A program made the position numbers and the translations under genes. The notes beneath the pieces are model-generated. The model searched no databases, was not told where the DNA came from, and was given only the letters and a program-made list of their open reading frames with translations. This document shows, piece by piece, positions 1-24,215 of a stretch of DNA of 24,215 nucleotides. Each line of letters starts with the position of its first letter. Position 1 is the first letter of the stretch. The DNA is from a virus (Duplodnaviria; Caudoviricetes): positions 1 through 24,215 of IMG/VR virus record IMGVR_UViG_3300042342_001925; one strand, 5' to 3'.

Positions 1-1
1 A

Positions 2-160
2 GATGGACGACCCGTAGAGCCCGACGTTGATGGACTATGGGAGGGCTCGCTGTACGTCTGTGCAGGTTGCTTCTCTATCTACAACATCTACACATTCGAA
101 GAAGTGGGCAAGGCTTCAGACATCGCAATTCAGATGCTCAACGTTGGGGTTGCTCGATGA
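2..160 (+). CDS. 3' end of hypothetical protein (partial, begins before window)
   Basis: Frame 2 is open from the window start (DGRPVEPDVDGLWEGSLYVCAGCFSIY...GVAR*). Its TGA at 158-160 overlaps the next ATG (ATGA). Confidence 0.65.
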   Translation, partial: DGRPVEPDVDGLWEGSLYVCAGCFSIYNIYTFEEVGKASDIAIQMLNVGVAR

Positions 161-396
161 CAACCAACAGTGAGTTACTTGACATCTCTGAGATTCTGTA
201 CGACAACTACTACACGTTGGGCGTCACTGGAGCAGATGCGATTGTGAACATCTACGACGAGATTGACGCTGGCTATTTTGCTGACCAGATAGTGGAGTGG
301 GGAATTGACATCCATGAACTATTTACCGCAATTGCCATGATGCGCAAGCGTCTAGTGCACGAGAAGAAATTATTGGTCACGAGGTACCCAACTTAA
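157..396 (+). CDS. hypothetical acidic protein (79 aa)
   Basis: Part of track ORF 37..396. The ATG at 157 is coupled to the upstream stop, so it is preferred over 37. Confidence 0.7.
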   Translation: MTTNSELLDISEILYDNYYTLGVTGADAIVNIYDEIDAGYFADQIVEWGIDIHELFTAIAMMRKRLVHEKKLLVTRYPT

Positions 397-525
397 GAAT
401 TGGATTTCTGAGCCCCGCCCGCCCTGAACACATGCGCGACCCGGGGCTCGCAGCTGCCCTGCTCCGCTCGCACGTCCTGGCCACCAGGCAGGCCGACACA
501 AGAAGGGGAGTCCCATCTTTCACGA

Positions 526-538
526 CGGTGGTGGAAGA
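526..538 (+). repeat. dispersed 13-bp motif copy 1 (CGGTGGTGGAAGA)
   Basis: Exact copy, intergenic. Shares the 17-mer GACGGTGGTGGAAGAGG with 5911-5927. Confidence 0.85.
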
Positions 539-560
539 GGGTAGGGTTATTTGTGTTGAC

Positions 561-569
561 TGGTAGGAT
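561..569 (+). promoter_or_regulatory. extended -10 promoter (TGgTAGGAT)
   Basis: TGn-TANNNT upstream of SD GAAAGGG (584-590) and ATG 597. An alternative TTCACG-N17-TAGGGT lies at 519-547. Confidence 0.45.
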
Positions 570-596
570 GGTACTTTACTAACGAAAGGGAAATCC

Positions 597-764
597 ATGA
601 ATGAATGTTTTACGTGTCAAGTTAAATTAGACAAAGATTGGAACCTTGCACCAATAGGGACTAGCCCTGATGGGAAGATGCGCATTTATGAAGATGACGT
701 TTCACTCTGCGACGATTGCTATGACACATGGTGCACAAAATACAATATTCAACCAATGGATTAA
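597..764 (+). CDS. small Zn-ribbon-like protein (55 aa), not in ORF track
   Basis: MNECFTCQ...LCDDCYDTWCTKYNIQPMD* has two CxxC pairs and a strong SD (GAAAGGG). Its stop runs into the SD of the next gene. Confidence 0.75.
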   Translation: MNECFTCQVKLDKDWNLAPIGTSPDGKMRIYEDDVSLCDDCYDTWCTKYNIQPMD

Positions 765-774
765 GGAATAAATT

Positions 775-1281
775 ATGCCTATCGCAACACTCACAAATGA
801 GACTCTACAAATTGAGATAAAAGATAAATGGGAAAATGCGTCAAAGCTTTATGGCAGTACGTTTTCAATTCCAACAGAAGAAAAGTTTTCCTTGAACGAA
901 TATGAACGAGCAATGCATATTTTGTTAGTTTGGAAAAGAGAGGGACAAAAAGGAAACCCCACTCGCATGATGCGCACCTATGGGGTGAACGAATCTTCGG
1001 TGGCGGAAGTGATAAATAATTGGTGTGACATGAGCATCACAGAAGAAGATATTGCTGAAATAAAAACTGAGAAGCGCGCAGATAAATATGATTCATTTAT
1101 TGACTGGACTAAAGACAAAATATTTGAGCAATACACAACAGAAGCGCTAGTTGAAGTTGCTGGATTCTCCTACCCAACTGTTCTCAAGTTCCTTCAGGAC
1201 TCACCTAACTTCAAGAAACTCAAGAAGGGTCTGTGGGAAATTCGAGACGCCAAAGCAGACCGAGAGGCCGACAAGAAATAG
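775..1281 (+). CDS. hypothetical protein, possible C-terminal winged-helix DNA-binding domain
   Basis: SD TAAGGA. The C-terminus YTTEALVEVAGFSYPTVLKFL...FKKLKKGLWEI resembles an HTH plus wing. Confidence 0.7.
   Translation: MPIATLTNETLQIEIKDKWENASKLYGSTFSIPTEEKFSLNEYERAMHILLVWKREGQKGNPTRMMRTYGVNESSVAEVINNWCDMSITEEDIAEIKTEKRADKYDSFIDWTKDKIFEQYTTEALVEVAGFSYPTVLKFLQDSPNFKKLKKGLWEIRDAKADREADKK
998..1010 (+). repeat. dispersed 13-bp motif copy 2 (CGGTGGCGGAAGT)
   Basis: 11/13 match to the major form, inside CDS 775..1281. Confidence 0.6.
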
Positions 1282-1302
1282 TGTAGGTTTATTTGTGCAG
1301 GT

Positions 1303-1311
1303 TGATATAGT
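1303..1311 (+). promoter_or_regulatory. extended -10 promoter (TGaTATAGT) for the AAA/VWA pair
   Basis: TGn-TATAGT in the 75-bp intergenic gap; SD GAAAGGGG at 1340-1347. Confidence 0.5.
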
Positions 1312-1356
1312 GACAATGTAATAATTACTAATCGCTCTTGAAAGGGGCAACAACAA

Positions 1357-2082
1357 ATGGAAACTACTACCGCTATTAAATTACCTGATTGCTGGCAAGC
1401 TTTTGAAGATTGCTTGAATGCAGGCATCGACCGAATCATCTTGTTTGGACCATCAGGTATTGGCAAGACGTTCGCAGGATTAAATATGGGCAACGTCTCG
1501 GGAGGCGCACATCGTCTCGTATGTACTGAGGACATGACCAATGCCGACGTTACTGGAGCATTCATGCCTAATGAGCGTGGAACATTTACATGGAACTACG
1601 GTTCTGCTGTAAAGGCTTGGGAGGGCAATGGCATTACTGGTGGTCGCCTCATCGTTGACGAAGTAGACAAAGCCAGTGGAGACGTTTTCGCAACGCTCCT
1701 CTCAATGCTTGACTCTCCCGAATCAGCAACATGGGAAAATCCTGAGAACGGTCGTATTCATCGTCCAAAAGATGGATTCTCCGCAGTCATGACTACCAAC
1801 ATTGAGAACATGGAAGAACTGCCAACAGCATTGGCAGACCGATTCCCAATTCGCATCCGCATCAACACTCCTCACCCCAACGCTCTGCTGGCGCTGTCTC
1901 CTGACTTGCGCAAGTATGCAGTACGTATGGCTGACGCTGGCGAACGTCGTATCTCATTGCGAGCATTCATGGCTTTTGACAAACTGCGTACAGCGTACGG
2001 AGACGAGAAAGCATCTGTCCTTACTTTTGGAAATCGTTCAGAATCTATCCTTGACGCAATTGCTGTAGACAAGGTGGCTTAA
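1357..2082 (+). CDS. MoxR/CbbQ/CobS-like AAA+ ATPase (AAA_5 type)
   Basis: Walker A GPSGIGKT, Walker B LIVDEVDK, sensor-1 MTTN, arginine finger ALADRF, sensor-2 ISLR; adjacent VWA gene. Confidence 0.92.
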   Translation: METTTAIKLPDCWQAFEDCLNAGIDRIILFGPSGIGKTFAGLNMGNVSGGAHRLVCTEDMTNADVTGAFMPNERGTFTWNYGSAVKAWEGNGITGGRLIVDEVDKASGDVFATLLSMLDSPESATWENPENGRIHRPKDGFSAVMTTNIENMEELPTALADRFPIRIRINTPHPNALLALSPDLRKYAVRMADAGERRISLRAFMAFDKLRTAYGDEKASVLTFGNRSESILDAIAVDKVA

Positions 2083-2083
2083 C

Positions 2084-3583
2084 GTGAAAACATTTTCAAC
2101 TGAGCCTGAAATGCTTGGTCGGAAAGATGTTCCTCATGGGCGATGGGTTGTAGACAACTGCAACCCTCGTCGTGGGGAGCCTTCCACCAACATCGTAGAC
2201 CGAGAAATGAAAGCACCAAATCACGACACTGAACTCGCAAGAGTAATCAGGGCGCACGAAATGATGCATGCAAAAGTATCTCCTGCTGAGTCGATGATTG
2301 ACTGGATAAATCGCAAAATCGCTACTCAGGAATCACTGGTTGTAGCAGAAGAATTGCGTGTTAACTATCTGTGTCAAAAGGCTGGCTTCAACGTCAAGGC
2401 CAATTTGGTTGACGGTGGAGAAATGGCAGACGGGGAAAGAATCGCCGCTACTAACGACTGGAAGAGCGCTGTCCACATGGCTATCGCAACTGCTGGAACT
2501 GCTTCTAACAAAGCTTTTCTTACTGGAGTGCGTCGCCACAATAAGAAGTGGGCAGAAATACTTGCTGACATTAGTAAGCGAGCAGTCAAAGAATTAAAAA
2601 AAGTTGACAAGTATGGCAACCTCGGTGCTACCGATGTTGATTCACGAACAGGCTTGCACCCTAGGGGATTCTCCAATACTGAGCGAATCGCAGAATGGGT
2701 TGACAGGCTTGCCTCAATTACTCCCGAACAAGAAGAGGAAGCAGAAAAAGCAGAAAGCGCTTCATCTTCCAGTACTGGTGAATCATCAGAAGAGCAACCT
2801 CAGGAAAAGAGGGGGCGTGGGCGCCCTCGCAAAGCAGGTGGTCACTCAAATGTTGGAACAAGTGGCGCTGGTAGCGCAACTGGAAACCCATACAAGGGCA
2901 TTACTCCTAGCAGTGGTCACTACGGAACCATAGGTTCATGGGGAGAACTGCGAATCAAGCGTTGCGAGATGCCAAAGCACACCAAGGGCAACATTGGCAA
3001 AAAGCGTACTGCGTCAAATATGGGTCGCTCGCCACGTCGTATTCACCGACTCCTCACCGACCCTGAGAAGAGAATCTTTGACAAGGTCACAAGAGGAACT
3101 GGTGGCGTCGTCGTCATTGACGGTTCAGGCTCCATGTCTTTCACTCACGACCAAATACGTCGTATTGTTGAGAACGCACCAGGAGCAACTGTGGCTGTCT
3201 ACACCGACAAGGGTGACTCAAAGACAAATATGTGGATTGTCGCAGACAAGGGCAAGATGGTTAGTGAACTTCCTGACTTTGGTCAAGGTAACGGTGTTGA
3301 CTTTCCTGCTCTTGAATGGGCAGTGAAGAATCGTCAACGCTCATCTTCCCCGATTGTTTGGGTGACAGATGGTGGCGTCTGTCCTGAAAATGGTTCTTAC
3401 AACAGCGTCCTTGCGATGCAGTGCTTGAACTTTTGCAGGAAACACAACATCATCATTCTTCCCTATGTTGAAGAGGCTGTCGCTGAACTCAAGAAAATGA
3501 AGAATGGCAACAAGGGTAAGTCACAATACCCACCACTAATACGTGATGCATACAAGGAGTTAATGGGGACACCTTTGGTGTAG
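2084..3583 (+). CDS. VWA-domain MoxR partner with N-terminal HExxH motif and central AT-hook
   Basis: HEMMH (2255-2269), acidic/Ser linker, KRGRGRPRK (2807-2833), MIDAS DGSGS (3119-3133), VWVTDG; GTG start 1 nt after the AAA stop. Confidence 0.85.
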   Translation: MKTFSTEPEMLGRKDVPHGRWVVDNCNPRRGEPSTNIVDREMKAPNHDTELARVIRAHEMMHAKVSPAESMIDWINRKIATQESLVVAEELRVNYLCQKAGFNVKANLVDGGEMADGERIAATNDWKSAVHMAIATAGTASNKAFLTGVRRHNKKWAEILADISKRAVKELKKVDKYGNLGATDVDSRTGLHPRGFSNTERIAEWVDRLASITPEQEEEAEKAESASSSSTGESSEEQPQEKRGRGRPRKAGGHSNVGTSGAGSATGNPYKGITPSSGHYGTIGSWGELRIKRCEMPKHTKGNIGKKRTASNMGRSPRRIHRLLTDPEKRIFDKVTRGTGGVVVIDGSGSMSFTHDQIRRIVENAPGATVAVYTDKGDSKTNMWIVADKGKMVSELPDFGQGNGVDFPALEWAVKNRQRSSSPIVWVTDGGVCPENGSYNSVLAMQCLNFCRKHNIIILPYVEEAVAELKKMKNGNKGKSQYPPLIRDAYKELMGTPLV

Positions 3584-3589
3584 AGTTAC

Positions 3590-3735
3590 GGTGTTCGCCT
3601 CGCTCATCTCAAATTCCCCCCTTTCGTGGATGAGCGAGGAACACCAGTAGACTCGCTAGTGGCCTCGTATCCGCTAGCGCTCTACCGGTGGATTCGCCGG
3701 CGTCACTATGGAGTTAGGACGCCGGCGAATTTTTC
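3590..3735 (+). ncRNA. candidate structured small RNA or 3' UTR element: three hairpins, the first with a C-rich loop
   Basis: Stem 3590-3608/3629-3645 with loop TCAAATTCCCCCCTTTCGTG; stem 3647-3662/3671-3685 with a U-G pair favouring the + strand; terminator 3692-3735; GGTG-TAGAGT -10 at 3577-3586. Confidence 0.6.
3692..3735 (+). terminator. intrinsic terminator
   Basis: Perfect 13-bp stem ATTCGCCGGCGTC (3692-3704) / GACGCCGGCGAAT (3718-3730) followed by TTTTCTATT. Confidence 0.8.
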
Positions 3736-3761
3736 TATTACGTCTACTGAAAAGGAATCAA

Positions 3762-3917
3762 ATGTCTCGAAAAGGTAAGGCCAAGACATTCAAGCTTGTC
3801 CCAGTGGAGGACAGGGAGAAGCATGAGTCTCGCATCGACTCAATGCGAGGGCACCCCACTTCACACAAACCCAGGCCGACACTGCGCCTGGCGAGCCCTA
3901 GCGCGCAGAGCGATTAA
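3762..3917 (+). CDS. small basic hypothetical protein (51 aa)
   Basis: SD AAAGGA precedes ATG 3762. The track start at 3708 lies inside the terminator. Confidence 0.6.
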   Translation: MSRKGKAKTFKLVPVEDREKHESRIDSMRGHPTSHKPRPTLRLASPSAQSD

Positions 3918-4218
3918 AGGCGCGCTCGACCATCCAGGCCGCGCGTGCAAAAATAATTATTTTTAGCGCGTCCCAGTAACCGAGAGAACCGCTTGTAATC
4001 GAGCGGTGGTGGAAGACATCGATTATCAACATGAGGAAAGCTGCTGTGATGGCAGAAATTAAAATAGTAATTATTACGCCGGCCACAAACGCTCCAGCTT
4101 TTTCAGCTCCAGCTGCGCGCTTTTCTTCCTTAAATTTCTTTTCTAAAATATCGAGCTCCGACGAGAAAGGGTCATAACTATTATTACTTATCGAGTTCTT
4201 GGGAATTTTCTTAGACAT
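3898..4218 (-). CDS. hypothetical membrane protein
   Basis: Hydrophobic AFVAGVIITILISAITAAFLMLII and a second segment; overlaps the upstream minus-strand gene by 8 nt. Confidence 0.75.
   Translation of the reverse strand: MSKKIPKNSISNNSYDPFSSELDILEKKFKEEKRAAGAEKAGAFVAGVIITILISAITAAFLMLIIDVFHHRSITSGSLGYWDALKIIIFARAAWMVERAFNRSAR
4004..4016 (+). repeat. dispersed 13-bp motif copy 3 (CGGTGGTGGAAGA)
   Basis: Exact copy lying antisense within a minus-strand CDS. Confidence 0.8.
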
Positions 4219-4582
4219 TTTTTTCCTTTACAATCTGGTGTATTCTCTGGCGACTTAATTCGAACTCATCAGCTATTTGACGAAGAGAATGTCCGGCCGC
4301 GCGCATCTTTAAAATATTACTATTTCTATTTTTATCAGTTGTTGGGCCCGGCTTCAAGGGACCCCATGTCCAACCTGGAATACTTTCAAGCTCCAGAGCT
4401 CTGCTGCTAGAAATTTGATTTTTCTTTTTTCTTTGCCTGGCGTACCCGACCCAGGCTCCCAGAAATATTTCTTTTCCATTAATTACCTCAACATGAACTG
4501 CAGGAATAAGGCAATGACCTTCTCTTTTAGAAAATTCTATAATCGCATCCTTGTACATATCAAACCTAGAGCTATTGTCCAT
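4211..4582 (-). CDS. helicase-associated (HA) domain fused to a sigma70 region-4-like HTH
   Basis: F..REGH..IP...LG.WV...R...LE.IPGW.W is the HA-domain pattern. SLRQIADEFELSRQRIHQI is a region-4-type HTH. TATTAT lies 7 nt before the ATG. Confidence 0.8.
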   Translation of the reverse strand: MDNSSRFDMYKDAIIEFSKREGHCLIPAVHVEVINGKEIFLGAWVGYARQRKKKNQISSSRALELESIPGWTWGPLKPGPTTDKNRNSNILKMRAAGHSLRQIADEFELSRQRIHQIVKEKNV

Positions 4583-4639
4583 AGTCGAGATAATAATTCA
4601 TTTTGTCATAATTACCAGAAACTAAGAAATATTAATTTT

Positions 4640-5161
4640 ATGCGGGAGGACAAATTCCCACTCGAGGTTGTTAAATTTCCGACTCGTGCTAAAATAACAA
4701 AAGTTGCTGCCCCCAGAGAGAATGGCGGAAAGAGAGAACCCGTGCTATTTAATGACGACAACAAAGGCGACATCGCCGAGAACATGATTAGCGCCATGGA
4801 AAAGGTCTACGACAAAAATCCAGCCTTAGCCAGGAGCCTGTCCGAGGAGCTGAAGTCTGTCACTGATAATACAGAAAACATTCTAATGGTAGGAACCGAC
4901 GGCGAATACGCGGTAACCATAATTTGGGTGCCCAATAGCGTGCTGGGCAAAGGCGAGACAATGATGCTGCTGCCATCTGCCGACAAGATATCTATCCTGG
5001 CAGCTGTTTCGGTAGATTATATTGAAAAACAAAATTTATTGTGCAAAACACTCGAAGACGCCGGCCTCGAAGAGCTCGCGGACGAGATGTGGGAGCGGTT
5101 GATGAACAACCTCCTGACAAAAGCTGTTGCGATGCATGAAGCAGACCCGCAGCTGATATAA
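4640..5161 (+). CDS. hypothetical protein (173 aa)
   Basis: Part of track ORF 4415..5161. ATG 4640 avoids overlap with the divergent gene. Confidence 0.7.
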   Translation: MREDKFPLEVVKFPTRAKITKVAAPRENGGKREPVLFNDDNKGDIAENMISAMEKVYDKNPALARSLSEELKSVTDNTENILMVGTDGEYAVTIIWVPNSVLGKGETMMLLPSADKISILAAVSVDYIEKQNLLCKTLEDAGLEELADEMWERLMNNLLTKAVAMHEADPQLI

Positions 5162-5177
5162 CGTACAGACACATTCA

Positions 5178-5190
5178 CGGTGGCGGAAGA
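5178..5190 (+). repeat. dispersed 13-bp motif copy 4 (CGGTGGCGGAAGA)
   Basis: 12/13 match, intergenic. Part of hairpin GGCGG-AAGAC-CCGCC, followed by an AT-rich direct repeat. Confidence 0.75.
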
Positions 5191-5253
5191 CCCGCCGGCG
5201 TTTAATTTAATTAACTATTTTATTTAATTAACAGGCCGCGGCCAGGAGGAATA

Positions 5254-5622
5254 ATGAAAAAGTACCTAATCCTAATTGCAGGTGTTATCGCAACAATCTT
5301 TGGAATCGGAACACTCATTTGGTGGGCCACTGACGTTTTCGCGCTTTTTTCAACAAACCAGTACACCGGACGCATGCGTTCATTTGATGTGGAATATTGG
5401 AATGCCATCGCGGGAGCAACAATTGTTGTTATAGGCAGCGGAATAATTAAAGGAATAAATGTTTTTATTACGCACCGAGCTCTCGACTCATGGAAAGAAG
5501 AGACTGAAGACATCCTGAGCGACGACTTGACCAGAAAAGTATTCGAGCAGCTCAAAGAGCAGCAAAATACAAAGACATCAGGCGCCGGCCACAAACATAT
5601 ATTTCCAGTTGATTTTGATTAA
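5254..5622 (+). CDS. hypothetical membrane protein (2 TM)
   Basis: SD GGAGGA; two hydrophobic segments. Confidence 0.8.
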   Translation: MKKYLILIAGVIATIFGIGTLIWWATDVFALFSTNQYTGRMRSFDVEYWNAIAGATIVVIGSGIIKGINVFITHRALDSWKEETEDILSDDLTRKVFEQLKEQQNTKTSGAGHKHIFPVDFD

Positions 5623-5699
5623 TCATTCTCCGGCAAGAAGAACGACGAAAAAAATCATTTTTTAATTATTATTTATCGACCCGCGGGATGGACCCGGGT

Positions 5700-5805
5700 A
5701 AATAAAAATCCCGGGGAGCTCAAAGCGCGCCACCTACAAAACGCGCCCAAGCTCTAACCCGGGATTTTACCTGTAAGGGGAAAGGGGTACCCTTATAGGC
5801 AATAT
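5700..5805 (-). ncRNA. candidate small RNA: C-rich-loop hairpin plus long terminator hairpin
   Basis: Minus-strand stem 5799-5790/5779-5770 with loop UACCCCUUUC; long stem 5768-5742/5729-5705 ending in UUUUUAUUU; promoter at 5839-5812; no ORF found. Confidence 0.55.
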
Positions 5806-5811
5806 AAAAGT

Positions 5812-5839
5812 ACCATAGCCCCGCGCCACGACGACGCAA
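5812..5839 (-). promoter_or_regulatory. leftward sigma-70-type promoter TTGCGT-N16-TATGGT
   Basis: Points into the hairpin cluster at 5700-5800. Confidence 0.5.
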
Positions 5840-5908
5840 CTCCGGATAGATTTATATAGATACCTCCATCAGCTGCGAGAAAAAAAATAAAAAAACTTCT
5901 CTTGTAGG

Positions 5909-5937
5909 TTGACGGTGGTGGAAGAGGCTGCTATGGT
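5909..5937 (+). promoter_or_regulatory. rightward promoter TTGACG-N17-TATGGT overlapped by 13-bp motif copy 5 (5913-5925)
   Basis: Near-consensus -35/-10 with an upstream A-tract (5880-5895, UP-element-like). The exact motif spans the end of the -35 and the spacer. Confidence 0.7.
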
Positions 5938-6163
5938 GACGTCACAACTTAGTGGGCCCAACAAACACTTAGTTCCTACGACCGAGAAATCCTTAGGTCT
6001 AGTTTGGGCTGCTCCTTTTCCGAGTTCTATCGCAAAAGGTTCCCCCAGACCCCCTCCCAAGGGGGGTATTCAGAAAGACTATCTTCTGTCTTATTTATTC
6101 TCGTTACCTATCCAATAATACTTCTGTTGCTTTTTCATTCAGATGAATGTAGTATCAGTATTT

Positions 6164-6529
6164 ATGGGAAGAGGAAAAAGTATTTCAAGCAACGAGAAAA
6201 TAGAGAACTCAAAAAAAGTTCCGGAAGAACAAATAATTGAAGTATTCGATTTTTGGGTTCAGACCTTTAAGAAGAGAGTCTGCGCGCTAGACAAAAAGAG
6301 ATACATAGCTATAGGTAACGCTATTCACTTTTTCGGTGTAGATAACTGCAAAGACGCAATTATTGGTTGTACCCACTCAGACTTTCACATGGGCCGCAAC
6401 GCATCTCAAAAGGTGTATAACGAAATCGAGCTCATCTTGAGAGATGCTGAACACGTAGAAAGATTTCTCGGTTTCCTACCCGATGGTAATTCTACGGTGG
6501 TGGAAGAGCGCAACAAAGAACCATTCTGA
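6164..6529 (+). CDS. phage replication initiator / replisome-organizer C-terminal-like domain protein
   Basis: Pattern EVFDFW...L..KR...I...G......AI......FHMGRN...YNEIELILRD.E.VERFL, with a helicase loader/inhibitor directly downstream. Start is 6164 (TAGTAT 8 nt upstream) or 6143. Confidence 0.65.
   Translation: MGRGKSISSNEKIENSKKVPEEQIIEVFDFWVQTFKKRVCALDKKRYIAIGNAIHFFGVDNCKDAIIGCTHSDFHMGRNASQKVYNEIELILRDAEHVERFLGFLPDGNSTVVEERNKEPF
6495..6507 (+). repeat. dispersed 13-bp motif copy 6 (CGGTGGTGGAAGA)
   Basis: Exact copy at the 3' end of the initiator-like CDS. Confidence 0.8.
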
Positions 6530-6566
6530 TTCAGATAAATCTATATGAAAGAGCCGGCGCGAAACT

Positions 6567-7025
6567 ATGACTAAAGAAGAACTTAAGGATTTAGTAGACC
6601 AGGTCTATGGAACGTACAACAACGTGCTGTACGAGATGGACAAGAGGACAATCTACGCAGCATGGTATGCGCTGCTAGAGGACCTCGACTACGAAGAGAC
6701 TCGCAAGGTGTTCCTAAACATAGCCGTATACAGCAAGTTCATGCCAAGGCCAGGGGACATCAGGCGCGCAACAATAGATACCCAAACAGAAACAACCCCA
6801 CATTTAGATGGGTATTCCGCTTGGGGTATTTTTATGACCATACAAAAAGATGCCAATTTTGGTACCCAAACAGAAAAACCCAGACCAGAAGCACTGCAAA
6901 AAACTTTGGAGCACCTAGGTGACTCTGCTTTCAGCATGCACACGAACGGAGACCGTGAGGCTTTTTTGCGCGTCTACGAGAAAGTAGTAGAAGAACTTGA
7001 CAGACACAAATACAAAATTTCCTGA
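6567..7025 (+). CDS. replicative helicase loader/inhibitor (SPP1 G39P-like)
   Basis: MTKEE...Y..N......AWYALLEDLDYEE...FMPRPGDIR...AW pattern; lies downstream of the initiator-like gene. Confidence 0.72.
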   Translation: MTKEELKDLVDQVYGTYNNVLYEMDKRTIYAAWYALLEDLDYEETRKVFLNIAVYSKFMPRPGDIRRATIDTQTETTPHLDGYSAWGIFMTIQKDANFGTQTEKPRPEALQKTLEHLGDSAFSMHTNGDREAFLRVYEKVVEELDRHKYKIS

Positions 7026-7026
7026 A

Positions 7027-7272
7027 ATGCCGGACAGGCGCAAGCATTTCAAGCATTTCGACCCTCTTTCAGTAACTATGGAAGAAATGATGGCCCTACG
7101 CCGAGAGTCTTTTGGTCTTCGCGCAGAGCTAGATGAAGCCAATTATCAGCGAGCCAAAGCCGAGAAAGCGCTATCAGTCGTCATGTCATCTAAAACATGG
7201 CGCACTGGCAGGGTTGTTTTGTCCCCAGCACGCTTAATCAGGAAGTACTTCAACCTTTTGAGGCGCTCATGA
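7027..7272 (+). CDS. small coiled-coil protein ending in an SxxWR...P.R amphipathic motif
   Basis: ATG 1 nt after the loader stop; LRAELDEANYQRAKAEKAL followed by SSKTWRTGRVVLSPARLIRK. Confidence 0.65.
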   Translation: MPDRRKHFKHFDPLSVTMEEMMALRRESFGLRAELDEANYQRAKAEKALSVVMSSKTWRTGRVVLSPARLIRKYFNLLRRS

Positions 7273-7484
7273 CTATGGAATATCAGGAAGTAATCATCAG
7301 CGCCGGCGAAATAGACAATGGCCTATGCAAGTCTTGTAGGTACTGGCGCTCATTTGATAACACCTGGGGTTCTTGCCATCGGCGTGCTCCCCGTCCTTTT
7401 GTAGGTGGTTCTTCTGGGTATATTGATGTTGCTTGGCCCCAAACTAGAGATATTGACTTCTGTGGAGAATGGGGTCCTAAGTGA
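7269..7484 (+). CDS. small Cys-rich (4-Cys) phage protein
   Basis: CKSCRYW...GSCHRRAP...WP......FCGEW; ATGA coupling at 7269. Confidence 0.75.
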   Translation: MTMEYQEVIISAGEIDNGLCKSCRYWRSFDNTWGSCHRRAPRPFVGGSSGYIDVAWPQTRDIDFCGEWGPK

Positions 7485-7606
7485 ATATTCTATTTACCAT
7501 CGTCTGCATTGCTCTGATTTGGAAGGTTTCCTACTCTAATCTCCCATTTGGTGCTCGACTTGTCATAGTTTCTGTACTAGCTTTGCTCTCAGCAACACTC
7601 TTTTGA
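7481..7606 (+). CDS. 41-aa two-helix membrane peptide, not in ORF track
   Basis: GTGA overlap; MNILFTIVCIALIWKVSYSNLPFGARLVIVSVLALLSATLF* fills the gap. Confidence 0.6.
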   Translation: MNILFTIVCIALIWKVSYSNLPFGARLVIVSVLALLSATLF

Positions 7607-7628
7607 GTATTCACAAACAGGAGCAATA

Positions 7629-7799
7629 ATGAAAAGAAACCCAGGTCGCCCAGTAACCTTGTCGGATAAGCCATTTTCGACGCTTACGCTTCGTGTGTCT
7701 AGGGAATTCAAGCAGCAATTGATTGGTCAGGCTAATGCGGTAGACCTTACCTTGACCGACTATCTAATTGCTTTAGTTGAACGAGATACTGTTTCTTAA
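7629..7799 (+). CDS. ribbon-helix-helix DNA-binding protein (56 aa), not in ORF track
   Basis: SD AGGAG; MKRNPGRP...TLTLRVSREFKQQLIGQANAVDLTLTDYLIALV fits an RHH. Confidence 0.78.
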   Translation: MKRNPGRPVTLSDKPFSTLTLRVSREFKQQLIGQANAVDLTLTDYLIALVERDTVS

Positions 7800-7802
7800 T
7801 AA

Positions 7803-8147
7803 ATGGTTCGGAAATATGAAAAATCACGTTTCCCGAATAGGTACAGCGATATCCACCTGCGTGTACTTGGCAGTCAGAAGAATGAAATAATTGACTATGC
7901 CAAGGCGCAGGGGTTATCCGTTAATCAGTTGGTCATATATGCGGTCCTTGATTTCATTAGGAATCAGAAAGGCATACCGTCTCCAGGGCCATCTCAGTTC
8001 TCTATCCCTACGATGGAAGAGACGTTAACCGCCTATATGAGAGGCGAAGGCATCCTTACTCCATGCGGAAAGATGCAATGCGACATGAAGTTAGTAGATG
8101 TTTCTGGCATGCAGTTCTGTAAGCACTGCAATATAAGGGTTATCTAA
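7803..8147 (+). CDS. ribbon-helix-helix protein with C-terminal Cys4 finger
   Basis: IHLRVLGSQKNEIIDYAKAQGLSVNQLVIYAV (Arc/HicB-C-like), then PCGKMQC...FCKHC. Confidence 0.78.
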   Translation: MVRKYEKSRFPNRYSDIHLRVLGSQKNEIIDYAKAQGLSVNQLVIYAVLDFIRNQKGIPSPGPSQFSIPTMEETLTAYMRGEGILTPCGKMQCDMKLVDVSGMQFCKHCNIRVI

Positions 8148-8230
8148 TCGTCTAGGGACTTCATAGCCAGATAGATAACCATTAAGAATACGGCTATGGT
8201 TCCGGTGGCAATCATTCCAGAAGCAATCAT
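8144..8230 (-). CDS. possible 28-aa single-TM peptide coupled to whiB
   Basis: TGATG overlap with the whiB stop; MIASGMIATGTIAVFLMVIYLAMKSLDD*. Confidence 0.45.
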   Translation of the reverse strand: MIASGMIATGTIAVFLMVIYLAMKSLDD

Positions 8231-8562
8231 CAGCTACCCCACATCTGTGCGAGCGTTGGTCTAATGGGTTTAATCTTCCTTCTTCTTTGTTCTGCAGCAA
8301 GCTGTCTACTAGTAAGTCCAGCCCACACTCCATGCATATCTGCGGGTGGAAACTCCAGGGCATACTCTAAACACTCAGGTTTAACAGGACACGAAGCGCA
8401 CGTCTTTCTCGCTTCTGCAATATAAGTAATATCCTTATGTTCTTTGGGGAACATTAAATATCCAATTCCTTTACAGGCTGCTAGTTCAAACCAAGTCGAT
8501 TCACCCATATACAATTCTTTTTCTGGTTGGGAACTATTTTTTGCATTATTTTGTTGGGGCAT
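8230..8562 (-). CDS. whiB: WhiB-family Fe-S transcriptional regulator
   Basis: W...AAC...FP...A...CASCPVKPECLEYAL...HGVWAGLT...RRRK: four conserved Cys and the G-V-W-x-G turn. Confidence 0.95.
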   Translation of the reverse strand: MPQQNNAKNSSQPEKELYMGESTWFELAACKGIGYLMFPKEHKDITYIAEARKTCASCPVKPECLEYALEFPPADMHGVWAGLTSRQLAAEQRRRKIKPIRPTLAQMWGS

Positions 8563-8823
8563 TATTTTGTGCCTTTCCTACTTACGAACTATTTTGTAGG
8601 TACATTTATCTAACCACAAACAATCCCCGCAACAGTGGATTTCCCCTATGCAAATAGTAGATATTTAAACATTATGATGTTCTCTGTGTCTCTATGGCTC
8701 TCTCTAGTTATTCCTCTATGAGGTCTTAGCTAATTTGCCAATACTTCCAAACCGTTACAGCAAAAATGGGGGCGCTTTTATATAAAGCACTGTGCTTCGT
8801 TGCTTTTCCTGTAGTGTTTTGCC

Positions 8824-9843
8824 ATGTGGAAACGCAAGGACACGATATTCATAACAATCCCAGCTTTTAATGAGTTATTCATTACAGATACTATTGAAGA
8901 TGCCATTAACAAAGCTGGAAAACCAGAGAATCTGTCCTTTGGTATATTTAACCAAAAGACTCCAGGTAAGGAATTCGAGGACTTTTCCACATACGACAAC
9001 GTACGCTACGTAAATGCATACTGTCCTTTCCCTCTGGGGGCAAACTTAGCCCGCTTAAATGCCTCACTACTCCACATAGACGAGGAATTCCTATGCCCAA
9101 TAGATGCCCATAACTTCTTTGTTAAGGATTGGGACCAGATAATGATAGAAAACTACAGAATTCTAGAAAAATCCGGCATAGAGAAACCCATGCTTAGTCA
9201 ATCAATTGATGGTCATCCAGTTGAGTGTTACCTAGACGAAAGCCGCATGCACCAAAAGACAATGGTTAGTACGAATGGTTATCCACTCAAATTCAAGGTG
9301 AATAGCAGCAGGCTGTTTGAGATAGTCCAGGACAATTCAAGAGAAGATGAAAGAATCAGCGATTCAGGAATTGGGAAATTCATAGAACATTACTGCATGT
9401 ATACGGGAGGCGAGGTGCTTGTCTCTAGTGATTTTATATATGAAGTTTCCTACGACCCACGTATATCGTTCTTTTCAGACATGCAAAGTTCGTCTATTCG
9501 CGCCTCAACACGTGGATACAGGATGTTTAGTAGCGGTAAAACTGTAATGTCATCTCTTGGAAAAGACATGAATAACCAAATTTTCTGCGACGACCATAAT
9601 GTTGACTACGATGAGAATAAAGATTTACTAGTACACCAGTTGCAAAATAGGATGTTTCTGAATGGAATAAAAGATGAATCTTATGCAAAAATTATGAATG
9701 GCGAAATACTTGGATGGTATGGAGCGCCAGATATTGATTCGTTTAATATTTATGCAGAAAATTACGATGAAAAAATGGATGAATATAAAACACGCCACAC
9801 CAGAGATGGCGATGATTCTGTCTGGTTTAAATCAATTTATTGA
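8824..9843 (+). CDS. GT60-like (Skp1-hydroxyproline/polypeptide GlcNAc-transferase family) glycosyltransferase
   Basis: TIFITIPAFNE...TIEDAINKAGKPENLSFGIFNQ, GANLAR, IDAH..F.KDWD, YDPRI.F......SIRA.TRGY. TAGTGT lies 6 nt before the ATG. Confidence 0.8.
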   Translation: MWKRKDTIFITIPAFNELFITDTIEDAINKAGKPENLSFGIFNQKTPGKEFEDFSTYDNVRYVNAYCPFPLGANLARLNASLLHIDEEFLCPIDAHNFFVKDWDQIMIENYRILEKSGIEKPMLSQSIDGHPVECYLDESRMHQKTMVSTNGYPLKFKVNSSRLFEIVQDNSREDERISDSGIGKFIEHYCMYTGGEVLVSSDFIYEVSYDPRISFFSDMQSSSIRASTRGYRMFSSGKTVMSSLGKDMNNQIFCDDHNVDYDENKDLLVHQLQNRMFLNGIKDESYAKIMNGEILGWYGAPDIDSFNIYAENYDEKMDEYKTRHTRDGDDSVWFKSIY

Positions 9844-10082
9844 TTGAGATTCATTTTCTGCTTACGCCATTTCCGCATGTTGTAGAAGTTTGTAGTCCAC
9901 CACATGAGTGACATGGCTATGAATCCAGGCTTATTGTGGGTAATGCTGTAGATAAACCAAGGAATGCTATGCGCCAGGACAATTGCCCATCCCCACCACT
10001 TCATTCTCCCAATAAAGAACATCCCGGTAACACCGATAACTTCCATGAAAAAGAGGAGCCATGTCCATGCTGTGTCTGTCAT
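9837..10082 (-). CDS. small 3-TM PnuC-like membrane protein
   Basis: Trp-rich; GRMKWWGW....W.IY......GF.........YNMRKWRK. Confidence 0.65.
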   Translation of the reverse strand: MTDTAWTWLLFFMEVIGVTGMFFIGRMKWWGWAIVLAHSIPWFIYSITHNKPGFIAMSLMWWTTNFYNMRKWRKQKMNLNQ

Positions 10083-10136
10083 GCTTCGCTCTTTCGGATA
10101 AATTTATTTAAGAGGTAGTTAGAAAAGTAACAATAT

Positions 10137-10778
10137 CTATTTTTTTACAGGAGTCTTAGGAGACTGCTTCTCTGTCTCTTGAATAAATGTCTGGAATGGA
10201 GCTCCGGTATAGGAGTCGTACTTAGAAGCTGTACTTAGCGCCTTCAAGCAGGCTCTCTTGGCTTGCTGGGTAGTAAGTGTCTTCTTGCCGCCAGTTACCG
10301 TTTGAAGGGCTCCCAGAGCATAAGCCGAACCCGTGCCCGTTGCATACAGGCCAGAAGCCTCTGACATCCATGCATAATCGTTCTCAATAATGTATATCGT
10401 CGCATTTATGACCGCCAAAATAGTTGAGCCTTGTTCTGATTTATGTTCGCTTGAGTCTTTTTCTGGGGGTGAATACCCCGTTGAGTCAAAGCACTCGATG
10501 AGAGATGGTATGAATTTCTGGGTTATGAAGGCATCTAGCTTTCTACCTCTCAAGGTTGGAGGAGGGGTAGGTGGCTGGAATATGTGATGAAGAATATTTA
10601 TAGCACGCATATCTCCTGCAGCGCCCAGTAAATATTTTCCGTTTTGGGCAACTTTTGTACACCCAGGCCCCAGAGTGGATATCTGGTACGTGCTTCCACT
10701 GTCGTCTATAGAGGAGATTCTGGTGTCAACAGATATGACAGCAAAATCCTCTCCTTGGTAGCCGACGATGGTAGTCAT
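10137..10778 (-). CDS. Ntn-hydrolase, proteasome beta-subunit/HslV-like peptidase
   Basis: N-terminal MTTIVG (catalytic Thr), DTRIS, K(V), LLGAAGD, ATGTGSAYALGAL, D.YTG. Confidence 0.88.
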   Translation of the reverse strand: MTTIVGYQGEDFAVISVDTRISSIDDSGSTYQISTLGPGCTKVAQNGKYLLGAAGDMRAINILHHIFQPPTPPPTLRGRKLDAFITQKFIPSLIECFDSTGYSPPEKDSSEHKSEQGSTILAVINATIYIIENDYAWMSEASGLYATGTGSAYALGALQTVTGGKKTLTTQQAKRACLKALSTASKYDSYTGAPFQTFIQETEKQSPKTPVKK

Positions 10779-11956
10779 TACTCAGCCTTGTATTCCTTGC
10801 CTCTGAACATTGTCCAGCCGTCATATATAGCAGAAACTTCATATGAGAACTTATGCTCATTATCGTCTTCGTATGTGACTATGCCCACGCCTTGCTGCCA
10901 ATTTTCGTAGCGGGTCAATGGGCGACCGTCTAGGTCGACACCACCTCTCGTGCTAGGAATCGCTCCATCAATACGAGCAAGACAGCCTGGGGAAGCAGCC
11001 ATGATTGTTCTTGGACCGTCAAAGTCTTCCCTAGTCTTGAAAGCTGTCTCAATTCTGTGGATATGTCCATAGATAACTGATGATTTCTCGTTATTTAAGT
11101 ACACGTGAGCGGTTGAACCACCAGATTTAACTCTATCTCCATGGATGATTCTGAGTTTATTATTAATCCAGAAGTCGGCGGCTGGATATCCTGGCTTGTA
11201 TTCAATTTTATATTCGTCCATCCTGCAAAGATATGGAACGGAAAGCACTGGCCAAGATTCTGGCGTGTTTCCCTTTCTGAGACCGTATGCGGCACCAGCA
11301 TTCTGCACTAGGTACTTAGGCATTCTTTCTTCATGGTTTCCAGCAAGCCAAACAATGCGAGCATCAGGTGCGGCATTGCGCATTTGAGCGCAAAACATTG
11401 TTGCTCTGTCAATAGATGCCTGAGTTGTTTGAGCATATGCTGGATATGTTACGTACTTTCCCATCTCAGGAAGGTCAAGGTTGTCACCAACGCAAACAAC
11501 TATGTCTGGTTTTATGCTTTTTATCATTGAAATTAGTATTGATATACACTTTTCGTCGTGTGTTGGCTCTAATGTGCCATCAAAATTGCGATAAAAGCCA
11601 AATTGTATATCAGGTACGACTATGCATGTTTTGAAGCCAGATGCCTCTTTTGGTTTTGTAGTTGTCTTTTGTAGTTGTATTTGTGGTCCCTGCTGAACAA
11701 CTGGCCACTTCGGACCCTCTTCCCATGAAGGCGAAAACTGAATAGCAGTTAAGTCGTGAATTTGTGCATCGCCGTTTTCATCTTTTATCAAAGATTGATA
11801 AATTGAAACCTTCTTGATGTCACCTATTTCAGATATGTCAATATTCTTTTTTTCCAACAACTCTGCAATCGAGCCAAGAATCTTGTGCCTACTGTCAACT
11901 TTTGATTCTTCTGAAACAATTTTTTGAAGATTTTCCTTTAGGTTTGGCTTTGTCAC
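10778..11956 (-). CDS. calcineurin-like metallophosphoesterase
   Basis: PDIQ, GDNLD, GNHE, IHGD, GHIH motifs. GTG start at 11956 with SD AAGGAGG and a GTGA overlap. Confidence 0.88.
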   Translation of the reverse strand: MTKPNLKENLQKIVSEESKVDSRHKILGSIAELLEKKNIDISEIGDIKKVSIYQSLIKDENGDAQIHDLTAIQFSPSWEEGPKWPVVQQGPQIQLQKTTTKPKEASGFKTCIVVPDIQFGFYRNFDGTLEPTHDEKCISILISMIKSIKPDIVVCVGDNLDLPEMGKYVTYPAYAQTTQASIDRATMFCAQMRNAAPDARIVWLAGNHEERMPKYLVQNAGAAYGLRKGNTPESWPVLSVPYLCRMDEYKIEYKPGYPAADFWINNKLRIIHGDRVKSGGSTAHVYLNNEKSSVIYGHIHRIETAFKTREDFDGPRTIMAASPGCLARIDGAIPSTRGGVDLDGRPLTRYENWQQGVGIVTYEDDNEHKFSYEVSAIYDGWTMFRGKEYKAE

Positions 11957-12273
11957 TTTACGCCTCCTTTGATATGCTGCGAAATACAGCAACTATCTGT
12001 TCTCGTTTTGAAACATTCACGCTTGGCTCCAAGGTGTTCTCTGCCGATTGGGTATCCTTCATCCTTTAATGCTTTGCATAACGACATTGTTGAGGCTTCG
12101 CTTTGCATTGCTGCAGAAAGCGCTTCCTGAGTATCTTTATCAAGGTTCATATAAATTTCGCCAAATTTACAAAACTTTTGCGAAACACCATTAGCCATAT
12201 TGTTTAAAATATCTCTAAGCACATTTCCTCCGTAGGTAGGTTTGCCCGCATTTATGGCGTCAAGAGATTCCAC
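11953..12273 (-). CDS. small Cys-containing HTH-like protein coupled to the metallophosphoesterase
   Basis: C...L....EAL..A...LCKALKDEGYPIGREHL..KREC...CC; translationally coupled. Confidence 0.7.
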   Translation of the reverse strand: MESLDAINAGKPTYGGNVLRDILNNMANGVSQKFCKFGEIYMNLDKDTQEALSAAMQSEASTMSLCKALKDEGYPIGREHLGAKRECFKTRTDSCCISQHIKGGVK

Positions 12274-12288
12274 ATATGCTCTACACAG

Positions 12289-12321
12289 ATACTACACCAA
12301 GGACGACGCGCGGTGTAGTAT
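12289..12321. promoter_or_regulatory. back-to-back divergent promoters forming a perfect 10-bp inverted repeat
   Basis: ATACTACACC (12289-12298)-N13-GGTGTAGTAT (12312-12321). Each arm reads GGTG-TAGTAT toward its gene. Confidence 0.65.
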
Positions 12322-12328
12322 TTCCGAC

Positions 12329-12808
12329 ATGAAGGGCGACAACCGAACGGCAGAACTTAGGAAAGCTTTAGAGGCGGCAATTGACGGCTCCACCCCGGGA
12401 GACTCTAGTGTTTTGGCAGAAAAGGTGCTTGAGGCACTGGATAAGCAAAGGGTGTTCAGGTACCACAACGATGGGGAGGTCAGCCTTCTATCTACTGCTG
12501 GCAGGGTGTTGATTTCTCTACTTGAAGACCAGTCCATGACGCAAAGGGCAATTTCTGTTTATTTAGATTTATCAGAAACAATGATTGACAAAACTATTAA
12601 AACCCTTATTTCAAGAGGCTTAATCACAAAGACAAAATTGAACCGACAAAATATTTACGAGATAAATGCTGAAGAGGTAGCCAAGCACCCTGATATACAA
12701 CACTTCTTCCAGTGCATATCTTTGACAAATAAAAAACTAGAAATTAAAGATACGCAAAGAGTGACAAATAAACCAAAGGTAAACGTTGTAGATGACGCGC
12801 CTTTCTAA
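12329..12808 (+). CDS. MarR-like winged-helix DNA-binding protein
   Basis: LLSTAGRVLISL......TQRAISVYLDLSETMIDKTIKTLISRGLITK......NIYEIN; leaderless ATG 7 nt after TAGTAT. Confidence 0.82.
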   Translation: MKGDNRTAELRKALEAAIDGSTPGDSSVLAEKVLEALDKQRVFRYHNDGEVSLLSTAGRVLISLLEDQSMTQRAISVYLDLSETMIDKTIKTLISRGLITKTKLNRQNIYEINAEEVAKHPDIQHFFQCISLTNKKLEIKDTQRVTNKPKVNVVDDAPF

Positions 12809-12823
12809 TATGATGCCCACAAC

Positions 12824-13132
12824 ATGAAACCTCAACTGAAGTACGAAGGACCAAAAGTTTCATTCAAGCATTATGGAAGTACTTATGTTGTTCTTACATT
12901 TTTGAAAATGAAAAAATGTCCAACAAGCTCTAAATCTATTGCCGAGTGCTTTAAGGGTTATTTTAGAAAAGCTAGTGACGCCGAGAAGGCGCTTAAAGTT
13001 CTTGAAAGAAATGAATGCGCAAAGAATGTTGCTCCTGGCGAATGGATAATCACGCCAAAGGGTATAGAGGTTGTGTATCAGGTAGGTAGAGCAAGACCTG
13101 AGTCTGTGCTTATTCGTGGTTTTGGGATGTAG
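12824..13132 (+). CDS. hypothetical protein, winged-helix-like
   Basis: VLTFL......S..IA.......A..AL..LE.......GEWIITPKG; TATGAT upstream. Confidence 0.65.
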   Translation: MKPQLKYEGPKVSFKHYGSTYVVLTFLKMKKCPTSSKSIAECFKGYFRKASDAEKALKVLERNECAKNVAPGEWIITPKGIEVVYQVGRARPESVLIRGFGM

Positions 13133-13164
13133 CAAAAAGACTATATTTGGTTTATAGTCTAGGC

Positions 13165-13752
13165 ATGTTGCAATATAACGGAAATTCAGACCAAGAAAAG
13201 TTTGTTCTAGAAATTCTTGACTACAAAGAAAACGGAACGTACGTTGAGCTTGGGGCTTTCCACTCAATCGAAGGCAGCAATACATTTTATTTGGAAAAAG
13301 ACTTCAATTGGTCTGGAGTCTCGTTCGAAATAGTTGATGCAAGAAGAGCTGAATTCCTACAGAATAGAGCAAATCCATGTTTGGGGGATGCTTTGGAATT
13401 TAACTATCTTAACTATTTTAAAGAAAATAATTTTCCAAAGCAAATTGACTATCTTCAAGTGGACATTGATGCTGGCTATGAGCAAAACGGGCGTCCTGTA
13501 GGAAGTGCTTATACGAGTTTTTGGGGTCTTGTATCTCTACCTTTGACGCAGTATAGATTTTCCGTAATAACTTTCGAGCACGATGCAAACATGTACTTTA
13601 AGAATGCATCAATAAGGGACATGCAGAGAGAACTACTTGACTCACTTGGGTATACGTTGGTGGCTCGCACAATCCACGAAGATTGGTGGGTAGACCCAAA
13701 CGTCACAAGAATAAGTAAGTTTAGAAATTACTTTATCCACGAGGCTGGTTAA
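13165..13752 (+). CDS. FkbM-like SAM-dependent methyltransferase
   Basis: GTYVELGA...GSNTFYLEK..NWSGVSFE, IDYLQVDID, FSVITFEHD, EDWWV; ATG 6 nt after TATAGT. Confidence 0.82.
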   Translation: MLQYNGNSDQEKFVLEILDYKENGTYVELGAFHSIEGSNTFYLEKDFNWSGVSFEIVDARRAEFLQNRANPCLGDALEFNYLNYFKENNFPKQIDYLQVDIDAGYEQNGRPVGSAYTSFWGLVSLPLTQYRFSVITFEHDANMYFKNASIRDMQRELLDSLGYTLVARTIHEDWWVDPNVTRISKFRNYFIHEAG

Positions 13753-14291
13753 TGCGTAATTTTACAATAATTAGTAATTTGCTATCACATGAAGAATTGA
13801 ATTCTTTATTACATGAATTCTCATTAAGTGAATTTAGTAAGTCCGAGTCAAATACTTTGCTTTCCGTCAGCAATCCGGTGAAAGGAACTTTGGCTTTCTC
13901 AATTCTTCGTAAAATTAAAGAGCAGATTTATAAAGAAATTCAAAATTCCTATAGCTGCGAAATAACAAAAGACGTTGGCTTAGCTGTCCTGAAGTATGAA
14001 AAAAATTGTTTTATAGATAGACATAGAGATTGGGAACCAAACGACCCGTATGTGGTTAAATTCAACAAACCAAGAGTTGATTTAGGATGCGTAATTTACG
14101 TGAATGACGACTACGTCGGCGGCGAGATATTATTCTTTAATGACAAAGATAGCGAAGTTCCTTTTATGTCAATAAAACCAAATTTTGGTACATGCTTATT
14201 GTTTGACTCTTCTATATACCATAAGACAAACCCAATAGTTTCTGGAACAAAGTACTCTGTTACTGAATTCTTGCAGATTGAGAAAGTGTGA
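13752..14291 (+). CDS. 2OG-Fe(II) oxygenase (prolyl-4-hydroxylase-like)
   Basis: KY......HRD, IYVNDDYVGGEILF, P..GT.LLFDS..YH...PIVSGTKYS. Confidence 0.88.
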   Translation: MRNFTIISNLLSHEELNSLLHEFSLSEFSKSESNTLLSVSNPVKGTLAFSILRKIKEQIYKEIQNSYSCEITKDVGLAVLKYEKNCFIDRHRDWEPNDPYVVKFNKPRVDLGCVIYVNDDYVGGEILFFNDKDSEVPFMSIKPNFGTCLLFDSSIYHKTNPIVSGTKYSVTEFLQIEKV

Positions 14292-14294
14292 TGA

Positions 14295-14609
14295 TTAGCT
14301 ATTCTGTGAAATCATCCACGCTGCGAATACATCATCCTTCATTGGCATAAACCAAACCTGTGCCGCATCTATGTTGCGCTTATTTCCAACTATTGTCCAG
14401 CAGATTTCCAATACTTCTTCTGGAGCACAGGAGCCGGCGTTGCACTCCATTCCAAATCTCTCAATAAACCATCTCACTATGCATCCATTTTCTTCTGTTA
14501 TACACTCAGAATCCTCCCCTGGACATTCAATATGGAGAACCTCGATTTCAGCACGATTTATTTGTAAGGTTATTTTGTGGCCGTCGTTGTGCCAATACTG
14601 GTCTGACAT
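14295..14609 (-). CDS. hypothetical Cys-rich acidic protein
   Basis: SD AAGGA; 104-aa ORF converging on the oxygenase. Confidence 0.75.
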   Translation of the reverse strand: MSDQYWHNDGHKITLQINRAEIEVLHIECPGEDSECITEENGCIVRWFIERFGMECNAGSCAPEEVLEICWTIVGNKRNIDAAQVWFMPMKDDVFAAWMISQNS

Positions 14610-14747
14610 TTAGTTCCTTTAGATAAATCTAGAAAAAGTAGGCCGTTCTCGAACGCGAGATGAACATAAATTAGCACCATTTAAATGTAATAAGGTAGAA
14701 CATTTTGGATGTAGAATGTGCGTACGCCTGTCTAAATAAAGGAACAC

Positions 14748-15026
14748 ATGTCAGTTATTTATAGCAAGGATATGGGTTACGGTAAGGACCCAGTGATTGG
14801 CTGTGTTGAATCATACAAAAAATGGTTTGACTTAAACGGTATGGATTTTGAGCTTCAGTGCATGGATAATAAGTGGCTTTGTTCGGCTTGGTTTAGGAAC
14901 AAATGGGGCGGAGCCGTCGGCAGTAGTAGTTCAGAGATTATTAAAGCAGTGCACTCTTGCTACGTTGATGCCAAGAAGGAGATGGTTAAACCAACAATCA
15001 GGAAGAGGGATTGGTCGCCTTCCTAG
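14748..15026 (+). CDS. hypothetical protein
   Basis: SD AAGGA; TAGAAT -10 at 14712-14717. Confidence 0.7.
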   Translation: MSVIYSKDMGYGKDPVIGCVESYKKWFDLNGMDFELQCMDNKWLCSAWFRNKWGGAVGSSSSEIIKAVHSCYVDAKKEMVKPTIRKRDWSPS

Positions 15027-15294
15027 GTGCCTTTGAATCCTCAACATCTCCCTTTTTATCAAATCTATTAAATACGTTATTAATCTCAGATATTGAAAGT
15101 TTTCCGTCGTCAAGGAAAGCTCTTGATAGACCCTCAATTACCGTGGCAACTCCAGCAACGCCAGCCATAAGAACCGCCTTCCATATCTGAACTCCAGCTA
15201 TGGCACCGGCACCAATTACGCCTAGTCCAGAAGCAGCAAAAGTAGCAAGTATACGCATTAATATATTTGTTACTAATTCTTTTTTCATAGCCAT
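14998..15294 (-). CDS. holin-like membrane protein
   Basis: SD AAGGAG, ATG 15294; two hydrophobic helices and a charged C-terminus; last gene of the endolysin-containing run. Confidence 0.65.
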   Translation of the reverse strand: MAMKKELVTNILMRILATFAASGLGVIGAGAIAGVQIWKAVLMAGVAGVATVIEGLSRAFLDDGKLSISEINNVFNRFDKKGDVEDSKAPRKATNPSS

Positions 15295-15295
15295 A

Positions 15296-16753
15296 TTAGG
15301 CTCCTTTTTTGTTCTTCTTGGAATCTGAAAACAGTCCACGGATTGACATGATTATCCAGCCAAGCAAAATGACAAAGAGAGCAAGTTTGATTCCGTTCGA
15401 GGAGTTGCTCCCGGTTTCTGGAAGAATCCCATGCGAGTGCGTTGAGTGGTCATGGACGGTAGTCTTCGGGGATGAAGATATACCGAGGTCTGGCACTGGA
15501 GATGATTCTGTGGTGGTTGTCACTTCTTGTGGCAATGGCAAAATTGAATATGCCGTTGTCGTTGTTTGAACAACTTCTGGCAGTGTTGTTGTTTGTTGCA
15601 GTACGGAGGTTGTTGTACTACTGGTTGATGTTGTAGTTACTAAGGGTGGAACAGTAGTTACTGGAGGATTCCAGCTCACAGTTGCTGAAACAGTCTTTGC
15701 CACACCGTTGACCGTTGCAGTAGCCGTATAGACAGCAGTTCCCTGAGAGTTTGTTCTTACAGTTATTGTTGCTACTCCAGAAGAATTAGTCGTAGCGGTC
15801 AGGGTGCTTCCAGCATCAGGGCCACTGCTAACGGTTATGGTTACCGTTACTCCAGCCTGAGGTACGCCAGATATTGTCTGAGCTGTAGCGGTTATCGTCA
15901 AGTCTTCGCCAGCGTTAGGACTTGTTGGACTAATAGCTAAAGTGAATGAACTTGGAAGAGAGACTGAGCCACCACCTATTGATACTGCTTTTCTCGTTGA
16001 TGAAGCAGATGGGTATGGGTAGTCAACAAGCGTTTTGAGTGTTCCAACGTTTCCTGTGAAATAACCATGCCAACAGGCAGCTACTTTTTCATTTGTAAGA
16101 CCAAAGTCAGCAATGCCGTCAGCGGTCGCATCTGGACCACCATTGCATCCACCGTTGTTATAGGCGGCACTTGGCAGTAGTGCAGTTAACCAGCCATACG
16201 AACCCATGTTCGCAAATAATCCACCACCAGAGTTAACGAAGTCAGCAATAACTTCAGCATTTGAGGTGAACACCGACTCAACAGCTGCTGGTCTACCCCA
16301 GTTGTCTGGAATCCATATAACAGCAGGCTTGAGTGTATTTATATTAGAGAAGAACGTAGTTACATCTGATGCGGAGTTATAAAAGTTTACAGTTGGAGCA
16401 GTGGTGAACTGGCCTAGGTACTTTGTAGTAAGAAGAGTATTCCAATTGCCGCCACACGAGTTGCTGGCTCCGTTTGCACCAAGAATGGCAATTGCACCAC
16501 TGTTCTGATTTGTTGCGCCGTCGTGGGTTTTCTTCAGAACTTGTGCAATGTATCCCCAAGTTCCTTCTCCTCCGGAGTGGCAGACAGGGTCCATTCCATC
16601 AAGGACTATTGGTCCACCAGTTCCAGAGGCATTAGCGGTACTGGTTATGGAAAGGCTTTTTGGTATTGAGGATTTTGAAACTAAAAACAATCCTAGCAAT
16701 ATTAAAGATATTGAAAAATATTTAAGTATATTATTTTTTGTTTTTTTAGTCAT
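15296..16753 (-). CDS. secreted LPXTG-type surface protein (globular domain, Big-1/Ig-like domain, Thr-rich stalk)
   Basis: Signal peptide; G.P.AGVTVT.TV.SGP......TTNSSGVAT (Big-1 pattern); Thr-rich stalk; HDHSTHSH; LPETG (15424-15410) + TM + KKNKKGA. Start is 16753 or 16762. Confidence 0.85.
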   Translation of the reverse strand: MTKKTKNNILKYFSISLILLGLFLVSKSSIPKSLSITSTANASGTGGPIVLDGMDPVCHSGGEGTWGYIAQVLKKTHDGATNQNSGAIAILGANGASNSCGGNWNTLLTTKYLGQFTTAPTVNFYNSASDVTTFFSNINTLKPAVIWIPDNWGRPAAVESVFTSNAEVIADFVNSGGGLFANMGSYGWLTALLPSAAYNNGGCNGGPDATADGIADFGLTNEKVAACWHGYFTGNVGTLKTLVDYPYPSASSTRKAVSIGGGSVSLPSSFTLAISPTSPNAGEDLTITATAQTISGVPQAGVTVTITVSSGPDAGSTLTATTNSSGVATITVRTNSQGTAVYTATATVNGVAKTVSATVSWNPPVTTVPPLVTTTSTSSTTTSVLQQTTTLPEVVQTTTTAYSILPLPQEVTTTTESSPVPDLGISSSPKTTVHDHSTHSHGILPETGSNSSNGIKLALFVILLGWIIMSIRGLFSDSKKNKKGA

Positions 16754-16976
16754 TTCCTTCATCTTTTTCAATAACCGAAACAGCGCATCTCTTGGAGCAG
16801 TAAAGTTCGTTTTTGTACTGCCTAAGAATGCCCTTGCTCGTTTTCCCACCACAAACTGGACAACTATTCATTATTCCCTTTGTCATGCCTATGTACATGA
16901 CGATGTCGCCTTCGTTCTTTTTCTTAACTGGAGCGCTGGAATTACTTACGTTTTTCTTTGCTGGTTTATTTGCCAT
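16746..16976 (-). CDS. small basic Zn-finger (TRASH/YHS-like) protein
   Basis: CPVCG...YCSKRC; coupled to both neighbours. Confidence 0.72.
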   Translation of the reverse strand: MANKPAKKNVSNSSAPVKKKNEGDIVMYIGMTKGIMNSCPVCGGKTSKGILRQYKNELYCSKRCAVSVIEKDEGND

Positions 16977-17224
16977 TAGACATCACCTTTTGCGTGGTCT
17001 CGGATATGTTCATCAACTTTTGCTTCCGTACGTTCGACACCCTTTTCTACCCTGTCAATAGATATTCCAAGCGTCTTGCCGAGATTTTCAATCTTGTCAA
17101 CAACAAAGTTGTGGTCGGCTTTGTTTTCTTCCCATCTGCCTTTGCTTGAGCGTCTATCTTTTTCAATCAACGCAATAGCAACGCCACCAAATATGCCAAT
17201 CAAAGCAACAATTATTGCCTCCAT
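16976..17224 (-). CDS. single-TM coiled-coil protein (lysis-cassette/holin-like)
   Basis: SD AAGGA, ATG 17224; MEAIIVALIGIFGGVAIALI then a coiled coil ending VDEHIRDH; directly after the peptidase. Confidence 0.72.
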   Translation of the reverse strand: MEAIIVALIGIFGGVAIALIEKDRRSSKGRWEENKADHNFVVDKIENLGKTLGISIDRVEKGVERTEAKVDEHIRDHAKGDV

Positions 17225-17228
17225 TGGA

Positions 17229-17807
17229 TTATTTTCCTTTTGCGGCTTTTTTGGCCTGATTTGCTTCAAATCGAGTTTTTACCGCTTCTGGAGTTGCATC
17301 GCCACACACATACTGCCAATGCCAGTTTTCAAATTCTGGAGACTTTGGGTCGTCGCTCTGGAGATAGAAACCGTATTTTGGAGCATTCTCGCAAAGCCAG
17401 TTAAGTACTTCAGCTTTTGTCACGTTGATGTCGATAGCTAGACCGAGGCCATGATTTGAGCGACCAGGGCTAGAAGATGGACTCATCTTTGGTTTTAGGT
17501 ACCAAGTCTTTCCGTCCCAAGTTCTAGTCACTTGCGGCTTTCTGCCACCGTCAGTAGTTGAGTAGCGGTCCTTGAACATTGCTAATTGCTGTTCGTAAGA
17601 GCGGTAATCGCCAATATTCTGCAGTTTAAAGCCAGCTTTTTCAGCGTCATTAAACATTTGGTTGAAAGCAATTCCAGCCCAACGCCAAAACTTTGCTCCA
17701 TTTACTGATGTTGTTAGCATTTCTGGGGTTAATTTCCCAGTTTCATCCTTCATCCCAGCAAGCTCTTTTGGAAGAACCATTTTTTTGTAAGGGTACTTGG
17801 GGGCCAT
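17229..17807 (-). CDS. M15-family (VanY-like) Zn peptidase, probable endolysin
   Basis: YRSYEQQ, SNHGLGLAID (SxHxxGxAxD), WL.ENA.KYGF, ENWHWQY (ExxH). Confidence 0.88.
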   Translation of the reverse strand: MAPKYPYKKMVLPKELAGMKDETGKLTPEMLTTSVNGAKFWRWAGIAFNQMFNDAEKAGFKLQNIGDYRSYEQQLAMFKDRYSTTDGGRKPQVTRTWDGKTWYLKPKMSPSSSPGRSNHGLGLAIDINVTKAEVLNWLCENAPKYGFYLQSDDPKSPEFENWHWQYVCGDATPEAVKTRFEANQAKKAAKGK

Positions 17808-17886
17808 TTTAGCTCTTTTCCACAGTTTGTTCACAACTTCAAATATTGTACAACAAAAATAAGGCGCTAAAATTTAGAAATTATAA

Positions 17887-18063
17887 TTAGTCTTTGCTAC
17901 CATCAAGAATTTTATAAATATAGTGAATTACGCCACCAGTAATCGTCAAGTAGAGAGCGATTTTTTGCGTATCACCGGAAAGCGTGATTATCACAATTGT
18001 GCTTCCGACTATCGTCCATATCAAGTCACCGGTTATGGTCCATATTTTCTTCAAAAATTTCAT
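17887..18063 (-). CDS. 58-aa two-TM protein coupled to the 972-aa surface protein, not in ORF track
   Basis: ATGA overlap; MKFLKKIWTITGDLIWTIVGSTIVIITLSGDTQKIALYLTITGGVIHYIYKILDGSKD*. Confidence 0.78.
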   Translation of the reverse strand: MKFLKKIWTITGDLIWTIVGSTIVIITLSGDTQKIALYLTITGGVIHYIYKILDGSKD

Positions 18064-20978
18064 TTTCTTCTTCTCCCACGAGAGTTGTTTTTACTTTTAC
18101 CTTCTTTTGGTTCAGACCCTCCACTTGGGTCACTTCCACCGGAACCGCCACCTGAAGGCCCTGAGCTACCGCCAGAGGGTCCACTTGGAGCTGATGGGGC
18201 AGAAGCTGCAGAGATTGCTATTACAGATGATACAACAGTTACAGCAACTATCGTTCTACGTTCGCCAACACTTACGTTTGAGCCTGTTGGGACATAGGTA
18301 TCAAAGGCACCATCAAAGACGTTTATCTCCTCTTCAAATGCTTCTTTGATTTCAGTTGGTGCGTCTTGCACCGCATCAACAATCTCCTGACCTTGTTCGT
18401 CAGAAAGTTCATCTACGGGTATTTCGTTGAATATTTCTGCTGCTGCATCTGATGAGATACTTTCAAGCACTTTCTCGCTAGTTGCAAGTTCAGTTGCTTG
18501 GTCTTCAGTAATACCGTTTTCAATCATGTCATCAACAGCGGAAGAAACTTGTTCTTCGGTAACTGAGTCACCTTCAAGGATTCCTACTACTTCAGTGAAT
18601 TGTTCAGCTGATAAATCTGAGTCAATAATTGAAGTGATAGCCGCATCAAATTCCCCATCACTCAAAGGCCCATCAAATATTGTTTCAAGAACAGCATTGA
18701 ACTGTTCGTCAGTAAGTGGTTTGTCTAGTATGTCCGATATTGCGGAACCAAGTTCTTCTGGTGAAGATACGTCTTGAAGCACTGAATCAACAGCATCTGC
18801 AAGCTCTTCATTGCTTAATGAAGATGTATTTATTTGGTCAATCTCTTCGCTTATATCTAGCGGAAGTTCTGGCGTAGTTTCTTGTATCGGCGTTTCATCT
18901 TGGGGGACTGTTTCTGGTTCAAGTATCGAGTCTTGAACTGTAGATTCTGTGAAGTCTCCTGGTCCGACATTTTCCTCCTCAATTATGGGGATGGTCTCCG
19001 GAATAGTTATGGGGATAATCTCCGGAAACACCACTACCGTTGCGGTTGTTTCATCCACTGTACCGCTTGTCGTTTCTGTGATTGGTAAAGGAATTGTTGT
19101 AGTTATTTCAAGTTCAGGAATCAACTCTGTTGTTGTGGGTATTTCTGGTTCTGAAATTACTTCTGTAGTTGTTGTTTCTGGTTCGGTTGTGGTTGTGGGT
19201 GGAGTTGGGTCAACAACTATTACATCAATAGTGGTTTCTGGCCCGTACACACAGGGACCTACGCCTTCGCTAGAGAAACAACTCTTATTTCCTGCTTTTA
19301 TACCGAAGCGAACAGGCCCGAATCCAGTAGTTCCAGAGAACATGTATTCAGCGAGTGAGTATGCAGTTCCCTGGTCAGTCCAAACTCCCCACCCGCCAGA
19401 AGTAGTTCCACCAATTTCATCAAGGTTGTAGAACGTGACACCATAGGCGTAGATATCTGAGTTGCTTGATATTGGGGCGTCCCAGTCTAGGTCTACGCTT
19501 CCATTTGCGTTTGCTGTTGCTGTCAAGTTTCTTGCTGCGTTAAAGTAAGGAACAGTTACAGCTAAGCTTTCCCAAGATTGACCATCAGAAGAAGTCATGA
19601 CTCTATTGTTTGTTCCAGAGTTTGCTACAGCAATATACTTGTTCGCTCCGTAAGCAACTCCTTGCCATGAATTGCTTGGAACTCCAGAACCAAGTGTCCA
19701 GCTTGCACCATCTGCTGAGTAGGCAGAGCGTGAATTCACTCCACCTTCCGCTACAGCTATAAACTTATTTCCGCCATATGTTATGTATTTCCATTGATTT
19801 GCTGGAGCGCTTGCGGTATTGGTCCAGTTAACTCCGTTTGTAGAGTACGCACCATACCTATTTCCTGTGTTCGTACTATATTCAAGCCACGAGAAACGCC
19901 CAGCACCAAAAGCAACTGTTCGTATATCAACAATTGCGCCAGGGTTCTGAATTGACCAATTAGAAATTCCGTCTGCTGACGACCAACCTCTACCAAACTG
20001 AGAGACGGAAACAAATCGCGGAACCGTTGCGCTGCAAGCGACCGCATCGTGAGACCACGTAAAGGCAGGGGTGCGAACTGTCCAGTCAATCCCATTTGTG
20101 GATGTCATAACATAATTACTACCCCATGTTGCAGTAGCAACAAAAAGACCACCACAGTTTGTGATTGCTTGCCATTCGCCGTTTGGGGCAGTTCTCGATG
20201 TCCAGGTGATTCCGTCAGGCGAGGTCATAACTGCATTTGAACCAACCGCAACAAACAGACCATCGGCATAGGTGATTCCTTGCCAGTTACTGTTGGAAGC
20301 AGAAGTTCTTGAAACCCAGTAAGTACCGTTTACTGAAGTCATTACACGGTTTCCACTACCGGACGAAGCAACCGCAACAAACTTTCCATCACCGTAAGTG
20401 ACCGCTTCCCACTGTTGGTCTGCTGGATATCCAGTTGCAACTGGGGCTGCAGGGGTTATGTTGGCTGAAACGTTGTCAACTATGGGTCCGTATACTCCTG
20501 CCCAAAAACCGTTGTCTATACCGCTAAGTCTCAGAGTGGCAGAAGTTGTCCCGTTTGGCACCGTTAGCGACAGCGTAAATGTTTCTTGGTTGTGGGCCGT
20601 TGACCTTCCAATGCTTTGTACCGTGGCACCAGAGGTAAGCGAGGCATTCCATGTGTCAGCAATCGCACCCTGTCCAACGCTATTGGTGTTTGAGTTATCT
20701 ACGGTAAATGAGATTTCTACAGTTTCGCCTTCATTGACCGTAAGGGATTGACTTACTTCACCTGTTGCGTATGAAAAACGGAGAGCACTATTGAATGCCA
20801 TTCCGCTTCCACCATTTTGGACTATTGTCCAGCCGCTGGAGCCATCAAACTCTCCATTTGTAATAACCGTGGACGCTTTCGAGGGGGATGAAGGAGGAGT
20901 AATCCATGCGAGAACAAGCGCAGGCAAAAGTATCCATGCGCCAGGGCGCAATTTTATTTCTTTCCCACCAATTTTCAA
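18060..20978 (-). CDS. large secreted membrane-anchored protein: CBM-like domain, 7 Asp-box/BNR repeats (beta-propeller), FN3-like domain, Pro/Thr/Glu stalk, acidic helical repeats, C-terminal TM
   Basis: SD GGAGG, TTG start, signal peptide; ITNGEFD...W...G.YGP.VDNVS; seven S-x-[DN]-G-x-x-W repeats; NLTA...SVDLDWDAP...Y; TIVAVTVVSSVIAISAA, then Gly/Ser and a basic tail. Confidence 0.88.
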   Translation of the reverse strand: MKIGGKEIKLRPGAWILLPALVLAWITPPSSPSKASTVITNGEFDGSSGWTIVQNGGSGMAFNSALRFSYATGEVSQSLTVNEGETVEISFTVDNSNTNSVGQGAIADTWNASLTSGATVQSIGRSTAHNQETFTLSLTVPNGTTSATLRLSGIDNGFWAGVYGPIVDNVSANITPAAPVATGYPADQQWEAVTYGDGKFVAVASSGSGNRVMTSVNGTYWVSRTSASNSNWQGITYADGLFVAVGSNAVMTSPDGITWTSRTAPNGEWQAITNCGGLFVATATWGSNYVMTSTNGIDWTVRTPAFTWSHDAVACSATVPRFVSVSQFGRGWSSADGISNWSIQNPGAIVDIRTVAFGAGRFSWLEYSTNTGNRYGAYSTNGVNWTNTASAPANQWKYITYGGNKFIAVAEGGVNSRSAYSADGASWTLGSGVPSNSWQGVAYGANKYIAVANSGTNNRVMTSSDGQSWESLAVTVPYFNAARNLTATANANGSVDLDWDAPISSNSDIYAYGVTFYNLDEIGGTTSGGWGVWTDQGTAYSLAEYMFSGTTGFGPVRFGIKAGNKSCFSSEGVGPCVYGPETTIDVIVVDPTPPTTTTEPETTTTEVISEPEIPTTTELIPELEITTTIPLPITETTSGTVDETTATVVVFPEIIPITIPETIPIIEEENVGPGDFTESTVQDSILEPETVPQDETPIQETTPELPLDISEEIDQINTSSLSNEELADAVDSVLQDVSSPEELGSAISDILDKPLTDEQFNAVLETIFDGPLSDGEFDAAITSIIDSDLSAEQFTEVVGILEGDSVTEEQVSSAVDDMIENGITEDQATELATSEKVLESISSDAAAEIFNEIPVDELSDEQGQEIVDAVQDAPTEIKEAFEEEINVFDGAFDTYVPTGSNVSVGERRTIVAVTVVSSVIAISAASAPSAPSGPSGGSSGPSGGGSGGSDPSGGSEPKEGKSKNNSRGRRRK

Positions 20979-21000
20979 TCTCTGTCCTCCGACAGAAACA

Positions 21001-21010
21001 ATTTTACACC
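21001..21010 (-). promoter_or_regulatory. promoter GGTG-TAAAAT for the large surface protein
   Basis: Same GGTG-TANNNT form as 12289/12312/3577; lies just upstream of SD GGAGG. Confidence 0.55.
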
Positions 21011-21032
21011 AGACTATTTATATTGTCTGTAA

Positions 21033-21830
21033 TTAAATATCTCTATCCGGGATATTTCTGTCCTCGACACGATTTAATCTTCCTCTGTGTTGAACATTTA
21101 TATCTTTTCTGACCCATGTCATGCCATACGGATAGTCCATATTTTCTAAACCAGTTCTTACCATTAAGCGTTCTGCCATTGACTGGAATGAAGGGTCGTC
21201 ACTGAGGTTTAGGTATGAGTTATGAAACCATGGAAGGTCGTAAAAAGCTGGAGAGTTGACGAGCAGGCATCCAGCCGTAGTCCAATGTTCCTGAATTGGA
21301 GGATTTTCGCTTATTACTTTTCCAGATAAGCCATAAGCACCAACGTTTGCTCCTACAAGTGGCCTGTCTACCTCGAGCATTTTTTCAACTATCTCTACAT
21401 TCAGTTCTATGTCGGAGTCAACGTATAGCACTGCTTGGTAGTTGATTACTCCAATATTTTCTTCTGTGCAATCTTCGCCCCAGTGGTGACCAGATGTAAT
21501 GCGATGTCTTTGAGTAAACTCGCGTATGAGGTTTCTGCCAGTCTCAATTCTAATCCATCTATTTCCTGACTCAACTTTTGTCTGCATGTCGTTTATGGAG
21601 TATGTCCAATAGTCGCCGTTTAGTTCGCGAAGGGCGTTTACTACTTCGCTAAAAGGCTCGATTCCACGTGCATCTAGCTCAAATGCTGCAAACCACTTTA
21701 CATTTGGAAATTTCTGAGATATGGCTAATCTATCCTCTAGCCATGTCATGTGTTCTCCAGCGTCACATTTCCAGCCAACTAAGGGCGTTCCGATAACAAA
21801 ATGTTTTTGATAATCAATTGGCTTAATCAT
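21033..21830 (-). CDS. GT-A fold (GT2-like) glycosyltransferase
   Basis: GRNLI, VLYVDSD (DxD), PLVGA, TAGCLLV...F, SDD..F, V.H. Confidence 0.7.
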   Translation of the reverse strand: MIKPIDYQKHFVIGTPLVGWKCDAGEHMTWLEDRLAISQKFPNVKWFAAFELDARGIEPFSEVVNALRELNGDYWTYSINDMQTKVESGNRWIRIETGRNLIREFTQRHRITSGHHWGEDCTEENIGVINYQAVLYVDSDIELNVEIVEKMLEVDRPLVGANVGAYGLSGKVISENPPIQEHWTTAGCLLVNSPAFYDLPWFHNSYLNLSDDPSFQSMAERLMVRTGLENMDYPYGMTWVRKDINVQHRGRLNRVEDRNIPDRDI

Positions 21831-22437
21831 ATGATGTCCTTTTATTTAGAATTACTGCTGACATAGAGAGTGGGTTATTTAAGTCACCACGATGAAACAC
21901 TTCTATTAATTGAGCATTTCTTGAAATGTATTCTGATTCTTCATTTGTGGCGTAGGTAGAAAGCCACCCGTCGTTTTCGATTTGTTTAAGCAATTCAAAA
22001 GTTGACTTTTCCTCACCTTCCCTATACCCAAGCCACCAAGCATGCAAGTCTTCAATTATATAAATTTTGCAATATGGGAATAGAACGGAAAAAGATGTTT
22101 CCATTGATTTTGGCGTATGAGCTCCATCGTCAAGAATCACATCGTATTCCCCGGTAATGGAATTAATTATCATTTGGCGATTAGTCTGGTCAACAATTTT
22201 TAATTCGCAATTTTCAATTGGTTCGCAATGGTTTATGTCCCAGCCTTCAATAACACATTCGCTGCTCAACCATTCGCGCCACGTTCTGATTGAGTGACCA
22301 CCCTGAACTCCTATTTCTAAAAATTTTAGTATTTGATTTCTGTCTAAATATTTTTGATAAAAATCCATATACTCGTGATAGGTGGACTTGTCCGTGCCAT
22401 GTTTCAACCCAATATCGTGCAGCGATAACTCACTCAT
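21823..22437 (-). CDS. SAM-dependent sugar O-methyltransferase-like protein (MycE/Methyltransf_24-like)
   Basis: GTDK...H.Y...Y, LEIGVQGGHS..TW, G.DI, DQ, DVILDDGAH, YIIEDL; ATG 22437 overlaps the upstream stop. Confidence 0.82.
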   Translation of the reverse strand: MSELSLHDIGLKHGTDKSTYHEYMDFYQKYLDRNQILKFLEIGVQGGHSIRTWREWLSSECVIEGWDINHCEPIENCELKIVDQTNRQMIINSITGEYDVILDDGAHTPKSMETSFSVLFPYCKIYIIEDLHAWWLGYREGEEKSTFELLKQIENDGWLSTYATNEESEYISRNAQLIEVFHRGDLNNPLSMSAVILNKRTSYD

Positions 22438-22888
22438 ATGCTGCTTCCAGTTCCTGCACAAAATCAGAACACACGCCGTAATAGTCGTGCAATTTCAGGC
22501 CGACCAATCCCTCCCCCCTTTCGGGAAGGACAGATATACAAAGCCTTGAAGCGATTTGACTGCCTGGATAAGCCCAAACAAAACTACGACTAGTTATCGT
22601 GTAGGCATCAATATTGTGAAAGAAGCAATGATAACCGGTATTCATAGAATGACCCAATGATTCAAAATCTTTACAGTGAATCCATAAGCTGCTCGAATAC
22701 ATTTGCAGCCATTTATCATCTATTTCATACTGCGGCTCATCGTGACCAAGATACATTTTTCCAAGATGTGTCCTGAGGTCTACCTCAACATCAAAACCTT
22801 TTCTGATTGCATCAACTACATAATCTGGTGAATTTTCTAATTCTCTGTTGATTCCGGTCAGATTTCCTCTGTGCGATATGAATCTCAT
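22430..22888 (-). CDS. short GDPD/PLC-like phosphodiesterase
   Basis: ISHRGN, ENSPDY, GFDVEVD, LGHDEPQY, LWIHCK, FFH..D..TITS...WAYPG, GVCSD. Confidence 0.85.
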   Translation of the reverse strand: MRFISHRGNLTGINRELENSPDYVVDAIRKGFDVEVDLRTHLGKMYLGHDEPQYEIDDKWLQMYSSSLWIHCKDFESLGHSMNTGYHCFFHNIDAYTITSRSFVWAYPGSQIASRLCISVLPERGEGLVGLKLHDYYGVCSDFVQELEAAYE

Positions 22889-23592
22889 TTTTCAACCTGA
22901 ACCCATATCCAGTTTTTGTGATTGTCTCCAGGTCCAGTTTCTCTAATGTCTGACTTGTAGTTTTTAAAACCAATTTTATCCACAAGGTCTTCACGCAGGT
23001 CTTGCTCATCGGTAATGCTTACATCCGAGTGTCCATTAGTGCTTCCAGCATCGTAGTTGTTGTCGTAATACCCAGCAGTTGGAATTCCATCTTTTCCTCC
23101 GTGGCCCATTTGAAAACACAGCTTTCCGCCGGGCTTAAGTACTCTAAATATGTCTTTTAAGATATTGAATCTAATTTCGTGAACACAAATATGTTGAAAA
23201 CAAATAACTGCAAAAACAACATCGTAAGATTCATCCGCAACTGCAGATAGATTGTCTCCACTTGTGACATATAAGTTTGGTTCCTGAATGTTGTTTGCGT
23301 TAATATTTAGTCGAGCTTTTTCTATATTTACATCAGATATATCAATTCCATCTACTCGCGCAAATCTGTCAGAGAACTTAACTAGATTTCTTCCAGGTCC
23401 ACACCCATACTCAATGGCAATGAGTTCGCTAGTTTCAAAGTCTTTAAATAAGAAATTGTCATAGTCTGACCAATTATTATGAGCATCATACGAGCCGACA
23501 ACTGGGTCCCTGAATTCAAGTGACCATTTTGACGCATACTCGTCATAGTAGGAATTTTGCATATCTAGGTAATCTTTTTTGCTTTTACTCAT
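22885..23592 (-). CDS. class I SAM-dependent methyltransferase
   Basis: EYGCGPGR, GIDIS, YDVVFAVICFQH, RVLKPGG. Confidence 0.9.
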   Translation of the reverse strand: MSKSKKDYLDMQNSYYDEYASKWSLEFRDPVVGSYDAHNNWSDYDNFLFKDFETSELIAIEYGCGPGRNLVKFSDRFARVDGIDISDVNIEKARLNINANNIQEPNLYVTSGDNLSAVADESYDVVFAVICFQHICVHEIRFNILKDIFRVLKPGGKLCFQMGHGGKDGIPTAGYYDNNYDAGSTNGHSDVSITDEQDLREDLVDKIGFKNYKSDIRETGPGDNHKNWIWVQVEK

Positions 23593-24215
23593 TTGTTATT
23601 CTCCAAATAATAGTTAAGGTCTTCAGGTGTTCCTATGCCCCACATTTTTGGCACTTCTTTAATCCTAATTTTTTTACCATCCTGTATTGCTTCGTTAAAT
23701 ACAGGGCATACATAAAATTCATTATTGGTACGGATGTTTTTTTCAATCATCTGATTTGCGTATTTGACATAATCTGAACCATGTTTCCAGTAGTAAATGC
23801 CAACAGTAGCATTATCCGAGATTGGGTTCTTTTCTGCCACCTCATTCACAAGACCATCATCACCGAGCTTTGCATAAGACCACTTCGGATGCGTTGCCTT
23901 GAATGTAAGGATTCCACCGTCAACCCCTTCTGCACCAAATGCATAGAGGCACTCATTACTATCCCAATCAACTATCTGGTCGGAGTTTGCCATAAGTAAT
24001 GGCTCGTCGTTATCTATTAAGCCAGATGCAAGTAGCGTTGTGCACGCAGCTCCTTCTGTCATTCCGTCAACTAAAACAATGTCGCACCCTGGCTTGATTA
24101 ATCCAAGAACCTGTTTGAGATTATATTTCTCATAATGTTCTTTTTGAACTAAGAAAATAAAGTGAGCATCAACATTAAGGTTCTCAACAACCACCTGAAT
24201 CATTGGCTTCCCGTT
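23589..24215 (-). CDS. sugar-phosphate nucleotidyltransferase (partial; 5' end outside window)
   Basis: Frame open to the window edge (NGKPMIQ); TEGAACT, ANSDQ, KWSY, AEKNPIS..ATVGIYYW, EFYVCPVFN, GIGTPEDL. Confidence 0.9.
   Translation of the reverse strand, partial: NGKPMIQVVVENLNVDAHFIFLVQKEHYEKYNLKQVLGLIKPGCDIVLVDGMTEGAACTTLLASGLIDNDEPLLMANSDQIVDWDSNECLYAFGAEGVDGGILTFKATHPKWSYAKLGDDGLVNEVAEKNPISDNATVGIYYWKHGSDYVKYANQMIEKNIRTNNEFYVCPVFNEAIQDGKKIRIKEVPKMWGIGTPEDLNYYLENNK

Follow-up and report, generated by a model that had tools for sequence, protein, structure and literature searches.

The recurrence of one asymmetric 13-mer on a single strand of a phage genome raises the question as to what such sites mark, a sequence-only reading having proposed a stoperator-like or iteron-like system in the early and replication region. 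The 24,215-nt window analysed here covers part of the ~150-kb genome of a freshwater myophage that bears WhiB. The six plus-strand copies described by that reading were all recovered at their positions, with CGGTGGTGGAAGA exact at 526, 4004, 5913 and 6495 and present as the variants ..GGCGGAAGT at 998 and ..GGCGGAAGA at 5178, and three of them (526, 5913 and 6495) extend to ACGGTGGTGGAAGAG as had been noted (Table 1). The minus strand holds no copy and the plus strand none past 6507, in agreement with the limit of 6.5 kb first seen by eye. Enrichment was likewise borne out: none of 100 dinucleotide shuffles reached six copies (mean 0.00), a scan of the window allowing two mismatches still found six against 0.42 expected, and CGGTGGTGGAAG is the top over-represented 12-mer of the window (4 seen versus 0.007-0.009 expected under order-3 and order-4 Markov backgrounds).

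Two points of local context required revision. Candidate -35 and -10 boxes had been placed around two copies; the pair at 5909-5937 stands, with a sigma-70-like match in a promoter scan, while the pair at 519-547 is absent from that scan and a promoter-like element starts at 541. The copy at 4004 had been taken to lie antisense within a gene; the plus-strand copy is present, but ORF 3898-4218 which holds it may be no gene at all, because among the loci examined it has partial homologues in just two other phages (L003 and L013). The 168-aa gene that contains the copy at 998 carries a motif copy at another codon in other lineages, or none.

Table 1. Positions of the motif copies, the end element and neighbouring features in the window
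Feature	Position	Strand	Remarks
Motif copy	526..538	+	Lies between genes; promoter-like element (541) begins 3 nt downstream; likely end 6.5 kb away
Promoter-like element, phage-specific (GTAGGKTTATTTGTG..TAnnAT)	541..570	+	Second copy at 1283-1312; tracks transcription direction, unlike the motif
168-aa protein gene	775..1281	+	Helical N-part and C-terminal winged helix; candidate reader without specific link
Motif copy	998..1010	+	Within the 168-aa gene, read S-V-A-E-V
AAA_5 ATPase and VWA genes	1357..3583	+	Context; anchor genes
Motif copy	4004..4016	+	Flanked by the VWA gene and the minus-strand HA-HTH gene (its 3' end); in a doubtful ORF
Helicase-associated (HA) and HTH protein	4211..4582	-	Present in motif-less relatives too
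Motif copy	5178..5190	+	Intergenic, directly after ORF 4640-5161
Motif copy	5913..5925	+	Intergenic; shares bases with a sigma-70-like -35 box that precedes the initiator-like gene
C-terminal fragment of an O-like initiator; helicase-loader-like gene	6143..7025	+	End element overlaps the loader stop
Motif copy	6495..6507	+	Final copy, 554 nt before 7049, in the C-terminal tail of the initiator-like gene
Single-copy end element	7005..7049	+	Putative pac; A/T tracts, GC core to 7041, then AAGCATTT

Relatives were found using the AAA_5 and VWA genes as anchor, and at least three motif copies are present in 60 of 79 VWA-anchored loci (VWA identity 40-100%), the consensus across relatives being TGACGGTGGYGGAWRR. 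Plus-strand matches in the 79 loci outnumber those on the minus strand by 162 to 0 when exact and by 210 to 10 with one mismatch, and counted as distinct sites there are 485 on the plus strand against 2 minus-strand matches. The earlier view of a selected polar site which protein coding does not explain holds up, the motif being kept in relatives in non-random orientation. Complete genomes carry 9-12 copies, in one zone of 9-24 kb each (10 in G001 at 10242-25690, 9 in G004 at 131801-147656, 12 in G005 and 10 in G007), with 0-1 elsewhere. In the phage of the window the array runs on upstream, with six further copies at window-equivalent positions -1616, -4985, -7247, -8912, -10103 and -12909, this DNA being assigned by identity (L438 and L440, 100% over 2950 nt; L440 and the window, 99.8%). 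Three of five metagenome matches of a 20-mer (L435-L437) and a single match in G010 were dropped as unrelated. Literature listings and the beginnings of abstracts yielded no published account of the motif or the clade.

Besides being enriched, conserved and confined to one zone, the motif avoids coding sequence and is spaced in a graded, regular manner. Its density peaks 0.5-4 kb from the likely genome end described below; the 227 proximal gaps average 0.75 kb and the 117 distal gaps 2.6 kb, the latter with a CV of 0.39 against 0.90 for random placement (minimum 0.67 in 2000 draws), although these gap counts are non-independent, coming from orthologous sites and related phages. The longest gap of the window array spans the AAA_5 ATPase and VWA genes. 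With genes called by a simple in-house caller, 331 of 453 sites (73%) are intergenic though the zone is 73% coding, and 28 of 107 in-gene copies fall within the first 30 nt of the gene.

The strand of the motif is fixed independently of transcription. Minus-strand genes lie on both sides of 44 of the 485 plus-strand sites (28 loci), and in L438 four of five copies, though on the plus strand, lie amid minus-strand genes that bear 16 minus-strand promoter elements. The promoter-like second motif differs phage by phage and follows transcription, whereas the 13-mer is nearly invariant across divergent phages. A role as promoter was rejected, as no -10 at constant distance is conserved in 254 sites, and RNA-level readings (antiterminator, nuclease site, translational site) were rejected since the polarity is independent of transcription.

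The array halts 0.55 kb before the end element, and the physical chromosome end, or pac, likely lies at about 7049 because contig ends cluster at this element and contig depth halves there. Contig L002 and an X17 contig terminate at 7049, with an X15 contig stopping at 7035; another four contigs, from other phages, stop 0-8 nt past the same GC core, and 5 of 45 right-truncated loci stop 0-8 nt past the element core where ~0.2 would be expected. Contig depth, which was measured on assembled contigs and does not equal copy number, falls from ~2x on the left of ~7.05 kb to 1x on its right in four of four runs from four studies, and is ~1.1-1.5x further left. The left ends of the window phage's contigs all differ, as for headful ends. 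A pac-type end has one fixed terminus with coverage elevated to one side, and its opposite end varies; at contig level we found the depth step and the 5 of 45 ends. The element is single-copy in G001 and in the window; to the right of 28 distinct elements there is 1 motif site in 65 kb, and within 500 nt to the left there is none. It is present in 38 of 74 loci, is weak in G005 with one motif copy to its right, and was not found in G004 or G007. Contig termini track the element whether it follows the loader or the RHH gene, and an end after the RHH gene (~8150) was given up in favour of ~7049. A fixed long direct terminal repeat may exist, but the phage's contigs share no left end and depth tapers. 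Among the options of the sequence-only reading that of a DNA-entry or end signal came closest, the array abutting the likely genome end. More contig ends group near the RHH gene stop, where no element was seen. Cutting at the motif copies was rejected, as contig ends do not gather there in a comparison of low power.

None of the three HTH-like binders suggested earlier (at 775, 4211 and 12329) gained specific support, and the 168-aa, HA-HTH, RHH, initiator and TerS proteins are all found in motif-less relatives. The best structural match of the 168-aa protein is a generic winged helix (Z 7.6, rmsd 2.3, 58 aligned), in a VIA-wide search that barely probed the N-part; PDB sequences gave the protein no match under E 0.3 and 50,697 phage records none, and an Atlas search only scores under 0.9. 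A 161-aa and a 187-aa protein are limited to motif-bearing genomes, a contrast which amounts to one clade, and gave no family match in a scan that covered 93 of 209 G004 ORFs. No nuclease was limited to motif-bearing genomes in comparison with motif-less genomes 47-88% complete, HNH, RuvC and exonuclease genes being common to motif-less relatives. P1 carries loxP near its pac, but no tyrosine or serine recombinase (PF00589, PF00239) was detected in any of five complete genomes here, with controls positive in 14/14 and 12/14, and a lox- or res-like recombination site was rejected as lacking its cognate enzyme. The nearest terminase match, at 42.5%, is that of psiM2, a phage that probably packages by headfuls from pac.

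We tentatively propose, at somewhat under an even chance, that the motif, 12-15 bp long, on one strand and confined to the 9-24 kb next to the likely pac, marks programmed single-strand nicks in virion DNA, made by a phage enzyme that would act as in T5 and tf/LUZ24-like phages. The element at 7005-7049 would be pac, headful packaging would proceed leftward from there, and the zone would take in the redundant ends of the two or three earliest headfuls, giving each virion at least two sites in its terminal redundancy. Such nicks might help the leading DNA enter the head, or might start end-to-end recombination via the Rad52-like annealer and the PD-(D/E)XK exonuclease. Fixation to one strand regardless of gene direction and confinement to one zone per genome, against a likely pac end with its depth step and contig ends, are consistent with this proposal. 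The closest known kin would be the one-strand nick motifs of tf/LUZ24-like phages. Together with those of phiKMV-like phages and T5, the tf/LUZ24-like motifs (TACT/RTGMC, WACTRTGAC) share with the array a single strand, ~ten copies per genome, independence of gene direction and retention across relatives with little DNA similarity, as well as a bias to the capsid end and to gene starts. Published accounts describe nick motifs restricted to a single strand in phages whose genome arms are convergent, denser at the capsid-attaching end and often at gene starts (PMC3517423; PMC11780129), the gene-start bias resembling that of our in-gene copies. Known nick motifs are shorter, distributed over most of the genome and found in CDS at chance level (88%; PMC11780129), whereas the array motif is longer, bounded to 9-24 kb in genomes of ~150 kb, intergenic at 73% of sites and regular. 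The phages differ as well, ours being actinobacterial myophages with a likely pac end in place of short direct repeats. Assembled contigs cannot reveal strand breaks, the shared nuclease genes pick out no nickase, and a site of ~24 bits might just as well be a simple protein-binding site.

That the ladder of polar sites arose after TerS left pac, as a dedicated chromosome-end array programming end nicking or resection for circularisation, is a proposition we regard as rather doubtful. Such a ladder would be dense at the packaging end and set at ~2.6 kb beyond, giving at least two sites in the terminal redundancy of each headful. If true, it would lend one-strand phage motifs a function linked to headful geometry; those of T5 have been known for about fifty years with no function assigned (PMC11780129). 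The array is long, has sharp bounds and even spacing, and lies on one strand against a likely pac end; the clade is one of widespread, uncultured freshwater actinophages, and its motif-less sister clades serve as controls. Such an array would mark, at the sequence level, where these genomes physically end and which way they are packaged.

Chi- and KOPS-type sequences are strand-polar signals that impart architecture to chromosomes, and the motif shares with them its fixed polarity, turnover of position and plausible action on DNA motors or ends, while being longer and limited to one phage end zone. As a host signal, an option raised by the sequence-only reading, it gained no support, with 4 full-length matches against 4 for controls in five actinobacterial MAGs that carry VWA homologues and whose standing as hosts is unproven. 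An un-nicked polar binding site, Chi- or Ter-like with a phage-encoded reader, could stop resection or a helicase-nuclease coming from the chromosome end, in which case the redundant ends would anneal and circularise before homology is lost; we hold this to be possible but on the unlikely side. It draws on the same positional evidence as nicking, including the density maximum, on the Rad52-like annealer, PD-(D/E)XK exonuclease and RuvC encoded by G004 and kept in relatives, and on the lack of site-specific recombinases. The literature describes SPP1 ends as circularising via redundancy (PMC6316719) and lambda exonuclease as pausing strand-specifically at sequences near a genome end (PMC7496540). 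Against it, no reader was found, a single orientation would guard one end only, the recombination genes also occur in motif-less relatives, and the motif shows no enrichment across the candidate host MAGs.

Less probable still is guidance of the terminase, whereby the small terminase or packaging motor would bind the array to find pac, to commit to packaging, or to select one of the evenly spaced sites for the headful cut. Among 45 loci extending past the initiator, primase and probable TerS (called by similarity to annotated small terminases, E 6e-6 to 5e-3) lie beside the initiator in 0 of 35 with the motif and 10 of 10 without, the array accompanying a probable TerS gene moved ~50 kb from the end, and bounded gaps would cap overfilling. 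This contrast, however, represents one or two evolutionary events in a quick version of the VWA tree, and L078 keeps TerS next to the end and also carries 4-5 copies of a variant word. Moreover motif-bearing phages differ in their TerS recognition helix, whereas the motif does not vary among them, and contig ends are not piled at motif copies. The pac headful ends of SPP1, P22 and P1 (PMC5557969; PMC6316719) share one fixed end, a variable other end and redundancy-based circularisation; pac of SPP1 overlaps the TerS gene (PMC6316719), whereas here the probable TerS gene is distant and the likely end is bordered by a long series of polar sites.

A replication signal, be it initiator iterons, sites that prime one displaced strand or a one-way trap for forks near the origin, is improbable. 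The strand-fixed copies are densest around the O-like initiator and loader genes and a spacing of 2.6 kb is fragment-sized. Iterons, however, are closely spaced arrays, and the iteron option of the sequence-only reading is unlikely because the gaps are irregular and run from hundreds to thousands of bases within a 9-24 kb stretch; the mean gaps given above are far from compact. The initiator consists of a C-terminal domain only and is also present in motif-less relatives, and the hard stop at the end element is left unexplained.

We consider it very improbable that the motif is a real strand-fixed signal unrelated to the genome end, with the depth step and contig ends as artefacts of strain mixture or assembly. 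The data are contigs only, contig ends may reflect assembly branching among co-occurring relatives, contig depth is no copy number, the element is missing in about half of the loci, and some ends lie near the RHH stop without it; yet the ~2x step recurs in every run and ends follow the element at either gene.

The lead claim of the sequence-only reading, a stoperator or operator of the early region bound by a monomeric repressor of cluster A type, is largely refuted and the least credible of these explanations. Cluster A stoperators (L5, TipsytheTRex) are likewise asymmetric 13-mers in many, mostly intergenic copies, and the 168-aa protein, with a winged helix, a helical N-part and usually a motif copy nearby, would suit a repressor. 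Such stoperators are, however, genome-wide, with more than twenty sites oriented with transcription (PMC9283540), and the reading fails because the orientation of the motif ignores transcription; it is also confined to one zone of 9-12 copies, in genomes without integrase, shows no fixed -10 and stays nearly invariant while the transcription-following second motif diverges. In L270 and L284 the 168-aa gene is relocated with no copy within 10 kb, it occurs in 3 of 5 motif-less records, and no relative of the cluster A repressor was found among PDB sequences, the 50,697 phage records or a structure search lacking a repressor structure. Polar 13-mers in actinophages thus need not be stoperators. 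A 16-mer scan of GTDB genomes, covering 2 of 64 parts, returned scattered single matches.

Six copies of an asymmetric 13-mer, all on the + strand at 526, 998, 4004, 5178, 5913 and 6495, had been described in the sequence-only reading and these proved to be real: none of 100 shuffles reached that result, the motif 12-mer is the most strongly over-represented word of the window under order-3 and order-4 Markov models and a two-mismatch scan of the window adds no further copy. In 254 distinct sites, 12-15 positions carry the information (TGACGGTGGYGGAWRR), and downstream of them no -10 is conserved. Using the VWA protein as query we obtained 79 loci, a redundant set in which each locus was oriented by its VWA gene, and found 162 exact matches on the + strand against 0 on the - strand and 210 against 10 with one mismatch; at least three copies are present in 60 of these 79 redundant loci, and the main form is absent from 19. 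The conservation and polarity expected in relatives are confirmed, with 485 distinct + sites against 2 - matches over the loci examined. The copies form a single cluster per complete record, including G002, G003, G006, G008 and G009 (for others, and for variant words in more distant relatives, see table). Of 453 sites classed with a custom gene caller, 331 fall between genes although 73% of the zone is coding; of the 107 copies inside + genes, 79 share one frame and 28 start no more than 30 nt into the gene.

Coordinates of features in the window, in loci or contigs (L) and genome records (G) of relatives, and contig depths in metagenome runs (X)
Feature	Record	Position	Remark
Motif cluster	G001	10242-25690	10 copies; 0-1 elsewhere
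Motif cluster	G004	131801-147656	9 copies; 0-1 elsewhere
Motif cluster	G005		12 copies; 0-1 elsewhere
Motif cluster	G007		10 copies; 0-1 elsewhere
Motif	L438	977, 3783, 4974, 6639, 8901	+ strand
Variant word	G014		CGGTGGCGTATA
Variant word	L065		GGAGGATG
Variant word	L078		CGGTGGCGATTTC
Contig depth	X15		left 11-12, right 3-5.5
Contig depth	X17		left 9-12, right 3-7
Contig depth	X8		left 8.1, right 1-5.8
Contig depth	X3	1939-8024 (left)	left about 19 (single contig), right 11
Promoter-like element	window	541-570, 1283-1312	GTAGGKTTATTTGTG then TAnnAT, fixed spacing
Promoter-like element	L001	402, 786, 2322, 3419	
Promoter-like element	L438		16 on -, 4 on +
Long intergenic A/T tracts alternating with GC-rich palindromes	window	3584-4210, 5623-6142	nearest the inferred end
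Primase, probable TerS, 105-aa gene	G004	C1:93032-95773	also L058, L061, L066, L070, L074, L078
187-aa protein	G004	C1:91148-91711	beside ribonucleotide reductase
161-aa protein	G004	C1:110912-111397	beside DUF932
CATCA-type repeat	G004	C1:101872-102050	eight tandem copies, far edge of early region
Host-type parS palindromes	G004	C1:114844, 127911, 130457	three, perfect, early region; none in G001
DnaA-box-like words (TTATCCACA)	L078, L048, L294, L438	early regions	repeated; up to 12 in L078
Giant ORFs (two, ~3,900 and ~3,500 aa)	G004	C1:55537-67374, 69034-79506	between portal and capsid genes; G001 alike
ParB-like/PAPS-reductase-like/ParB-like trio	G004	C1:44413-47259	kept in all relatives compared

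The zone of motif copies stops beside an element at 7005-7049 which is likely to be a pac site and physical end. This conserved element, made up of A/T tracts, a GC core and a short A/T tail, is single-copy in the window and in G001, reaches a score of at least 22 in 38 of 74 loci and lies 3' of the loader in some subclades and of the RHH gene in others. L002 and one X17 contig end at 7049 and one X15 contig at 7035; among 45 right-truncated loci five (L002, L006, L011, L050, L285) end 0-8 nt past the element core, with about 0.2 expected. The 65 kb lying right of 28 distinct elements contain a single motif copy, and the 500 nt on their left contain none. Contig depth in four runs is about twofold higher left of ~7.05 kb than right, which is only a hint because contig depth is no copy number, and long pieces on L438 have about 1.1-1.5 times the right-hand baseline. 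The left ends of the window phage's contigs are all different, and excerpts of PMC5557969 describe the pac-headful pattern as one fixed end, one-sided raised coverage and a distributed other end, the combination suggested here. However, the search for the element gave a weak match in G005 and none in G004 or G007, and near the RHH stop there is another group of contig ends that lacks it. A long, variable-length repeat may be present instead, and assembly branching among relatives could mimic the contig ends. An initial placing of the end at ~8150 was dropped for ~7049. About 50 kb separate the likely pac site from the gene of the probable small terminase.

In the window phage the copies lie 0.55, 1.1, 1.9, 3.0, 6.1, 6.5, 8.7, 12.0, 14.3, 16.0, 17.2 and 20.0 kb from 7049. 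Across relatives, whose gaps are not independent, proximal gaps average 0.75 kb (n=227) and distal gaps 2.6 kb (n=117) with a CV of 0.39; randomly placed sites give 0.90, and none of 2000 draws fell below 0.67. Should the first headful's redundancy correspond to the doubled stretch (roughly 6-11 kb), the first two or three headfuls would have their ends within the zone, and each virion would have at least two motif sites in its redundancy.

Excerpts of PMC3517423 and PMC11780129 describe tf/LUZ24-like nick motifs of unknown function, about ten of them and all on one strand of a genome whose arms are convergent, conserved among divergent relatives and concentrated at the capsid-attaching end, often at gene starts. 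As the array matches these, so described, in every testable feature, our tentative reading is that the copies are programmed nick sites in a packaging-end zone. In contrast to those motifs the array has a longer word, a hard boundary, an intergenic bias and even spacing, and this leaves room for two rivals. An un-nicked polar stop limiting resection during end-to-end annealing seems somewhat unlikely, although SPP1 circularises via its redundancy and lambda exonuclease pauses strand-specifically; a terminase guide is improbable. The titles and abstract openings surveyed hold no description of motif or array, and the excerpted account of WhiB actinophages in PMC10914622 contains no such motifs.

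The stoperator-like role favoured by the sequence-only reading did not hold, since stoperators are defined by orientation along transcription (PMC9283540) and the motif ignores transcription. Contig L438 matches L440 at 100% identity over 2950 nt, and L440 in turn is 99.8% identical to the window, so that L438 represents upstream DNA of the window phage. The genes of L438 at 1-8706 are on the minus strand, as are 16 copies of a promoter-like element, with the motif on +. In 28 loci, 44 distinct + sites have minus genes on both sides. RNA-level readings were rejected on the same independence from transcription. We consider it quite probable that DNA close to the chromosome end, rather than transcription, is what the array acts on. 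The motif that does follow transcription is the promoter-like element, which stands before almost every early gene and takes an unrelated version in each related phage (G001 has 76 copies, distributed over both strands, and L009 ~30; others are in L010, L013, L253, L260, L283). Being fast-diverging and aligned with transcription, it is a stronger candidate than the 13-mer for an operator or phage-activated promoter.

No protein reading the motif was found among the phage candidates compared, and the binders proposed earlier gained no specific support. The 168-aa protein encoded at 775 has a confident predicted fold (pLDDT 86) with a C-terminal generic winged helix (best Z 7.6), is present in three of five motif-less records and, where its gene is relocated, has no motif copy nearby; the HA-HTH protein (4211) and the initiator are common to motif-less phages, as is the RHH protein. 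Tyrosine and serine recombinases are absent from all five complete genomes. Among 45 loci reaching past the initiator, primase and probable small terminase (TerS) genes lie beside it in 0 of 35 motif-bearing and 10 of 10 motif-less loci, a contrast representing one or two events on a quick VWA tree; in L078 a variant word occurs together with a nearby TerS gene. In motif-less relatives these two genes and a 105-aa gene lie 3' of initiator and loader, and in motif-bearing ones at the opposite side of the early region. The 161-aa and 187-aa proteins, without a family match, are confined to motif-bearing genomes among those compared.

The window, which spans its entire source record, encodes an AAA_5 ATPase and VWA pair, the HA-HTH protein, an O-like initiator fragment, a loader-like protein and WhiB, and near-identical DNA occurs in 20 lake metagenome runs. 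Complete relatives measure 137-158 kb; G004 (93 of 209 ORFs scanned) encodes tail sheath, baseplate, terminase, primase-helicase, Rad52-like annealer, PD-(D/E)XK exonuclease, RuvC and HNH proteins. WhiB, together with VWA homologues in Acidimicrobiia MAGs, suggests a putative actinobacterial host. The clade contigs L440, L441 and L442 sit in MAGs that bear the names Thiobacillus, Poseidoniaceae and Planctomycetaceae; this is probably mis-binning, so these labels are no evidence on the host. The VWA and 168-aa proteins had no match in any cultured phage. The ParB-like/PAPS-reductase-like trio is possibly a DNA-modification module.
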